DNA of 64,000 nt, taken from NCBI GenBank assembly GCA_050013255.1, contig JBEKFP010000002.1, positions 1 through 64,000 on the forward strand, written 5' to 3'. Position numbers and translations under genes: made by a program. Shown piece by piece: positions 1 to 64,000 of this stretch (positions are counted from its first letter, which is position 1; every line of letters begins with the position of its first letter). Source of the DNA: Candidatus Bathyarchaeia archaeon. GTDB taxonomy: Archaea > Thermoproteota > Bathyarchaeia > 40CM-2-53-6. Under the pieces are notes generated by a model. The model was given only the letters and a program-made list of their open reading frames with translations. It did no database searches and was not told the DNA's origin.

Positions 1-126
1 GGCTACGGCTTAGTTCGCGGGACGGAGCCTGGTGAAAACATAGTCGCAGAAATGAGCGACGTCCCGAACCCGGACAGGGTAGCTGATTTGATCATGTCCA
101 GATTACGCGCCAGCAAAGTTACTTAG
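1..126 (+). CDS. 3' end of a hypothetical protein (partial, runs in from window edge)
   Basis: Open frame 1 from base 1 to TAG at 124-126 (GYGLVRG...MSDVPNPDRVADLIMSRLRASKVT*). Confidence 0.5.
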   Translation, partial: GYGLVRGTEPGENIVAEMSDVPNPDRVADLIMSRLRASKVT

Positions 127-395
127 CGTCCGTGACCTTAGGAACGCACCTCTCAAGGAGAAATACAATTCAGACTTGTTCTCACGAATATCGTCTGGCA
201 CCGTGATTTGATGGTTTTCGACTGCAATTTATCGACAACAGCTACGCCTCCGAACAGTGATGGGATTACAGCACGCACATAGATATTCGAGAAGAAATAC
301 TCTGCAGATTAGTCAAATATCTGCGCTCCAAAACGATCTGAGGCTCGATAGAACTCTTTTTTATGTGACATTAGCTGGTAACCTGTCGAGAAGTC

Positions 396-710
396 TTGGC
401 TAAACATTCTCTTCATGAATTTGCGTATTATCTTAGTCTGATTGGCGGTGTTCTATTGGTAGTCTTTAGCCTGCTAGGGTTATTTGGGCATGCTGTTACG
501 ATGCCTTTCCAAGTACCGCTGCGAGGAATGACTTTCGGCTTTGCGCTTCTCCCCCTTATTCTCGGAATAATTGCGATAGTGGGTGCGAAGCACGTTACTG
601 AACTCGTATGGGCAATTGTACTGATAATTATTGGATTTATAGGCGGAGGAATCGGAGGCATCCTCGTGTTACTAGGCGGACTCCTAGGCCTCATCTCAAA
701 GTACGTTTAG
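396..710 (+). CDS. Small Gly-rich membrane protein
   Basis: 3-4 hydrophobic helices; T-rich TATA-like TTTTTTATG ~35 bp upstream. Confidence 0.7.
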   Translation: MAKHSLHEFAYYLSLIGGVLLVVFSLLGLFGHAVTMPFQVPLRGMTFGFALLPLILGIIAIVGAKHVTELVWAIVLIIIGFIGGGIGGILVLLGGLLGLISKYV

Positions 711-753
711 CTCACAAGAAGCTAGTATTCCTCATCGCGGATAGGAATTGTAT

Positions 754-1053
754 TCAGAATAGTATCGATGCAAGAAGCAGAAGGAATGCTAAACCTACGG
801 CGAGGCCAGTGAAGAACCCTGCCACATGGCGAAACGGATGGCCAGTGAGAACGCCAGTCAACGTCGTGCGCACACCGCTCAAGTAATCCGCCAACGGAAC
901 CAGCATACTCAGAAAAACAATCCACCAAGCATATCGACCAAGCAATCCTACAACCTGCGGACTGAACGAAACATTGGCCCCACCCATGCCGACCAGCCCG
1001 ATAGCAACACCAAACACAAGACCGAATACCACTGCCATAGCGATCTTCAACAC
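754..1053 (-). CDS. Small membrane protein
   Basis: Three hydrophobic segments; follows lysS on the same strand. Confidence 0.65.
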   Translation of the reverse strand: MLKIAMAVVFGLVFGVAIGLVGMGGANVSFSPQVVGLLGRYAWWIVFLSMLVPLADYLSGVRTTLTGVLTGHPFRHVAGFFTGLAVGLAFLLLLASILF

Positions 1054-1109
1054 AAACAGACCCTGACGACCATCTCACTCTCTTCTCACTATTAATTGTA
1101 ATACTGAGC

Positions 1110-2789
1110 TTAGGTTGCTTGTTCCGATGCACGTTGCAGGGCGTTGGCTACGTTCGTGCTTCCCATGGCCTTGATGTAGGGGCCTAACCTGGGTCCCTTC
1201 GGCGAACCCAATAGAATGGTGTACAACAATCTAAAGAAATCAGGTGGGTCAAGCGAATATTTTTTCGCGATATTGAATATTGAATTCTGAATGATCCTTT
1301 CATCAGTCTCAGATTTGACGACGGAGATGAGGTCCTCAATGGCCAGCCTCTGAGGGCCAGTTATCGCGATTCGTGTTTCAGGTATCTGGGTAAAGTCCTT
1401 CGCCCAATTCATGGCATAGTCTAGTCTCTGCTGGAAATCAGGTAATGGTTGGTTCTTCAAGTAGCCATATTCCCTCAACTTGGATTCGACGTATTCCCTT
1501 CTATTCTCAGGCGGTGCCACGGTAACCAAGTACACAAGTAAATTGTAGGGCACGTGTGTGCCAGAGGCGGAGGGCGGCTTCAGGAACCATGAGTACTCAT
1601 ACAGGCCTCTGAGTTTCGCGACCTCCTTTTCATCGTTGGGCTTAATGCCGAAATAGACCTGTTCAAGATAATCGAGTTCATTCGCATATGTTGGGATGTC
1701 TTCAACTCCGACGCTGCGTGCGCCCGTAATGCGCTTGAACATTAGCAGATTGAGCGATGTTGGAGATGCGTATTTGAACCATGTCTGAGGCGTTATCACA
1801 TCGACCGCTGATTTCGATTTGGAAATTTTCTTTCCGCCTTTGTCGAGAAACAGCTCGTAGCGGACGTGGTACGGAGGAGGAGAGCCTAGGATTTCCTCGC
1901 AGACTCTGTCGTTAACCCGAACGGAATCTGTAAGCTCCTTGCCGTGTGCCTCGAAGTTTATCTTCAATGCATCCCAGCGGACGGCGAACTCGGCTTTCCA
2001 TGGGACCTTTCCGTGGCCCTCTTTGAAATCTACTTCACCCTTGTAACCACATCCCTGAAGCGTCTGCCCTTTGATTTCGGACCCGCCTTCGCAGACGTAA
2101 CGGACCTTGTCGGTTTTGGATTCAAACTCTAGGCTGCGGGTTGTGTAGATCCTCCCGCATGAACCACAAATGGGAAAGTATGGTAGCATCGTAGTATACT
2201 TCTCCTGACCCACTTCCTCCTTCACAATCTTGCCGACACGATCGGCTTCGAGGAGTATTTTCCGGATCTGAGTTGTGAACAAACCTTTTCTGTAATCTTC
2301 CGTCGCTGAATGGAAGACGTACTCAGCGCCGCACTTGTCCATTGCTTCCCTCAGCAACGAGTTCATGTGCAAACCGTAACTTTCATGGCAATTGTATGGG
2401 TCAGGGATTGCTGAGACCGGATGGCCTAGATACTTCTTGAGCGAATCCGGCATGCCCGAGGGAACCTTTCTTAGCCCATCCAGGTCGTCAGAGTACGCAA
2501 TGAATTCCGCTTTCGCTCCGTCACTGTCGAGGGCGAGTTTGACCCCATAAGCTCGAATGACATCGCCGAGGCTACCGATGTGTGGTATTCCTGAAGCTCC
2601 TAGGCCGCTTTCCGTTCTCAAGACATCGGCTTTTCTACCAAGTTTTGTCTCGCGCTCAAGGACACGGCGGGCAACCATGTCCAGCCATGTTCCACGGCCA
2701 ACAATCTCGAGGTTCGAGCGCGTCACCAATCCCATCCCATCTCTTCTTGTTAGTATACATTGATTCAGATATTCTTTATAGCAACACAA
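1110..2789 (-). CDS. lysS: Class I lysyl-tRNA synthetase (true start probably the internal Met near 2735)
   Basis: GLGASGIPHIGS (HIGH-like), YSDDLDGLRKVP, KISKS (KMSKS-like), CxxC zinc knuckles, C-terminal GPRLG. Confidence 0.95.
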   Translation of the reverse strand: MCCYKEYLNQCILTRRDGMGLVTRSNLEIVGRGTWLDMVARRVLERETKLGRKADVLRTESGLGASGIPHIGSLGDVIRAYGVKLALDSDGAKAEFIAYSDDLDGLRKVPSGMPDSLKKYLGHPVSAIPDPYNCHESYGLHMNSLLREAMDKCGAEYVFHSATEDYRKGLFTTQIRKILLEADRVGKIVKEEVGQEKYTTMLPYFPICGSCGRIYTTRSLEFESKTDKVRYVCEGGSEIKGQTLQGCGYKGEVDFKEGHGKVPWKAEFAVRWDALKINFEAHGKELTDSVRVNDRVCEEILGSPPPYHVRYELFLDKGGKKISKSKSAVDVITPQTWFKYASPTSLNLLMFKRITGARSVGVEDIPTYANELDYLEQVYFGIKPNDEKEVAKLRGLYEYSWFLKPPSASGTHVPYNLLVYLVTVAPPENRREYVESKLREYGYLKNQPLPDFQQRLDYAMNWAKDFTQIPETRIAITGPQRLAIEDLISVVKSETDERIIQNSIFNIAKKYSLDPPDFFRLLYTILLGSPKGPRLGPYIKAMGSTNVANALQRASEQAT

Positions 2790-2842
2790 TGTTACGGTAC
2801 CAAAACCCAGGAAATCAAAGAGCCGTCAAGGAAGTCTGAACT

Positions 2843-3403
2843 ATGGCCTCGAATATCAACCGCACAAAGGCGCTATGGGCGATCGGAATCGCAGCAGTCA
2901 TCGGCCTACTGGACCAGTTCTACATGTTCTACATTACATCTTTCACTTTTCAGGTAAGGACACAAACCGTTGATGTGGGTGGATTTAAGCTCTTGATTCC
3001 GATTCAGTGGTTGCCGATTCTCGGAGTCTTTCTAGCGACCTTGGTCGGCTGGTTTGAGGTTTCGGACAAGATATTCCCTAGGCGAAGTGGGCCTGAAATT
3101 GACCAGCTCGGATACGCACGTTTGCTCCGTGCAATTGCCTTTTCAGTCTTGACTTTTGTCTGCGTTCTCTACATCCCCTACCTGCTTGGTTCGAATTGGT
3201 TTTGGGCCAAGGTAAGTAGGCTCGGGCATAGTATTCCTCAGCTCCGCGATATCGGCCTATCATTACTCAACACGCAAGAGCCTGTAATGACACTTGACCC
3301 GCTTTGGCAGTATTCTATATCTCAAGTTCTCGCCACCGCCGCAATGCTGCTGGTCGCTTGGGCATTTAGCAGGACCTCAAGGCGACCAAGAAAGCCCCGG
3401 TAG
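2843..3403 (+). CDS. Hypothetical membrane protein
   Basis: Four TM segments and a basic C-terminal tail. Confidence 0.75.
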   Translation: MASNINRTKALWAIGIAAVIGLLDQFYMFYITSFTFQVRTQTVDVGGFKLLIPIQWLPILGVFLATLVGWFEVSDKIFPRRSGPEIDQLGYARLLRAIAFSVLTFVCVLYIPYLLGSNWFWAKVSRLGHSIPQLRDIGLSLLNTQEPVMTLDPLWQYSISQVLATAAMLLVAWAFSRTSRRPRKPR

Positions 3404-3489
3404 ACGCCGAATAGACTCGAGCCTGCCAATAAGGACTAAAAGCGCCCCTTCTAGGTTTAGTCGAAAGTTAGGACGCGACGGTAAGCCGC

Positions 3490-3723
3490 ATGGCCGATCA
3501 TTGCCCGCTCTGCCGGAGGCCAAAGAAACCTCCCTCCGAATTCTGTGCCTTCCATTATACAGCTCAAACTAACCTCGAGGCCGCTTATGCGGTTTGGTGC
3601 AAGTCAATCGGCCTTAATTTGACGAAAGAAGAATACTATGCAAGGTTGGAGAAAAGGGACGAAACTGGCGCCGCCGTGAAAGCATTGATCCAGTACCTCC
3701 GCAAAAACGGAGGCGTGGCCTAA
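3490..3723 (+). CDS. Small CxxC...CxxH zinc-finger protein
   Basis: CPLC-x9-CAFH; stop codon abuts the topA start. Confidence 0.7.
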   Translation: MADHCPLCRRPKKPPSEFCAFHYTAQTNLEAAYAVWCKSIGLNLTKEEYYARLEKRDETGAAVKALIQYLRKNGGVA

Positions 3724-5901
3724 GTGCCAACAACCCTCATAGTAACTGAGAAGCCAGACGCTGCACTCCACGTGGCGGAAGCATTAGCTAGCGACCAAAC
3801 ACCACATAGAGTTAGCGTCGATGGCGTTCCGTTTTTCGAGGTTCAGGGGGACGGCGGGCGAATACTTGTTTGCTCAGCGCTCGGACACTTGTACGCAGTC
3901 GGCGCTAAGGGAAATGAAAAGCGTTCGCAGTATCCAGTCTGGGACTTTGCGTGGATGCCGAAACATCTAGCGGAGCGCGGCCAAGGGAGGCAGGAGAAGT
4001 GGATCCAAGCAATTTCCAAAATGTCGAAGGAAGCTGACCGTTTCATAAATGCATGCGATTTCGATATTGAAGGTTCGCTAATCGGCTATACCGTACTCAA
4101 ATACGCGTGTGGCGGAGCGGACAAGAAAGCGCGCCGAATGAAATTCTCAACCCTGACCGCCAAGGAATTGCGTGACTCGTACCGCAAGATGCTACCTGAG
4201 CTTGATTTTTCCATGGCCTACGCGGGGATGTGTCGTCACGAGGTTGATTGGCTCTACGGAATCAATTTGTCCCGCGCGCTCACGCAATCTGCCCTCAAGG
4301 CCAGCAACCGATACTTAACCCTCAGCACGGGAAGAGTGCAGGGTCCGACCCTACGCTTCGTCGTTGACAGGGAACGTGAGATCGAGACCTTCGTTCCAGT
4401 TCCATACTGGGTGTTAAGAGCACGGGTGGATGTCGACGGCGATGTCATCGAAGCTGAGTACGAGTTCGAGAGGTTAGAAACCAAAGCACAAGCTGAACAA
4501 GCGGTTAGCGATTGCGCCGGGAGGAAGGGGGTCGTTGAGAAACTTGAATCCAGAACGTACCAGTTGTCGCCTCCCACTCCATTTGACCTTTCCGCGCTCC
4601 AAAGCGAAGCGTACAGGCATTTTGGCTACAGCCCCCGTGTTTCGCTTAGCATAGCGGAACGCCTTTACTTGGACCAGTTGATCTCCTACCCGCGAACCTC
4701 AAGTCAAAAGCTTCCCCCTTCGATTGGCTACGACGAAATCTTGACGGGGCTGAAGCAGATCAGTGCTTATAGTTCAGGCTCGTCAGGCCTTCTAGCTTCG
4801 GGCAGCCTTCGGCCCACCCAGGGAGAGAAAGATGACCCGGCACATCCAGCCGTTTACCCTACAGGTTCTGTTCCGCGAGGAGAACTCGACTCTCGGGGAC
4901 AGAAGGTTTTCGACTTAGTTGTAAGACGATTTCTTGCCACATTCGGTACAACCGCGACAAAACAAAGCGACAAGGCCACGATGCGAGTCGGGAAACATGC
5001 CTTCTTCGTACGTGGTTCACGAATTTTGAAGAAAGGGTGGATCCCTCTCTACGGGCAATACGCCAAATTCGAAGAAATCACACTCCCTCTGCTGACCGAG
5101 GGACAGGAGGTTATAGTGGATGCTGTTTCATTGGAGGAGAAGTACACTCAGCCTCCGCCTCGCTACAACCCGAGCAGCCTTCTCAAAGCCATGGAGGAAG
5201 CAGAAATCGGAACAAAGGCAACGCGTGCTGACATAATTGAAACCCTCTACAAGCGCGGCTATGTGAAGGAGCAGCGGATAAGCGCGACTCCACTAGCATT
5301 TCGAGTCATAGAGATTCTGATGGAACATTGCCCCAAGGTTATCGACGTCACCTTCACCCGCGAACTTGAATCCAAGATGGAGCAGATCGAACATGGAAAA
5401 CAAATCCGCGAAAACGTGGTCATAGAAACCGTAGCCTACCTGAAGCCAGTAATCGAAGAATTGAAGAGGAAAGAGCAGGAAGTGGGCCAAGAACTGACCG
5501 AAGTTATTGATGACATGTGGCTAGCCTCCGTCAGGTTGTTCGTGCCATGCCCACAGTGCGGATCGACCCTAAAGATCGTAAAGAACCCCAAGACGAAGAA
5601 GCGCTTTATCGGCTGCGCCGGCAAATGGACGAAGAAATGCGATTTCGGATTATCCTTGCCACAGTTCGGTGCCCTGAAGCTCTTAGAGAAACGTTGTCCC
5701 GAATGCGGTTTTCAGCTAATCCAAGTAAAGTCAAGGGGCCGGTACCCAATGATTTCCTGCCCGAAGTGCTATGTGAACAAGCTAAGGAACCTGAAACCAA
5801 CTGAAACGGTTACCGTTAAGCCCAGAGTAACCAAACAATCATTCAAGAATAGACCTCCCTATACACCTCAAGCGTCTTCCTCGCCACATTATCCCACGTA
5901 A
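3724..5901 (+). CDS. topA: DNA topoisomerase IA
   Basis: TOPRIM (VTEKP, ACDFDIEG), STGRVQGP, catalytic ISYPRT, GTKATRADIIE, C-terminal zinc ribbons. Confidence 0.96.
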   Translation: MPTTLIVTEKPDAALHVAEALASDQTPHRVSVDGVPFFEVQGDGGRILVCSALGHLYAVGAKGNEKRSQYPVWDFAWMPKHLAERGQGRQEKWIQAISKMSKEADRFINACDFDIEGSLIGYTVLKYACGGADKKARRMKFSTLTAKELRDSYRKMLPELDFSMAYAGMCRHEVDWLYGINLSRALTQSALKASNRYLTLSTGRVQGPTLRFVVDREREIETFVPVPYWVLRARVDVDGDVIEAEYEFERLETKAQAEQAVSDCAGRKGVVEKLESRTYQLSPPTPFDLSALQSEAYRHFGYSPRVSLSIAERLYLDQLISYPRTSSQKLPPSIGYDEILTGLKQISAYSSGSSGLLASGSLRPTQGEKDDPAHPAVYPTGSVPRGELDSRGQKVFDLVVRRFLATFGTTATKQSDKATMRVGKHAFFVRGSRILKKGWIPLYGQYAKFEEITLPLLTEGQEVIVDAVSLEEKYTQPPPRYNPSSLLKAMEEAEIGTKATRADIIETLYKRGYVKEQRISATPLAFRVIEILMEHCPKVIDVTFTRELESKMEQIEHGKQIRENVVIETVAYLKPVIEELKRKEQEVGQELTEVIDDMWLASVRLFVPCPQCGSTLKIVKNPKTKKRFIGCAGKWTKKCDFGLSLPQFGALKLLEKRCPECGFQLIQVKSRGRYPMISCPKCYVNKLRNLKPTETVTVKPRVTKQSFKNRPPYTPQASSSPHYPT

Positions 5902-7015
5902 ACCGCCGGCAAGTTCTCATCCCTTCCTTCGTTAATCTTCGTCGAAGCCGCGCATCTGAAGCAATGCTCTTCATAGATTCTGATAGCGCATCAGGATCCG
6001 CTGCTGGAACGAGTAACCCGTTGCGGCCGTTGCGAACGACTTCTGGAATGCCACCGACACGTGTAGCGATTACGGGTGTCTCCGAAGACATCGCCTCCAA
6101 CACGGTCATGCCGAAAGCTTCAGCCAGCGACGGGAGGACCAGACATTTCGCCATGCCGAGAATTTTCCAGGCTTCTCTTTGCGGGACTCTGCCAGTAAAC
6201 TTGACGCGTTCAAGAATGCCGAGTTCTTTAGCGAGATGTACTAGGGATGGATCGACTCCGCCTTCCAGTCGTTCCCCCACGAGCAGCAACGTGTATCTTC
6301 GGTGGTTGCCTGCGAATTTCGCAAAAGCCTCTAGAAGGTAACGTAACCCTTTGTGGGCGGTCTGGCGACCGATATACAAGAAAATGTTTCGGCGTTCACG
6401 CGAGGGCCGGGATTCATCCACGTTCACTCCGTTGTGTATGACCCGCACCTTGCCCGGGTCAACATTGTATCTCGAAACAAGTTCATGTTTGACGCTGTTT
6501 GAGACTGCAATTACCGCTTTCGAGCTTAATGCGAGGTTTTTTTCGGCATTCATTAACCTGCGGTTCATGCCTGCGAATTGTAGATCAAATAATGAAATTG
6601 GCTGCTGATGTTGTAGTGTGTCAGAATATTCGGCCCAAACCACATGGAAGGTTGAAACAATTTGTTCCGTCCCTTTGGGCAGAAAAGCATGTGGGACGTG
6701 CACGTGGACTAATTCGTGGTCGTTCATTCGAACGAGTCTTAAGCCCGAGAGATATTGAGCGAGAAGTAGAGGGAAGCTCCGCGCGTGAATTCGCGCGAGG
6801 TTGTTGATTTCGAATTGTTCAATAGGCCTCCCATAGGTGGCGGTTACCAGCCGAAGGTTGACATTGGGACTCAACCTTCTGCATAGATTTTGGACGTGCG
6901 TACCCACGCCCCCCCAGCAGGGAGGATATTCAGATGAGAACATACTGACGCTCAACCTTCGCCCAAGACCTGATGAGTTTCTCTCTGACTCCACAATTCT
7001 CACCGGTTCAATCAT
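5843..7015 (-). CDS. Glycosyltransferase family 4 (start uncertain)
   Basis: EYPPxxGGV, IHNGV, GRQTAHKG, PSLAEAFGMTVLEAM. Confidence 0.92.
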   Translation of the reverse strand: MIEPVRIVESERNSSGLGRRLSVSMFSSEYPPCWGGVGTHVQNLCRRLSPNVNLRLVTATYGRPIEQFEINNLARIHARSFPLLLAQYLSGLRLVRMNDHELVHVHVPHAFLPKGTEQIVSTFHVVWAEYSDTLQHQQPISLFDLQFAGMNRRLMNAEKNLALSSKAVIAVSNSVKHELVSRYNVDPGKVRVIHNGVNVDESRPSRERRNIFLYIGRQTAHKGLRYLLEAFAKFAGNHRRYTLLLVGERLEGGVDPSLVHLAKELGILERVKFTGRVPQREAWKILGMAKCLVLPSLAEAFGMTVLEAMSSETPVIATRVGGIPEVVRNGRNGLLVPAADPDALSESMKSIASDARLRRRLTKEGMRTCRRFTWDNVARKTLEVYREVYS

Positions 7016-8391
7016 CTGGAAAGGCTTATACCAGCTGGAGTTACGCTACGATTCGTTTCGTCACTTGGAAGTCGGCTCTTATGAATTGGTTTCCCGCGAA
7101 CCTGACCAACCTACAGCAGCTAGTGCTGTTCTTGGTTGCAATGGTCACGGGCCTAATTTCGATTTATGCCTTTAACATCTGGGTTCTGACCATTCTATCG
7201 ATAAGGGGAAGGAGCAAGGTTGCCGATCCCCCGGCTCTGAATTCATTTCCAAGAGTTTCGGTTCACCTCCCACTCTTTAACGAGGAACGAGTCGCAAAGC
7301 GACTCCTCGACGCTTGCACAAATCTCGATTATCCGCGCGATAAGCTCGAAATTATTGTTGTTGACGACTCGTCAGATGGGACAACGAAGATAGCTCGAGA
7401 GTTTGAGGCCAAGTTTCCAGGCCTAGTGAAGGTAATCCACCGAGACGACCGTACCGGGTTCAAGGCTGGTGCCCTTCAACTGGCGATGGAGAAAAGTGAC
7501 GGGGAATTTATCGCCCTCTTTGATGCTGACTATATTCCGCCACGAAACTTTCTGCAAAAGATGATTCCCTACCTATACGTGGACGACAAAGTCGCGTTTG
7601 TCCAGTCTAGGTGGAGTTACCTCGACGGCCAATTCTCCTGGATTGCTAAAGCTATCTCTCTCGCCATCGATGTTTACGCGTTCGTAGATCAGCGGGCTCG
7701 GTATGTCGGCAACCTACTTGCCCATTTCAGCGGTACGTGCGGAATTTTCAGAAGGCGAGCGATTGAGAACGCTGGTGGGTGGAGTGCAGACACGCTTGCG
7801 GAGGACCTCGACCTTTCAATTAGACTTCATCTGAAAGGTTGGCGCTACATTTACGTCCCAACAGTCGTTTGCCCAGGCGAGATTCCACCGAGCTTTGACA
7901 ATCTGAGGCATCAACAGTTCCGCTGGGCGAAAGGTTTCTCCGAGTGCTTGCGGAAATACGGCGGCGCAATTGTGCGCAGCAAGCGGTTGAACTTCTTTCA
8001 GAAAATGGAGGCCCTCTTACATCTGGGAACCTACTTCATGTGCCCATTGACGATAATTGGCGTTGTTGTCGCCCTATTGTACTACTCCATTTTTCCACCA
8101 TCGTTCTGGCTGATGGGTTTCTGGAGAAATCAAGTCGCTCTATTGACCTTCTTCCTCTCGCTCGTAATCTATAGCGCGCCGCTAATTGCGTCAGGTGTGA
8201 CGCTGTCAGAGTTTTCGCAACTTGGGATAACAAAAGCCAGAAGGATACTTCACTTAGGCTACTTAGGTGCACTTGTCTACGGCTTGCTCCTCAGCAACAC
8301 GAGAGCCGTCATAGAAGGTTTGTTTTCGAGAACCTCGTACTTCTATCGCACACCAAAACTCGGCTCAATTCCCAGTGCATCAGAAAGTTAG
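6973..8391 (+). CDS. Processive GT2 glycosyltransferase, cellulose-synthase-like (likely start 7081)
   Basis: DD, FKAGAL, DAD, AEDLD and QQFRW (D,D,D,QxxRW) motifs plus TM helices. Confidence 0.92.
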   Translation: MSFSLTPQFSPVQSSGKAYTSWSYATIRFVTWKSALMNWFPANLTNLQQLVLFLVAMVTGLISIYAFNIWVLTILSIRGRSKVADPPALNSFPRVSVHLPLFNEERVAKRLLDACTNLDYPRDKLEIIVVDDSSDGTTKIAREFEAKFPGLVKVIHRDDRTGFKAGALQLAMEKSDGEFIALFDADYIPPRNFLQKMIPYLYVDDKVAFVQSRWSYLDGQFSWIAKAISLAIDVYAFVDQRARYVGNLLAHFSGTCGIFRRRAIENAGGWSADTLAEDLDLSIRLHLKGWRYIYVPTVVCPGEIPPSFDNLRHQQFRWAKGFSECLRKYGGAIVRSKRLNFFQKMEALLHLGTYFMCPLTIIGVVVALLYYSIFPPSFWLMGFWRNQVALLTFFLSLVIYSAPLIASGVTLSEFSQLGITKARRILHLGYLGALVYGLLLSNTRAVIEGLFSRTSYFYRTPKLGSIPSASES

Positions 8392-8392
8392 G

Positions 8393-8836
8393 CTACGGCT
8401 TTGCTTCCGTTTCCGAGGGCGGGGCCGCGAATGGTTTATGCAACATATCAAGTATCCTGTCGCTCTTGAGCGCATTCCTTCTGTCAATTAACAGAAGCAA
8501 CGAGAGCGTCAGGAATACTAGGTAAACTACCATTGATGCGTTAAGCATGGCGTTTGGGATGTTCGGATACCATCCGACAACATTAACTGAAAAGATGAGC
8601 GCCCAAGCGAAGAGAGCGAACATTAGCGGAAAGCTGAAGATGCCAAGCCAGTACGCCCACTTGGATAGGAAGTACAAGGCGGCCGCGATGACTATTGAAA
8701 TGCCGCCCAAAACCAATAGATGATAAGCTGCTCTATCGAACAACGCCCAGAAAGCCAACATATAGGCTCCGCCAACAACGTAGAAGACGAGAGGTACCCA
8801 GATGCCTGCTGTCCGTTCAGTGAACGTTTCTGTCAA
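8393..8836 (-). CDS. Hypothetical membrane protein
   Basis: Four TM segments. Confidence 0.7.
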   Translation of the reverse strand: MTETFTERTAGIWVPLVFYVVGGAYMLAFWALFDRAAYHLLVLGGISIVIAAALYFLSKWAYWLGIFSFPLMFALFAWALIFSVNVVGWYPNIPNAMLNASMVVYLVFLTLSLLLLIDRRNALKSDRILDMLHKPFAAPPSETEAKP

Positions 8837-8874
8837 TCTCTGCGCCCCACAACTTTTGGGAGTCCTTATTACGC

Positions 8875-8893
8875 CTAAACATGTGCCATAAAG
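8875..8893 (+). repeat. Left copy of imperfect 19-bp direct repeat flanking the MTase/MORC-HK/REC cassette
   Basis: CTAAACATGTGCCATAAAG vs CTAAGTATATGCCATAAAG at 13892-13910 (16/19 identical). Confidence 0.45.
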
Positions 8894-9065
8894 ATGCTTG
8901 TTTTTTCTAAGCTTTACTCGCTCACTAAGCTTTGCATCTGAAGTTTAGGATGGTTTGGTATGCGTAGAGAATCTTACAGGTGCGGCGCTTGCGGGCTCAA
9001 ACGTGAATTCAGTGCCATAAAAGACCGATTGACGCCTCATTTCACTCTCCCCCAACAGGCGTCGG

Positions 9066-10397
9066 TCACTTCCACTCTGGTGTTCCGATTCTGAAAGCGA
9101 GGGCTCCATATCTTTGTAGCATATTGTCAATGTACGGGGAATCTAGCCTGGCGATCCTCTTCCACTTTAAGAGTTCATCACGTCCAACACTAGCCACCTT
9201 GTTGAGGTCGAAACATACTGCGAATGGCTCTTTGGCATTATCTTCGATCAAATTGCGAGTGACATGGAAACGCACTGGAGGCGGACTCTCACTGTTGGGA
9301 TCGAGATACCTAGCCTTAAGGTAGCTGACGATATGATCGGGTACAGCGGAGCCTTTTGCATTACTAGAGCCCGTCGCCAAAGCCTTCTCAAGTTTCTCCT
9401 TCAAGTGATAATCTCTAATGTACGGTGGATATTTCGGATCTTGAAACAACCTCTCGTCTAGTGGAAACCCAAGGCACAGAAGGATCGAGTCCGCTTTGTT
9501 TTGGGCAAAATCACAGACGGGAGTGAGCACAATGCCATAATTATCAAATGATTTTTCATCTGCCTTCTTGCAAATGTCTCCAGTCCATGCAGGTTCTCCA
9601 GCTCTTGGGGAGAGGAACTGTATCCGATTGTACATCTGATTCCGATTTGGAGATGTCGGCCATGGTTGCGAGTTTAGAGACTTGACCAGATCGTCTAGTT
9701 TCTCTAGATAGGCTCCTTCTTCAACTCTCCTTGATGCGAGGCGCGTGAGAATGCCGATAAGTTCGCGGGTCACTGACGCTGACACTGATCCCGTGCCAAG
9801 AGACTCATGGATAGACTTGACAAGCGCCACGATACAACAGTCAACGTCGATGGCAACAAGATCTCTCAGAGCCAAATCTCTCGCGTTGTCAATTACCCCC
9901 TCCCAATGGAGAAGCAGATCGAAAGCTTTTCTTGAGCCGACTTCCTCTATCACGAGCTTAGCAAGACGACCAGGCGTCTCCACTTCCTCTTTGGTCATTC
10001 CTTTACTTGATACTATTCCGTGGATTGGCGATCCAAAGAAATTCTTATACTGTTTTTCCAGATTCTTAGGATCACCTGTCTGAAAGTCAACAGAAACTAT
10101 TACCACAAGGAATGGCCCAGGAATCTGATTCAAAGCTTTTGCAGGGAGAGCGTAGAAAGCGTCCCCCGCATCTCGTCCGCCAGAACCCTCTGCCAAGTCC
10201 AAGTCCAAGATAACGACTCGCACATTCCTTATCGAGGCTGGCAACGGTGCTTGTCCATTCCAGTATTGTACCGCGATACCTCTCTCTGCGAGTGCTAGAG
10301 CGATTGGCCCCACCTCGCTAAACTTGTCGTCAACAATTAGAACCCTTCCAAGATAGGGGGATTCAACTTTCACGTCTTCCACATGTTTCATAGTCAT
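9066..10397 (-). CDS. Atypical response regulator (receiver domain plus uncharacterised C-terminal domain)
   Basis: VLIVDD, VILDLDL phosphoacceptor; C-terminal LTPVCDFAQ and RIARL..PY...QRY...RIG; 4-bp ATGA overlap with the kinase gene. Confidence 0.8.
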   Translation of the reverse strand: MTMKHVEDVKVESPYLGRVLIVDDKFSEVGPIALALAERGIAVQYWNGQAPLPASIRNVRVVILDLDLAEGSGGRDAGDAFYALPAKALNQIPGPFLVVIVSVDFQTGDPKNLEKQYKNFFGSPIHGIVSSKGMTKEEVETPGRLAKLVIEEVGSRKAFDLLLHWEGVIDNARDLALRDLVAIDVDCCIVALVKSIHESLGTGSVSASVTRELIGILTRLASRRVEEGAYLEKLDDLVKSLNSQPWPTSPNRNQMYNRIQFLSPRAGEPAWTGDICKKADEKSFDNYGIVLTPVCDFAQNKADSILLCLGFPLDERLFQDPKYPPYIRDYHLKEKLEKALATGSSNAKGSAVPDHIVSYLKARYLDPNSESPPPVRFHVTRNLIEDNAKEPFAVCFDLNKVASVGRDELLKWKRIARLDSPYIDNMLQRYGALAFRIGTPEWK

Positions 10398-12610
10398 GCA
10401 CTCGGCTTCGGAAATATCACAGCAATGTTAGCCCCGGCCAAAAGACCCGGGATTTCTCCTCGTGAAAGGATTTTCAGCTTGGCACCGAATCGTCGTGCCA
10501 CTCTATCTGCAATGTAGAGTCCCAGACCCATGCCTGTCGGCTTTCTAGTCATGAATGGGAGTGTCACTGTCTCAATATCATCTTGAAATCCAGACCCACT
10601 ATCGCTAACGACTAGAATGGAGCCGCTGTCGTATGCATCTATGATGACTTTGATCCTTCGCTCTTCCGGTTTTTTGGCCATTAGCCAGTAGATGCTGTTG
10701 TCGAAAAAGTTGAGCATTATGATAGTAATTAGCCGCTCGGAGCCAGTAGCAACAACAGTTTTCCGAATTTCCATGTCACAGAGAATGTTGTTTCGTTCGA
10801 ATCGGTACCGCATTAGCTCTATTGCATCTTTCGCGACTTGATGAAGATTAACTGGTTCTCCTTCTGGGTCGCGTTGCATCAGGCGGCCAATGCCGCCCAC
10901 GGTCGAATCCGCTTGCCTCAGAAGAGTTACAGTTTGGGCGAGGCGTTCACCCTGGTCGGGAATCAGACTTTGAGATTCTCTTATTTTCCTGAGGACTCTC
11001 AACGCTTCGTGGATCTCCCGTCTGACCTCATGCGTAGGCATCATGTACGTGAGGCCAATTGTCGCAGCGACGAGCAGCGGATCTTCCTGTTCGGCCATCA
11101 TAGAATCCAGCGAATGTCTAAGTTCAGAAAGGAGATTCTTGAAATCATGTCTAAGTTCAGCTCTTAACCTAGGCTCGGATTCGATCATCCTTGACATGAC
11201 AGCGAGTGTTTTTGTGTAGATGCTCTTTGTTTTCTGAGCCCCAGCGGTTCTGCCAGTCTTTTGTTTGAGTTTGCGTCTGTCCTGATAACGCTCGGCTTCA
11301 AACTGGACCAAAGCCGTCTTTACGACGGCGCGGAAGTCCCTGAAAGCATCATTATCAATTAGGCCTTCTCGATCCGTTTTGTCAATTAACTTCGGATTCG
11401 TTTGAGAGGAAATCTCGATGACTCCTATTACCTGATTTCGGCTAAGGTTCATCTCGAATTGTCTTATCCTTCCCATGTCCATGCTTAGCCAGTCATTGTC
11501 CTCTCCGCCATAGGGGAGAACGCGGAACCCGTCACGGAACAACTTCACGCCAGTATTTGGTTTGATGGATTCATCGTAAATTGCGGTGTCGCCGAATACG
11601 TCTCGCAAGTCACGACGATCTAGATCCCATGCATAGAACCTAAGTTTGAACGAGCCACAGGTCGGTTTCCGAGTTTTGAAATATTCAGGGTCAGGCAGAG
11701 CGACTTGTGTCACATGTCGCGCAATCTCGATGAGATCAGGTCTGCTGAATTTGTACTGGTAATTTATCTTTCCGTTGCTACTTATCTCTCCGACAAATGA
11801 ATATGTGGAGAAGCTAACGAGATCCTTTAGGTTTTCTTCTCGGAAGTCAGAATCCAGTTTGTCGTGAACCTGAACTTCGATATTAAAACCAGTTAGGCCA
11901 GCAAACGGAGACTTCATCGCCCACAGGCTGAGTCGAATCCGCATAATCATGCTCTGAGTCCATTGTCTCTGTAACTTGTTTATCGTAATTTGCGTACCAT
12001 TTGGAAACGCCTCCCCCTCTTCCTCTGCTTTCGCGTTAGATGGCCGGTCGACGAAAACTTCAGGGGCTCTTTGCTCCCATAAGACAGGTATGTCGTTAAG
12101 GAGTCCTCCCGTTTCGAATTTCGTCCAATCGAGTACGACTTTTGTTTCCAGGTTCTCGTTTGTGCGTCGTGTGACCAGTTCAGTTAATTCACCGAGTTTG
12201 TTGATGGCGAGGCGCCCGAGACCTTTCTCGCCCAGATAGGGGCGCTTTCCGCTTTCAGATTTTCGTCTCTTTTCACCAGGCGTTCTAGTTTTCGAAAGAG
12301 TGCCAAGCTCAAGCCAAGACGAGAGCACCGTTTCGCGCGTCATCCCGTGCCCATTGTCTTTTATCTGAATGTAGCCGTCAGGCTCAGACACGTTAAACAG
12401 AGTCACTATGACACTCTTTGCGTCAGCATCCCAAGAGTTCTTGACGAGCTCAGAAATTGCGGCGATTTCGTCGGTGATTAATTGCTCTCCAAGTAAACGC
12501 ATAACTCGAGCGCGAACAGCTATTCGGGCGTGCCCTTTGGCGGCCTGCATGGGCTGTTTAGTCCAGCCTCCGATTTGTTGCCCATTTGATAAATTAATGG
12601 GTGGACTCAC
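10394..12610 (-). CDS. MORC/MutL-type GHKL ATPase fused to a histidine kinase
   Basis: N-terminal ELVKNSWDADA, DNGHGM, GEKGLGRLA; C-terminal H-box (THEV), N-box (NFFDNS), DSGSG, GMGLGL. Confidence 0.88.
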   Translation of the reverse strand: MSPPINLSNGQQIGGWTKQPMQAAKGHARIAVRARVMRLLGEQLITDEIAAISELVKNSWDADAKSVIVTLFNVSEPDGYIQIKDNGHGMTRETVLSSWLELGTLSKTRTPGEKRRKSESGKRPYLGEKGLGRLAINKLGELTELVTRRTNENLETKVVLDWTKFETGGLLNDIPVLWEQRAPEVFVDRPSNAKAEEEGEAFPNGTQITINKLQRQWTQSMIMRIRLSLWAMKSPFAGLTGFNIEVQVHDKLDSDFREENLKDLVSFSTYSFVGEISSNGKINYQYKFSRPDLIEIARHVTQVALPDPEYFKTRKPTCGSFKLRFYAWDLDRRDLRDVFGDTAIYDESIKPNTGVKLFRDGFRVLPYGGEDNDWLSMDMGRIRQFEMNLSRNQVIGVIEISSQTNPKLIDKTDREGLIDNDAFRDFRAVVKTALVQFEAERYQDRRKLKQKTGRTAGAQKTKSIYTKTLAVMSRMIESEPRLRAELRHDFKNLLSELRHSLDSMMAEQEDPLLVAATIGLTYMMPTHEVRREIHEALRVLRKIRESQSLIPDQGERLAQTVTLLRQADSTVGGIGRLMQRDPEGEPVNLHQVAKDAIELMRYRFERNNILCDMEIRKTVVATGSERLITIIMLNFFDNSIYWLMAKKPEERRIKVIIDAYDSGSILVVSDSGSGFQDDIETVTLPFMTRKPTGMGLGLYIADRVARRFGAKLKILSRGEIPGLLAGANIAVIFPKPSA

Positions 12611-12617
12611 TTGATTT

Positions 12618-13637
12618 TCAGTACAATAAAACGTCTTCGCAGCCTAAAACTCTAAGCCGGTTAATTACGAGACGACAGGCAGAAGCTGACAAATCCGAAC
12701 CAATCCATCTACGCGCGAGTTTGAAGCTCACAGCACCTCCCGGAGCTGATCCTGCAAACGGTTCATACACAATCTGACCTCGCTTTGTTGATGTTCGTAT
12801 GATGCGGTCAAGCAATTGCTCTGGCTTCTGTGTAGGATAGCCAACGTCTAGCGCCGATTTTGATACAGGTTGAATGTCGCTCCAGATATCCTGCAATGGC
12901 TTTCCGTTCATTTCGTCAAGATATCTCTTCAGCTTTGGAACGCGCCCTTTCACATGGTGGATTCTTCCCGTCGTTCGGAGCTCTTGCATTCTCTGCCTGC
13001 TATATCGCCAATACTTCTCTGAGCCGAGGAATTTGTATTTTGGATTACCATTTGAGGCTCCACCTGGCCCGGATAGATCACCTAGCGCGTATCTGCGACG
13101 GGTTTCTTTTTCAACAAATCGGTACGCGTGCTCGACATATGCCTTCTCGTAAGGCGCATATTGCTGGTTCCAAACATAGTTAGAGGACTTCGAGTATACT
13201 AGGATCGTGTCGTGGACACGTCCGAAATGTCGACCGCCTTGACGTGCATCACTGTGGCAGCTCTGCCGCTTCCAAATTATCTCATTTAGAAAATGTCTGT
13301 ATCCAAAGATTTGATCAGCCAACATCTTAATGTAGTGACTCGCGTGCCAGTCGGAATGAATGAACAACATCCCGCTGTCCTTCAAAACACGGTGAAAACT
13401 CCTGAGCCGCGGATTAATCCAGGCCAGATAGTCATCAAGCCCGTTCCATCTATCCTCAAAGGCGAATTGCCTTTTCTTGTATCTTCTTCCTGAGAAAAAG
13501 GGTGCGTCGGCATAGACTAAACCGACACTGCCCTCCGGTAGTCTTTTCGCGGTTTCCAAACAATCTTCGTTGAAAAGAGAAAAATCAGGTAGTTGGCGTT
13601 TTACCCGTGGACTCTCGACACTTTCCATTATCCTCAT
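12618..13637 (-). CDS. N6/N4 DNA methyltransferase family protein (beta class) with altered motifs
   Basis: DWHASHY, NEIIWKR, YPTQKPE; motif IV reads DAPF and motif I reads EPFAGSAPG. Confidence 0.85.
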   Translation of the reverse strand: MRIMESVESPRVKRQLPDFSLFNEDCLETAKRLPEGSVGLVYADAPFFSGRRYKKRQFAFEDRWNGLDDYLAWINPRLRSFHRVLKDSGMLFIHSDWHASHYIKMLADQIFGYRHFLNEIIWKRQSCHSDARQGGRHFGRVHDTILVYSKSSNYVWNQQYAPYEKAYVEHAYRFVEKETRRRYALGDLSGPGGASNGNPKYKFLGSEKYWRYSRQRMQELRTTGRIHHVKGRVPKLKRYLDEMNGKPLQDIWSDIQPVSKSALDVGYPTQKPEQLLDRIIRTSTKRGQIVYEPFAGSAPGGAVSFKLARRWIGSDLSASACRLVINRLRVLGCEDVLLY

Positions 13638-13891
13638 GCACGATTCCTCACTTAGCGTATCTTATACATGGCTATTCTAGTCCCCACCAATCAATTTCAG
13701 GGAGAACGCACGCAAAATTTTGTTCTGGACGCGTAAACGCTAGATGAGCGGAAGTAAATAGCAAACTGCTCGGGCATTTCTGTCCAGGTGACGTTTCAAA
13801 GTCCTCCCCTTAGGCCGTCATGAGTATTCAGACAAAAAATGGCCCTGAAGCACCAGTTTCCGAACAGAGCCGGTAATACTTAGCGATTTAT

Positions 13892-13910
13892 CTAAGTATA
13901 TGCCATAAAG
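13892..13910 (+). repeat. Right copy of imperfect 19-bp direct repeat
   Basis: Matches 8875-8893 at 16/19 positions. Confidence 0.45.
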
Positions 13911-13928
13911 CTTTGCCAGTCCAAAGCG

Positions 13929-14831
13929 GTGCAAAATTTCTTGGAAAATCTAACCTTTCACACCTCAAAGATTGATAATTTCTCAGGTTTCTCAAAACCA
14001 TTAGACGAAGCGCGCTACGTGGTGGTAGGCGTTCCATACGATCACACAAGTACGTATCGAGCGGGGTCGCGTTTCGCCCCACGAACAATTCGCGATGCAT
14101 CATTGAACATTGAAACCTACAGCCTCCGAACAGGAGTCGATATCGAAAACGTTCCAATACACGATGCAGGAGACCTGCATATAGTCGATAATGTTTCTGA
14201 AACACTCGACCGGCTCAGTGGGGTTACAAAGGACATTCTAACCCTAGGCAAGATGCCAGTCATCATCGGCGGGGAACACACAATCACTCAAGCCCCAGTC
14301 CGTAGCCTTCCGCACCCTGTTGGGGTTGTTAGTTTTGATGCCCACGGCGACCTGAGGGATGAATATGGTGGCGGAAAATTATCCCACGCCACAGTCTTGA
14401 GGCGCATTACCGAGATTGTTGGGACAGATGGCGTTTTCGTGTGCGGTCTGCGAGCCCTATGCAAAGAAGAGGTAGATTTTATTGAACTGGAGAAAGTCCA
14501 GACGATGACGCCTTGGGAAATTAGGGAGAAAGGCTTAGCCAAAGCGACAGAACGCATCAAAGCCTTTACTCAAAAGTTCAAACACACATACCTTACTATC
14601 GATACTGATGTCTTAGACCCAGCCTTCGCACCCGGCGTCGCAAACCCTGAATTCGATGGCTTAACGCCCCAGGAACTCCTAACACTAGCCACAGCTGTGG
14701 TTGACGAAAAAATGGTCGGCTTCGACCTCGTGGAGGTATGTCCAAACTATGATACCGGCGTCACTTCCGTAGCTGCCGCACGCCTTATCTTCGAAGTCAT
14801 CGCCAAAGCAGAGAAATCAAGAAAGCACTAG
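13929..14831 (+). CDS. speB: Agmatinase
   Basis: GGEHT, DAHGD, SHAT, DTDVLDP and EVCP ureohydrolase motifs. Confidence 0.93.
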   Translation: MQNFLENLTFHTSKIDNFSGFSKPLDEARYVVVGVPYDHTSTYRAGSRFAPRTIRDASLNIETYSLRTGVDIENVPIHDAGDLHIVDNVSETLDRLSGVTKDILTLGKMPVIIGGEHTITQAPVRSLPHPVGVVSFDAHGDLRDEYGGGKLSHATVLRRITEIVGTDGVFVCGLRALCKEEVDFIELEKVQTMTPWEIREKGLAKATERIKAFTQKFKHTYLTIDTDVLDPAFAPGVANPEFDGLTPQELLTLATAVVDEKMVGFDLVEVCPNYDTGVTSVAAARLIFEVIAKAEKSRKH

Positions 14832-16147
14832 TCAATTCTTTGCAATTTCGCTATGAAGTACCCGTTACATTCGTGTATGTGCGGGTAGAACCTCTGGCAC
14901 AGATCAAAGCCCCTCAATCCAATGGAACCCAAGAACGGCATCTGCCGCACTACTTTGAAGTCTGGATTTTTCCTTAGAAATTCTTCGATTACAAATTCAT
15001 TCTCTTCTGGCAAGATGCTGCAAGTACAATAAACGAGGGTTCCGCTAGGATTAACATAATCCGATGCGTTTTGAAGGATGGAGTATTGCCTCAATCCGTA
15101 CTCCCTTACGCGCGTCGGGGTGAGCTTCCATTTTCCGGCGGGGCTCCTTGCAAACACTCCGCTGTTTGAGCATGGTGGGTCAACGATGACAACATCCGCG
15201 CTAGTCTTCAAGGGAAGCCTTCTCGCGTCAGCGCGGATGGGTCTGGCAATCTCGCATCCGCACCGCTCCATTTCCTTCTTCCAATACGCGAGTCTGCGGC
15301 CTGAAACGTCGACCGAATAGATTTGGCCTCTATTCTGCATCTGGGCAGCTGCGTGGGTGGTTTTGTTCCCAGGTGCAGCGCATAAGTCTATGACGATTTG
15401 CCCAGGCTTTGGGGAAGCGACGAGGCCGGCCGTAATGCTCGCCAAATCTTGCACAACTACTCCACCTGATTTAATGAGTCTGGACGGCTGGCCCTTCATT
15501 CCCAAACGGAAGACGCCATCGACGCCTTCGACCTTCAACCCTCCTAACTCTGCCGTAATTTCCGCTGCTTGGCTAACGGGCTTCAGCGAGTTCAGTCGCA
15601 CGTAAGCAGGCATGGTGTGCAAATCCCGGCGCAGAATTCGGAGAGCAAAACTTCTTCCGAAAACATTCACAAGCCGTTCTACGAACCAAACAGGATGGCA
15701 GGTTTCCAGGGAAAGTCTTTCGAATTCAGGTAAGGCATCTTTGGTAACCCTTCTTCCCGCAACGATTAGGGCGATTTGTTTCTCATAGACGCGGAGTTCC
15801 CTCCAACCCAAAATTTGCCGGGCCAATTCCACTTGGCGTTCCAGGTCGCTTTGGCGCGTCCCATCAACATACTTGAGGTATGCGATAATTCTCAGGAAGC
15901 TCCCTATGCCGTGCGGAGTCCTGTCGATCTCATCCTTGGAGACTACTTGTGAAATCAAATAGTCAAGTCGGTTTTGGAATCGCGTTGTCTCCATGATGAG
16001 CCGGTACGCTTGGCGAAGTTCATTCGTTTCCTTAACCTCCATCTGGTCAGCGGCCTTGAAGAGGGCGGTTCTCTCTCCGATGCCTGTGTAAGCCATCCAG
16101 CTCAGGGCTTCAATGGATACTGCGAGAGAATTCTTCATCAAGGTCAT
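14828..16147 (-). CDS. RsmB/NOL1/Fmu RNA (cytosine-C5) methyltransferase
   Basis: DLCAAPGNKT, DPPCS, YCTCS..PEENE. Confidence 0.93.
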   Translation of the reverse strand: MTLMKNSLAVSIEALSWMAYTGIGERTALFKAADQMEVKETNELRQAYRLIMETTRFQNRLDYLISQVVSKDEIDRTPHGIGSFLRIIAYLKYVDGTRQSDLERQVELARQILGWRELRVYEKQIALIVAGRRVTKDALPEFERLSLETCHPVWFVERLVNVFGRSFALRILRRDLHTMPAYVRLNSLKPVSQAAEITAELGGLKVEGVDGVFRLGMKGQPSRLIKSGGVVVQDLASITAGLVASPKPGQIVIDLCAAPGNKTTHAAAQMQNRGQIYSVDVSGRRLAYWKKEMERCGCEIARPIRADARRLPLKTSADVVIVDPPCSNSGVFARSPAGKWKLTPTRVREYGLRQYSILQNASDYVNPSGTLVYCTCSILPEENEFVIEEFLRKNPDFKVVRQMPFLGSIGLRGFDLCQRFYPHIHECNGYFIAKLQRID

Positions 16148-16396
16148 ACAACCCCTTTATCGCTAGTTCAACAGGCAATTATTTAGAGCGAGCGTCGCCA
16201 TTTCGTTAAGATAGTGTCCGCTCAATATGTTGTATAGTGCGCCGTCGAAGATGTTGAAGTTTTGTTCAAACAACCCTGCCAGCAGACCCGACAAGAAAAC
16301 TCGTCCACATCACAGGAAAGTACGGAACACACACGATCAGATTCGATAGCGCAAACGGCGGTTGGATCAGAGCTGATTTTGGTCTACGAGGTGTGC

Positions 16397-16433
16397 GACG
16401 GAAAATCTGACGGAAAATGTAAGAGTATATAAA
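16397..16433 (+). promoter_or_regulatory. Tandem direct repeat plus TATA box upstream of polB1
   Basis: GACGGAAAAT at 16397 and 16409, followed by TATATAAA at 16426-16433. Confidence 0.5.
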
Positions 16434-16569
16434 GGGAACGCGCTTGCCCAGTTTCGGGACTAGACCCTAGATGTCTCCCTATCTGAAATATGCGTTCAAA
16501 CCGGGTTTTGCGACTAATCTTCAGCTCATAACTTCTGATAATGAGGCTGATGAAATAGAGGCCTAGCCT

Positions 16570-19179
16570 ATGTCGAAAACACTTGAAAGCTACTTTACGG
16601 AAAAGCGCGAGGAGACCAAGCCGGCCCCGAGGCCTCTGGTCAAGCGGCAGAGCCTAGTCTTCTCGCCAGCAACGCCAGCGTCAATTCCACCATCATACTT
16701 GGTATCCATAGGCTATGACGGGGATCTCAAGAAATGTTTTCTCCGTCTTTACGAACCAAAGTCGCATAAAATCTATTTTTGGTTTGACGATTCGGGTCAC
16801 AAACCTTACTGTTACAGCAAGCAGTCGGTCGGAGAACTTCAGAGAGTGGAAGCAGTAGCGAGGAACCCTGGGTTCGACCATTTCGACGAGGAAACGAAGT
16901 TTGACGCGCTCAGAAGTGAGTATGTTAAAGTAACAAAAATCGTTGCCAAAGACCCACTGACAATCGGTGGAAAACCTACCGGTTCAATGCGCGACGCCAT
17001 AACCGCTTGGGAAGCTGACATAAAGTATGTCGAGAATTTCATCTATGACCGCGAGCTCGAACCTGGCATGATGTACGAGTATAAAGACAAACAGTTGGTC
17101 GCGCTGAAATACCAACTGCCAGAACAAGCAGCCATGGAAATTGACAGCCTGTTCCGGGATGACTCTCAAGAGTACAGGGGCCTAGCAAGAGAATGGATGC
17201 GGCTGCTTGAGTGCCCCGTACCAGAATACAGGAGGGCGGCCGTTGACATCGAGGTTTTTCAGGCCGTTGAGTCACGTATTCCCGATCCAGAATTATCGGA
17301 ACAACCAGTAATCTGTGCAAGCCTAGTGGGATCCGACGGCGCCAAACGCGTACTCCTCTTACGACGAGAAGGGACTCCTGAGGGTCAGGCTTCATTACCA
17401 ACCGGCGTTGAATCGGAATTCTATGACACAGAGGAAGAATTGTTAATCTCTCTCTTCCAAGCTTTTCTGGATTATCCGATAGTGGTCACATTCAACGGCG
17501 ACGATTTTGACCTGAAATACCTCTACCACCGCGCGCAAAGGTTGGGTTTCAGAAATGAAGAAATACCAATCGAGTTAGGCCGTGACGTCGCATTTCTCAA
17601 GTATGGTGTCCATATAGACCTCTACAAGTTCTTCTTTAACAGGTCTATCCAAGTTTATGCGTTCGGCCAGAAGTACCGAGAGAACACGCTGGACGCTGTC
17701 GGCGCAGCGCTAATCGGAACTCCAAAGGTGGAAATAGAATCAGTTTCGAAAGCATCCTACAAGGAATTGGCCGCCTACTGCTATCGTGACTCCGAAATTG
17801 TCCTTAACCTAACTTCATTCAACGAAGAGTTGGTCATGAAGTTGATGACGGCGATATCACGAATTAGCTACATGACGCTGGACGATGTCTCAAGGCAGGG
17901 GGTTTCGGGTTGGATTCGAAGCATACTGTTCTGTCACCACCGCAAACGCGGATACTTGATTCCTAGGAGAGACGAGATTCTAGAGGTTAAAGGCCAAACG
18001 GCTACGGAAGCTGTGATTAAGGGCAAGAAGTACAAGGGCGCTTTAGTTGTTGAACCTAAACCAGGCGTCCATTTCAACGTCGCCGTCCTCGACTTCGCAT
18101 CACTGTACCCTTCTATCATCAAGGTCTGGAACCTCGGCTACGAGACCGTTCGTTGCCCACACGGGGACGAGGCTTGCAGGAAAAACCTGATCCCAGGAAC
18201 GCCCCACTGGGTCTGCAAGAAGAAGCGAGGACTTGAAAGCCTACTGATTGGGTCGCTTAGGGACCTTCGAGTTGGCAGGTACAAGCTCAAGTCCAAAGAC
18301 CAGTCTTTACCACCGGACTTGAAGAGTTGGTACAAAGTCGTATCCGATGCGCTGAAAGTGATACTAAATGCGTCCTACGGTGTCTTCGGTGCGGATAATT
18401 TTGCATTGTATTGTCCGCCTGTCGCCGAGGCCACTGCCGCAATAGGCAGGCACGTTATAACTCAAGCATTGCAGAAAGCGCAGGAACTTAATTTAGAAGT
18501 CTACTATGGCGACACGGATTCCATATTTCTTCAAGGTCAGGATAAAGTCTCGCTTAACAAGCTTATAGAATGGTCTACCGGCCAGCTCAGGATGGAGTTG
18601 GAAATTGACAAGATCTATCGTTACCTTGCGCTTAGTTCAAGGAAGAAGAACTACTTCGGCGTTCTGCCCGATGGAAGCGTAGACATCAAAGGATTGACAG
18701 GGAAAAAGCGGCATATTCCAGAGTTCTTGCACAGCGCCTTTTACGAAATGGTTTCGGCCCTGGCCGAAGTCAAATCGCCGGAAGACATCGACCTTGCGAA
18801 AGCGAAGACAATTGAAATCGTGAAACGCAGTTATGTGAGACTGCGGAACAGGGAATACACGCTCCACGAACTCGCCTTTTCAATGATGATGAGCAGAACC
18901 CCGGAACATTACACAAAAACGACCCCGCAGCACGTGAAAGCGGCTAAGCAATTACAACAAGCCGGCGCAGAAATGAAACCAGGCGATATCATATCTTTCG
19001 TAAAGGTACGAGGCGAGCCCGGAGTTAAGCCCGTGCAGCTTGCTAGGCTGGAAGAGGTAGACACTGAGAAATACATCGAATACATCCGGGGCACATTTGA
19101 ACAGGTACTTGACGCTTTAGGAGTGGAATTCGAAGATTTGGCAGGCGTAAAGAAACTGGAATCCTTCTTCAACGGGTGA
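16570..19179 (+). CDS. polB1: Family B DNA polymerase, PolB1 type
   Basis: DIEV exonuclease I, FNGDDFD, DFASLYPSII, KVILNASYG, YGDTDS; PolB1-type N-terminus; no intein. Confidence 0.96.
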   Translation: MSKTLESYFTEKREETKPAPRPLVKRQSLVFSPATPASIPPSYLVSIGYDGDLKKCFLRLYEPKSHKIYFWFDDSGHKPYCYSKQSVGELQRVEAVARNPGFDHFDEETKFDALRSEYVKVTKIVAKDPLTIGGKPTGSMRDAITAWEADIKYVENFIYDRELEPGMMYEYKDKQLVALKYQLPEQAAMEIDSLFRDDSQEYRGLAREWMRLLECPVPEYRRAAVDIEVFQAVESRIPDPELSEQPVICASLVGSDGAKRVLLLRREGTPEGQASLPTGVESEFYDTEEELLISLFQAFLDYPIVVTFNGDDFDLKYLYHRAQRLGFRNEEIPIELGRDVAFLKYGVHIDLYKFFFNRSIQVYAFGQKYRENTLDAVGAALIGTPKVEIESVSKASYKELAAYCYRDSEIVLNLTSFNEELVMKLMTAISRISYMTLDDVSRQGVSGWIRSILFCHHRKRGYLIPRRDEILEVKGQTATEAVIKGKKYKGALVVEPKPGVHFNVAVLDFASLYPSIIKVWNLGYETVRCPHGDEACRKNLIPGTPHWVCKKKRGLESLLIGSLRDLRVGRYKLKSKDQSLPPDLKSWYKVVSDALKVILNASYGVFGADNFALYCPPVAEATAAIGRHVITQALQKAQELNLEVYYGDTDSIFLQGQDKVSLNKLIEWSTGQLRMELEIDKIYRYLALSSRKKNYFGVLPDGSVDIKGLTGKKRHIPEFLHSAFYEMVSALAEVKSPEDIDLAKAKTIEIVKRSYVRLRNREYTLHELAFSMMMSRTPEHYTKTTPQHVKAAKQLQQAGAEMKPGDIISFVKVRGEPGVKPVQLARLEEVDTEKYIEYIRGTFEQVLDALGVEFEDLAGVKKLESFFNG

Positions 19180-19931
19180 GTAAATTGATTCAGATAATCG
19201 GGCTAAGAAAGATTCCGCTCACCAGACGCGGGGACAATATAGCCGATCAGATCGTTAATGCAGCCAGAGAGGAAGGCGCTCAAATCTCAGATCACGACAT
19301 CTTGGTAATCGCGCAGAAAATTGTCTCCAAAGCGGAGGGAGGCGTTGTAGATTTGAAAACGATCAAGCCTACGGGAAAGGCAGAAGAAATTTCCAAGGCC
19401 TGCGGCAAGGATCCCAGACACGTGGAAACAATTCTGAGAGAAAGCGCGAAAATCGTGCGGCAGAAGGGCCCACATATTATCGTGCAAACGCGCCATGGTT
19501 TCGTCTGTGCGAACGCTGGTGTCGACAGGTCGAATGTTGAAAATCCTGATTCAGTGGTTGTACTTCCAGTCGACCCCGACAAATCAGCGCGCGAAATAAG
19601 GGAGCGAATCAGAGAACTCACAGGCCGAGACGTGGCTGTAATTATCTCCGACACATTCGGGCGCGCCTGGCGAAATGGGCAAGTAAACGTAGCGATAGGC
19701 GTGGATGGATTACGGCCTATAATTGATTACCGTGGATCCAAAGACATGTTCGGCTACGTTCTTAATGTAACCCAAGTGGCCGTGGCGGATGAACTGGCTT
19801 CGGCCGCCGAATTGGTGATGAAGAAACGAGATGGCGTCCCGGTCGCAATCATAAAGGGCGTCGATTACGCACGCGGCAAGGGCTCAGTTCGTGACCTCAT
19901 ACGGCCCGAGGAAGAGGACCTGTTTCGCTAA
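19176..19931 (+). CDS. cofE: Coenzyme F420-0:L-glutamate ligase
   Basis: KIVSKAEG, CANAGVDRSN, SDTFGRAWR, ADELASAA, EEDLFR. Confidence 0.93.
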   Translation: MSKLIQIIGLRKIPLTRRGDNIADQIVNAAREEGAQISDHDILVIAQKIVSKAEGGVVDLKTIKPTGKAEEISKACGKDPRHVETILRESAKIVRQKGPHIIVQTRHGFVCANAGVDRSNVENPDSVVVLPVDPDKSAREIRERIRELTGRDVAVIISDTFGRAWRNGQVNVAIGVDGLRPIIDYRGSKDMFGYVLNVTQVAVADELASAAELVMKKRDGVPVAIIKGVDYARGKGSVRDLIRPEEEDLFR

Positions 19932-20007
19932 TTCACTCCATCCAATATGCTTTGAGAGGGACCCTTCGCAAGCTTAATTATTCCTAGACCTTTGTCTAGC
20001 TGAAACG

Positions 20008-20721
20008 GTGTCCTGCATGGAGTCAGTTAAGCCGCCCGTGCCTGTTCAAGTTGCTGACATGCAGGCTTTCTCGCGGCTCGCACTAGGGTTAACGGAAGGT
20101 TCGCAAATCCTCTGGTACTTCAAACACAAAGGAAAACATGTCTTAGGACTGTTCACAGCATACATGTACTGGGAAGGCGACCTCCCAATGTTGGCCTACG
20201 CCTATTCGGATACCCCGCCGAAGGCGTTCTTGGCCTACAGAAGTGACTCAGTGAAAGGTGAAGAGTGGATGTTCACCGACGATGTAGATGATACTCGTTT
20301 CAGGTACGCTTCCTTCGTTAATTTGAAGACTGTTCCAGAAGCCTTCGCGCAGAGCCTGGACGGCAAATCACCCGAATTGACTCCGCCAATGCTCGCCGAA
20401 GTCGACGACATCAAGTCAATCGCAAGAATCCTGCTCCCCCTATCGCTCCGGGAGGGAACACTATTTCCGCTGTGGCACTTCATGCGGGGAAAGAAGCATA
20501 TTATCGGTACATGTATTCCCTTCGAACATTACTACGAAGCAGACGCCCTGCCCGTCTTCTTTTACGTCTCCCAAGATGAAGCACCTGAAAAAAGTTTCAT
20601 AAAGTACATCGCGGTCAAACCAAACGGCGAGAAAGTTGAATACTCAAACAACACAAGCGACGCCAAATACTTCTACGCAAAACTCGTCGACGTGAAGGAC
20701 ATGCCGATTTTTCCCAAGTGA
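20008..20721 (+). CDS. Hypothetical protein built from two tandem ~110-aa homologous domains
   Basis: Internal repeats LWYF..KGKHVLG / LWHF..GKKHIIG, YWEGDLP / YYEADALP, KGEE / NGEK. Confidence 0.8.
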   Translation: MSCMESVKPPVPVQVADMQAFSRLALGLTEGSQILWYFKHKGKHVLGLFTAYMYWEGDLPMLAYAYSDTPPKAFLAYRSDSVKGEEWMFTDDVDDTRFRYASFVNLKTVPEAFAQSLDGKSPELTPPMLAEVDDIKSIARILLPLSLREGTLFPLWHFMRGKKHIIGTCIPFEHYYEADALPVFFYVSQDEAPEKSFIKYIAVKPNGEKVEYSNNTSDAKYFYAKLVDVKDMPIFPK

Positions 20722-20778
20722 CTGCGAGTTTCATGGATTTTATTAGCCCCTCCGCTCACTTTCCATGGAGGTAGCTGG

Positions 20779-21528
20779 GTGTCTTTTAACGAGAAGATAC
20801 GGAAAACTGCTGAAGCGAACAGGAGCAGAACAGTTCTCGCATTAGATTTGGAAGAACGCGACCCAAAGCAGCTAGCGATGAAAAGTGAGAAGCTTCTTCA
20901 GAAGGTCGGCAAGCACATCTGCGCTGTGAAGATTAACCGTCAACTGGCAATGTCATTAGGCATGCGGGGTGGGATTGACAGGGTCGTCGATTTAGCACAT
21001 GACCTCGCTCTGCCTGCCATAATGGATGCGAAGCTAAACGACGTCGGCCACACGAACGAATTCATGGCGCGGTCATTCTTCGACATAGGTTTCGACGCTA
21101 TCATAGCGAGCCCCGTTGCTGGATGGGAAAACGGGTTAGACACAGTGTTCGCTCAGGCTAATTCACGCGGAAGGGCAGTTATACTTCTAGTCTACATGAG
21201 TAATCCAGGCGCCGAGGCCTTCTACTCAATGCTTGTGGTGCAGGGGCGAGAAGCACCAAAGCCGGTTTTCGAACTTCTGGCAGGGATGGCGATCCAATGG
21301 AAGGCACAAGGCGTTGTAGTCGGAGCTACCAAGCCTGACATAATTTCGCGAGTCCGTGAACTGGTTGGGCCAGGAATGGGGATTTACAGCCCGGGCGTCG
21401 GTGCCCAGGGAGGCGATCCTAGAAAGGCGTTGGATGCCGGTTCAACTTACCTTATAGTAGGACGAGCGATTTACGGGGCTCCGGAACCTGAAAAGGCGGC
21501 TATGGAGTTCCAAGGCTTAGTCTCGTAA
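20779..21528 (+). CDS. pyrF: Orotidine-5'-phosphate decarboxylase
   Basis: LALD, DAKLNDVGHT, SPGVGAQGG, IVGRAIY. Confidence 0.95.
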   Translation: MSFNEKIRKTAEANRSRTVLALDLEERDPKQLAMKSEKLLQKVGKHICAVKINRQLAMSLGMRGGIDRVVDLAHDLALPAIMDAKLNDVGHTNEFMARSFFDIGFDAIIASPVAGWENGLDTVFAQANSRGRAVILLVYMSNPGAEAFYSMLVVQGREAPKPVFELLAGMAIQWKAQGVVVGATKPDIISRVRELVGPGMGIYSPGVGAQGGDPRKALDAGSTYLIVGRAIYGAPEPEKAAMEFQGLVS

Positions 21529-21713
21529 TCCATCCTAGCTTGTCGCCTATATGCTTCAGCGCCGTGCCACAGCGAACCAAATGCCAAATCTGTGCATGAG
21601 GCCGGTATGGATTTCAAGCCCCTTCTCTAACCACCGTCTTACTTGGAATGTGTCAACTCCAAGACCAAGACTTTTATTTACCTACAATTGTAGCCGACTA
21701 CTAGTGTTTTCTC

Positions 21714-22046
21714 ATGGGTGGGGCAAAAAAGAAGAACCTAGCGCAGATGGAGAAACAACAGGTTCAGCAGGACTCCGGCAAGAAACCTGAACCAGCAAAG
21801 AAATCAAAAGGAAAGACAGGGGCAGAGAAGAAGACCGCAGGAATAAATCTTCCAAATTTCGACGACCCTAAATTCACCGGTGAACTTTCAAAGATGACAG
21901 CCCTCACTCCCTACGCAATTGCCACGCAGTTCAACGTAAGACTTAGCGTTGCGAGGGACATCCTCGAGGAACTGGAGAGGCGCCGCCTAGTCAAATCGGT
22001 TGGCGGCAACGCGAGGATCAAAATCTACAAGCTAGCAGCAGCCTAG
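21714..22046 (+). CDS. rps25e: 30S ribosomal protein S25e
   Basis: MGGAKKK N-terminus; TPYAIA...LSVAR..LEELE winged helix. Confidence 0.9.
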   Translation: MGGAKKKNLAQMEKQQVQQDSGKKPEPAKKSKGKTGAEKKTAGINLPNFDDPKFTGELSKMTALTPYAIATQFNVRLSVARDILEELERRRLVKSVGGNARIKIYKLAAA

Positions 22047-22462
22047 ACTTTCTCAACGCGTACTTTTGTACCACTCTTCAGCTTCGCAAATAACTCCAAG
22101 TTACTAGTTATCTTTCCAACTAAATTGACGGGGCTGTAAGGCTGTGTTGCGCCGTAGAAGACGCACAAAGCTGAACCCATAGGCCAGTATGCAATAGTCC
22201 CAACGTCAACCTTGCTCTTTGCCTTCTCAACGCCTAGCCTCACAGGGGTTTCGAAATAGATTTCTTCCTTCCATCTTGCCGCGCGTCCTTCAAAAGGTAA
22301 AGCCTTCGCCAAATTATCAACAGTCATTGGACTCTGAAAACGAATTAATTCACCTTCGGCTTCCCCGAAACCTTCTGCAACCAATCTAACCTTGTAACGG
22401 CTTACGTCGCTTTCCTGCGGTTTAGCAGTCAGTTCAGTAGGCGGTAACGAACTGGTCGACAT
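22043..22462 (-). CDS. Cyclophilin-like fold protein (DUF369-like)
   Basis: WKEEIYF, GTIAYWPMGSALCVFYG, PVNLVG. Confidence 0.85.
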   Translation of the reverse strand: MSTSSLPPTELTAKPQESDVSRYKVRLVAEGFGEAEGELIRFQSPMTVDNLAKALPFEGRAARWKEEIYFETPVRLGVEKAKSKVDVGTIAYWPMGSALCVFYGATQPYSPVNLVGKITSNLELFAKLKSGTKVRVEKV

Positions 22463-22633
22463 GAATTTTTTCCTCTACGAAATCACTGGTCGTCGGAGAA
22501 TCGCATTTGGGCTTGCCTTCTTAAAAATTGGACGTGCCACAGCCCCGTTATGCCAAAAGACCTCGAAATGTATAGTTTTCTGACAAAAAGGATAACTACC
22601 ACCATTTTCTAGCCGCCCGAGAGGCATCGTGAC

Positions 22634-23974
22634 TTGAGCGGTCGTATTCGAACAATAATAATGGGCGCCGCTGGAAGAGACTTCCACAATTTCAACGTGT
22701 ATTTCAGGAACAACCCAGACTACGAAGTTGTCGCCTTTACTGCCACACAGATTCCGGGAATCGAGGGACGCACATACCCAACCGATCTTTCTGGGAAAAT
22801 GTATCCGAACGGCATCCCAATTTTCCCGGAAGATGATCTGTCCAAGCTCATTAAAGAGAAGAACATCGACTTGGTCGTATTGGCTTACAGTGACCTCTCG
22901 TACGACGAAGTTATGCACAAAGCCTCCCAAGTCCTTGCATGCGGTGCAGATTTCAGGTTAATGGGACCCAAAACGACGATGCTCAAGTCAAGGTTGCCAG
23001 TGATCTCTGTCTGCGCGGTAAGAACCGGCGCTGGCAAGAGTACGGTCTCGCGCTCTGTTTCCAAATCCCTAAAGAAAATCGCGGGCAGAGTTGTCGTCAT
23101 TCGACATCCAATGCCATACGGAACTCTCTCGAAGGAGGTTTGCGAACGTTTCGCGACATACGACGACATGAAACGCTATGAGTGCACTATTGAAGAGCGT
23201 GAGGAATACGAACCTCACATCGACATTGGCAACGTTGTATATGCAGGCGTTGACTACGAGAAGATTTTGCGTGAGGCTGAGAAGGAGGCAGATGTGATAC
23301 TATGGGACGGCGGAAACAACGACCTGCCTTTCTACTATCCGGACCTTCAGATCGTGGTTGTCGACCCGCAACGCCCCGGGGATGAAGTTCGATATTACCC
23401 TGGGGAGGCTAACCTAAGAATGGCCGACGTTGTCCTCATAAACAAAGTCGACTCTTCAACACCCGAAGCCATAGAGACTGTTCGGAAGAACGTGAAACGC
23501 GTGAGGCCTGAGGCGAAGGTTGTCGAAGCAGCCTCTGAAATTCAAGTTGACGACATCGCACACATACGCGGTAAGAGGGTGGTTGCAATTGAGGACGGGC
23601 CAACAGTTACCCATGGCGGATTAAAGGAAGGAGTCGGTGCCCTGGCAGCAAGGAAATATGGTGCAAAGGAACTTATCGACCCCAGACCATTCGCCGTAGG
23701 GTCTATCAAGCGAATCTACGAGAAGTACCCTCACCTCGGCCAAGTATTGCCAGCCATGGGATACGGTGAGAAACAGATCAAAGAACTGGAACAAACAATC
23801 GCAGCGATCGATTGCGATTCACTCATCTACGGGACCCCGATTGATTTGAAGAGAATTATGAATATACCGAAACCTGCAGTTAGAGTCCGGTACGAGATTC
23901 GCGAAACTACGAAGCCGACACTGGAGGAAATCCTCAGTTCAATGCCCATTTTGGTAACGGCAAAGTCACGTTAG
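22634..23974 (+). CDS. COG2403 P-loop protein (cyclic 2,3-diphosphoglycerate synthetase-like; possible arginine synthetase)
   Basis: GAAGRDFHNFN, AVRTGAGKST, RHPMPYG, WDGGNND, EDGPTVTHGG. Confidence 0.85.
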   Translation: MSGRIRTIIMGAAGRDFHNFNVYFRNNPDYEVVAFTATQIPGIEGRTYPTDLSGKMYPNGIPIFPEDDLSKLIKEKNIDLVVLAYSDLSYDEVMHKASQVLACGADFRLMGPKTTMLKSRLPVISVCAVRTGAGKSTVSRSVSKSLKKIAGRVVVIRHPMPYGTLSKEVCERFATYDDMKRYECTIEEREEYEPHIDIGNVVYAGVDYEKILREAEKEADVILWDGGNNDLPFYYPDLQIVVVDPQRPGDEVRYYPGEANLRMADVVLINKVDSSTPEAIETVRKNVKRVRPEAKVVEAASEIQVDDIAHIRGKRVVAIEDGPTVTHGGLKEGVGALAARKYGAKELIDPRPFAVGSIKRIYEKYPHLGQVLPAMGYGEKQIKELEQTIAAIDCDSLIYGTPIDLKRIMNIPKPAVRVRYEIRETTKPTLEEILSSMPILVTAKSR

Positions 23975-25129
23975 AACTCGCTTCACCGTATCGAAGATAT
24001 AATTCAACTCGGCCTCGGTGAGCCTCGGGTGCACGGGCACTGAAAAGACCTGCCTACAAGCTTTCTCAGTCTCAGGAAGAGGTCGGCGTGACGTCGTGCG
24101 CTCACGGTATAGCGGGAGCAGGTGCAAAGGAGATTCATAATACACCGCAGCCTCGATGTTCCTTGACCGAAGCTTTTCGATGACCTTATTGCGCTTCCCC
24201 GCATTCGCGCCATGCAACCTAAGCGTGTAAAGATACCAAGCACTCTTCCTGCCCTCCGGCTCCTTAGGCGGCAATACCTTACCAAGAACTCCAAGCTTCT
24301 CTCCTAGAAATTCCGCGTTCTTTCTTCTTTTCTCCAAGAAAGAAGGCAGCTTCTTCAATTGGGCGGTCCCCACGGCGGCAAGTAATTCCGTCATCCTGTA
24401 ATTGTTTCCGACCATCACCGGCCAGTACGGGCGTTCTTCCCCGTGAGACCTAATCATCCGTAATCTCTCAGAGTAATCATCATCATTAGTAGTGACCATG
24501 CCGCCCTCGCCCGTGGTCATGTTCTTCCCTGCGTACATGCTGAAACATGTCATGTCACCGATGGATCCAATCTTGGACCCATTGTATTCAGCGCCGTGGG
24601 CTTGCGCAGCATCCTCAATCAATGTTACTCCCCGATCTCTGGCCAGTTTCTTCAGTGGGTCCAAGTCCGCCGGCAACCCGTATAGATGAACCGGCATGAT
24701 GACTTTCGTATTCCGCGTCATCACGGCCTCGACCGTCTCGGCAGTTATTGTATAAGTGTCAGGATCAATGTCGGCGAAAATTGGTTCACCCCCCGCCATC
24801 AGGACAACCTCCGCGGTTGCATGAAACGTAAAGGATGGAAGAATCACTTCGTCCCCTGGCTTAACGCCAGCGATGACGACGGCGGAGTGAAGGGCAGCAG
24901 TACCGGTGTTCAAAGCCACGGCGTGCTTGGCCCCGACATAATGGGCGAATTCTTTCTCGAATTCTAAGACCCGAGGGCCCATTCCACTCTTCTCAGTCAG
25001 AATGCCGCTCTTCAAAACCTCTGTCGCTGCGTCAATCTCCTCCTTACCGATGCTTGGTTGGTTTATTCGAATTAGGTCGCGCATAATGATCGTCTCGAGG
25101 TCGGGTTCGGTGTCTACTGGAGCGTTCAC
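23966..25129 (-). CDS. DegT/DnrJ/EryC1/StrS PLP-dependent aminotransferase
   Basis: NTGTAALH, PVHLYG, EDAAQAHG, FSMYAGKNMTTGEGG. Confidence 0.93.
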   Translation of the reverse strand: MNAPVDTEPDLETIIMRDLIRINQPSIGKEEIDAATEVLKSGILTEKSGMGPRVLEFEKEFAHYVGAKHAVALNTGTAALHSAVVIAGVKPGDEVILPSFTFHATAEVVLMAGGEPIFADIDPDTYTITAETVEAVMTRNTKVIMPVHLYGLPADLDPLKKLARDRGVTLIEDAAQAHGAEYNGSKIGSIGDMTCFSMYAGKNMTTGEGGMVTTNDDDYSERLRMIRSHGEERPYWPVMVGNNYRMTELLAAVGTAQLKKLPSFLEKRRKNAEFLGEKLGVLGKVLPPKEPEGRKSAWYLYTLRLHGANAGKRNKVIEKLRSRNIEAAVYYESPLHLLPLYRERTTSRRPLPETEKACRQVFSVPVHPRLTEAELNYIFDTVKRVLT

Positions 25130-25199
25130 CTAAAGGTATTGCTGGGGATGGAACGAATTCAGGGGCCGATATGGAAAAGGTTTCGGTTTCCGCTGAACG

Positions 25200-25448
25200 T
25201 TAGGGACATAAACCTTCAACTGAGAATTGCTGAGATGCCAATCCCGAAATAATGCCGCAGGCCACCGCTTGCAAGGTTATTGGATCTTTGGTAACTACGG
25301 CTAACCAGATTTGATACATCGGGAGAGCATCAGGCTTGTGGGCATCAACGTTCAAGGTGAGACCGAATGGTTGACCGTCAAAGGAACTGCAATGGGCGGT
25401 TAGTTCGCCAAATGATGAGTTGAGCGAGCCAGTTTCTAAGCTATGCAT
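25200..25448 (-). CDS. Hypothetical protein
   Basis: Only ORF filling a ~460-bp gap; no motif recognised. Confidence 0.3.
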   Translation of the reverse strand: MHSLETGSLNSSFGELTAHCSSFDGQPFGLTLNVDAHKPDALPMYQIWLAVVTKDPITLQAVACGIISGLASQQFSVEGLCP

Positions 25449-25592
25449 ACGAAAAATCGAGTACCAAACGAGAGGTAACAGCCCTGAAAATTGAGCCTAC
25501 CAAACGGCAAGGTACCAGCACCAGCCAACAATAACCTTATATGAAATTGCTTTTTGTTGGAGAGTGGTTCAGGTTAGCGGAGGCTTTGAGGT

Positions 25593-27236
25593 TTGTCGGC
25601 GATTATCGGTGGGCAGCGGGCCCAAATACTCAAGGAAGGGACTTCTAGCACCCAGGGGCGCGAAGCTCAACACGCCGATATTATGGCTGCTATGGTCATC
25701 GCAGAGTCGATCCGTTCTTCTCTTGGCCCAAAAGGCATGGATAAGATGCTCGTCGATGGTTTCGGTGACGTCACTATCAGCAATGACGGTGCAACGATTC
25801 TCGACGAGATGGATGTGCAACACCCCGCAGCAAAAATGATGGTGGAAGTCGCCAAAACACAAGATGACGAAGTAGGAGACGGAACCACCACTGCGGTCGT
25901 CTTAGCTGCTGAACTACTTTCGAAGGCACAGGTCTTAATGGACAAGGATGTCCATCCAACGGTAATTGTTGACGGCTACCAGATAGCGAGCGAGAAGGCG
26001 CTCGAGTTCATGCGCAAAATCGCAACTAAGGTCAATCCGACCGACAAAGTGATGTTAAAGAAAATCGCGAAAGTCGCCCTCGCCTCAAAGTTAGTGGCAG
26101 AGCACAAGGACTTCGTTGCGGACCTTGCCGTTAAGGCCGTTCTTCATGTAGCTGAGAAGGCGGGAACCAATTACAAGGTTGATCTTGACGACATCAAGGT
26201 CGAAAAGAAACCAGGGGGATCCTTGACCGATACAGCGCTCATCCAAGGTGTAGTGCTCGACAAAGAGGTTGTTCACCCCGGAATGCCGCGCCGAGTTGAG
26301 AATGCAAGAATTGCGCTCTTGAATTGTCCGTTCGAAGTAGAGAAAACTGAGTTCGACGCGAAACTAAACGTCAAGACTCCAGATCAAATGAAAGGTTTCC
26401 TTGACGAGGAAGAGAAGATTCTGCGGGGGATGGTGGAAACTGTGGTGTCCAGCGGGGCGAACGTGGTCATTTGCGAGAAGGGTATCGATGATATGGCGCA
26501 GCACTTCATGGCCAAGAAGAATGTGTTGGCCGTTAGGCGTGTGAAAGAATCTGACATGGAAAAGCTCGCTAAGGCCACAGGTGCGACTATCCTCACGCAA
26601 CTCGAAGACTTGAAGGCGTCTGACTTAGGGCGGGCAAACCTAGTAGAAGAACGTAAGGTTTCAGACGATAAGATGACGTTTGTCGAAGGATGCAAGAACC
26701 CGAAGGCAGTTAGCATCCTCGTTCGAGGAGGGACCGAGAGGGTTGTGGATGAAGCGGAGCGCGCGATTCACGATGCGTTATGCGTTGTCCGCGATGTTGT
26801 GCTGGAACCCCAGGTTGTCGCCGGTGGCGGAGCTCCCGAAGCCGAAGTAGCACGAATGCTTAGGAGCTATGCTCAGAGATTGTCGGGGAAGGAGCAGCTG
26901 GCGGTTCAGGCCTACGCTGATGGATTAGAGATTATTCCATTGACCCTAGCCGAAAACGCTGGGATGGACCCGATTAATTCCCTAATGGAAGTTAGGTCGA
27001 AACATCAATCCAAATTAAAATCGGTTGGGATCGACCCGTTCAAGGGGAAGGTCTCAGACCTTGCAAAACTCGAAGTTTATGAGCCCCTATCCGTTAAGGT
27101 GCAGGCTCTGAAATCCGCTGGCGAAGCCGCCGCCATGATTCTGAGGATTGACGACATCATAGCGGCGTCAAAGTCAAAGGAAGCGCCCAAGGGGCCAGAA
27201 AAAAGTGCCAAAGAAGAAGGAGAAGGCGAGTCCTAG
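25593..27236 (+). CDS. ths: Thermosome (group II chaperonin) subunit
   Basis: [34 protein letters not shown]. Confidence 0.97.
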
Positions 27237-27504
27237 GAAAACGATTCAGCTCATCGGTCCGAAGAAACTAACGCGTTTTGAACGCGCTCGGATCGTGGGT
27301 GCGAGAGCTCTACAAATATCCATGGGTGCGCCTGTACTCTTGGATGTACCCGAATCGATTAAGTCGCCGATAGAACTTGCCGAACTTGAACTCCAAGAAG
27401 GAGCACTTCCTATTAGCATTCGACGAGCCCTGCCAGACGGAACCAGCCTGAACATCCCACTCAAGACACTCCTTGAAGGCGAGCGGGAAGAAGCGGAACT
27501 ATAG
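27205..27504 (+). CDS. rpoK: DNA-directed RNA polymerase subunit K (Rpo6)
   Basis: LTRFERARIVGARALQISMGAP. Confidence 0.95.
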   Translation: MPKKKEKASPRKTIQLIGPKKLTRFERARIVGARALQISMGAPVLLDVPESIKSPIELAELELQEGALPISIRRALPDGTSLNIPLKTLLEGEREEAEL

Positions 27505-27718
27505 TTTGGCAGAGTCGCCAAGTTCAACAGACGAAAGAAGACTTTGGCTCTTCGCTTTCCTAATTCTTTTGCTCGTCTCCGCATGGATGCTATCAATGCG
27601 CCTTTTGAACAATGCATTCTTGGCTTTGAATTTCGAAGTTTCGCTCATCTATTTGCCCACATTACTTGCGGGCCTAATTGCGTTCTACCTTTCCTTGAAA
27701 ACGAAACCTAGTCAGTAG
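27473..27718 (+). CDS. Small two-TM membrane protein (start uncertain)
   Basis: Two hydrophobic helices. Confidence 0.55.
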   Translation: MKASGKKRNYSLAESPSSTDERRLWLFAFLILLLVSAWMLSMRLLNNAFLALNFEVSLIYLPTLLAGLIAFYLSLKTKPSQ

Positions 27719-27968
27719 ATATGGCAGCGATATTCGTGTTGATTGTTAGTTTTGACAAGTGGGCCCAAAGAGCCGCCTCAACGATGCGGCTTCGGGTCGT
27801 GTGTTTGTAGTCCGCGGTTTTCTGTAGGGCTAGGTAATGTGTTGGGGAGAGGTGGAGTTGCATTCGGAACTTGCGGAGGAAGCCTGTGATTCGTTTGCGA
27901 TGCACCCACCCCCTATGCGTTGAAATGTAGCCTATTGGCGGGCGAGATGATGCCGTTTCGGCTTGCAT
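27708..27968 (-). CDS. Putative ribbon-helix-helix DNA-binding protein
   Basis: From ATG at 27968: RMQLHLSPTHYLALQKTADYKHTTRSRIVEAAL fits the RHH beta-alpha-alpha pattern. Confidence 0.5.
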   Translation of the reverse strand: MQAETASSRPPIGYISTHRGWVHRKRITGFLRKFRMQLHLSPTHYLALQKTADYKHTTRSRIVEAALWAHLSKLTINTNIAAISTD

Positions 27969-28017
27969 AATGGCTCCATTCCAATCCTGGCTGGATCCTC
28001 GCTTCCCTGAATGAGGC

Positions 28018-28386
28018 CTATGGTCCACGGCCGTACCCATATGTTGGGTGGGCCAAGATCGGTCCTGAGTAGAATGGCACAGTAAATCGGGGCGGGGAGT
28101 GTCGGGCAGAGCATATCGGGCAGTAGGCATTTCCAAAAATGTACCGTTTGCAGCTCAGGCAGATCGGTACTCCACACATGGCACAATTGGTCTGGCTCGG
28201 AAGCCAAGGGTGGCAAACGCAACCCCCAGACCGTCCAACGGGCTGGAGTAAATCCATCACTGTCTCCGTGCGTTCAGGGACATCATGGGCGGGGGGAACT
28301 ACGACTGACTGGCCGCATCTCAAACAGTAGTTGGCTATGTCTCTGTTTTCAGCTCCGCACACTGCGCACTTGACCAATCCGTTCAC
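28018..28386 (-). CDS. Zinc-ribbon plus B-box-like zinc-finger protein
   Basis: CAVC..CLRC, then CVCH..CAMC..CLSC..CPIC. Confidence 0.75.
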   Translation of the reverse strand: MNGLVKCAVCGAENRDIANYCLRCGQSVVVPPAHDVPERTETVMDLLQPVGRSGGCVCHPWLPSQTNCAMCGVPICLSCKRYIFGNAYCPICSARHSPPRFTVPFYSGPILAHPTYGYGRGP

Positions 28387-28486
28387 ACAACATGAACTGC
28401 GCGCGAGGAAGATAATATTACCTCAGTTTCTCCGCAGCTTGAAATTCTTATGAGGGCGGAGATCTCAACTTGCAGTCGAGGTCGAC

Positions 28487-28594
28487 ATGTCGCTGACCAG
28501 TTGTCCAAGATGCGGTGGCCCCCTTGAGTTTATCTCGGGCAGCAAGACAAGGTCGAAATGCGGGAATTGCGGTTTCTACGACGATTGTTGCTAG
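28487..28594 (+). CDS. 35-aa CPxCG zinc-finger microprotein (not in ORF track)
   Basis: MSLTSCPRCGGPLEFISGSKTRSKCGNCGFYDDCC*; GAGG upstream; stop abuts the next start codon. Confidence 0.75.
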   Translation: MSLTSCPRCGGPLEFISGSKTRSKCGNCGFYDDCC

Positions 28595-29239
28595 GTGAAT
28601 ATGATGCGGTACGAGGAAGTTCTAGATTATGTCCAACGACTGGTCGGGGAGGGCGACAGGATGCAAGAATGGGTCTATGCAAAGTCACAGGAACTAAGAA
28701 ACCTGGGAGTTTTCCCAATCGACCCCACAAGGGGACGTTTCTTGGAATTGCTGGCTAGGATGACAAGTCCTAACCGGGTCCTCGAGATTGGCTCAGGGGC
28801 CGGCTACAGTGCGCTCTGGTTCATGAAAGGCATGGGTGGAAAGGGGAGGTTGGATGCGATCGAAGTTAACCCAGAAGTTGTAGAAGTTCTGCTGGGTGTC
28901 ACGAAACAGGCAGGTTTGCAAGGACGCATTCGGATTTATCATGGGCCAGCCTTGGCGATGCTTCGCAAAATGAGTGGGCCTTACGACTTAGTCTTCATAG
29001 ACGCCGACAAGGACGAATACCCTACCTACTTGAGCCACGCTCTTAGACTAACCAAGGCGAGAAGCACTATCTTGGCGGATAATATGCTGTGGAGTGGCGC
29101 CACTATCCATGGTGATACGCGTAAGGAAGGTGTACGTGGAATAATGGAATACACAAAGCGCATCTTCGCTGACAAGAGATTATCCAGCATAATCATCCCA
29201 CTGGGAGACGGACTGGCGGTAAGCTATCGAATCAAATAG
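28595..29239 (+). CDS. SAM-dependent O-methyltransferase (YrrM/COMT-like)
   Basis: VLEIGSGAGYS, FIDADK, ADNMLW, PLGDG. Confidence 0.9.
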   Translation: MNMMRYEEVLDYVQRLVGEGDRMQEWVYAKSQELRNLGVFPIDPTRGRFLELLARMTSPNRVLEIGSGAGYSALWFMKGMGGKGRLDAIEVNPEVVEVLLGVTKQAGLQGRIRIYHGPALAMLRKMSGPYDLVFIDADKDEYPTYLSHALRLTKARSTILADNMLWSGATIHGDTRKEGVRGIMEYTKRIFADKRLSSIIIPLGDGLAVSYRIK

Positions 29240-29302
29240 TCCGCGAAGTTCTCCGATAAGCCCATAAACCCGACAGGGTTCGGAGCAGACGCGTTCACGT
29301 CG

Positions 29303-30661
29303 ATGCTAAGGATCACTAAGACAGGGGCACTGAAGGTGTCCCTGTTCGGAATCGTCACTGTAATCATAGTGGAAGGCTTCGCGGCGATATCTACGGGAAG
29401 CCTTGCTCTTCTAAGTGATTCCGCCCATGCTTCCTTCGACGCATTTTCCACTTTGATCTTGCTGGTCGCAACGAGTCTCTCATTGAAACCTGCGGATGAA
29501 GACCACACTTACGGCCACGGCAAATTTGAATCCCTAGGCGCCCTCATTGGTGGTTTTGTCCTCTTAGTTCTAGCAATAGGCATCGTGGCCGCAGCAGCAT
29601 TTCGTTTGAGCGTTGGAGGGGCGATTCACCCCACTCTCTTCGGGTATGCGGCAGCGGGATACACGATCGGCATAGACATCTTGAGGCTAGCAGTATTGAC
29701 CTCGGCATTGAAGACGGGGAGCCTATCGGTCCGAGCCGACCTTTACCATGCGGTGGCGGATCTCTTTTCCACTTCACTCGTCTTTGTTGCATTAGGCTTA
29801 GCCACCTTAGGTTACGTTGTGGGCGACACGGCGGTATCACTCGTGCTCGCGACATTGCTCGGGTATCTGAGCAGTCGGCTGATTTACGCATCAGTACTCG
29901 ACCTAAGTGACGCCGTATCGGGCAAACTCGTTCAGTCAATCCTTCGCGAAATTCGGAAGACGGAGGAAGTGCTCAAAATCAAGGAACTCCGCGCGCGCCG
30001 CGTTGGGCAGGTAACCTATGTGGACGCTGTAGTTGCTGTTTCACCGTTTGCAGGAATTGCAGATGCCGACACGATCGCTTCAAAGATTGAAGATAATGTC
30101 ACGAAACTCCTAGGTAAATCGTCAATTCTGATTCACTTAGAACCTTTAGAATGGGACATACCGCTTGAGTTGAAGATTCGGCACGCAACAAGCCGGGTTG
30201 AAGGCGCCCGAGGCCTCCATAACTTATCGGTAACCAAGATAGACAACTGGTTGTACGTGACGCTTCACGTTCAGGTCGATCCTTCATTGCCACTTGAGAA
30301 AGCGCATGGAATAGCAGAGTCCATAGAGGAGGGAATAGAGAAATCTGTGCCGGAAGTGCGTCAGGTTACGGTTCACCTGGAACCATCGATGCCTGAGAGC
30401 AGCAAAGGCACTATCGTTGACGACAGATACATATCGGAAAGAATCAGGTCAGTGGTGCGAGCCTACCCGGATGTAATTGAAATCAGCGCAATCACGACCT
30501 ATGCAACCGAAGGCAAATTGCACATCAACGTTCACTGTTTGTTCGCACGGGAGGCCCCTATTTCAGAACTACATAAGATGATATCACAAATCGAAGAGAG
30601 CGTGAGGCAAAAAATCAGCAATGCAATTGTAACAATACATCCTGAGCCTAGCCCAGAGTAG
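29303..30661 (+). CDS. Cation diffusion facilitator with three C-terminal dimerisation domains
   Basis: SDSAHASFD, PADEDHTYGHGKFE, HAVAD; IHLEP, VHLEP and IHPEP repeats. Confidence 0.92.
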   Translation: MLRITKTGALKVSLFGIVTVIIVEGFAAISTGSLALLSDSAHASFDAFSTLILLVATSLSLKPADEDHTYGHGKFESLGALIGGFVLLVLAIGIVAAAAFRLSVGGAIHPTLFGYAAAGYTIGIDILRLAVLTSALKTGSLSVRADLYHAVADLFSTSLVFVALGLATLGYVVGDTAVSLVLATLLGYLSSRLIYASVLDLSDAVSGKLVQSILREIRKTEEVLKIKELRARRVGQVTYVDAVVAVSPFAGIADADTIASKIEDNVTKLLGKSSILIHLEPLEWDIPLELKIRHATSRVEGARGLHNLSVTKIDNWLYVTLHVQVDPSLPLEKAHGIAESIEEGIEKSVPEVRQVTVHLEPSMPESSKGTIVDDRYISERIRSVVRAYPDVIEISAITTYATEGKLHINVHCLFAREAPISELHKMISQIEESVRQKISNAIVTIHPEPSPE

Positions 30662-30702
30662 GCTTCCCGTGATAGGGAAGATGTGACTCCTTTTCGGACA
30701 AA

Positions 30703-31206
30703 CTAGTTCAGGAGTTTCGTCATCACGTAGGCGTCGAACCCGTCGAAGTAGTAGTGTGGAATTGTGCGAGTGATCTCAAAGCTCATTTTCTTGTATAGGT
30801 TGATGGCTGCCAAGTTATTAGTTCTAACCTCGAGGTAGCATTCATCAGCGTGATGTGCTGATAATGCTGATAGTGCTTGCTCGACGAGTGAGTAACCGAT
30901 TCCTAGGTTCCTAAAGTCTGGCATAACTGCCACGGAAATGATGTGCCCTTTTCTTGCAAACCTTAGTTTCTTCAAGTCTGAGAAACCATGTTCTAGGCGG
31001 CACATTATGTAACCGGCGACTTGTCCTTGAGACTCAGCTACTAGGAAAGTTTCCGGAAGCGTGTTGTACGTGTCAATGAAGAAGTAGGCCGCGTAATTTT
31101 CAGGTAAGCAGACGCGATTAATGTTGATGACCGCCTCAACGTCTGCTGGACTGAACCGCCTGAGTGTGTAATTCTGAATCAGCAAAGCGCTACTCGAATT
31201 TTCCAT
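30703..31206 (-). CDS. ard1: Ard1/RimI-type N-alpha-acetyltransferase
   Basis: CLPENY, GHIISVAV, R..GIG, LEVR..N..A..LY, YYFDG.DAY.M. Confidence 0.9.
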   Translation of the reverse strand: MENSSSALLIQNYTLRRFSPADVEAVININRVCLPENYAAYFFIDTYNTLPETFLVAESQGQVAGYIMCRLEHGFSDLKKLRFARKGHIISVAVMPDFRNLGIGYSLVEQALSALSAHHADECYLEVRTNNLAAINLYKKMSFEITRTIPHYYFDGFDAYVMTKLLN

Positions 31207-31312
31207 GCAGCTGTCGAGTATATGATTCTATCTGCGCCTTTGGACAACGATTTCGAGAATACGTTTAAATGACGAATTTCGGGTATGCGCAGGAAACCAG
31301 AAGGACAGCCGA

Positions 31313-32458
31313 GTGACCGCCAAACCAGCACCCGTAATCGAGGCACCCCCGCCGTCCTTCCCAATTGATTTCGGTTCGCTACGCAACATGGTCGAGTATC
31401 GCTTTACCCTAATGGATGCTTACGTTGATGTCCAAGGGTTACCAACATTCATAGTCGTCCAGGAGGCGATTAAGGACAAGTTCAGAGAATTGCTCCTTGA
31501 CTTAGCGAATCATAACCTCATGGCAAAGATAAGGAGGGTTCAGGACAAACTTGTTATTTCCATATTTCCAAAACCGAACCTTGGCAAACCTCGCAAGATC
31601 ATTAACTTGGTCCTGTTCTTGGCCACCATTGTTACGGTTGGAATAGCGAGCTCTGCGCTCATATTCAATGTCGACCCGAGACTTACCGCTGCGCTCTTCT
31701 CCGGTGCCGACCTGAACGTTCAAGTTGCCCTTATCGGGGCATCAATTCTTGGAATAGTTGCAATACATGAGTTAGGCCATGTGATCGCCGTCCGTCACCA
31801 TAAGATGGACGCAAGCCTACCGTATTTTGTCCCCGCGCCCCCACCTATTCCAATCGGAACCTTCGGCGCCGTTATTTCCTTGCGCAGTCCGCCAGCCAAC
31901 CGCGACCAGTTGTTCGATCTTGGCTTTAGCGGTCCACTTGCCGGATTCATGGCCACAATTTGTGTCGGGATCTTTGCAATTCTCACCGCGCCAATCATAG
32001 CTGAGCAAACGGCATCCAGCCTAATAGCCGCAAACCTACTTTCGTCGAGTTCCTGGCCCCATATGCCGCTCTTTCTGGAGCTTTTGGGTGACCTGAGCTT
32101 ACGTACGGTTCCGGCTGGACATGTGCTAGTATTGACTCAAGTTGCTTTCGCGGCTGAGGTGGGAGCTTTGATAACCTTCCTGAATATTCTACCAGTCTGG
32201 CAACTTGACGGTGGTCACATCGCGCGTGCCACTTTTGGAAACCAAGGCCATAAATTCACTGCGCTCGTAGGCTTCGGAGTTCTGTTCCTGGCCGGTTACT
32301 GGGGCTTTGCACTTCTCCTACTCGTCTTCATGTTCATAAGCCGCCGCCCCCTCGAAGGCGTTGAACCTCTAGATGACGTATCCCCACTTTCGAAGACAAG
32401 AAAAGCATTGTTTGCCCTAGCTCTGGGTATGCTCGTCCTCTCATTCGTAATCCTCTAA
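31313..32458 (+). CDS. Site-2 protease (peptidase M50)
   Basis: HELGH, GTFGAVI, GPLAG, NILPVWQLDGGH. Confidence 0.93.
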   Translation: MTAKPAPVIEAPPPSFPIDFGSLRNMVEYRFTLMDAYVDVQGLPTFIVVQEAIKDKFRELLLDLANHNLMAKIRRVQDKLVISIFPKPNLGKPRKIINLVLFLATIVTVGIASSALIFNVDPRLTAALFSGADLNVQVALIGASILGIVAIHELGHVIAVRHHKMDASLPYFVPAPPPIPIGTFGAVISLRSPPANRDQLFDLGFSGPLAGFMATICVGIFAILTAPIIAEQTASSLIAANLLSSSSWPHMPLFLELLGDLSLRTVPAGHVLVLTQVAFAAEVGALITFLNILPVWQLDGGHIARATFGNQGHKFTALVGFGVLFLAGYWGFALLLLVFMFISRRPLEGVEPLDDVSPLSKTRKALFALALGMLVLSFVIL

Positions 32459-32483
32459 ACGGCTAAAGCGACCGGGAAAACGC

Positions 32484-33203
32484 TTGCGTGCCGACCTTAA
32501 AATCAAACTCCTCGAGCTAACGAGGGATGGTCGCGTAGTTTCCTTAGATGAATTGGCACGTGAGTTGCAAGCAGCGCCGGCCACTCTAATCTCGCAAGCC
32601 GAGGATTTGCGTAGCAAAGGCCTAGCTAATTATCATCATGCAAGATTCGATCTCGATACACGCCAACGCATTATGTTGGCTGAAGAACTAATCCATGCTG
32701 GTCGCGACCCTCAGAAGGTTTCGCGTTTATTGGAGTGGCAAGAGTTTGAAGATTTCGCAGTTCTTGCCTTTGAAGACAATGGCTTTAGTGTCGTCAAACA
32801 TCTCGTCTTCAAGTCCAGATCTGGTCGGAGAGAAATTGACCTTCTCCCTTGGAACGATACTTTTCTTTTTGCAGTCGATTGTAAGCATTGGCTGCGTGGT
32901 CTTTCCACGTCACGAATGAGTGCGGCAGTTCGCGCCCAAGTTGAACGATCTGAGGCTTTAGCGGGAAAACCCGAGTTACTCGTCAAATTCGGGGTCACGC
33001 ACCATGACCGGCGGCGTATTGTTCCCATGATATTCACATTGGGCGACCCGCGCCAGACATTTGTTGATGAAGTTCCAGTGGTATCTGTTTTGAAGCTGAT
33101 GAGTTTCTTGCATGGAGTCTCTCCTGTCGACGAAAGCTTCCGAAGTTTTCCGGTAAAGGGTCTAGGCATGGCCTCCCTAATCCAAGGGCAACCGAAGCCC
33201 TAA
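32484..33203 (+). CDS. wHTH plus PD-(D/E)xK nuclease-like protein (NERD/Mrr-like)
   Basis: WQEFE, EIDLL, AVDCKHW. Confidence 0.8.
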   Translation: MRADLKIKLLELTRDGRVVSLDELARELQAAPATLISQAEDLRSKGLANYHHARFDLDTRQRIMLAEELIHAGRDPQKVSRLLEWQEFEDFAVLAFEDNGFSVVKHLVFKSRSGRREIDLLPWNDTFLFAVDCKHWLRGLSTSRMSAAVRAQVERSEALAGKPELLVKFGVTHHDRRRIVPMIFTLGDPRQTFVDEVPVVSVLKLMSFLHGVSPVDESFRSFPVKGLGMASLIQGQPKP

Positions 33204-33233
33204 TCTCATCGGAGTGGCACAACGGCGGCAACC

Positions 33234-33890
33234 TTGAGCGATGTGCACCAAAGGCTCCAGCAGTTGACGACTGCGCTGCTTAGCGGAAAGACGGAAGAGA
33301 CCAGACAAAGCACAAACGCCGCGTTAGCCGTAGGTAGCACCGCCAACGAGGTACTCGACACTTTAGTTGACGCCGTGAACATAATCATCGGCCTACACGA
33401 GGTCGGGGAGTACGATAAGGATAGGGTGACTGCCGCAGAAGGCGCTCTCAACTCCTGCCTTCAGACTATCGAAGACCGGCTAGCGATAGCTGAGAAGAAG
33501 TTCAACATCAAAGCAACAACAGGCCCAGTCGGCCTGAAGGCCGGAAACTTGCTCTCATTGGCAGTATCTGCATCTCTCAGGGCCATTGGTTTTCGTTCCG
33601 TAAACTTAGGAAAAAGCCAGACGCCCCTGGAGATTCTCCGAAACTCCGAGGAACTCGGAGCTGATTTGGTGGTGCCCCTACTGTCGGGGGAACGAGTTGA
33701 AGAACAACTCCAAAACTTTATGGAGGCTCTTGAACGCGGAGGGTTCAAGACGAAGTTCGAAGTAATCCCAGTAGCCCCAGGCTTGCCTGAAACCGTTGAA
33801 ACTTCAATTACCCTCGCAAGGAATTCGGGCGAGGCAATTAGCAAGGCAACTGAATGGGCGCTGAGACGAAGTAAGAGCACGAATAAGTGA
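33234..33890 (+). CDS. Divergent corrinoid/B12-binding-fold protein lacking DxHxxG
   Basis: N-terminal cap (ALAVG..ANEVL..LVDAVNIIIGLHEVGEY) and Rossmann part (LRAIGFRSVNLG..QTP.E...E.GADLV); no His ligand motif. Confidence 0.65.
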   Translation: MSDVHQRLQQLTTALLSGKTEETRQSTNAALAVGSTANEVLDTLVDAVNIIIGLHEVGEYDKDRVTAAEGALNSCLQTIEDRLAIAEKKFNIKATTGPVGLKAGNLLSLAVSASLRAIGFRSVNLGKSQTPLEILRNSEELGADLVVPLLSGERVEEQLQNFMEALERGGFKTKFEVIPVAPGLPETVETSITLARNSGEAISKATEWALRRSKSTNK

Positions 33891-33911
33891 AGGACTAAAT
33901 GCAGCGGCGCT

Positions 33912-34445
33912 TTAGGCCTTCCAGATTCCGTCCATCGCGGAGAATGCTAGGTCTCCAATTTCCGGAATCAAATGGTCTGCCACGAGTATCAGAAAGGCAA
34001 CAGCAAACACTCCAAGTATAAGCCCTGTTGGATAGTGGGCGAGCGACCAGGGCAAAATTCCATTGTAGAGTAACCATATCTCCAAGGCGATTCTGCCTAG
34101 GTTAGTGAAGTAAACACTCACAGCGACTATTCCGAAAGCCGTCAATCTCTTCTTGATTGCAACCTTAGGCATCGCAACAATGATTCCCAAGAAAACAGTG
34201 ATCACTTGGACCCCGGTGCACATTCGCTGGATCTCGAATTCATTCAGGAAAACCCGATTGCCCTCATACCAAACGGTTGCCTTAATCCCAATTAACCTCA
34301 TCAGAATGGCCGAATGTTCAGCTGTCAGCTTTTCGTAAAAGAAATAGTTAGGTAAGTAATACAGCGTGAGCGCGATAGCCGAGGTTATCCCGAGAACGCG
34401 CAGAATCTCGATGGCTTTCTGGCGATGCAAGGGCTTCAATCTCAT
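33912..34445 (-). CDS. Archaeosortase (Cys-type)
   Basis: CTG, NLGRI and AH triad pattern within TM helices. Confidence 0.85.
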   Translation of the reverse strand: MRLKPLHRQKAIEILRVLGITSAIALTLYYLPNYFFYEKLTAEHSAILMRLIGIKATVWYEGNRVFLNEFEIQRMCTGVQVITVFLGIIVAMPKVAIKKRLTAFGIVAVSVYFTNLGRIALEIWLLYNGILPWSLAHYPTGLILGVFAVAFLILVADHLIPEIGDLAFSAMDGIWKA

Positions 34446-34642
34446 CCCTTACCATTCCTCATGCGGCACATAATGAAACTTGCCTGCATTTCGATTACCG
34501 GCGCCCCAACCACATGCTTGCCCTAAGGAGATATTTCGGCGGAGAATCATGCAGGAACCAAACAAATTCAATGGTTTGTTCATTTGCAAATCGCCGCGTA
34601 AGACGCAGAACTGGAGTGACGCAAGGCAGATTGCGGGCCTTG

Positions 34643-35113
34643 CTAACGCTTCTTTCTTGTGCGCCTCATGGCCAACAGAGCAGCTGAAAGCGCAACGACT
34701 GCAATTACCGAGATCATGCCTGAAGGGAATTCGGGTACTGGCACGTGTGATTGTTCAAGGTAGAAGTTTATAGTACTTGCAGAACCTGCCGAAACGGTTA
34801 CAGCACTGCTGTAAGGCTTGTAACCTGGTTCCACGACCGTAACATTGTAGTTGCCGGCGGGTACGAACATGTCGTAATAGCCGCCTGAACCCGAATATGC
34901 TAACAATCTGTAATGGCCATTGTCCGCGGTGACGGTGGCCCAAGCAACCGGTTGAAGCTGGTCAAACATATCAAAACCGAGCACATAGCCCGTTATCGCG
35001 CCTCCGCCACCGTAATATTGATCAGTACGAGACTGGGCGAAAGCGAACTTAGAGCCAAGAAGCATCAATGCGACAATGGCTATCGTCCACAGGATATATC
35101 GCATAGGCTTCAT
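34643..35113 (-). CDS. Small PEF-CTERM surface protein with carboxypeptidase-regulatory-like beta-sandwich
   Basis: Signal peptide; C-terminal VPVPEF + TM + RRTRKKR. Confidence 0.88.
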   Translation of the reverse strand: MKPMRYILWTIAIVALMLLGSKFAFAQSRTDQYYGGGGAITGYVLGFDMFDQLQPVAWATVTADNGHYRLLAYSGSGGYYDMFVPAGNYNVTVVEPGYKPYSSAVTVSAGSASTINFYLEQSHVPVPEFPSGMISVIAVVALSAALLAMRRTRKKR

Positions 35114-35300
35114 TTCGGGTCATTAGAATGATTCATGCAAGTTCCAATAAACGTTTTGCACTAACCCAAGTCGTCGGAAGATAGGTGCACACGAATGAAG
35201 CAATAGTCCAAACAATTGATGCATTGACATTTAACGGGAGAAGTGGGGAAGGTACATGCGATTGCGCGAGCAAGCCTAAGATTCCCCAAGGCAACCCACG

Positions 35301-37595
35301 ATGAGATTCAGAAGCTTAGCGCTCAGCATGATATTTGCCGCATTGCTCGCGGGCAGCGTTTCGGCTGCGGCTGGACAGGTTGTGTTTGTTACCATACCGC
35401 AACCCCATGTCTCAGTTCCGAATCAGATAATTGATTTCTACGCTGGGGGAACGAGTGAGGGTTACACGCTCCGAGTTTCACCGCAAGGGGGCACTCTTTC
35501 AATAAATGATTACCTCACGATGGGTCTAATGCCGTGGGGATACGCTACCGCCCAATGGACTACCGGGCGAGAATACATCATTTTCCTAGTCAATGTTACA
35601 CAAACAAACTTCAGAATCGGTTTCCTTTACTTGACGAATTCTACCGACGAGGCATTTATTTTGCGTTTGTTCGATTATGGCAGCGAGAACGTCAACCTAT
35701 GGACTTTCCAAGGAGCTCAACACGTCTATAACCGTACTGTCTCCACATCCTCAATTCAACTACCAAAATTACACATGCCCCAACCCGCAACGATTACGAA
35801 TGACATCTCCGCTCTCGGACCTCAACTCTACCTCACCACGAAAGGGGGACTCCTACTGAATGGCACAACATCCCTCAACATCCTCCCCGTCATGAACCAA
35901 CTCTTCCAGAACCCCACTGACTATAATGAGGTCTGGTCGCTCCTCGCTGATGAAATTGGTAACTACTACTTTGCAATTCTATACATGCGGAACAACGACC
36001 CTTCACACGTCATCATCGAGCATCAACTAAGATTGAATGATTACAGAAGATTGGATGGACGAACCGTCGATGCACATTGGCAGAAGGGGTCATTCGAAAA
36101 TCATGCCATCGTGAGGATGCCGATGCCCAATGTGACTGTGAATGTTGACGGCTTTCCGTTCCAAACAAACAACAACGGTCTAGTTTCTGTCGCCATTCCC
36201 AACGGAATCGTGACCGTCGAGGTTCCGGACGCGATCTTGAATTCGGCTAACTCAGAACTACACTTTGCAGGGTGGAATAAGTTCGGTTCATCAAACCCGC
36301 TCAAGATACGGGTAAATTCAACATTAGATGTCACCGCCAAATACGAATCTGACTATCCGCTGGTTGTGAGCAGCGCCTACGGAACTCCTCAAGGTTCTGG
36401 TTGGTACCCGCAAGGCGCAAACGCAACCTTTTCGGTTGAGAATGAAATGGATTATGGTAATAGTACGAGAAGAGTCTTCGAGCAGTGGGTAGGCGACTCA
36501 ACCTCCACGGACCATCAAGCTTGGATTATTCTCAACGCGCCCAAGAACGTTGTAGCGGTTTGGAAGACTCAATATACGGTAACCCTCGGGACCCTTGGGC
36601 TGCCCCCCGATGCAAGCGCTGTCGCCCTGGTGGGCGATTCCCTGGTCACGCTTAACGGGACCTCGCCGTACTCATTATGGGTAGACGCAAACCATCCGTT
36701 GCCAATCTCGGTTCGGAGCACCCAAATTCTTGACTCCAGCGGTAATTACTCTTTCCAGGAAATTCGCGTTGACAACCAAACGTACACGGGGGTTCTAGAG
36801 GTGGCCAAGCCGATTGACGTTTCCCTAGTATTTACTCCGGCCCCTAAGCAAAGTGCAAGTCTCAGCCTTCAAGTCATGCCATCGGTTGCCGTTTCTGGAA
36901 TTCCATTGTCCATTGCCGGCTCAGTTAACGCACCGACAGCCGAACCGACAACTGTCGTAATCTCTTACAGTTCAGGGGACAGCGGCTGGCAACAGATCGC
37001 AAATCTACCAATCGCTCAAAACGGCGAGTTTGCTTACACCTGGCAAGCAACCGCCCCAGGAAACTATTCTATCAAAGCGTTCTGGTCGGGTAACTCAAAG
37101 TATTCTTCAACCTCTCAAATCGTGGGAGTCAGAGTTGTCAATTCCGTTCCAATGATAGCTGGATCTGATCTGTTTAATCAAATCCTGCAAAATGGGTTAG
37201 CAGCGGCAAGAAGTATCCCATATTTAGGTACCCTTGTCAGGTTCACCGCGACCTTGATGACGTTGGGTTATGTACTGGCCTCGTTCGTCATCCCAGGCGG
37301 GGCCCCTATCATCGGATACTTCATCGGAAGTATCTTCGTCGGGTTCATCCTCGTCTTCCCGTTCAGCGCTGCAGTCGTACTAGTTAGGGCCGCGAGGACA
37401 AAGCGCAGACCAAGTTTGCTATGGCTCACGCCGCTACTAGTCATCTGGTTATCATCCTTGGCATTAGTGCTCTTGAGTCCAGCGCTCTCTCCCGCGCACC
37501 CTCTGCTTGTAGCATCACAAATATTGTTAGTGCTTAGCAACGTGTTTGCGATTCCTATGCTTGCATCTTTCCGACTTGCCAAACTAGTTGTTTGA
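35301..37595 (+). CDS. Membrane-anchored surface glycoprotein with beta-rich repeat modules
   Basis: Signal peptide, YGTPQGSGWY...F.QW.GD module, many NxS/T sequons, four C-terminal TMs. Confidence 0.85.
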   Translation: MRFRSLALSMIFAALLAGSVSAAAGQVVFVTIPQPHVSVPNQIIDFYAGGTSEGYTLRVSPQGGTLSINDYLTMGLMPWGYATAQWTTGREYIIFLVNVTQTNFRIGFLYLTNSTDEAFILRLFDYGSENVNLWTFQGAQHVYNRTVSTSSIQLPKLHMPQPATITNDISALGPQLYLTTKGGLLLNGTTSLNILPVMNQLFQNPTDYNEVWSLLADEIGNYYFAILYMRNNDPSHVIIEHQLRLNDYRRLDGRTVDAHWQKGSFENHAIVRMPMPNVTVNVDGFPFQTNNNGLVSVAIPNGIVTVEVPDAILNSANSELHFAGWNKFGSSNPLKIRVNSTLDVTAKYESDYPLVVSSAYGTPQGSGWYPQGANATFSVENEMDYGNSTRRVFEQWVGDSTSTDHQAWIILNAPKNVVAVWKTQYTVTLGTLGLPPDASAVALVGDSLVTLNGTSPYSLWVDANHPLPISVRSTQILDSSGNYSFQEIRVDNQTYTGVLEVAKPIDVSLVFTPAPKQSASLSLQVMPSVAVSGIPLSIAGSVNAPTAEPTTVVISYSSGDSGWQQIANLPIAQNGEFAYTWQATAPGNYSIKAFWSGNSKYSSTSQIVGVRVVNSVPMIAGSDLFNQILQNGLAAARSIPYLGTLVRFTATLMTLGYVLASFVIPGGAPIIGYFIGSIFVGFILVFPFSAAVVLVRAARTKRRPSLLWLTPLLVIWLSSLALVLLSPALSPAHPLLVASQILLVLSNVFAIPMLASFRLAKLVV

Positions 37596-37756
37596 CGATA
37601 GTCTGAAATCTTTCAGAATTAGCGAGCGAAGAGTAACGTTGTATGATTGTTGTTAATCCAAATGATTCTGCGGTATTGAGCGTGCACTGCTACGTGCAGC
37701 TAAACACTTTATGAATTCAGAGAGAACGGGACTGTAAAGCTTCGGTCGACGAGATT

Positions 37757-40678
37757 ATGGTCGCAGAGAATGAAAGAAGAGTTACGATACTCGCTCTTCT
37801 CTTCTTCGCATTAATTGCCACTCCAAACCTATCGTCGACGGTATTCGCGCAAAGCAGTCAGCCAATTATGGCGTTCGAACCTTCTATGAATTCAACGATC
37901 CCAAGCCCGGCGATGCCGCTGCCAAGTCCAACCAAGGGCTATACCCCTCAACCCGCACCTGTTTCCGGAATCATACGGGTTCTAATGATTGCAGCTGCTT
38001 TCTCAGATATTCCAAATCGGACAAGCATTGCCGTGTTGAAGCAGGAATTCTTCGGGACCCTATCCACGTACTATCATGAAGTATCACTTGGGACCCTCAC
38101 AATTCAGGGCGACGCGTATGGGTGGTACAAGCTTCCTTACCCTGAATCTCATTATGGGATGGACTGCCAAGCAATTGACGATGCTGACTGTAGCGGAGCA
38201 GACCAGTCGTGGCAGGTCGCAAATGACGCTGCCCTTCTAGCCCAGAAGGATGTTAACTTCCAAAATTACGATTATTTCGTCTTCATCCACTCAGGGGTTG
38301 GTGAAGAATCGAGCGGTGTGAAAAACGATGTATGGTCGGTTACCTACCTTGGCGGAGTCTGGGTTAGAACCAATTCGAGAACTCTTAGCAAATTCAACAT
38401 TGACCCGGAACTTGAGGCCGCGGGTGCCGTACCTAACGGGGTTTGGTGTCATGAATTCGGCCACAACTTAGGCTTACCTGACCTATACAACACCAGCAAT
38501 GGCCGAACAATTCTTGGTCCCTGGGAGCTAATGGACAAGGGATTGTGGAATGGAGACCCAGCGGGATCAAGCCCGGCCCATATGTCCGCTTGGCCTAAAC
38601 TTCAGCTCGGGTTTGTCAGCGGATCACAACTTGCAATGGCAAACGTTGGAGTGACGAGCACTTTCACCGTTGATCCCACTGAAGTGCCTTCGAGTAACGT
38701 GCATGTTATCGAGATACCTTTGACGAACACACTCAACCCTAGCCAATACTACTTGGTTGAAGTAAGATCCATGAGAGGCTTCGACTCGGCTTTACCTGCC
38801 GGAGGAGTTCTGATCACCTACGTAGATAATACAGCAATCATAGGTAGGGTGCATGTTATCGATGGTCATCCGAGCGTTCCTAGTTTAGAGGATGCTGTTT
38901 GGGATATTGGCCAAACCTTCACTGACAGTCACAACAACGTCGCTGTAACTGTGGCTGCAAAAGTCGGAAATTCTTACCAAGTGATTGTGAATCGGGGTAG
39001 CTCTCAACAACCTCCACCGCCACAACCGCCAAATCAGAACACAACCTATATCGACTTAGGAATAACTGGCATCAATGCTCAACCCCAAGTAATTACCAGC
39101 CCCAACACAACCGTGACCGTTACCGTCCAAATAACCAACTCAGGAACTCAAGGAGCAACCAATGTTCCCGTAGAGGTTGACTTAGATGGGCAGCTCTACA
39201 CTAACACAGAAATCAGTGCCGCCGCAGGTTCTGCAACTCAAACCTCCTTCACTTGGACCTCAGCTCTCGGAAGCCACGCATTCAAAATAACCATTGATCC
39301 AAACAACACAATTAACGATACCAATAGAGCAAACAACGTCGCCGACTTCACGCTCAACGTCGGCCCAGTCCTCACGATTAACGTTCCGGCCAATGTAACC
39401 TCCGCCGGAAGCATCTGGGTCATGATAAACGGCGTGAAGTACAACTTGACTTCAGGCCAATTGCAAGTCAGCGTTCCCAACGGGACTGTAACGGTACAAG
39501 TGCAGCCAGCAGTCAACACTTCCACAGGGGTCCGACAATTATTCGGCGGCTGGGCTGATGGGAACCTAACGAATCCAAGGCAGATTGTTGTTACGTCAAA
39601 TACCGTACTGCAAGCCGTTTACGCGACCCAATACTTGCTGTCCATAAACCAGAATGGCGGAACTACGACTCCCAGCGGGTGGTACTTCCCAGGTACAGCG
39701 GTTCAGGTCAATGCCGCGAATCCGTCAAACGTGACTGCTAACGCCTCGAGGCTGATATTTGCCGGGTGGAACGGTGACCTTAACTCAACTTCAACTTCCG
39801 TGACGGTGAACATGTCCAAACCCATCACGTTGACAGCAGGCTGGACGAAGCAATACTACGTCACAATAATCTCCCCGGCCGGGTCGCCAACGGGGAGTGG
39901 CTGGTATAATGCCGGCAATATTGCTACGGTGGCCGTTCAATCAACCGTCCAATATGCGAACGGGACCAGACAAGTCTTTACAGGCTGGAACTCAACCTCA
40001 CTAGGTAACAATCCTACTGCGCAAATTTACGTTAACGCTCCGACGACGCTGCAGGCCTCGTGGAAGACACAATACGCTGTAATCATTCAGTCCGAATATG
40101 GAACCCCACTCGGTTCAGGTTGGTATGATGTGGGTTCAACTGTACCAGTCTCTATACAAACCCAGGTGGATTACGGAAATGCAACGCGCAGGTCATTCGC
40201 TAGTTGGACAGGAGATTATTCTGGGACATTTCCCAACGTAACTTTGCGAGCAGACACGCCAAAAACATTAACGGCAAACTGGAACACGGAATACTTGGTC
40301 ATCTTCAAGGTCGCCGGTCTGTCAAACTCAACAATCGTCAAACTCAACCTAAACAATGCATACTATGACCTCTCAATGAATGGTAACCTTCAAGCTTGGT
40401 ACCGGAAAGGCACAATGATCAGCCCAACACTCAACCAAACGATCGTTGATGGGTTTTCAGTTCACCAGTTCTCGGGCTGGCGAAACGCAACAGGTGGCGC
40501 CATCGAAGGACCCACTACAATTAACTCTCCCGAAACCTTCGTAGCATCATATTCAAACTCACTAACTCTGCCCCCCATACCTGGTTTCCCAACCGAAAGT
40601 ACAATCCTAGGAATCCTAATCGGATCTCTAGTGTTGGCGACCTTGCGAAGACGAAGGCCTCGAAAGTCGACCCACTGA
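37757..40678 (+). CDS. M6 (immune inhibitor A-like) metalloprotease with CARDB-like and repeat domains and a PGF-type C-terminal anchor
   Basis: IHSGVGEE, HEFGHNLGLPDLY, WELMDKGLWNG; C-terminal IPGF + TM + RRRR. Confidence 0.9.
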   Translation: MVAENERRVTILALLFFALIATPNLSSTVFAQSSQPIMAFEPSMNSTIPSPAMPLPSPTKGYTPQPAPVSGIIRVLMIAAAFSDIPNRTSIAVLKQEFFGTLSTYYHEVSLGTLTIQGDAYGWYKLPYPESHYGMDCQAIDDADCSGADQSWQVANDAALLAQKDVNFQNYDYFVFIHSGVGEESSGVKNDVWSVTYLGGVWVRTNSRTLSKFNIDPELEAAGAVPNGVWCHEFGHNLGLPDLYNTSNGRTILGPWELMDKGLWNGDPAGSSPAHMSAWPKLQLGFVSGSQLAMANVGVTSTFTVDPTEVPSSNVHVIEIPLTNTLNPSQYYLVEVRSMRGFDSALPAGGVLITYVDNTAIIGRVHVIDGHPSVPSLEDAVWDIGQTFTDSHNNVAVTVAAKVGNSYQVIVNRGSSQQPPPPQPPNQNTTYIDLGITGINAQPQVITSPNTTVTVTVQITNSGTQGATNVPVEVDLDGQLYTNTEISAAAGSATQTSFTWTSALGSHAFKITIDPNNTINDTNRANNVADFTLNVGPVLTINVPANVTSAGSIWVMINGVKYNLTSGQLQVSVPNGTVTVQVQPAVNTSTGVRQLFGGWADGNLTNPRQIVVTSNTVLQAVYATQYLLSINQNGGTTTPSGWYFPGTAVQVNAANPSNVTANASRLIFAGWNGDLNSTSTSVTVNMSKPITLTAGWTKQYYVTIISPAGSPTGSGWYNAGNIATVAVQSTVQYANGTRQVFTGWNSTSLGNNPTAQIYVNAPTTLQASWKTQYAVIIQSEYGTPLGSGWYDVGSTVPVSIQTQVDYGNATRRSFASWTGDYSGTFPNVTLRADTPKTLTANWNTEYLVIFKVAGLSNSTIVKLNLNNAYYDLSMNGNLQAWYRKGTMISPTLNQTIVDGFSVHQFSGWRNATGGAIEGPTTINSPETFVASYSNSLTLPPIPGFPTESTILGILIGSLVLATLRRRRPRKSTH

Positions 40679-40755
40679 CCTCTTCGCAACTGGGCACATG
40701 CTGAAGACGAATGATTAGCATTCTGGAACGTGGAAAAGCGGTTCAAGTTCCCATG

Positions 40756-42948
40756 TTAGGCATCTGACAAAGCTGCTGGTTTACTTCGTGTGAGAAAGAC
40801 GATGCCCTTACCTTGCTGGACTTGGAAGCGAGTCCAGCGGTCGATATAGGGCCTATCTCTTAGCTTCTTGATCCTTAACCGCCTTCGTTGTCCGCTGCCA
40901 GATTCCTGAAGTTCTGTCTCAATAACACAATCAGAGGATTCCTCGAGCTTCGTCAGATCCGCCTTCTCAATTCCCGTCCCCACGGTTACGCAGAATTTTC
41001 CGCCGTTTGCCTTCACCTTCGCGGCGACGGATTGGAGGAAATTTACCAAGTAATCAATCCGCAAAGCAGTGATTAGGGGATTTAATGAATCGAAATAGAC
41101 ATCCGCTCCCGGTCCGGCAAGCTCTAAGCATTTCGTGATTTTCAAACTCAAATTAGTCAAGTCTGTATGTGAGGAAACCGAAAACTCTTCCTTCGACAAA
41201 CCTCCACCGACAGCAGAATAGGCGTCGATAAAGATGAGTTTGTCACCCCGCAAGTTGCCTTCTTCCGTTACTCCAAGCCTTAACATGTTCTCACGAGTTT
41301 TGTGAGGGTATTCGGTGTTGGTTATGTAGATTGATTTGCCAAGCGCCAAATGTTCGGCGGCGAGGGAATTTAGGAGAACGCTTTTCCCGGAACCAGAGTT
41401 GCCTGATATCATTATGAAACATGTCTCGGGTAGGCCTCCTTGTGTAAGCTGCGTGAAGTAGCCGAAACTCCTTGGGTAGAGCTTGCCGCGCCTCCTTCGG
41501 ACCAGTACAACGGACGCTAAGGATAGAATTGCAATAGCGCCTATCAGTGAAATTGTTCGATGTGGAAATGGAACCGTTAGAACGGTGGGATCATTTGTCC
41601 GCACATTCAATGGGAATTGATAGGTGACAAGAAAATAATCCACGCGAACGGTGTAGTTCCCTGCCGGAATCGTTTTAAACCTGGCAACTCCGTTTACCCC
41701 GGTGAGCACTTCTTGAACTGCTCCTTTCTGATACAAAGTGACGCCCGCCAGAGGCACCGGGACGGGCAACGGCAATCCACCCATTATTATTCGGATGGTT
41801 GGATCAAAGACCTGGAGTTGTAGGCGAAGCTGCTGCTGAAGCGTTGCGTTCACGACATCGATGCGAAAAAGTGTCTGGGTTCCAAGCCAACCAATTGTCA
41901 GATCGAGTGGACCAACCACTTGTGTGGAGGGCAACGATAATGTGCCCCAACCTGATGCATTCGTCATTGCATTCCAATTCGCGTCCGTTCCCAAACTTAC
42001 TTTCAAAGTTGCATTGTTGAGGAACGTGCCATCTGAGCCAACGACTTCAACGGCGAGGGGATAAAACGGACTTATCCAAAGATGGTCCGTGAATGAGTAA
42101 CTGCCGCCGGAGAGATCGCGCAACAACAATGCAACTTGCCATTCGCCCTGACTCAATCTTGATGTAACTGACAGTTGGCTTGAGTAGTCAGTGTTGTTCT
42201 CAGCGTTGATGGCAAAGTCAATGTTCGATCCGTTCGGAGCTGTTAACTCAAATGAACGGGAGAGGAAACGGTAGACGCCGATTGCGTCCCTAACCTCTGC
42301 TTGAATTCTGACAACTTGGCCGCCTGTTGAGTCCGCTTGAAAGACTTTGCCGAAACTCGGTTGGCCTTCGAAGTGTAGGACTGCAGAGGTCGGAGCCACG
42401 GTTTGAATCTTTAGGCCCGTTGGTGTTCCCCCATCATCCCACACCAAGAGTGCTGGGCCCGTGCCTGATGTTTGGTTAGCGTTAATGTGAAGAACTATGG
42501 CTGAGCCTTCTTGGAATTTGTAATCAGCCAATCCTCCTACGCCAAGCGTCACGGGGGTAGCCATGGTGGTTAGGCGGAGTTGGGTGTCAACTCTCGCGCC
42601 GGGAACTACCGTCTCGGTTCCTTCCTTCGAGAGTTCTGTGACTTGGGCTGCAACATTTCCGAAGAAAGCGCCGCTCGCACGAAGGTATAATGTGAACGTG
42701 ATGGATGTCTGAATTTCTAAACTCTCACCAAGGACTGGGCTAAGCGTGAAAGTTAGGCCTTTGCTCAGGTCAGCCGCCTTCTGCCCAGTCCATTGTGGCA
42801 GCGCGTTCAAAATCGCGGAAGAGCCGTAAGAATGTGCATACAAAACTAAGTACTGTGGGGGAGCCTGCGCGCTCGCAATAGGTCCCATCAGGAATGGCAA
42901 TAGTATGAAGATAATGAGCAATCGAGCGGTCCGCAATAGAAAGCCCAA
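40756..42948 (-). CDS. Single-pass membrane protein: extracellular beta domains fused to a cytoplasmic KaiC/RecA-like ATPase
   Basis: Signal peptide, ~430-aa beta-rich region, TM + RRRR, Walker A GNSGSGKS, FIDAYS, YFDSL, RRLRIKKLR. Confidence 0.85.
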   Translation of the reverse strand: MGFLLRTARLLIIFILLPFLMGPIASAQAPPQYLVLYAHSYGSSAILNALPQWTGQKAADLSKGLTFTLSPVLGESLEIQTSITFTLYLRASGAFFGNVAAQVTELSKEGTETVVPGARVDTQLRLTTMATPVTLGVGGLADYKFQEGSAIVLHINANQTSGTGPALLVWDDGGTPTGLKIQTVAPTSAVLHFEGQPSFGKVFQADSTGGQVVRIQAEVRDAIGVYRFLSRSFELTAPNGSNIDFAINAENNTDYSSQLSVTSRLSQGEWQVALLLRDLSGGSYSFTDHLWISPFYPLAVEVVGSDGTFLNNATLKVSLGTDANWNAMTNASGWGTLSLPSTQVVGPLDLTIGWLGTQTLFRIDVVNATLQQQLRLQLQVFDPTIRIIMGGLPLPVPVPLAGVTLYQKGAVQEVLTGVNGVARFKTIPAGNYTVRVDYFLVTYQFPLNVRTNDPTVLTVPFPHRTISLIGAIAILSLASVVLVRRRRGKLYPRSFGYFTQLTQGGLPETCFIMISGNSGSGKSVLLNSLAAEHLALGKSIYITNTEYPHKTRENMLRLGVTEEGNLRGDKLIFIDAYSAVGGGLSKEEFSVSSHTDLTNLSLKITKCLELAGPGADVYFDSLNPLITALRIDYLVNFLQSVAAKVKANGGKFCVTVGTGIEKADLTKLEESSDCVIETELQESGSGQRRRLRIKKLRDRPYIDRWTRFQVQQGKGIVFLTRSKPAALSDA

Positions 42949-43110
42949 TTCGTGGTATACGAACGTGCCAATTTAGGATTGTCTTCGATTCATCCCCTCG
43001 AAAAGGGATCGCGGTTTTCTGGCGCTTTTTCATGCGTTTGTGGTAAATCCATTGAATTCTTGGGGCAGATTTGACATTTTGGCTGATATGTCGGTGTCCG
43101 AGTCGTCCGC

Positions 43111-43180
43111 TTATATAGCTTCAAGCCGGTCTAGCTGAATTTTGTATGCGTATGTAATGCGCATAACATAATTAGGGAGA
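43111..43180 (+). promoter_or_regulatory. Promoter and 5' leader of the putative S-layer gene
   Basis: TTATATA at 43111, inverted repeat TATGCGTAT-gta-ATGCGCATA at 43145-43165, AGGGAG at 43174. Confidence 0.55.
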
Positions 43181-43189
43181 AAATGAAAA

Positions 43190-46100
43190 TTGCATAAGAA
43201 ATTAGCTGCAGCGCTAACAATTACTATATTCGTTATTAGCACGCTAGCAATTGTAGGCCCAGTCCAAGCGCACTTTACGCTTGGCAACCTAACTGGAACC
43301 TACAGGTATCACGCTAATGATTTCGACCCGCACGTGGCCGGACCAATCGGTTATGTCTGGCCAGGCGGAGGCCAAAACGGATACCAAGGAGCACTAAACT
43401 TTGCCTCATCCTCGCAGGCTCCAGGTTATCAATCACCATACCCGGGCGGTAACCCGGTTGGTGCGCCGAGCAATTCTTGGTACCAGCTTGAGAGCGACGC
43501 ATACGCGCCGTTCGGAGCAGTACTAACAGGCTCGACGGGTGACCTGGTCTTTGCGATGAACGCCACATGCACACCAGAGCTCTGGAATACTCCCGCAACT
43601 TGTGCCACTCAAGGTGGTACACGACCCGACAACGGAGTAACCCAGTCGGAAATCGAACCAACGCTCAACACGAATGAAGGATGGGATACATGGATGATCC
43701 TAATCCCACCCGAATTCACTGTTCCAGGAGCAGCAGCACTTGATTCCTCACAAATCACGTCTACACTCTCAAACAGCTACGACAATTACCTCGTTGCCAA
43801 ACTATCACCAAACGACAGATACGCGCCAGGTTGGACGCTGGTCGCCATCGGTGTTGATGCGGCAGTGAATCCAAGCTACAACCACCAGTTCATCAACTTC
43901 ACGACTGCTGGTGAATGGTACTACGCCAGAATCAACGGCGTAACCGCACCAACGATCGCTGGAAGATACTTCTTCAAAATGATGCTCTACAGCACATGGG
44001 CCAACAACAACCGGTATGGCGTCGGCCCAAGTCTGGTTGCAGATCCAGGGACCTTTGCACCATTTGAGCAACCCGACGTCTGGGTTCCACCACAAAACTG
44101 GCCAGTAATGCTCGTCAAAGGTGAAGTTGACCCAGCAATCATAACCGGAACACTCCGGTACGCTGGATACAACGCATCCCTCTACGGGCTACCAATCGAG
44201 GAAGCGGGCAAAGTGTGGGCGAAGATGACTACTCGTCTGGACCCATACACAGGGGCTCAACGCCCCGACTTGCCGACGGTTGATGCACAAGCCTACGTGA
44301 ACGCAACGGCGACCGGCCACTATGAAGTGGAAGGTCTCGCGCCGGGCATTTACGACTTGTACGCGTCCGCGGCGGGTTACCCGCAAACTCTCTGTGCTAG
44401 CGGCATAACGATTCTGAAGGGTCAATCCCTTCACTTCGACTGCTACTTACAACCAGGCCCAGTAATACACGGAGACGTGTTCACGAAGCACCAATTCGGT
44501 GATGAGCCATGGCCAGGAAACGCGACGACCGGATCGTACGTAAAGATTGAACTTTATGACGCCCCGACACTCGCTAACATTCCTGACCCAAGTGCTAACC
44601 TAGTCTCATGGTCACCACTACCATGCGTAGCGGGAGGCCAAGAGAAATACTACGGACGCCGAGCAGCCGGACTCTGTGGTGACCCACGCAATGGAGGCGC
44701 AATCGCGTTTCCATGGCATGAGTACAGCACAGACCAGAACGTCATTACCCAAACTGGCTTCCCAGTGCCATTCGTATGTATCAACCAAGCAGCAACAAAC
44801 TGTGCGCCAGGATATGGGAACGGCTACACGCGCGACGTAGCAATCACCGATGTATCCGGCAGCACACTGTTGGCGTCTGACCCGCAAGGAGTCGGACCCC
44901 CACAGAAATGGTTCGTTGCAGGCGGAACCACAACTCCATTCCACTACGAATTCGGCCTCAAGGGTGAATACGGTGCCCCAAGGGACCTCACCGGTGAAGT
45001 ACCGGAGGTCTACGCAACTTGGGTCAACGGCCTAACCCCGGGAAGATACTATGTACGTGCATGGGTCTTCCGTTATGTGCAAACAGCCTTGGACGGTTCA
45101 ACCTTCCAAGAATATTCGTTTGACATAACGCCAAACGAGTGGGCTGGAGACGTCACATTGCCACTTGACCTACGCTTGAGCAGTTGGATCAACAAGACCG
45201 TCTACTTCCACAACACAGTAAACACAATTCAGACTGGTCCAATTACGACGGGTGCAGGATACATTTGGGGTAACCTAGTAGGTGCCGACGGGAACGTTTA
45301 CGCCCATAACGTCACCAACCTAGGCTACGATGACCTGTACTACTCGTGTGCGTACGACACATATGCGTACGACACGGGAGGCGGAGTCTTCAACGGTTAC
45401 ACGAGCGCGTACACAGGCGTGGTATACCAGGGCTCAGGAGAGACTGGTGCACCTAGCACAGCATGCCCAGGCGACGCTAACCACCTGAACAGGGCACACA
45501 CCAATGCTGATTCACTTGCCTCTGGAAAGGCAGCAATCCAATTCTGGGGCTTCAACGACACTTGGGGCGGAGAGGACTACGGTATTCCGTCAGGAACCTA
45601 CACCCCGAACATTGGAGTCAACGGATACTACGACCAAAGCCCACAGGAGCAAGTATCAGTGACACTAAGCGGAAACCCAACCAGCATCAGCGACCACCTA
45701 TTCCGAGCCCCAGGCTTCAACGTGACCGTAACCAGCATTGACTGGGAACGACCACGTGTCAGCCGACCGTGGGTTTGGGGTGGATGCCAAGATGCAGGAG
45801 GGTTTGACGGAGCATTACAAGGATTCCAAACAGGATTTTTCGGACCAAAAGCCGTTTGCGCAGGGTCCGAGATTGATGTCGGATTCTACCCAGTAGTGAA
45901 CGGCACAGCTGGTGGACTCGCCGATTACCTCGGCGACGAACCAAGCTTCCTTCCACCCTCAATAGCGTTCGGTCTGACCGGACTCTACCAGGGCGGATAC
46001 AGCACTAACGAGATTCCATGCCCATTCCAAGGAACTGGCGTTCCGGACAACTCCACGTGCGCGGAAGCGGACGGGGGTGGACGAAACGTCCTTGGCGGGA

Positions 46101-47611
46101 TCAGTGGAGCAACAAGCCTTGCTCACGATGCGTTCTTCGGCCAATCCGGACGCTACGCCTTCGTAGGTGGATACACCTCAGGCTCGTACGGTTGGTTGAG
46201 AGCTACGACGCTCTGGAAGAACAGCATGTTCACCTGTGCGATAGTCTGTTGGCCATCGCACTTCAGTGAAGGCCAATACAACCTCAGAGCCTACACGTAC
46301 GGATACGTGCAGGACAAAGACTTCACAGCGTACGCGTTGAACGGGCAGGTCGCTGACATGAAGATCAACCTGTTGATCGGTGTCAACGTAACGCTCGATG
46401 TACTCTTCAAGAAGGAGAGCATCATAACCGGTACGCTGAACAACATGTCCGCCAGGGTACGCCTATTCGACGACTCAGGTCAACTAGTCGCGACATGGAT
46501 GTCCTCTGAAGGCGTGTACGTAACCAACTCTACAACGGCCCCAGCAAACGAGGCAATAGCGGCAAACGGAGTTCTCACCCCCAACGCGGGAACAAGCCCG
46601 TTCGTTGACGGGAACGGGAACTACGAACCCAATGCACTCTACCCATTCATAATGCAATCTCCTATCGGTGCGGGATTCCTAGCTCCACTGTGCAACCCGA
46701 CCAGCAACTGCCAGGGCCTACAACAACCATCATCGGGCCTAAAGGCCTACAACTACCTGCCAGGAAACATAACGCTACTTCATGTCCTAATGGCTGGTCT
46801 GCCACAGCAGCCGCCAGGAGGAAAGGGCATTTCAGGCGTATACTACAGCGACCCAGTCTTCACACCCTCCGCATGCGACTTTGAAATCGACTGCTACCCA
46901 GGTGCCTACGGAATGTACCCATTCGCTAACTCAGGCATCCTCGGAGCGCCTGACTACACGGGCGGATGGACTGCTGAAGTAGACTTCACAAACTGGTATG
47001 CCAACAACACGGCTGGCGGAGTTCCACACTACTATCCGCCGGTTCAAGGCTTACTGATGGGTGAATCGTACCACATCATCCCAGGAACCACAGCAACATC
47101 CGGTATCAGCTTCACAGAAGACGCCGCAACTGGTCCGACCTTCGTGGGCCACACAATGGCTCCGAACCACTTAGGACCATACTCACAACAAGGTGTTTGG
47201 CAGATCAGCAACGCTCACCTAAGCGGTGAGGCTAGTGCAGTCTTTGAAGTCGACTTGAACGGGCTAGTATCAGGTAACGCTCTAGCGTTCACGTGGAGTA
47301 ACGAGTTCCGGCCTTTGAGCTGGGGCTTAGTTAACGTCGTGGGCGCGAACGGTGCGTCGTGGAACTTCTACACCTACGACGGCATCTACGAAGTGTACCT
47401 GCCACCGGGCACGTACAAGTTCACCATAAGCTCACCAGGCTACGCGGCTCAAACCTTCTCCGTAGTGGTCTCACCAGGCCAGTCCGGGGTAGGCCAGAAC
47501 ATGTACCTGGAACAGAGCAACATTCCAGTCCCAGAGTTCAGTGCAATCGGCATAGTAGCATTTTCAGCGCTTGCAGCTTCGTTATACTTACTACGACGCA
47601 GACGCCGCTAA
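43190..47611 (+). CDS. Large PEF-CTERM surface glycoprotein, putative S-layer protein
   Basis: Signal peptide; G/T/P/Y/N-rich; C-terminal IPVPEF + TM + RRRRR; strong TAC/AAC/TTC codon preference suggesting high expression. Confidence 0.8.
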   Translation: MHKKLAAALTITIFVISTLAIVGPVQAHFTLGNLTGTYRYHANDFDPHVAGPIGYVWPGGGQNGYQGALNFASSSQAPGYQSPYPGGNPVGAPSNSWYQLESDAYAPFGAVLTGSTGDLVFAMNATCTPELWNTPATCATQGGTRPDNGVTQSEIEPTLNTNEGWDTWMILIPPEFTVPGAAALDSSQITSTLSNSYDNYLVAKLSPNDRYAPGWTLVAIGVDAAVNPSYNHQFINFTTAGEWYYARINGVTAPTIAGRYFFKMMLYSTWANNNRYGVGPSLVADPGTFAPFEQPDVWVPPQNWPVMLVKGEVDPAIITGTLRYAGYNASLYGLPIEEAGKVWAKMTTRLDPYTGAQRPDLPTVDAQAYVNATATGHYEVEGLAPGIYDLYASAAGYPQTLCASGITILKGQSLHFDCYLQPGPVIHGDVFTKHQFGDEPWPGNATTGSYVKIELYDAPTLANIPDPSANLVSWSPLPCVAGGQEKYYGRRAAGLCGDPRNGGAIAFPWHEYSTDQNVITQTGFPVPFVCINQAATNCAPGYGNGYTRDVAITDVSGSTLLASDPQGVGPPQKWFVAGGTTTPFHYEFGLKGEYGAPRDLTGEVPEVYATWVNGLTPGRYYVRAWVFRYVQTALDGSTFQEYSFDITPNEWAGDVTLPLDLRLSSWINKTVYFHNTVNTIQTGPITTGAGYIWGNLVGADGNVYAHNVTNLGYDDLYYSCAYDTYAYDTGGGVFNGYTSAYTGVVYQGSGETGAPSTACPGDANHLNRAHTNADSLASGKAAIQFWGFNDTWGGEDYGIPSGTYTPNIGVNGYYDQSPQEQVSVTLSGNPTSISDHLFRAPGFNVTVTSIDWERPRVSRPWVWGGCQDAGGFDGALQGFQTGFFGPKAVCAGSEIDVGFYPVVNGTAGGLADYLGDEPSFLPPSIAFGLTGLYQGGYSTNEIPCPFQGTGVPDNSTCAEADGGGRNVLGGISGATSLAHDAFFGQSGRYAFVGGYTSGSYGWLRATTLWKNSMFTCAIVCWPSHFSEGQYNLRAYTYGYVQDKDFTAYALNGQVADMKINLLIGVNVTLDVLFKKESIITGTLNNMSARVRLFDDSGQLVATWMSSEGVYVTNSTTAPANEAIAANGVLTPNAGTSPFVDGNGNYEPNALYPFIMQSPIGAGFLAPLCNPTSNCQGLQQPSSGLKAYNYLPGNITLLHVLMAGLPQQPPGGKGISGVYYSDPVFTPSACDFEIDCYPGAYGMYPFANSGILGAPDYTGGWTAEVDFTNWYANNTAGGVPHYYPPVQGLLMGESYHIIPGTTATSGISFTEDAATGPTFVGHTMAPNHLGPYSQQGVWQISNAHLSGEASAVFEVDLNGLVSGNALAFTWSNEFRPLSWGLVNVVGANGASWNFYTYDGIYEVYLPPGTYKFTISSPGYAAQTFSVVVSPGQSGVGQNMYLEQSNIPVPEFSAIGIVAFSALAASLYLLRRRRR

Positions 47612-47631
47612 GGCGGATGCGCACGTAGCAA

Positions 47632-47654
47632 CTCCCTTCCCCTTTTTTCTTCTC
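47632..47654 (+). terminator. Pyrimidine/oligo-T terminator
   Basis: CTCCCTTCCCCTTTTTTCTTCTC right after a GC-rich hairpin spanning the stop codon. Confidence 0.6.
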
Positions 47655-47795
47655 AAAATCCGTAAGACGACAGTCTATACCACACTCACGGCAGCCATGC
47701 TTACGTGTGGTTTGGGGGTCGAAATTTCCGAGTCATCAGCAACTAAATAATATGGGCCAAGATAACGTTGCAAAGCGGCGCTGGGTGTAAAGAAA

Positions 47796-48545
47796 TTGGA
47801 TAGAGTTGCAACAGGCATCAAGGGGCTTGATGAAGTTCTCAATGGGGGCTTTCCAAAAGCCAGAACGATACTCGTAGTCGGAAGCCCGGGCTCTGGAAAG
47901 ACGACCTTCGCCATACAATTCCTCGTTGGTGGAGCGAAGGCAGGTGAGCCGGGCCTATATGTAGCTCTTGATGAGAAACCCGAACGGATCAAAGTTAACC
48001 TCTCTTCGTTCGGGTGGGACCTGGATTCATTAGAGAACGCAGGGAAACTTACGTTCATCGACGCGACCCAACTGAAACGTCCAGGGCACAGATTTAACCA
48101 ACCGTCTATGGAACCGGAAAACCCGGTAGGCCTAACTCTCCCGGAACTGACGCTCGGGTCGTTAGTTCGAACGGTGAGGCGAGTGGCCGCGGAGGAAGGC
48201 ACACAGAGGATCATTGTTGACCCTATAACCTCCCTCATGCTTCGCTACCCGGAGGAAGCAAAGCGCAGGCGTGCGCTGTTGCTGTTCTTCGACGCACTGG
48301 AATCCACTGGATGCTCATGCATCGTAACAACCGAGCTCAGAACAACTATGCTCGCCCGCCGGTTTCAAATCGAAGAGTACCTCTCGCAAGGCGTTGTACT
48401 ACTTCACACAATGGTGCACGAAGGAAACGTAATCCGGGGGTTACAGGTAGAGAAGATGCGCGGGATAAGTCACGATTCGCAGCTTCGCCCATATCAAATT
48501 GGTTCAACGGGAATAGAGGTATTTCCAAAGGACCGCGTTTTCTAG
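47796..48545 (+). CDS. KaiC/RAD55-like ATPase (single domain)
   Basis: TGIKGLDEVLNGG, GSPGSGKT, IVDPI, VEKMRG. Confidence 0.92.
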   Translation: MDRVATGIKGLDEVLNGGFPKARTILVVGSPGSGKTTFAIQFLVGGAKAGEPGLYVALDEKPERIKVNLSSFGWDLDSLENAGKLTFIDATQLKRPGHRFNQPSMEPENPVGLTLPELTLGSLVRTVRRVAAEEGTQRIIVDPITSLMLRYPEEAKRRRALLLFFDALESTGCSCIVTTELRTTMLARRFQIEEYLSQGVVLLHTMVHEGNVIRGLQVEKMRGISHDSQLRPYQIGSTGIEVFPKDRVF

Positions 48546-48555
48546 GTACCCGAGA

Positions 48556-49692
48556 ATGTCAGATAGGGTGAGGCTGCTTCTAAGTCGCCTAGTGAATACT
48601 CTGCAGTCTGTCAGCGGGCGAGACGTCCTGCTGATCCTCGCTGCAACGCCGATCATATTTCTCTTCATCATTGCACCGCAAACATTTGAGTTGAGCTGGG
48701 CGGGGTTCGGCCAACTCGGAAGAGGCGGGCTCTTCATAATCCTATTCTTCCTAGGCCTAGATCTTCTAGATTTCAAGAAAGACAAGATACAGTGGACTAT
48801 GAGGCGAAAGCTCGAAGGCGCCATAATAGTCGCAATCGGCGTATTCTACTTTGTCCAGGTCGGGGTAAGTCAGGCAGCATACTCCAAAGAAGCCGTGGGC
48901 GCGCTGGCACTTGGATTAACCCAGGGCCATATTGACTTTGGTTTAATTCTTGAGGATGGGCTTACAAATTTCCTATATGCCTTAGGGCGAGTGCTCGGAG
49001 CGTCGGGCGACTATAGCAACAGCTTCTTGATGGCAACAGACTTCATCGCTGACACGATCTATATTGCACTCTTATCGATAATCCTCTTCGCTGCAAGTGC
49101 AATTCGACGGATCGCCACGCCCCTCTTGTTCGGCCTGGGAATGTTGTTCTTCTATCTTCTTGATGCCATCCTACCATATGGCTCAATTGGCCCCTTACAG
49201 TTTTGGGCAAACTTCATCGTTGCGGGCGTCGCCCTTCTCGCCAAGGTTTTCGGCCTTCCAATTTACGGGTTCACGAATCATCTGACAATAGCTGGGCTAC
49301 ACGGTTACTACCGCTTGGTTGTCTATTGGCCGAGCGTTGGCGTACAGAGCATCCTGATTTACTCCGTGGTAATGATCGTGATTGCGGCAAAATTGCAGGC
49401 GCCCAGAATCCGAAAGATAATTTACGCAGTCGTGGGGGTCGTGGTTACGGTGTTTCTGAATGTGGTCAGGGTCTTCTCAATCGCCTACTACGGCTATGCC
49501 TATGCCACTAGCGGCCAGCAACTTGACGCCTTCCACAATACGGTTGGCGAAGTGCTTTTCCTATTTTGGATCGTAGCATATCTTTTCTTGATAATTGAAA
49601 TTGAAAACAGATTAACCCGACCCCGTCGTGTCCCCAGAAAACGTAAGAAAAGTGTGCCGAGAAGGATTAGAACTCGCAAGTTGGCAAAGTAA
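48556..49692 (+). CDS. Archaeosortase with Ser replacing the catalytic Cys (thaumarchaeosortase-like)
   Basis: WPSVGVQS, NVVRV and FHNTVGE in a multi-TM protein. Confidence 0.85.
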   Translation: MSDRVRLLLSRLVNTLQSVSGRDVLLILAATPIIFLFIIAPQTFELSWAGFGQLGRGGLFIILFFLGLDLLDFKKDKIQWTMRRKLEGAIIVAIGVFYFVQVGVSQAAYSKEAVGALALGLTQGHIDFGLILEDGLTNFLYALGRVLGASGDYSNSFLMATDFIADTIYIALLSIILFAASAIRRIATPLLFGLGMLFFYLLDAILPYGSIGPLQFWANFIVAGVALLAKVFGLPIYGFTNHLTIAGLHGYYRLVVYWPSVGVQSILIYSVVMIVIAAKLQAPRIRKIIYAVVGVVVTVFLNVVRVFSIAYYGYAYATSGQQLDAFHNTVGEVLFLFWIVAYLFLIIEIENRLTRPRRVPRKRKKSVPRRIRTRKLAK

Positions 49693-49694
49693 CT

Positions 49695-50405
49695 ATGCTA
49701 AGCCGGAAAACCCTGGGCCTGTTACTCCTAGTAGCCATAACGACATCAGCCTTGGCCACTTCCTATTTCTTCGCGGCCGCTGAAGTGGGGTCGGATTGGC
49801 ACGAGGAGCCGGTTAGGGTCATTATCCAGTCAACATCAGACTGGGGGCGCATTCTGTTCGATGACCTGAACGGCACTAACTCGAACGGTCTCGGAATTAA
49901 GAGCGTTCTTGGCAGTGGTTGGACGACGGGTCAGGATTTCAACGACGTTCTACAAACGGGCAGGAAGCTTGCATGGCCTGACCAAGTTTACGGACAGATA
50001 GAGCTCCGGCACGGGGACTTGGTAGAATTCTTCAAGGGCTTGAACGATTTTCATTACACGCAGATCTACGCTGACCTCGTCCTAAACGTTGACGCATCTC
50101 TCCCGCAGGTGTACGTGTGGTTAATGGGTGGAGGAAATGGAACCACTACCTTCGAAATAACAAGCCCAGCGACCGGCGGGACAATCTGGCAAGACATCAT
50201 TGTTGGTAATACGGTCACACAGCAAGTACGGCGGGTGATGTCCTCGCTGCCCTTCCTTCACCCGGGACGCACTGAAAGCCTGGTGGTAATTGATTGGCTA
50301 GGCATTGTCGTCGCGGTCATAATCATAATGAACTTTCCAGTCCTCGAATTGATTTACCGGCGGATCAGGCAGGCTCGTAGGGTTTCGGGGAGAAATCGGA
50401 AGTGA
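49695..50405 (+). CDS. Hypothetical exported protein with C-terminal TM anchor
   Basis: N-terminal signal/TM, C-terminal TM plus basic tail. Confidence 0.75.
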   Translation: MLSRKTLGLLLLVAITTSALATSYFFAAAEVGSDWHEEPVRVIIQSTSDWGRILFDDLNGTNSNGLGIKSVLGSGWTTGQDFNDVLQTGRKLAWPDQVYGQIELRHGDLVEFFKGLNDFHYTQIYADLVLNVDASLPQVYVWLMGGGNGTTTFEITSPATGGTIWQDIIVGNTVTQQVRRVMSSLPFLHPGRTESLVVIDWLGIVVAVIIIMNFPVLELIYRRIRQARRVSGRNRK

Positions 50406-50420
50406 GGATGCAATCGAAAA

Positions 50421-51674
50421 GTGAGCCATTTCACTCGCGTTAGGTACGAGTCGTTCATTCTAAGGCTTTCATTTCTCTTCGTTGGACAATTCTCTCTCTA
50501 CGAGGGGTTTCAAGATTGGAATCGCGGAAGGGCTGATATTCACCCAGAGGTTGCCCTTGCAACTTTGCTCATCTACGCCGTCTCGCTCTTCATAATTGCA
50601 CTGTCTCTGATGCCAGATGCAACGGTCTTCAAGCTCAAAGATTTCGCGCTCGTGCCGCTTGTACTAGCAACGATTACCAGTGTTTACGTAGTCGCAGAAA
50701 TTGCGTACAAGGGGTCCTATAGAACCGATGTGTTAGCCTTCAGCCAGTACGCAGCCATCTTAGTGACCAAGGGCCTTAACCCGTACACTCAAGACTTGAC
50801 GCCTGCCCTGTCCATGTTCGCCGTTCAGCCTTCAGACCTCACCCCCTTGGGCACAGGAAATTACCTAGCCACGTTCCAATATCCAGCCCTTCACTTTCTC
50901 GTCTTTGTTCCATTCGTCTTGATGGGCTTGAAAGACATGAGGTGGGTTCTGGTGATGTTTGAGTTAGGCATCATAGCCCTCCTGTACGTCAAATGCCCCG
51001 AAAACCTCAGGCCGATGCTGATCCTACCACTCTACGCAGGCTCAGACTTGATGATCAACTTTACCGCCTCGAGCGTATCTGACATGCTCTGGGTGCTTCC
51101 CCTAGTCTTGGTGGCATTCACAATAGACAAGAAACCAAAGCTATCAGGTGTCCTTTACGGTATTGCATGTGCGATAAAACAGCCGCCTTGGCTTCTCGCT
51201 CCGTTCATCATGATCTATTTGGTTCGAACGCAGCACACAAATGGGGCACGCAGGAAGCTAAAGAGAGTCGTAGAGTTCATTGGACCAGCGTTGGCCTTGT
51301 TCTTCCTTGTGAATTTGCCATTCGCATTCGGTGACGCACTCGGTTGGCTTCGGAACGTAGTCACGCCTGTCACCTCAGACCTAGTCATATTAAGTCAAGG
51401 GCCAGCTGTACTTTCGCAAGTGGGATTAATCGACGTAGGAAGAGCGTTCTACTCAGTATTGACTATTGGTGTGCTGGTCGTACTCGTCACGAACTACTAC
51501 ATCTACTTTAAACAACTGAGATACGTTGTTTGGATACTTCCAGGCGTTATTCTCTGGTTTTCATACCGCGCGCTAACAAGCTACGTAATCTACTGGATCC
51601 CACTCATGCTCGTCTCACTAATCTTATGGTACAATTCAGCCAGCAACCACGACAGCAGAAGGCGTCCGACTTGA
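50421..51674 (+). CDS. Multi-TM GT-C-like glycosyltransferase (GT87-like)
   Basis: TD...F, GLNPY, YPALHF, AIKQPPW, NLPF. Confidence 0.75.
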   Translation: MSHFTRVRYESFILRLSFLFVGQFSLYEGFQDWNRGRADIHPEVALATLLIYAVSLFIIALSLMPDATVFKLKDFALVPLVLATITSVYVVAEIAYKGSYRTDVLAFSQYAAILVTKGLNPYTQDLTPALSMFAVQPSDLTPLGTGNYLATFQYPALHFLVFVPFVLMGLKDMRWVLVMFELGIIALLYVKCPENLRPMLILPLYAGSDLMINFTASSVSDMLWVLPLVLVAFTIDKKPKLSGVLYGIACAIKQPPWLLAPFIMIYLVRTQHTNGARRKLKRVVEFIGPALALFFLVNLPFAFGDALGWLRNVVTPVTSDLVILSQGPAVLSQVGLIDVGRAFYSVLTIGVLVVLVTNYYIYFKQLRYVVWILPGVILWFSYRALTSYVIYWIPLMLVSLILWYNSASNHDSRRRPT

Positions 51675-52444
51675 AGGCCCGCCACATTCGCAGGTACTTT
51701 GCAACAGTGTCTGTGAGCATTCTCATATTGGTAGCAGCATTCGCCTTTGCGAATCTGCAAGGCACCTATTCCGCCCCGCCACCAATACTTGACCCAAACT
51801 TCAAACTCTGGGCCGATAGTTCCACGGGCCATCAGCTGATGGTATGGGGTCGCGAGTCCGTTAAAGGCTCATTCGATCGAGTGGCCCTAAACGAAACTGT
51901 AGCCAATGGTAGAAACGCAGTTGAACTGGGCGTCTTTCAAAGCGGCGAAGGGTCTGGGTGGGTGTACGAAGCGCTTACGCAGACCTTAGACGGAGGGCGC
52001 TTATCCGCGCTCTTCGGCTCGACCGTCGGACTATGGTTTATGAAAGAGCCTTGTCATTGTGACGATGATCCCTTCAACAGAACCGCAGTAACCCTCGTCG
52101 TAGAAGTCAATGACGGAACCCACACAATTAGCATTCTTTTCTCAGACAAGTTTACTGGAACTCTTACCATGCTGAATCACAGGATCGAGTTTAGGTCGAC
52201 CCCGTCGGGAACTTGGATATTCGAGGAGTTCAATTTCGCTAAAGAATACGCATCAGCTCACTGGCTCCTTCCCAACAGCTTAACCTTCAGGATTATTTTC
52301 GGAGTTGCGGAGGACTCCTCGGGCTGGCACTACGCATACCTAGATAGAATAACGATCACCAGCAACTATCTTCACACATCCCAGGGCACAATCTCGAGTC
52401 TGATACTCGTTCCCGCAACATTGACCTCTCGAAATTCTGACTAA
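51671..52444 (+). CDS. Hypothetical membrane-anchored exported protein (TTG start at 51671 preferred over 51530)
   Basis: TTGA overlap with the upstream stop; N-terminal TM then beta-rich domain. Confidence 0.7.
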   Translation: MKARHIRRYFATVSVSILILVAAFAFANLQGTYSAPPPILDPNFKLWADSSTGHQLMVWGRESVKGSFDRVALNETVANGRNAVELGVFQSGEGSGWVYEALTQTLDGGRLSALFGSTVGLWFMKEPCHCDDDPFNRTAVTLVVEVNDGTHTISILFSDKFTGTLTMLNHRIEFRSTPSGTWIFEEFNFAKEYASAHWLLPNSLTFRIIFGVAEDSSGWHYAYLDRITITSNYLHTSQGTISSLILVPATLTSRNSD

Positions 52445-52474
52445 AGACTTAAGCGTAGCCAAAGAAAACGCGGC

Positions 52475-53119
52475 ATGTGTATTGCTATGAACAGAAGAGA
52501 GACGAGGGTTGGACATGGCGATCTAGATTCAGAACATCTTCGATCAATGTATGGAACAAAAGGCCGATCAATACCAGTCATGAACGTGCTCTCCGTAATC
52601 TTCGGGATTTTGGCGATTAGTGTGCTTGCGACTTACTCCATCAGCCTTAACGCACCGTACATCATCGGAGAGAACTTGGTCAATGCTGAGGTCAATCTGG
52701 TTCTCTTCCAGTTCAAACCAATCACTCTGTTCACATACTTTTTCTTTCTATCCTTCGCGTTCGGGTTGAACTCACCAATATCGAAGCGGAGACTTCTGAG
52801 CATTGGGGACCAGTTGTTTGAATCGCTTTACGTAATCTCTTGGTTCTTCGTAATGCTAAGTGGATTTGAAGTCCTATATCACATCGTTCTCTGGTCCGCG
52901 GGATTATCAGTTCAAGGGTTACAGAACCCTGATATTATTGTGAACTGGTGGCCAGCTAACCCGTACGCGATAAATGTGGTGTTCGCCGCGAAGTTGGTGG
53001 TGTTAATCTTCGCAATCTCATGCTTCTCCGTCGACTACTTACGACGGGTTCGGACGACACGAGAGAAAGTCCGAGAGAGGCTGATGTCCTCCCATGAGCG
53101 AATGGGCTTCAAGAGCTGA
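52475..53119 (+). CDS. Hypothetical membrane protein
   Basis: Four TM segments. Confidence 0.7.
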   Translation: MCIAMNRRETRVGHGDLDSEHLRSMYGTKGRSIPVMNVLSVIFGILAISVLATYSISLNAPYIIGENLVNAEVNLVLFQFKPITLFTYFFFLSFAFGLNSPISKRRLLSIGDQLFESLYVISWFFVMLSGFEVLYHIVLWSAGLSVQGLQNPDIIVNWWPANPYAINVVFAAKLVVLIFAISCFSVDYLRRVRTTREKVRERLMSSHERMGFKS

Positions 53120-54381
53120 AGTAGGTTCCACAAAATCAAGAGTGAAAAAGCTATCCCAGTAGCATAGACGGGGACCATAAGGTACCCTGCAGTCTGAATT
53201 TGCCTCCAAACGATGTCCGCCTGAAAATAGAGGTCATAGAAATACGGACTGGCCCATAAGATTGGGATTGCGAAATAGTAGAATGCGGAACGCAAGAATA
53301 TGAATATGAAAGGCGCAGCCCACAGCCTATAGTCGCATTTCTTGCATAATAGAATCAAAGGAAAAATCGCGACCAAGAATTGCTCATTCATGATTTTTCC
53401 GAAAAGAAAACTCATTAACATCACCGCCAACACTGCTTCGAGTAACGGGAGCCTTCGTCCGTACTTCAGAATAACGTATGCAACACCAATGATTGTAGCC
53501 GCGCTTGCGACTGTTGAGAGCAAAACATCAAAGATGACGTCAGGGACGTTCCAGATGAAATTATAGAGGTTAACGCCTCCCATGACTCGTAGGCCTTGGA
53601 AGACAACAACAACATTCCAGAACGCGGATGGGCTAACTATGAAATAGTATGCTACTGGGATGAGGGTAAAGGAAAAGCCCAGCAAAAATTCGCCGAGTTC
53701 CTTCCACCTACCTAATAATCGGTACACATAGAGCGGTGCCAGCACCGCGGTATACAGTTTCACTAGGCTCACGCCATACGTCAGGCCGGCCAGGAAATAC
53801 GATTGCTTTGAAAAGGTGAGATAACTGAGAAGCAGAAATATCGCCACAATAGCATCAAACATTCCCCACACCACGGAGATGAAGATCACATAGGGGCAGA
53901 ACGCGTAAATCTCAGCCTTTCGAAAATCAAGCCTAGCCAAAACGTAAACTACTGCGACATCAGCGATTACGATCGGAATTTTCAGCATGAAAATAGCTAG
54001 CAATGCCCAAGGGTAAATCAGAACGGGCAAACTTGGGGCGTGTCCGCCGATGATAACTAGCGAAGGCCCAGCCACGAGCGTGAAGAGCCAGTAGAATGGA
54101 ACAAACAAATAGATGAGTAGAGGATGATAGGCGTAACCTTCGAAAAACACAGGCAGCCCCGAGGCGTGTTGCATCAGTAGAGTCTGCTGATAGACGAAGT
54201 TGTAGACGTTTCCGCCGCTAAGAACGATTCGACTTGATTCATAAATTGTGCCCAAGTCGCCGGAATGCATGAAGAAAGGCGCTATCGCCAATCTAACTGC
54301 GAGAGCGGCGAGAACGAGCCTTATTCTTCTTTCCATGCTTTTCAACCAACAGCAGATAAAGGCATACGGCGGCAATCGCAA
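53035..54381 (-). CDS. Multi-TM GT-C-like glycosyltransferase (PIG-M/GT87-like; likely start 54336)
   Basis: HSGDL, YAYHP, KIPIVIAD, WGMFD, VKLY, NEQF. Confidence 0.75.
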   Translation of the reverse strand: MRLPPYAFICCWLKSMERRIRLVLAALAVRLAIAPFFMHSGDLGTIYESSRIVLSGGNVYNFVYQQTLLMQHASGLPVFFEGYAYHPLLIYLFVPFYWLFTLVAGPSLVIIGGHAPSLPVLIYPWALLAIFMLKIPIVIADVAVVYVLARLDFRKAEIYAFCPYVIFISVVWGMFDAIVAIFLLLSYLTFSKQSYFLAGLTYGVSLVKLYTAVLAPLYVYRLLGRWKELGEFLLGFSFTLIPVAYYFIVSPSAFWNVVVVFQGLRVMGGVNLYNFIWNVPDVIFDVLLSTVASAATIIGVAYVILKYGRRLPLLEAVLAVMLMSFLFGKIMNEQFLVAIFPLILLCKKCDYRLWAAPFIFIFLRSAFYYFAIPILWASPYFYDLYFQADIVWRQIQTAGYLMVPVYATGIAFSLLILWNLLQLLKPIRSWEDISLSRTFSRVVRTRRK

Positions 54382-55135
54382 CTATTGGCAAGACATATGG
54401 GAGGTCAGTATAATTCCAAGTTGGAAAAGGCTGCTGGTTACTTCCAACCGACCCTGAGACCGCAAATTCCATTTCGCTGTTGACGTAATCTACTGTAATT
54501 CTATTGAAACCGTTCTCAAAAGGCCAGACCTCAATCTGGGACGGGACGCGAGACATCTTAACTGAGCCGCTTCCGGTTACGCCGGAGGATTGGTCGAGAA
54601 AAGTGAGGTCTAAGTTTTGAGAAATTGGGAGCACCGTAGGCTTGGGCGCCGTTGTGACATTTACTCCATTGACTGAGGTAAACACCCACTTCCACATTTC
54701 GATGTGGACTGCGATTTCCTTGTTTGCAACGATTTTAACTGAGACATAATCTCTTGTGGGCACCTCCACAAATTTGTGAATAACCAAGCCATGGCCGGTG
54801 TAGGTTACATCCAGAGCCTTGGGAGAAGTGCCAATCGACACGTTGAAGTCGTTAAACAAATTGTAACCGTTCACATAGCTCGTCCAGTCGCTGAACTCAA
54901 TCAGGCTGATTCGTTCGTTTGGAACCAAGGACGGGTTTATGTGAATATTCGGTTTGCTGCTCCCATCGTAAGGGTCATTAAACAAAACAAAGTAGCTTGG
55001 GCTCTGGAAGGCATAAGCGCCAAGGCCATACCCTAACCAACGACTTTGAGCAATGAAGGTCTGGTGAATCAAGGGTATGAAGCTGAGCGCGACAACGTAT
55101 AGGACGAAAAATGTTGTTAGACGTCGCAGCTTCAA
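54293..55135 (-). CDS. Hypothetical exported protein with C-terminal TM
   Basis: N- and C-terminal hydrophobic segments around a beta-rich domain. Confidence 0.75.
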   Translation of the reverse strand: MKLRRLTTFFVLYVVALSFIPLIHQTFIAQSRWLGYGLGAYAFQSPSYFVLFNDPYDGSSKPNIHINPSLVPNERISLIEFSDWTSYVNGYNLFNDFNVSIGTSPKALDVTYTGHGLVIHKFVEVPTRDYVSVKIVANKEIAVHIEMWKWVFTSVNGVNVTTAPKPTVLPISQNLDLTFLDQSSGVTGSGSVKMSRVPSQIEVWPFENGFNRITVDYVNSEMEFAVSGSVGSNQQPFPTWNYTDLPYVLPIVAIAAVCLYLLLVEKHGKKNKARSRRSRS

Positions 55136-55300
55136 AGAAAAACCAATTGCTCCTTACATTTCACTTTCTTGCAGGAAGCATTCAACTCATAGCTAGCCAA
55201 ATGAATATTTGACCTGCACCGACGTTTTTCACGTGCTTGAGTCGACTATTATAGAGTTTCTATGGATGGCTAGCCATTCTGTGAGAGTTGCCTAGGGCGG

Positions 55301-58162
55301 TTATGTGGGCCTACTCCGTCTCTTCTCCGAGTATTGGCGATTATCTTCTGCACGGGTTCTGTGGATAGGACTGAGGTTCCAAAGAACAGTGAGCCCAAAG
55401 AGGAATGATCCAAAAAGTAAGAGAGCAATGTTCGTTCCCACCGATTCGTAACTCGGGAATGGAACCCACTCCGCCTGTATGGTTTTCGGCGAATTTGCAC
55501 TTAGGAGAATTCTAGCGTCGCTACTGTTCACATCGCCCCGCCATTGTGCGAATATTACTTTTGATTCGTTGGCTACCGGAGGCTCGACCGATGCGGCCGC
55601 TGTACTATTTTCGTCGTACCACCCGGATCCTGATGGCGTCCCGTATGCCGAGGTTACGTTGACAAAGTATTGTATTCGGTAATTGGCAAGTATGCTAGTG
55701 TCATTGTGAAGGGTGATCAGTCTTGTTGCATCAGTGCTGCCATCCTCCCAACCTGTAAAGACCACTCTCGTTTGCGAAGTTAGGTAGGTCACGGGTTCGA
55801 CTTGGACGGTGTGCGGTCCCTGTTTGGTTTCTAGATAAATGCTACCTGTGTCTGGAATTTTGAATTCACTTCCGTCGAATGCGAATGAGGTGCCTGGAAC
55901 GGTTGATGCGACTGTGACCTTGATTGTGTCGAGGACCTTCGTGTTTGTCAGGAGAGGGCCGGCAAGCAGTTTCCAACCGTCCCCTGGCTCTGTTACTATG
56001 ATGATGGCGAGGGGAAGTTTAGTTGAATTGGGCGGAGGCAAGAAAGCGAGAAGCAGCACGTGGGGGCCGCTTCTGGCAAGAAAGACTTGGCTACCTTCGA
56101 TCTCTCCTCGCTGAGTGTTGAAGGCAATTACTTGCGCCGTTCCTGTCGCATGATTGTCGTTTGAGAGCACAACTCTTACCATCACAATCGTAGCTGTGGA
56201 TACCTCGGTGGGCGCGGTTGCTGACGTTAGGTCAAGGCCAGGGGCCACAGGCGCTGATGTATTTTCAGCCGCGTGCGTGATCACCTCTAGGTCCTTATCG
56301 GTAAATTGGAGCGCCTTCACGTTGCTAACGAAGTTTACCAGAATTCCCTCAGCTTGCGTATCGTACACCCCCGTCTCATACACCGTCCATACCTCGTGGC
56401 CCATCTCCTCGATTACCTGGAAGTTCTTGTGGAGGTAGGACGAATTATGCCAGCCGTCTTTCGGAGCGTCCAAGAAGAACTCATACCCCGTGCTGACATA
56501 CGCCGGTGTTTCTATACTTCCCCCGTAAAGAACCAACAGACTCGCTTTCATTCGATACGCACTCTTCGATACGAGGTCGGACAACTTCGGTGTAATGAGC
56601 ACAAGTCCATCTGGGCTCACCCATTCCTCGGGAGCGCGTATGGAAACTTCCATAGCTGCAACCTGAGCCCCCGTAGAGTAACCTACAAGAAACGTGTGAG
56701 CATATCCTTGCTTTCTGATCCAATCATGGACATCACCAATGATTCTGGAATCCATCCGGTATGGCTCTTGATAGATCGTGCGATTTGACTCGGGGCTATA
56801 GTATTCGTATGAGCCTTTCTGAAGCGCGATTAGGCAGTAGTATGTAGTCAGGTGTTGAATGAACTTGATTGTCCCGAAGGACTCGTACTCGAAGGGGTTA
56901 ATCATGTAGGAATAGTAACCTATCTCTTGTTCATCCGTTGTCCCGCCGCCAAGCCAGATTAGGCAAGTATCGCTAGCAGTATTGTTCCAATAGTACCAAG
57001 AAGCGTCACCGATCTTTACAATCGACCTTACCGGCTGGTTTGGAAGTTGGGCGTGCGTCGAGGGAATCCGAATCAGAAGTAGGATCAAGATTGTTGCGAC
57101 CAGTATCAATCTTGCCCACTGTTGGACACGGTGGGGTGGTAGTCGTGGGGCACGCCCCCTGAGATTGCGGCGAATCGCTCTGATGAGTAGGATCAAACTA
57201 CCAAGCATTAGAGCGCTGAATATGACGAGTGAGACTGTTGCTGTTCGTGAAGGTACCCAACGCGCCTGCACGTTCTTCGGCCCATCCATGACTACTGATG
57301 CGAGCGCGTCGCTGGAGCCAATGTCACCTGACCAACCTGCGAATCTATAGGCCCCCACCAGTAGCTCCAACCAATCCAAGCTGCTGGAAGCTGGGACGAC
57401 AGTGAAGCTCGGATTCGAACCTGCGGGATACCATCCTTGACCGGCACTTAGGCCATGCTCAGATTTCACCGAAAGGTAGTATTCCGTGCGGTACAGAGCC
57501 GTTAGGTTCGCGGTATTGCTGATTACGAGCAAACGTGGATTGGAGGCGACGCCGTCACTCCAACCAACGAACACAAAGCGTTCACCAGTTTCACCAGGGA
57601 TCAATTGCGTCGCGGCTAGGCGATGAACGCCCGGTGTGACTGAGAGATTAATGGGACCGGCAGCATTTACAGGGTATGTGATGCCATCCAAACCGATCGA
57701 TGAAGGTGGACCTGAAGAAGCTAATGTTAAGGCAGCAGCATTGGACACGTCGACCTTGAAAGAGCTTGAACCTTCGAGCGGGTCCTGGTACCATGCGTTC
57801 TGCCACCAGATTCTCGTAATCGCAAGGAGGTGCCATTCGGTCGTCTCGGCGGGGGCTGTCAAATTGAATGCGAAAGTCATTGGCCCTGTGTCGCGCAGAG
57901 GAATCGATATGCTCTGTACGATGACTCCACTCTCAACATCCCAAATGCCCATGTCCACTCCGACTTTATCTGAATAGTCAGCAACAACGGTCACTAGAAA
58001 AACTGTGCCCGATAGAACGTGGCGAGGGTAATTCATGGAGGTGATCTTAGCTATCGGTGGGGACGCGTAAACGTAGCCTAATTGAAGAGATGCAGAAAGG
58101 ATCAGAGCTCCAATGGCTGCAACTATCATCAGCGATTTCTTGTGAGGCACGCGGATCCGCAC
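55301..58162 (-). CDS. Surface protein with central alpha/beta-hydrolase domain and repeat modules
   Basis: GYSTG nucleophile elbow, MGHE; two G.GWY...F..W.GD modules; internal TM pair. Confidence 0.8.
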   Translation of the reverse strand: MRIRVPHKKSLMIVAAIGALILSASLQLGYVYASPPIAKITSMNYPRHVLSGTVFLVTVVADYSDKVGVDMGIWDVESGVIVQSISIPLRDTGPMTFAFNLTAPAETTEWHLLAITRIWWQNAWYQDPLEGSSSFKVDVSNAAALTLASSGPPSSIGLDGITYPVNAAGPINLSVTPGVHRLAATQLIPGETGERFVFVGWSDGVASNPRLLVISNTANLTALYRTEYYLSVKSEHGLSAGQGWYPAGSNPSFTVVPASSSLDWLELLVGAYRFAGWSGDIGSSDALASVVMDGPKNVQARWVPSRTATVSLVIFSALMLGSLILLIRAIRRNLRGRAPRLPPHRVQQWARLILVATILILLLIRIPSTHAQLPNQPVRSIVKIGDASWYYWNNTASDTCLIWLGGGTTDEQEIGYYSYMINPFEYESFGTIKFIQHLTTYYCLIALQKGSYEYYSPESNRTIYQEPYRMDSRIIGDVHDWIRKQGYAHTFLVGYSTGAQVAAMEVSIRAPEEWVSPDGLVLITPKLSDLVSKSAYRMKASLLVLYGGSIETPAYVSTGYEFFLDAPKDGWHNSSYLHKNFQVIEEMGHEVWTVYETGVYDTQAEGILVNFVSNVKALQFTDKDLEVITHAAENTSAPVAPGLDLTSATAPTEVSTATIVMVRVVLSNDNHATGTAQVIAFNTQRGEIEGSQVFLARSGPHVLLLAFLPPPNSTKLPLAIIIVTEPGDGWKLLAGPLLTNTKVLDTIKVTVASTVPGTSFAFDGSEFKIPDTGSIYLETKQGPHTVQVEPVTYLTSQTRVVFTGWEDGSTDATRLITLHNDTSILANYRIQYFVNVTSAYGTPSGSGWYDENSTAAASVEPPVANESKVIFAQWRGDVNSSDARILLSANSPKTIQAEWVPFPSYESVGTNIALLLFGSFLFGLTVLWNLSPIHRTRAEDNRQYSEKRRSRPT

Positions 58163-58342
58163 CTGGGATATCTGAGCTCAGGTGTGGTGTATTCAAAGCC
58201 ACCGCAACTTGAACGCTGGTAACGCTTCTTTTCGGTCGTATTAGAATGGACCGAGGAGCTTGTTTCGGACGGAATGCTTGGTCTGCCCAAGATGGAGAAT
58301 CTTTAGAAAGTTTCTAAAGATAGATGTGGTCGACTTGGCGCT

Positions 58343-59650
58343 ATGGCTCCTGCATCGTGGCGGTATGCGTTCCGTGGCTTCTGGGAACTCGCCCACCGCG
58401 ACAGTGCGTTCAAAATAATCCTTCTTGTCGCCACAACTCTCTGGGTTTATTCATCAATCTTGAAGCTACCCTTTGTGCAGCCAAGCAACTATAGCGACGT
58501 AGGCTGGCTGTGGATTCGAGACGTATACCAGGGACACCATAATCTACAGATACCTTACGTGCAGTACGAGCTTGAATACCCGCAGGTTATCGGTTTTCTC
58601 ATTTTTCTCGGTCAGGCAATATCCACATACTTTCCAGTAGTGGTCGACCAGTATAACACATTCGTCGTAGCGGAATCCGTTCTACAATATCCGTTCATGA
58701 TTGGAACACTCTTCAACCTGTACATGTTGTGTGGTAAGCTCCGGCTGAACCGGAATCGGTTGTACCTCTACGCGCTTTCAACCCTCACCTTCGTCATCTA
58801 TGGGTTCTACAACTGGGATTTCGTAGTGGCTTATTTTGTCAGCCTGACGATTTGGCTGTACCTCGACAAGAGGTTTGACGCAAGTGCACTAACTCTAACA
58901 GCAGCTGTTCTGACGAAGTTTATTCCAGGCATAATGTACTTTGCAATGGTCGCCGGGCTTCCGAACAATAAGGCTCGACTAAGGTTCACAGCAATTGCTG
59001 CGGGAACCTGGATCCTCGCGAACGCACCTTTCGCGGCCCTCAATTTCAGCGTCTGGATTAAGCTGTTCATAGGATACTCTGGGCCCAATCATCAGTTACA
59101 GAACACTTGGATTTCATGGGTCATAACTACAGCAGGCCTTGGCGACATAGTCTCAGGCGCAAGATACGGACAGATTCTGAGTTTCATAATTATCGGGTAC
59201 TTGATCATGCGGGCCGTGGTCAGCAGGAAGACACCTCTGGAAAAAATCCTTCTCTCATGGTACGCATGGTACGGAGCAATCTACCTGTTTGACCCTCAGA
59301 TGTTCATCCAGCTCTTTCCCATTGTAATCTTAACTCCGAACCTCAATTTCCTCTTCTACAGAATTGCGGATGTACTGAACGGATTCATAATCCTGTTCTA
59401 CTTCATCGGTGGTGGTCATCCCGGATTTCCAAGATACGTAACTGACCAGCTCACACCGTTTGGGCTGGTCAACATGTCAGCCGCGTTCCGGCAACTCATA
59501 TTTCTAGGAGCCTATTTCGTCTGCTTTAACCCGAAGTTACAGAAAAGGCTGAAACGCATGGCGGGAGCTCTGGCCGCGCCTGTTTGGGAGCTGGGCTTTC
59601 TCTTAGAAAAATTCACCTCCGGCTTGCTTGAACCGTTGACGAAGGCTTAG
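58343..59650 (+). CDS. GT87-like membrane glycosyltransferase
   Basis: YSDV, PY....EYP, NWD, TKFIP, NAPF, PQM. Confidence 0.8.
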   Translation: MAPASWRYAFRGFWELAHRDSAFKIILLVATTLWVYSSILKLPFVQPSNYSDVGWLWIRDVYQGHHNLQIPYVQYELEYPQVIGFLIFLGQAISTYFPVVVDQYNTFVVAESVLQYPFMIGTLFNLYMLCGKLRLNRNRLYLYALSTLTFVIYGFYNWDFVVAYFVSLTIWLYLDKRFDASALTLTAAVLTKFIPGIMYFAMVAGLPNNKARLRFTAIAAGTWILANAPFAALNFSVWIKLFIGYSGPNHQLQNTWISWVITTAGLGDIVSGARYGQILSFIIIGYLIMRAVVSRKTPLEKILLSWYAWYGAIYLFDPQMFIQLFPIVILTPNLNFLFYRIADVLNGFIILFYFIGGGHPGFPRYVTDQLTPFGLVNMSAAFRQLIFLGAYFVCFNPKLQKRLKRMAGALAAPVWELGFLLEKFTSGLLEPLTKA

Positions 59651-60374
59651 CTTGCGAACTCAGCTTAACGAGGTCCGCGAGCATTTTGAACGATTGGCTG
59701 CCCAATTTCAGCTTTGACTTCCCGATCACCCTGTCCCTGAATACGATTGGAATCTCGGTTGTCCTATACCCTTTCCAGTACGCCTTAACGATGAACTCCA
59801 TGAAAAACGAATTTCCCTGCGACTCCGTTTTAACTTCCCATACTGCTTCCCGTCGAATGGCACGCAAGGCTGTGGTGAAGTCGTGTACCGGTACACGTGA
59901 TAGCAGGACTATGAAGATGTTTCCCAGCCTACTGGCAATACTCTTCTTCAAGGTTTGGAATGATTTCACTTCATACTGGCCGCCCTTAATGTATCGTGAG
60001 CCGACGACCAAGTCATACCCCTCTCTGATTTTTGCGACGAAACGAGGTATGTCGTACGGGTTGTGAGAGAAGTCAGTATCCATCCCTACGATGATGCCGC
60101 CCTTGGCGAATCTGTAACCGTCAGCATGGGCGGAGCCGGGTCCCATCTTTCTGCGGCGCCAGAGTAATCGAACATTCCCATATTTCCTGCCTAGCTTCCT
60201 CACCAAGTCAGAAGTACCATCAGGCGAGTTGTCGTCTACTACAACAATCTCTCCCCGAATCTTACTACGCTTCAAAATACCTTCAATAATTGGAATCAGC
60301 TTAGACACATTTTCGCGCTCATTGTAAGTTGAAAGGACTACTGAAACCAGCCCTCTTCGCGTTCGGGCGTGCAT
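59613..60374 (-). CDS. dpm1: Polyprenol/dolichol-phosphate mannosyltransferase
   Basis: TYNERENV, VDDNSPDGT, MDTDFSHNP, GSRYIKGG, FRDR..GKSKL. Confidence 0.88.
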   Translation of the reverse strand: MHARTRRGLVSVVLSTYNERENVSKLIPIIEGILKRSKIRGEIVVVDDNSPDGTSDLVRKLGRKYGNVRLLWRRRKMGPGSAHADGYRFAKGGIIVGMDTDFSHNPYDIPRFVAKIREGYDLVVGSRYIKGGQYEVKSFQTLKKSIASRLGNIFIVLLSRVPVHDFTTALRAIRREAVWEVKTESQGNSFFMEFIVKAYWKGYRTTEIPIVFRDRVIGKSKLKLGSQSFKMLADLVKLSSQAKPSSTVQASRR

Positions 60375-60441
60375 TAATCATCCAGCCACAATGGTGATTA
60401 GGCCTGCTTTCTACCTTTATCGATTAAATCCCAACGGCTAG

Positions 60442-61428
60442 ATGATTAGCAGAACGGAGGCTCTCTGTAGGTCCATGAAGGTGCTTGTAACTGGTGGAGC
60501 TGGGTTCATTGGGAGCCATCTTGTAGAAGCTTTACTGGCGCATGGCGACGATGTTGTCGCACTGGACAACCTCAGTAGCGGTAGTTTGGATAACCTGCGC
60601 GAGTCGTCAAGCAAACCTGGCTTCAATTTTGTCGAGGCAGACCTGAAGAACTTTGGCGGATGGAATGAAGTCTTGGATGGAGTGAAACTGGTTTATCATT
60701 TCGCCGCCAATCCTGAGGTAAATGTCGGCGAAACCAACCCCGCCGTGCATTACCAGGAGAATCTTTTCGCAACATTCATGTTGCTGGAAGCGCTTCGCAA
60801 GAGCAAGGGTGCAAAGCACATCGTGTTTGCCTCCACTTCCACAGTGTACGGCGAAGCGTCTAAACTACCCACCCCTGAATCCTACGGGCCACTTTTGCCC
60901 ATCTCTACGTACGGTGCATCCAAGCTAGGCTGCGAGGTTCTCCTCAGCTCATACTCATATACGCATGGGATGCGCGCTCTAATCTTACGCCTTGGCAACT
61001 GCGTCGGTTCACGAGCAAGACACGGCGTCGTAGTGGATTTTATAAAAAAGCTGAAAGCGGATGCCACCGCATTAGAGATCCTAGGCGACGGAACCCAGAA
61101 AAAATCCTACCTCCACATCGAAGACCTCCTCGACGCGGCCGGGTTCATTAGGGATCGTTTCTTATCCTCTGAACAACGTGTCGACGTCTACAACCTCAGT
61201 TCGGCGGACCAAATCACCGTCAAACGCATCGCTGAAATTGTCGCCCAACAAATGGGCCTGCATGGAGTAAAGATGAATTTTACAGGGGGCGTCGACGGCG
61301 GGAGGGGATGGTTAGGGGACGTCAAACAAATGCACCTCTCCATCGGAAAACTGCGAAGGCTGGGTTGGACTCCGAAACTCAACAGCGAAGCCGCAGTACG
61401 GAGGGCGGCGAAGGAGCTCTTGGCCTAG
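60442..61428 (+). CDS. NAD-dependent epimerase/dehydratase (likely start 60475)
   Basis: TGGAGFIGSH, STSTVYG, YGASK. Confidence 0.92.
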   Translation: MISRTEALCRSMKVLVTGGAGFIGSHLVEALLAHGDDVVALDNLSSGSLDNLRESSSKPGFNFVEADLKNFGGWNEVLDGVKLVYHFAANPEVNVGETNPAVHYQENLFATFMLLEALRKSKGAKHIVFASTSTVYGEASKLPTPESYGPLLPISTYGASKLGCEVLLSSYSYTHGMRALILRLGNCVGSRARHGVVVDFIKKLKADATALEILGDGTQKKSYLHIEDLLDAAGFIRDRFLSSEQRVDVYNLSSADQITVKRIAEIVAQQMGLHGVKMNFTGGVDGGRGWLGDVKQMHLSIGKLRRLGWTPKLNSEAAVRRAAKELLA

Positions 61429-62159
61429 TGTCTAGACCGCAGAAATCCCAACTTATCATTACCCTCCCAGTCTACAGAGACGTAGCGTTCCTTGAGAAGA
61501 CAGCTGACGCCCTCCAAGAGATCACGCCCTCTATCTCGAAGGATTTCATCCTCTTGATCGCCGAAGACGGGTCCAACTCTTCAGAAATAGTTGAGAGACT
61601 CCGAACGAAATACCCAAACATCATCTACTTTCAAAATGATCGCAGATTGGGTAGGGGGAAGGCACTGCGGGAGGCTTGGAAGAAAGTCCGAGGCAACATT
61701 TACGCCTATATCGACGTGGACCAGGCGACAGATGTCACGAGACTAAATGCATATGCGAACCTAATCAATCTACAAGGGGACTTTGACCTCGTTACTGGGT
61801 CACGGTATATTGCAGCGTCGGTAACAGCGCGCCCTTGGCTTCGAAGAACCGCATCAATTGCATACAACTGGTGGGTTCGAATGATGTTCCGGACCGGGGT
61901 TCACGACCACCAATGCGGATTCAAGTCCTTCTCACGTGAATTAGTTGAACGACTGGCCATTGAGGCCAAGAGCGATTCTTGGTTCTGGGATACAGAGGTT
62001 ATCGTTCTCGCTAGGAAATTAGGGTTTAAAGTAAAGGAAATACCGATCTACTGGACCGAGAAAAAGGGGCGAAGAACGCCCGTCAAACGTCTACTAAAGG
62101 ACATATGGCTTCATGGAATCGGGATGCTGGGCCTGTTTTACAGGATCTGGCTCTGTTAA
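61428..62159 (+). CDS. GT2 dolichyl-phosphate glycosyltransferase-like protein; last three codons supplied by the inserted element
   Basis: EDGS, GRGKAL, DVD, GSRY, DHQCGFK, WFWDTE; GTG start at 61428. Confidence 0.88.
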   Translation: MSRPQKSQLIITLPVYRDVAFLEKTADALQEITPSISKDFILLIAEDGSNSSEIVERLRTKYPNIIYFQNDRRLGRGKALREAWKKVRGNIYAYIDVDQATDVTRLNAYANLINLQGDFDLVTGSRYIAASVTARPWLRRTASIAYNWWVRMMFRTGVHDHQCGFKSFSRELVERLAIEAKSDSWFWDTEVIVLARKLGFKVKEIPIYWTEKKGRRTPVKRLLKDIWLHGIGMLGLFYRIWLC

Positions 62160-63427
62160 CTTGTCGGCGGACGTCGTTTAGTTTCATCCTCCTGTCAACG
62201 CTTTATTGTTCAGCCGAAAGAGGCCAGTCGTCGACACAACCTTGCTTGCGGTCAAGGCGGTTCAGCAAAACTATACGCCGAACAGCCAGCTACTCGCCTT
62301 GCTTGAACAGTTCCGGCAAATGGTCAACGACTCCATTAGAATCGGACTCGCCGAGAACGTTACCAGCCTCAAGTCACTCTCCACCAAAGCTTACAATCAA
62401 CTTGCAACCTACGATGTCATGAGTTACTACAAACTCTGCGCAATCAGCAAAGCCACAGGCATCCTCAAGAACTACAGGAAAACGGAACGAAGAGGTAAAC
62501 GGGTCAGCAGGCCCTACGCCCGAAGACCGCAACTCACAACATGCTACGGATTCAAAATAAGCAGCGGAAACCTCCTACTGCCCATCAAGCCGAGGAGCAA
62601 TATCAGAATCCCCCTAAATCGTCATACGTTGCAGGTTCTTTCCGAGACTCGCCTAACGGCTCGATCGGTCACCCTCACCGCGAGCACAATTACCGTGGCC
62701 TACTCGAAAGATGTCCCAACTTTGGAACCGAGCGGATTCATGGCTATAGATAGGAACCTTGACAACGTGACAATAGCCGACTCAAACGGCTCAATCACGC
62801 GGCATAACCTATCAGAGGCTACGGAAATCAAGGCCATGTACCGTGAAGTGAAATCCCATCTGAACCGTAACGATTCCCGCGTAAAGCAGAGAGTCTACGC
62901 AAAGTACGGTATGAGGCAGCGTAATCGCGTGAGGCAACTTCTCCACCTAACCTCGAAACAAATTATCACAGAAGCTAAGAGTAGTAAGTCGGCGATTGTG
63001 ATGGAACGACTGACAGGAATACGCAAACTCTACAGGAAAGAGAATGGACAGGGTCGTAATTATCACGCAAGGATGAACGGTTGGAGCTTCGCGGAGCTGC
63101 AAAGGCAGGTTGAGTATAAGGCTAGATGGGAGGGCTTGCCTGTAATCTACGTGAACCCGTATGGTACTTCAGTGAAGTGTTCGATATGTGGGTTAAGAAT
63201 GAAACCCGAAGAGAACCGAACATTGAAGTGCCGTTCTTGCGGATTCACGGTAGACCGTGACGTGAATGCTGCTAGGAATATTCTAGCGGCTGGTATGAGA
63301 GCCCTGAGGTTCGGGGCCGTCGCGCCTGCAAGTGAAGCAATGGTACAAGAACCCCAGCGTAGGGTAATCTTGAAAGTCGATGCAGACGAGTTGACCGACC
63401 GGCATCCGCCGACAAGTTAACAGAACC
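62149..63427 (+). mobile_element. Non-autonomous TnpB-only element with 23-bp IS6-like TIRs and 8-bp TSD
   Basis: TIR-L GGCTCTGTTAACTTGTCGGCGGA (62149-62171); TIR-R reverse complement GGTTCTGTTAACTTGTCGGCGGA (63405-63427); CAGGATCT at 62141-62148 and 63428-63435. Confidence 0.92.
62206..63420 (+). CDS. tnpB: RNA-guided endonuclease TnpB (alternative start TTG 62242)
   Basis: RuvC I AIDRN, RuvC II VMERL, CSIC/CRSC zinc finger, RuvC III DRDVNAARNI. Confidence 0.93.
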   Translation: MFSRKRPVVDTTLLAVKAVQQNYTPNSQLLALLEQFRQMVNDSIRIGLAENVTSLKSLSTKAYNQLATYDVMSYYKLCAISKATGILKNYRKTERRGKRVSRPYARRPQLTTCYGFKISSGNLLLPIKPRSNIRIPLNRHTLQVLSETRLTARSVTLTASTITVAYSKDVPTLEPSGFMAIDRNLDNVTIADSNGSITRHNLSEATEIKAMYREVKSHLNRNDSRVKQRVYAKYGMRQRNRVRQLLHLTSKQIITEAKSSKSAIVMERLTGIRKLYRKENGQGRNYHARMNGWSFAELQRQVEYKARWEGLPVIYVNPYGTSVKCSICGLRMKPEENRTLKCRSCGFTVDRDVNAARNILAAGMRALRFGAVAPASEAMVQEPQRRVILKVDADELTDRHPPTS

Positions 63428-63447
63428 CAGGATCTACATAGCCTAGC
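63290..63447 (+). ncRNA. Predicted TnpB omega/reRNA (scaffold overlapping the tnpB 3' end plus flank-derived guide); limits approximate
   Basis: Hairpins at 63301-63317 and 63346-63372; CTGCA/TGCAG pairing (63326/63381); position follows the known TnpB reRNA arrangement. Confidence 0.6.
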
Positions 63448-63503
63448 ACGGCTACATGACGTTTAAACTTCCATTCAGTCAGACATATTCGGGCTGAGTT
63501 CAG

Positions 63504-64000
63504 TTGACACCAGTGACGGAGCTAAGGGAAATCGCTCTAGGCAAACTGGAGGAGCTGGCTCCGGCGTCTCAAAGGGTAGCCATCTGCGAATATGGGCCCT
63601 CAGTCTATGCAAGACCAGGCTCGTACAAGGGTCAAGACGTTATGGTTGTATGCGAAAACTACGCAAATGGGCTGCGAGCCCATCTTAGGGTTATCGAAGG
63701 GCATGAAATTAGGTTCCTAATAGCCGATCGGGATCTGCTAGAGTCAGATATCAAAAGGGGGACGCTCGGTGATTTCATCACCGAGAAATTCCTGTACCCC
63801 CATCGCCCACTAGCGAATAGCGAATACGTCGAAAAAATAAGCACCCAAGCTAAGACGCGCGTCGTGAAGGAAGAAACCCGAGACCTCGTCGTGGAGTACG
63901 GTGAAATGTGCCGCGGCTTGGTTGCGAAACCGGAGTTCTTCGGCATTTCGCGAATGAGGAAGCGAGCACGCGTTTTCATGCCCAGCATGGCTGATTATCT
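63504..64000 (+). CDS. Hypothetical protein with nucleotidyltransferase-like N-terminus (partial, runs off window)
   Basis: Open from TTG 63504 or GTG 63513 to the end: AICEYGPSVY...DVMVVCE...D..RGTLGDF. Confidence 0.65.
   Translation, partial: MTPVTELREIALGKLEELAPASQRVAICEYGPSVYARPGSYKGQDVMVVCENYANGLRAHLRVIEGHEIRFLIADRDLLESDIKRGTLGDFITEKFLYPHRPLANSEYVEKISTQAKTRVVKEETRDLVVEYGEMCRGLVAKPEFFGISRMRKRARVFMPSMADY

Follow-up and report, generated by a model that had tools for sequence, protein, structure and literature searches.

Background

The usual explanation for the persistence of TnpB in IS200/IS605 and IS607 elements is that it restores copies lost to scarless excision. These elements lack both inverted repeats and target duplications. 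Their insertion, through a Y1 or a serine enzyme, takes place immediately 3' of a TAM, and their excision is precise. TnpB has also been described with DDE transposases, for which Altae-Tran et al. 2023 reported the branches DDE-1 to DDE-6 together with solo TnpBs that have the same ends (PMC10691335). The DDE families so far named for TnpB are IS630, ISL2 and IS1031 (PMC13565253), and IS6 is not named in the main text of PMC10691335. According to a recent review, DDE transposons gain little from TnpB (PMC13565253). In the case of Fanzor, a eukaryotic TnpB relative, the duplication has a fixed sequence; its 5' copy is taken to belong to the TAM, and its 3' copy is located within the scaffold (PMC13565253). 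Classical members of the IS6 family are about 0.8 kb in length and contain a transposase of about 230 aa alone, with only one passenger-carrying member in the review (PMC7986276, PMC6807381), and the family membership of archaeal 'IS6' elements is disputed (PMC6807381).

A tnpB-only element between IS6-like inverted repeats

We analysed a window of 64,000 nucleotides (the whole stretch of DNA considered here) from an archaeal genome and found a mobile element of 1279 bp (~1.28 kb) at positions 62149-63427. The left terminal inverted repeat (62149-62171, forward strand; GGCTCTGTTAACTTGTCGGCGGA) is IS6-like, with a GG tip and CTGTT at positions 5-9, while the right one (63405-63427, reverse strand) is the reverse complement of GGCTCTGTTAACTTGTCGGCGGA with T at position 3, and both ends of the element read GG(C/T)TCTGTT. 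These 23-bp repeats are identical at 22/23 positions and can be extended to 28 nt at 89%, the weaker similarity beyond the left repeat reaching 62176. Their pattern occurs at these two places only in the window, compared with 0.00 expected from 100 shuffles. Each repeat is directly flanked by the 8-bp target-site duplication CAGGATCT (left copy, 62141-62148; right copy, 63428-63435), and the probability that an exact 8-mer would stand at both junctions by chance is ~1.5e-5.

The insertion replaced the last codons of a family 2 glycosyltransferase gene (61308-62159, forward strand; Pfam PF00535). An empty allele, which an earlier note made from the sequence had proposed to look for, was present in the relative G014 (locus L177), where the left flank, one CAGGAT(T)T copy and the right flank are contiguous (173/192 identities, 90%; no gaps) and the glycosyltransferase frame runs on across the insertion site. 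The element inserted here and produced an 8-bp target duplication; the repeats and the perfect duplication claimed in that note are confirmed, and G014 has a single 8-mer. Its assignment of the GG ends and 8-bp duplications to the IS6-family type also holds against the family consensus (PMC7986276). The GG tips, the CTGTT motif, repeats of ~15-20 bp or longer, the 8-bp duplications and the existence of miniature derivatives are all shared with IS6/IS26 elements such as IS26 and IS257 (PMC7986276, PMC6807381). In contrast to these, the studied element carries no transposase: it encodes tnpB only and no IS6-type DDE enzyme.

The single long open reading frame within the element is an intact tnpB (62206-63420, forward strand; Pfam PF07282, Cas12f1-like_TNB, E = 2.5e-24; NCBIfam guided_TnpB, 131.8 bits, cut-off 100). 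The open frame begins at TTG 62206; when it is aligned to relatives, TTG 62242 emerges as the probable start. The TAA stop (63418-63420) falls inside the right repeat, 7 bp from the right end. Across 16 aligned relatives, the RuvC residues D182, E267 and D350 and the C4 zinc finger (C325, C328, C342 and C345) are invariant. The earlier description of a tnpB-only element with the RuvC triad intact holds. The protein is related to solved TnpB and Cas12f chains, and it shares the intact RuvC site with the TnpBs of IS200/IS605 (IS1341 group) and IS607 elements such as ISDra2. The DDE-associated TnpBs of Altae-Tran et al. (PMC10691335) resemble this one in being enclosed by inverted terminal repeats, in having the tnpB 3' end near a transposon end (within 250 bp in that scheme; here the stop codon is 7 bp away) and in occurring as solo copies for which mobilisation in trans is presumed. 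The arrangement likewise recalls eukaryotic Fanzor in DDE transposons, where a TnpB relative is found in transposons with inverted repeats and target duplications (PMC3627910, PMC13565253).

Sister elements and a predicted guide-RNA scaffold that includes the right repeat

Further tnpB copies that share these ends and differ in their 8-bp duplications, as the earlier note had expected, were found in relatives (L010, L011, L012, L014-L018 and L033), and this genome contains a second, decayed copy at C1:854024-855281. Sister copies with differing perfect duplications occur in at least 8 genomes, and others were found in an Asgard genome (L069) and a Nitrososphaerota genome (L074). The ends are also shared by about six gene-less miniature copies, every one with its own 8-bp duplication. 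This arrangement is conserved across the clade down to 33% protein identity. In a quick TnpB tree, all proteins with inverted ends lie on the same side of a branch whose SH-aLRT support is 100%, a grouping that the earlier note had proposed to test for, and these comparisons place the element in an archaeal TnpB clade whose members all have these ends. For the solo ends at C2:479453 and C1:844049, a convincing partner end was not found. We discarded C1:1228749-1230407 (1659 bp) as a candidate element; it has ends that are only loosely similar and no tnpB.

Covariation among copies predicts a guide-RNA (omega-RNA-like) scaffold at 63268-63427 on the forward strand, overlapping the tnpB 3' end and reaching the element end. 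The predicted structure comprises a 5' hairpin (~63268-63290), a helix at 63301-63317, three helices formed by 63324-63335 with 63377-63387, 63346-63350 with 63368-63372 and 63353-63355 with 63362-63364, and a last helix (helix 6) that pairs 63390-63395 with 63416-63421, all on the forward strand; the 3' strand of helix 6 is part of the right inverted repeat. Compensatory changes were detected in 21/31 pairs of the consensus, including 5/6 pairs of helix 6. The proportion of paired cells was 95.9%, compared with 78% in shuffled data (0/500 shuffles attained the observed value), and fell to 22-41% when the partners were slid. Moreover, the gene-less miniature copies retain the scaffold, and its nucleotides fall in two different reading frames among different copies. 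An Rfam search returned no family at E up to 5 other than one chance miRNA match. Judged by this conservation, the final ~150 nt of the element are a structured RNA, and the right inverted repeat contributes to its last helix. A scaffold that overlaps the gene 3' end and extends to the right end is likewise known from IS200/IS605 and IS607 elements.

A one-sided W-T-R motif next to the left duplication

The trinucleotide TTA, a candidate TAM, lies at 62138-62140 on the forward strand, directly 5' of the left duplication copy. Comparison of 22 independent insertions revealed W-T-R just 5' of the left copy in 20, position -2 being T in 21/22 and position -1 a purine in all 22, compared with 10/22 insertions on the mirrored right side (McNemar P = 0.013). 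In transposase-bearing controls the motif occurred on 4/20 sides, and the background was 0.055. W-T-R is also present in the G014 empty allele, and the motif is therefore part of the target and not of the element. Its position fits a TAM for the cutting of empty sites, which is the role we infer for it. The short motif 5' of the site is a further likeness to IS200/IS605 and IS607 elements; unlike in those, inverted repeats are present and 8 bp separate the motif from the left end. The locus also differs from the DDE-associated TnpBs of Altae-Tran et al. in that the 8-bp target duplication is of variable sequence and the candidate TAM lies outside it, and from Fanzor in that the duplication varies and would necessarily belong to the guide.

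Candidate partner transposases

A scan of the genome identified eight elements whose ends are of the GGTTCTGT type and whose 8-bp duplications are perfect; a PF13610 DDE transposase is encoded by two of them. The ends of these two are 15-16/23 identical to those of the tnpB element, with a near-match over the terminal 8-11 nt. In G021, which belongs to the same genus, L064 encodes the transposase and has the duplication CAGGCGCT; its ends agree with the consensus of the tnpB elements at 20/22 positions. This genome and others of its genus thus contain elements that encode a transposase, have 8-bp duplications and possess ends ranging from related to nearly identical. The expectation that an IS6 transposase would be found inside the same repeats was borne out by L064 and, less closely, by the two local elements; none with exactly matching ends was found in this genome. 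The candidate partners passed Pfam PF13610 (56-60 bits, cut-off 27) and remained below the cut-off of the NCBIfam IS6 equivalog (102-115 bits, cut-off 125). Because of this shortfall and the additional SWIM and zinc-ribbon domains that accompany the DDE domain, the sequences indicate an IS6-like enzyme rather than a clear IS6 member, although the Pfam threshold was passed. Unlike in classical IS6/IS26 elements, the transposase is ~380-400 aa long, and its autonomous elements measure 2-4 kb and contain cargo. Unlike in the DDE-TnpBs of Altae-Tran et al., tnpB and transposase never share one element here: among the 40-60 relatives searched, tnpB was never adjacent to a transposase and occurred in solo form only. 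Mobilisation in trans by an IS6-type DDE transposase, as put forward in the earlier note, is thus favoured by transposase elements with related ends, and has to be reworded for an enzyme that is IS6-like.

Interpretation and alternative explanations

Taken together, the element is best explained as a non-autonomous DDE-type transposon, with tnpB and its guide-RNA scaffold as the sole cargo between IS6-like terminal inverted repeats. We put the probability of this explanation at roughly 0.7, a joint figure that includes the trans-acting transposase, the guide and TAM roles and the drive. The element might instead be moved by another, unrecognised transposase, the SWIM/IS6-like enzyme just having similar ends. 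Such a case could be made from the lack of an identical-ended cognate in this genome and from G023, G027 and G028 (93-95% complete), which have 10-16 TnpB matches apiece, some with perfect duplications, and no PF13610, PF12762 or PF00665 match, that is, no IS6-, IS1595- or rve-type DDE enzyme. However, these genomes are bins from metagenomes, from which plasmids and repeats can be absent, and the IS6-like transposase was detected in 16/22 genomes of genus g1; given also the 20/22 identity and 8-bp duplication of L064 and the agreement of ends and duplication length with the IS6 family consensus (PMC7986276), we regard this alternative as improbable. Far less credible still is chance nesting, in which an ordinary IS200/IS605- or IS607-type tnpB element landed in an IS6-derived miniature element. 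Nested insertions are common where insertion sequences abound, but the arrangement is clade-wide, the tnpB stop codon lies within the right repeat and the scaffold pairs with that repeat. Neither a Y1 TnpA (PF01797) nor a serine recombinase (PF00239) was detected in this genome, the completeness of which is rated at 100%, and both searches gave matches in the control genomes. Chance nesting is already contradicted by the clade-wide conservation, the tree and the scaffold-repeat pairing. The earlier note had named as contrary outcomes copies without duplications, copies with tnpA or hairpin ends, and the lack of any DDE transposase with these repeats; none of these was observed.

A different reading accepts that a DDE transposase mobilises the TnpB cargo and takes W-T-R as a target-site preference of that transposase, unrelated to a TAM, with TnpB having another guide/TAM arrangement or a role other than the cutting of empty sites. 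The enrichment of the mirrored side over background, which would fit a partly palindromic T-R N8 Y-A target, and the mild excess in the transposase-bearing controls speak for such a preference, and the motif may partly reflect it, since the mirrored side is enriched as well. Nevertheless, the left side is near saturation, unlike the right, the bias is absent from transposase-bearing elements that lack the scaffold, and the motif is found exactly where TnpB geometry requires it. We therefore consider this reading unlikely, if less so than an unrecognised transposase.

Under the preferred explanation, that of a DDE-mobilised element with tnpB and scaffold as cargo, a SWIM/zinc-ribbon/IS6-like DDE transposase would mobilise the element in trans. 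Transcription of the scaffold would cross the right end, yielding a guide made of the 8-bp duplication followed by flank sequence; the right duplication copy would provide its first 8 nt, and the guide would end at ~63447, by the layout of TnpB systems (PMC13565253). TnpB would recognise W-T-R as the TAM and then the duplication and flank, a sequence present only at the empty site, since at an occupied site the match would be limited to 8 nt before the left end starts. Empty alleles would be cut and repaired from the occupied copy, and the element would thereby be driven and retained, while miniature copies with the guide scaffold only may borrow both proteins. More generally, archaeal TnpB/guide-RNA modules may have been built into IS6-like transposons, with the right repeat doubling as the last scaffold helix, the variable 8-bp duplication serving as the guide start, the TAM just outside the left duplication, and only TAM-adjacent insertions retained through RNA-guided cutting of empty alleles; we offer this generalisation tentatively and would rate it at slightly less than even odds.

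Novelty and implications

New here are the covarying scaffold that uses the right repeat and the one-sided W-T-R motif 5' of the left duplication. In the literature on TnpB with IS6, and on TnpB with target duplications in archaea, we found no report of this pairing (ISfinder lay outside the search). The earlier suggestion of an unusual transposase/nuclease pairing is thus upheld for IS6 in the literature searched, whereas TnpB-DDE pairing in general has been published (PMC10691335). The findings describe an archaeal clade of intact TnpBs that occur only inside IS6-like ends, with a scaffold fused to the repeat that would bind the transposase and a one-sided motif at the TAM position. They offer a concrete, testable case of how RNA-guided homing can be adapted to a transposon whose target duplications vary in sequence. 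Should the IS6-like partner copy itself without excising, TnpB would act as a drive and not in excision repair, and, if true, this would give a wider rationale for transposons keeping TnpB. The clade would, in addition, be a source of compact archaeal TnpBs whose candidate TAM is short and permissive. Its miniature elements have a guide scaffold only and would rely on two proteins in trans.

Archaeal AmoA gave no match in this genome, in a search that had no positive control. In G027, a 1121-aa open frame with a TnpB match was rejected as a fusion; it is a truncated tnpB remnant that reads through into an H+-pyrophosphatase gene. Named relatives carry the labels Thaumarchaeota, Bathyarchaeia, Nitrososphaera, Nitrosopumilus and Atabeyarchaeia.

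Target-site duplication by a tnpB element in the window

The window covers positions 1-64000 of contig 2 in an archaeal host genome that comprises 2.46 Mb in three contigs. We found that the 1279-bp element is bounded by 23-nt inverted repeats matching at 22/23 positions (62149-62171, GGCTCTGTT..., and 63405-63427, GGTTCTGTT...), with weaker complementarity continuing out to 28 nt; a scan of the window recovered this pattern at these two sites only, and none is expected by chance. The 8-mer CAGGATCT directly adjoins both repeats on the outside (62141-62148 and 63428-63435). Pfam and NCBIfam both assign the single long ORF of the element (62206-63420) to TnpB, and its relatives include solved TnpB and Cas12f chains. 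A TnpB alignment of 16 relatives revealed that RuvC residues D182, E267 and D350 and four zinc-finger cysteines are invariant, bearing out the intact D/E/D triad recorded in the earlier note. The tnpB stop codon falls 7 bp short of the end of the element, within the right repeat, and the insertion replaced the final codons of a family 2 glycosyltransferase gene.

The suggested comparison with an empty allele proved possible in the relative G014, whose uninterrupted locus passes from left to right flank through one CAGGAT(T)T and aligns without gaps (173/192 identities). Two more distant relatives (G021 and G018) share this uninterrupted arrangement. The window element is therefore a genuine insertion that duplicated its target.

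Family of elements sharing these ends

We scanned the host genome for inverted ends that have GG tips and an exact 8-mer on either side, and recovered eight elements: the window element, five short elements and two carriers of a DDE transposase. Four of the short elements (350-725 bp; C1:262180-262529, C1:668604-668959, C2:477462-477819 and C2:82803-83527, where C1 to C3 are the contigs) keep the right end region of the window element between exact 8-bp duplications, while the fifth, of 445 bp (C1:681796), has similar ends and no BLAST link to these four. Two further miniature elements are partial copies (C2:426183-426484 and C3:219790-220036). The miniature elements share the ends of the window element and retain its predicted guide-RNA scaffold but lack tnpB. 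A second tnpB copy (C1:854024-855281; 60% protein identity) contains two stop codons and has a 7/8 duplication, and the window copy is the sole intact tnpB in the genome that might serve the scaffold-only elements.

As the earlier note anticipated, relatives contain further tnpB copies with these ends (L010, L011, L012, L014, L015, L016, L017, L018 and L033; TnpB identity 45-66%), each flanked by a perfect 8-bp duplication of different sequence. Homologues down to 33% identity retain the ...ACAGAACC end right after the gene; such copies occur in genomes labelled Atabeyarchaeia (L069), Bathyarchaeia, Nitrosopumilus and Nitrososphaerota (L074), with perfect duplications at L069 and L074. One observation that fits less well is the greater degeneracy of left ends compared with right ends. 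The expected grouping of TnpBs with such ends was recovered in a quick maximum-likelihood tree, rooted at midpoint only, in which a long branch (100% SH-aLRT) separates all 27 archaeal rows with these ends from 21 bacterial and other archaeal TnpBs.

Several individual loci showed additional features. Two tnpB elements about 10 kb apart (L013 and L034, G019 contig 1) have good inverted ends and mismatched flanking 8-mers, which could reflect recombination between copies or intramolecular transposition. In G027 contig 69, a truncated tnpB remnant (L186:3203-6565) continues in frame into a gene for H+-pyrophosphatase, and the two form an open frame of 1121 aa. At L074 and at L072, from a Nitrososphaera MAG, a tRNA-gene-like sequence begins about 30-50 nt past the right end of the tnpB element.

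Candidate mobilising transposase

The textbook TnpB hosts, IS200/IS605 and IS607, lack the inverted repeats and target duplications (PMC13565253) that the window element has, and both searches of the host genome for Y1 TnpA and serine recombinase found none, with control genomes positive in each. The ends of these elements share the GG tip, CTGTT motif and 8-bp duplication of the IS6 family (PMC7986276). The host genome has two intact genes for proteins of about 380-440 aa that combine a SWIM motif and zinc ribbon with a DDE domain; these proteins score above the cut-off of the Pfam IS6-type model PF13610; their best NCBIfam match is the IS6 family, with the full profile covered and a score below the equivalog cut-off. 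The genes lie in elements of 3.1 and 3.7 kb (C1:182371-185509 and C2:559197-562918) together with several cargo ORFs, whereas classical IS6 members are about 0.8 kb without cargo. The IS6-family membership of archaeal IS6-like elements is itself debated (PMC6807381).

Both transposase elements have inverted repeats starting GGTTCTGTCAA... or GGTCCTGTTAC... and exact 8-bp duplications. The earlier note predicted an IS6-type transposase bounded by the same ends, which held closely in a relative but not in the host genome. In G021, the 3588-bp transposase element L064 (duplication CAGGCGCT) matches the tnpB-element consensus at 20/22 positions at both ends, whereas the host-genome elements reach only 15-16/23 against the window element, with the outermost 8-11 nt nearly all identical, and none has identical ends. 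Of 22 genomes examined in the genus, 16 contain this enzyme, in elements with varied end sequences and an 8-bp duplication in each; its protein family spans >5500 clusters with generic names only. A tnpB gene adjoining the transposase gene was never found among the relatives searched, and profile searches detected no IS6-type, IS1595-type or rve-type DDE match in G023, G027 or G028 (93-95% complete); each of these contains 10-16 TnpB matches, part of them within perfect duplications. Both findings fit the proposed mechanism poorly. On balance, a DDE, IS6-like mode of mobilisation has good support, and the reading in the earlier note, a non-autonomous element presumably moved in trans, is supported.

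In the six DDE-transposase-associated TnpB branches described by Altae-Tran et al., inverted terminal repeats were present throughout, and solo TnpBs shared those ends (PMC10691335). The DDE families named are IS630 (PMC10691335) and ISL2 and IS1031 (PMC13565253); IS6 is absent from the main text of Altae-Tran et al., and a review of the IS6 family mentions a single passenger-carrying member but no TnpB. The TnpB-DDE association is thus already known in general, and the IS6-like version would be a variant on that theme.

Predicted guide-RNA scaffold at the right end

Overall identity between the two tnpB genes of the host genome is only about 65%, whereas the window element and the miniature copies share about 80% over its last ~135 nt. 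An alignment of 29 right ends yielded a consensus fold of 31 pairs, 21 with compensatory changes. Scaffold cells were paired in 95.9% of cases versus 78% in shuffles, 0/500 shuffles matched the observed value on any of five measures, and sliding the partners by 1-3 columns left only 22-41% of cells paired. The last helix (63390-63395 with 63416-63421) places its 3' strand within the right repeat, and 5/6 of its pairs covary. An additional hairpin (about 63268-63290), outside the pair count, lies 5' of these helices and, in copies inspected by eye, appears to be kept in the miniature elements despite changed sequence. Conserved nucleotides around GTAATCCTGAAAGTCGATG are read in a different frame in the window copy than in L010, L011 and L033, and the constraint is therefore on nucleic acid, not protein. 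Rfam returned no family match for the scaffold. Its layout is that of a putative TnpB omega-RNA: it overlaps the 3' end of the gene and terminates at the right end, directly after which the guide would follow. A 9-nt insertion, GGCTGGTAT (63290-63298), separates the 5' hairpin from the first helix in the window copy only (absent from 28/28 other aligned right ends) and adds three tnpB codons.

One-sided target motif and candidate TAM

We oriented 22 independent insertions with distinct duplications by the tnpB or scaffold strand. W-T-R (TTG, ATG, TTA or ATA) directly precedes the left duplication copy in 20 of them (background 0.055); all 22 have a purine at -1, and 21 have T at -2. The motif belongs to the target, because it is present in the empty allele. 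It also exceeds background at the mirrored right position (10/22), which suggests a partly palindromic target preference; left and right nevertheless differ, with 12 versus 2 discordant pairs (exact p 0.013). In ten transposase-bearing elements without scaffold, it occurs on 4/20 sides.

The guide would be read from DNA beyond the right end, so that TnpB would target W-T-R and, after it, the 8-mer with the downstream flank, which together make up the empty site; an occupied site would offer a match of 8 nt only before the left repeat begins. In eukaryotic Fanzor, the 5' duplication has a fixed sequence and is taken to belong to the TAM, whereas the variable duplication of these elements would serve as guide. 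This scheme for guide and TAM is inferred, on good grounds. At position -4 relative to the left duplication copy, G was absent from the 21 insertions scored by eye (T 10, C 6, A 5), which might extend the candidate TAM to four bases, H-W-T-R.

Follow-up and report, generated by a model that had tools for sequence, protein, structure and literature searches.

The window, a 64,000-nucleotide stretch of a Candidatus Bathyarchaeia archaeon contig, contains a 1,279-bp element (62149-63427) that has 28-nt terminal inverted repeats (TIRs) and is flanked by a perfect 8-bp target-site duplication (TSD), CAGGATCT; its cargo is a single intact tnpB gene and it encodes no transposase. We consider it probable that this is a non-autonomous element with IS6-like ends in which the guide-RNA scaffold finishes in the right TIR (TIR-R), the guide begins with the TSD, the degenerate motif W-T-R directly 5' of the TSD acts as the TAM, and the nuclease cuts the empty site. 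TnpBs associated with DDE transposases have already been published; our search of the full-text literature (main texts) found no report of an IS6-TnpB link or of IS6 ends on TnpB elements.

A tnpB element with IS6-like ends

The element has inserted three codons upstream of the natural stop of a GT2 glycosyltransferase gene (Table 1). The present stop is a TAA within the left TIR, and the C-terminus of the product now reads ..RIWLC* as opposed to ..RIYIA* without the insertion. In a relative with 92% identity (locus L105 of G014) the ortholog is uninterrupted and collinear: its C-terminus is ..YRIYMA*, the gene end reads ..CTGTTTTACAGGATTTACATGGCGTAG.. and the octamer is present once. This gives independent backing to the empty site that the initial annotation had reconstructed, CTGTTTTA|CAGGATCTACATAGCC. 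At the left junction ..CTGTTTTA is followed by CAGGATCT and then by GGCTCTG.., the start of the element, while at the right junction the terminal AGAACC is followed by CAGGATCTACAT. Read directly at 63428-63447, the right flank is CAGGATCTACATAGCCTAGC, as that annotation had given it. A TIR with an exact 8-bp TSD is also found at seven further places in the same genome, where the elements include ωRNA-only MITEs of about 350 bp, and in many relatives, so the architecture exceeds chance. A 9-bp or offset TSD, which would place the motif discussed below inside the duplication, conflicts with the invariant last base of the element, C.

Table 1. Features of the tnpB element and its insertion site (positions in the window)
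Feature	Position	Strand	Evidence or remark
GT2 glycosyltransferase gene disrupted by the insertion	61308..62159	+	Pfam Glycos_transf_2, E = 2.5e-13
TTTA, directly 5' of the left TSD	62137..62140	+	last three bases, TTA (62138-62140), candidate TAM
Left TSD copy, CAGGATCT	62141-62148	.	present once at the empty site of G014
Left TIR (GGCTCTGTTAACTTGTCGGCGGACGTCG), IS6-like	62149-62176	+	inverted-repeat search: 28 nt, 89% complementary
tnpB, 404 codons counted from the first TTG	62206..63420	+	Pfam Cas12f1-like_TNB, E = 2.5e-24
ωRNA (reRNA) scaffold	63280..63427	+	covariance model R1, E = 6.4e-30
Terminal hairpin of the scaffold	63390..63421	+	covariation helix 6
Right TIR (TIR-R), terminal AGAACC at 63422-63427	63400-63427	+	
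Right TSD copy, CAGGATCT	63428-63435		
Predicted guide template: right TSD (63428-63435) and flank ACATAGCCTAGC	63428..63447	+	

The TnpB protein has the features expected of an RNA-guided TnpB nuclease and matches the NCBIfam model guided_TnpB with 131.8 bits against a cut-off of 100. The alignment of its homologs starts at about residue 12-13 (TTG at 62242), the D/E/D triad of RuvC-I, -II and -III is intact in the translation (MAIDRN, VMERL and DRDVNAA), as is the CxxC..CxxC zinc finger (CSICG..CRSCG), and the stop codon lies 7 nt from the right end of the element.

IS6-like DDE transposases are encoded in the same genome by separate elements (G000:C1:182371-185509, with its transposase at 183284-184531, and C2:559197-562269, about 3.1 kb each), which have TIRs beginning GGTTCTGT.. 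and 8-bp TSDs. The transposase matches Pfam DDE_Tnp_IS240 (PF13610) at 4e-16 with 59.8 bits (cut-off 27), and its best NCBIfam family is IS6, at 114.8 bits just under the cut-off of 125; one same-genome IS6-like transposase has an in-frame TAG. Some DDE-bearing relatives have TIRs that start GGTTCTGTTGCG.., which we take to be close to the bacterial IS6 consensus, and the left and right TIR tips differ, position 3 being C in 13 of 23 left ends and T in all 23 right ends. The window element has the IS6/IS26-like TIR start GG(T/C)(T/A)CTGT and the 8-bp TSD, encodes TnpB only and no IS6-type DDE enzyme, and has a TIR of which just the outer 11-16 nt are shared with the same-genome transposase elements; it is at most a non-autonomous IS6-like derivative. 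No IS6-type DDE transposase was detectable in the four related genomes that are richest in these elements, and the transposase-only elements (the two of 3.1 kb and a 445-bp MITE) gave only TIR-level matches to the ωRNA (E > 0.04). A solo TIR-like site (G000:C2:479453) was discarded as a candidate autonomous element because it has no transposase downstream.

The family resembles IS6/IS26 (PMC6807381) in its TIR starts (GGTTCTGT / GGCACTGT), its 8-bp TSDs and a transposase that is matched best by IS6/IS240 DDE models. It differs in that the window element has no transposase and in that its autonomous relatives, of about 2-4.7 kb, carry extra ORFs and a 416-aa transposase with an N-terminal zinc-finger region; according to Harmer and Hall, archaeal 'IS6' members are only distantly related (PMC6807381). 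Altae-Tran et al. (2023; PMC10691335) described the DDE-associated TnpB branches DDE-1 to DDE-6 together with solo TnpBs that have the same ends, and a later review names ISL2, IS630 and IS1031 as the DDE families concerned (PMC13565253). As in those branches, the TnpB here is enclosed by inverted terminal repeats and its 3' end falls within the last 250 bp of the transposon, and a transposase acting in trans presumably moves the solo copies. Unlike in those branches, ωRNA-only MITEs are frequent, and tnpB and a transposase never form one unit (0 of the 30 TnpB loci checked). IS200/IS605 elements have neither terminal inverted repeats nor a target-site duplication (PMC13565253); the absence of both, together with a Y1 HUH (or serine) TnpA, defines the IS200/IS605 and IS607 families, and the 28-nt TIR and 8-bp TSD seen here, in a set of 27 insertions, thus place the element outside them.

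The scaffold, its right boundary and the predicted guide

The case for the scaffold is one of covariation and not of folding energy, which is unremarkable for the single sequence (z = -1.41). Among 73 sequences 94.7% of the cells are paired, compared with 27-42% in slid controls, and double changes are seen in 24 of the 32 pairs; this level of covariation was reached by none of 500 shuffles. Covariance model R1 finds matches in 32 of 59 family genomes, and an Rfam scan of 62000-63600 returned no relevant family. The scaffold covers the whole of TIR-R as well as the final 141 nt of tnpB. The initial annotation had placed the reRNA scaffold across the 3' end of tnpB and into TIR-R, with both the stop codon and the scaffold end inside that repeat, and this holds: the TAA at 63418-63420 is part of the GTTAAC of TIR-R.

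The same GTTAAC (63416-63421, positions -12 to -7 of TIR-R) forms the 3' arm of the terminal hairpin, the 5' arm being GTTGAC (63390-63395). Pairing of an upstream GTTRAC with these TIR-R positions is found in 95.8% of the cells in the 73 sequences, with compensatory changes in five of the six pairs (pair types such as CG:32/GC:26 and UA:54/CG:13), the terminal helix having been left out of the model that was used for the alignment. Mismatches of both the G-U and the C-A type occur, the MFE fold of the single sequence contains the hairpin as well, and AGAACC alone separates its 3' arm from the flank. Pairing within a terminal inverted repeat could, alternatively, be a feature that operates at the level of the DNA. 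The loop is variable in sequence and in length among the copies. A guide located inside the TIR, in the variable region that separates the conserved GAGTTRAC from the TIR tip, was considered and rejected because that region is the loop of the covariation-supported hairpin, with a length of 9 to about 30 nt.

A comparison of about 70 relatives indicates that the guide RNA runs through the right end. Of 60 relatives compared over their last 24 nt, 57 end in ACAGAACC with no more than one mismatch, an invariance that is in part a product of ascertainment, as the covariance model contains those positions; the flanks beyond ACAGAACC are unrelated and conservation ends precisely at ..AGAACC, which is exact in 19 of 22 copies. 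We infer from this boundary, from the motif that abuts the TSD and from the precedent of ISDra2 that the guide starts at the first TSD base. In ISDra2 the reRNA consists of the right end of the transposon and about 16 nt of flank, and the TAM is the insertion motif (PMC8612924); by analogy, the length of guide used in the present element would be about 16-20 nt. Since the 8-bp TSD is duplicated, the first 8 guide bases also occur at the left junction, which retains TTTA together with eight guide-matching bases, as had been pointed out at the outset.

A one-sided motif 5' of the duplication

Among 27 independent insertions, each validated by its TSD, the three bases 5' of the duplication are W at -3 in 25, T at -2 in 26 and R at -1 in all 27; the TTA at the window insertion conforms. 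G does not form part of the motif at -4, and with three degenerate positions the information content is low. The initial annotation had read a TAM-like TTTA at the left junction and expected it to recur 5' of the TSD in other copies. A conserved, orientation-specific motif does occupy that place, but it is W-T-R and not a fixed TTTA, which is found at a minority of the insertion sites. To the right of the element the mirrored positions carry a much weaker signal (A at +2 in 15/27, Y at +1 in 16/27; Fisher, left versus mirror, p = 9e-4 and 3e-4). A guide beginning with the TSD requires a TAM directly 5' of the TSD, which is where W-T-R sits, and this position in turn supports a guide that begins at the first TSD base; W-T-R, found against the TSD in 24-27 of the 27 insertions, is, from its sequence context, a candidate TAM for TnpB.

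The transposase might instead have imposed W-T-R through an asymmetric target preference on these ends, in which case the motif would not be a TAM and the guide could start at the TSD or elsewhere. We regard this as unlikely, although the transposase is not without influence. In a control set of 15 IS6-like elements that carry only the DDE transposase, T is enriched at -2 (15 of 30 ends, where about 25% would be expected), and A is enriched at +2 to the right of the ωRNA carriers; the transposase thus has a symmetric T..A preference, and the weak mirrored signal shows that part of the motif comes from it. Unequal left and right TIR tips could also bias orientation. Against this, R at -1 is universal and has no comparable mirror, T-R occurs at just 6 of the 30 DDE-only ends as opposed to 26 of the 27 left ends of ωRNA carriers, and the target preferences of DDE transposases that make staggered cuts are usually symmetric. 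The proposal that the DDE transposase prefers sites just 3' of the TAM is likewise unsupported by the DDE-only ends. Given a DDE transposase without a strong preference for the motif, selection after insertion becomes the likelier cause, and retention or fixation of insertions is a more likely origin of W-T-R than target preference.

It is less likely still that the TnpB-RNA pair is a passenger with no role as a maintenance nuclease, either a relic or an RNA-guided regulator, that leaves the flank unused as a guide. Repurposed relatives of TnpB exist in the form of TldRs (PMC13565253), and several related genomes, such as G016, have ωRNA copies and no TnpB match. However, the catalytic triad and the zinc finger are intact, open TnpB frames have been kept across many genomes at 43-66% identity, the scaffold is under structural selection and the one-sided motif is hard to account for without TAM-dependent activity.

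A more elaborate possibility, to which we attach very little probability, is that TnpB-ωRNA tethered to the right end by nascent RNA biases IS6-like insertion through recognition of the TAM. Such a bias would explain why W-T-R is found beside ωRNA carriers but not beside transposase-only elements and, if real, would couple an RNA-guided nuclease to DDE transposition in a primitive way that recalls Cas12k-guided transposons; the same pattern is accounted for by simple post-insertion selection.

Fanzor-ωRNA systems are a relevant comparison in that they too place a TnpB-type nuclease in transposons with TIRs and TSDs (PMC13565253), where the geometry of TAM and guide must accommodate the duplication. 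Fanzor TSDs are short and sequence-specific (TA, TTAA) and form part of the TAM, with the 3' copy in the scaffold (PMC13565253). An equivalent arrangement here, with the 5' TSD in the TAM, the 3' TSD in the scaffold and a guide from 63436, has its precedent in Fanzor1 and Fanzor2 of TSD-making eukaryotic transposons (PMC13565253), but it is scarcely credible because the 8-bp TSDs are essentially random (no column is conserved across the 27 insertions, the best being A at position 4 in 16), so a TAM that is read by the protein cannot lie in the TSD, and the conserved motif is found outside it, immediately 5'.

A proposed cycle and its implications

In the reading that we prefer, with W-T-R as the TAM and a guide that starts with the TSD, transcription would run through the right end into the flank, and the guide would consequently be composed of the 8-bp TSD and roughly 8-12 bases beyond it (63428 to about 63443-63447). 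At an unoccupied site the target would be preceded by TTA, an instance of W-T-R taken as the TAM, and with the motif beside the target the TnpB-RNA complex would cut the empty allele; repair from an occupied copy may then reinstate or spread the element. The occupied locus would be spared: its right junction has a full match to the guide but it is preceded by ACC and not by W-T-R, and its left junction has the motif with only eight matches. The self-targeting problem that the initial annotation had raised is small: the left junction keeps the motif, but its eight matching bases make up much less than a full guide. Mobility would be supplied in trans by an IS6-like DDE transposase encoded elsewhere. 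The enrichment of W-T-R may have arisen mainly through TnpB-dependent retention or drive of the adjoining insertions, because only insertions beside the motif would gain that benefit.

The nuclease module has much in common with those of ISDra2 and IS608, of the IS200/IS605 type, and with solo-tnpB 'IS1341' (PMC8612924): a compact TnpB with the RuvC D/E/D triad and a zinc finger, a structured RNA that overlaps the 3' end of tnpB and extends to the right end of the transposon, a guide that is presumed here to derive from flanking DNA, a short motif at the TAM position, 5' of the insertion, and non-autonomous copies that rely on a transposase in trans. By this analogy, the module is taken to work as that of IS200/IS605 does. 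It is set apart from these modules by its TIRs, its 8-bp duplication, a presumed DDE transposase in place of the Y1 HUH enzyme and a last scaffold hairpin that is built from the TIR. Unlike a Fanzor, it has an unconserved 8-bp TSD and a motif that lies outside the duplication.

The biology of TnpB is established in IS200/IS605, where excision is scarless and makes no duplication, so that the guide targets the exact donor joint. In the present case the nuclease-RNA module sits in a DDE-type, TSD-making family that may never excise. Copy-in (cointegrate) transposition is known for IS26 and its close relatives only (PMC6807381); if these elements move in the same way then transposition leaves no empty donor site, and the benefit of the nuclease would have to rest on homing or on protection against loss. 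The proposed geometry, with a W-T-R TAM followed by the TSD as the first eight guide bases and then by flank, and with the right TIR doubling as the last scaffold hairpin, would, if true, represent an adaptation of the OMEGA module to another transposition chemistry. It would also mean that ωRNA-only MITEs are able to make use of TnpB supplied in trans, that a nuclease with a guide RNA can serve as a homing or anti-loss device and not as an aid to repair after excision, and that genome editing may profit from a compact TnpB of archaeal origin with a permissive TAM of three bases.

IS6-like ends around a tnpB gene

The element interrupts a GT2 glycosyltransferase gene 3 codons upstream of its natural stop, and that gene now ends at a TAA within the left terminal inverted repeat (TIR). 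In G014, a congeneric relative (92% identity over the end of the GT2 gene), the locus is uninterrupted, reads ..CTGTTTTACAGGATTTACATGGCGTAG.. with a single copy of the octamer and is collinear with both window flanks; two more distant relatives likewise show an uninterrupted locus. The target-site duplication (TSD) and the empty site reconstructed in the initial annotation are therefore real, and on re-reading the right flank, CAGGATCTACATAGCCTAGC, is exactly as given there. The encoded TnpB has an intact zinc finger and RuvC motifs, and the tnpB stop codon TAA (63418-63420) lies inside the GTTAAC of the right TIR (TIR-R).

Features of the element and of related copies in the same genome (G000, contigs C1 to C3)
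Feature	Position	Description
TnpB-carrying element	window 62149-63427	1,279 bp
Left and right TIR	window 62149-62176 / 63400-63427	28 nt each, 89% complementary
TSD CAGGATCT	window 62141-62148 / 63428-63435	exact 8-bp direct repeat
tnpB, sole gene of the element	window 62206-63420	Pfam Cas12f1-like_TNB E = 2.5e-24; NCBIfam guided_TnpB 131.8 bits (cut-off 100)
Second full-length TnpB element	C1:854024-855281	59% protein identity; TSD CGAACGAG/CGAACAAG
ωRNA MITEs, ~350 bp	C2:477462-477819, C1:668604-668959, C1:262180-262529	outside the window
Sister element, 725 bp	C2:82803-83527 (L012:304-1028)	18.8 kb past window end; GGTTCTGTTACC-type TIRs; TSD GGGCTAGG; 3' part of ωRNA
MITE, 445 bp	C1:681796-682240 (L013)	IS6-like TIRs; exact TSD CAAAAGTG; without R1-type ωRNA
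Transposase-bearing IS6-like elements, ~3.1 kb	C1:182371-185509 (L010:372-3510), C2:559197-562269
Transposase C-terminal fragments	C1:106726-107097, C1:1312711, C1:1095571, C1:1229584, C2:566078, C2:294582, C2:429131, others

Eight-bp TSDs and TIRs beginning GGTTCTGT are characteristic of IS6/IS26-like elements (PMC6807381). The presence of such ends around a sole gene, together with our finding no transposase within 1.5 kb of tnpB at the 30 TnpB loci examined in relatives, argues that the element is non-autonomous and carries a TnpB module between IS6-type ends. Altae-Tran et al. 2023 (PMC10691335) described DDE-associated TnpBs lying within inverted repeats, as well as solo TnpBs that share those ends, and the DDE families listed by a 2026 review (PMC13565253) are ISL2, IS630 and IS1031; our literature search found no published link between TnpB and IS6-type ends. 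TnpBs only 28-40% identical to that of the window, from other families of the same order (L031 in genome G060, L033 in G052), also lie between GGTTCTG.. inverted repeats whose two ends match at 22-23 of 24 nt, so that the association of TnpB with IS6-like ends looks old.

The 2.46-Mb genome (3 contigs) holds eight copies of the guide-RNA (ωRNA) scaffold against two intact tnpB genes. Five shorter derivatives (350-725 bp) have lost tnpB while retaining their ends and the final 130-290 nt, four of them with their own exact 8-bp TSD, and two additional 3'-end remnants (C2:426k, C3:219k) have no TSD-matched left end. The three ~350-bp MITEs combine IS6-like TIRs and exact 8-bp TSDs with an entire scaffold, lack tnpB and follow TTTG, TTTG and CTTA, so TnpB is probably supplied to them in trans. 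The 725-bp sister element has a 109-aa ORF that matches no Pfam family at E <= 0.01. The 445-bp element belongs to a second, unrelated MITE lineage with the same ends.

Both ~3.1-kb elements, unusually large for autonomous IS6-like elements, have IS6-like ends and a 416-aa DDE transposase whose best families are IS6/IS240 (Pfam PF13610, 4e-16; NCBIfam IS6, 114.8 bits, slightly below the cut-off of 125). The transposase also has a SWIM-type zinc-finger match at its N-terminus. On C1 the element carries four additional co-oriented ORFs (161, 92, 153 and 106 aa), none matching a Pfam family over its curated cut-off; the one on C2 lacks a TSD and has an in-frame TAG within the transposase. Their TIRs agree with that of the window's element over no more than the outer 11-16 nt. 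Many short fragments cover just ~50-120 C-terminal residues of the transposase and probably represent copies that have decayed or suffered internal deletions.

An RNA scaffold that reaches into the right end

Nineteen copies align well over their final ~150 nt, and folding that alignment with RNAalifold gave 26 pairs, of which 14 carry compensatory changes. The covariance model made from the same alignment (R1) matches the window at 63280-63427 (E = 6.4e-30); of 59 family genomes, 32 contain matches, and a single genome may hold as many as 44. Across 73 R1-aligned copies 94.7% of cells were paired and 24/32 pairs were changed at both partners; in 500 shuffles these values were never attained, and slid controls paired at 27-42%. 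A sixth helix, absent from R1, pairs GTTGAC (63390-63395, the hexamer after GATGNNNNNGA) with GTTAAC (63416-63421, TIR-R positions -12 to -7). It is 95.8% paired with five of six pairs compensatory, and its arms vary together (for example GTTACC/GGTAAC, GTCAAG/CTTGAC, GTTAGG/CTTAAC); in the 725-bp sister element the first of these combinations covaries with that element's TIR variant. The scaffold therefore extends into TIR-R, as had been proposed. No matching conserved hairpin was found at the element's left end, so the terminal hairpin is not merely a symmetric feature of transposon ends.

Between the last helix and the flank there is just AGAACC. Right ends read ACAGAACC with at most one mismatch in 57 of the 60 copies listed, next to unrelated flanks, an invariance that is partly ascertained because R1 includes those positions. 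Among 23 ωRNA-bearing elements the right tip GGTTCTGT is nearly invariant (21/23), but the left tip is variable: 8 elements have a base other than G at position 1, and 13 have C at position 3. Such a contrast is consistent with a double constraint, by transposase and RNA scaffold, on the right end alone, although ascertainment through the RNA model accounts for part of it.

A one-sided motif and the position of the guide

From 60 further copies we kept those with an identifiable left end and a TSD containing no more than one mismatch, which left 27 independent sites differing in TSD and flanks. Before the TSD, position -1 is G or A in all 27, position -2 is T in 26 and position -3 is A or T in 25, while G never occurs at -4 (0/27); no TSD column is conserved. 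The initial annotation had expected a conserved TTTA: a motif is indeed conserved and the window's TTTA (62137-62140) fits it, but what is conserved is W-T-R and not a fixed TTTA. The mirror positions are weaker (A at +2 in 15/27, C or T at +1 in 16/27), a significant difference between the two sides (Fisher p = 9e-4 and 3e-4). In 15 transposase-only IS6-like elements with TSDs, from which R1-type RNA is absent, T stands at -2 in 15/30 ends but T-R in only 6/30. A weak symmetric T..A preference thus seems to be contributed by the transposase, and the strong one-sided W-T-R is a property of elements carrying the guide-RNA gene.

The motif that licenses a target (TAM) must adjoin the guide-matching sequence. 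W-T-R lies directly against the first TSD base and the TSD shows no constraint, which fits a guide beginning with the TSD. In Fanzors the TAM includes the TSD, whose 3' copy lies in the scaffold (PMC13565253); the same two features argue against that arrangement here. In ISDra2 the RNA consists of the right end and ~16 nt of flank, and the TAM is the insertion motif (PMC8612924). On the motif's position and this precedent, the guide most likely runs from 63428 to ~63443-63447.

The self-targeting problem raised earlier is geometrically real but probably trivial in practice. The left junction presents the motif and 8 guide-matching bases, diverging where the left TIR starts. A match as short as 8 bases should not license cleavage by TnpB/Cas12. 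The right junction matches the guide in full but follows ..ACC, which fits the motif at neither of its two best-conserved positions, a situation also found in IS605 elements. The observation made in the window is confirmed, and its interpretation is partly supported.

Mobilisation and a possible role for the nuclease

The most ωRNA copies among the relatives, 19-44 each, occur in four genomes of genus g2 of the same family (G073, G066, G027, G023; 89-95% complete), several with perfect TSDs and near-identical sequences. These four genomes gave no PF13610 (IS6/IS240 DDE) match at E <= 1e-5; autonomous elements that are unassembled or extrachromosomal, or a different mobilising enzyme, are possible explanations.

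IS26 transposes by a copy-in route whose cointegrates are resolved by recombination (PMC6807381). If the archaeal enzyme behaves similarly, transposition would never make an empty donor site. The nuclease would instead cut unoccupied copies of the site, on sister chromosomes, on incoming DNA or after rare precise TSD-mediated deletions, and repair would then restore or spread the element. Such a benefit would be limited to insertions that chanced to follow W-T-R, which would account for the motif's enrichment with no TAM-seeking by the transposase.
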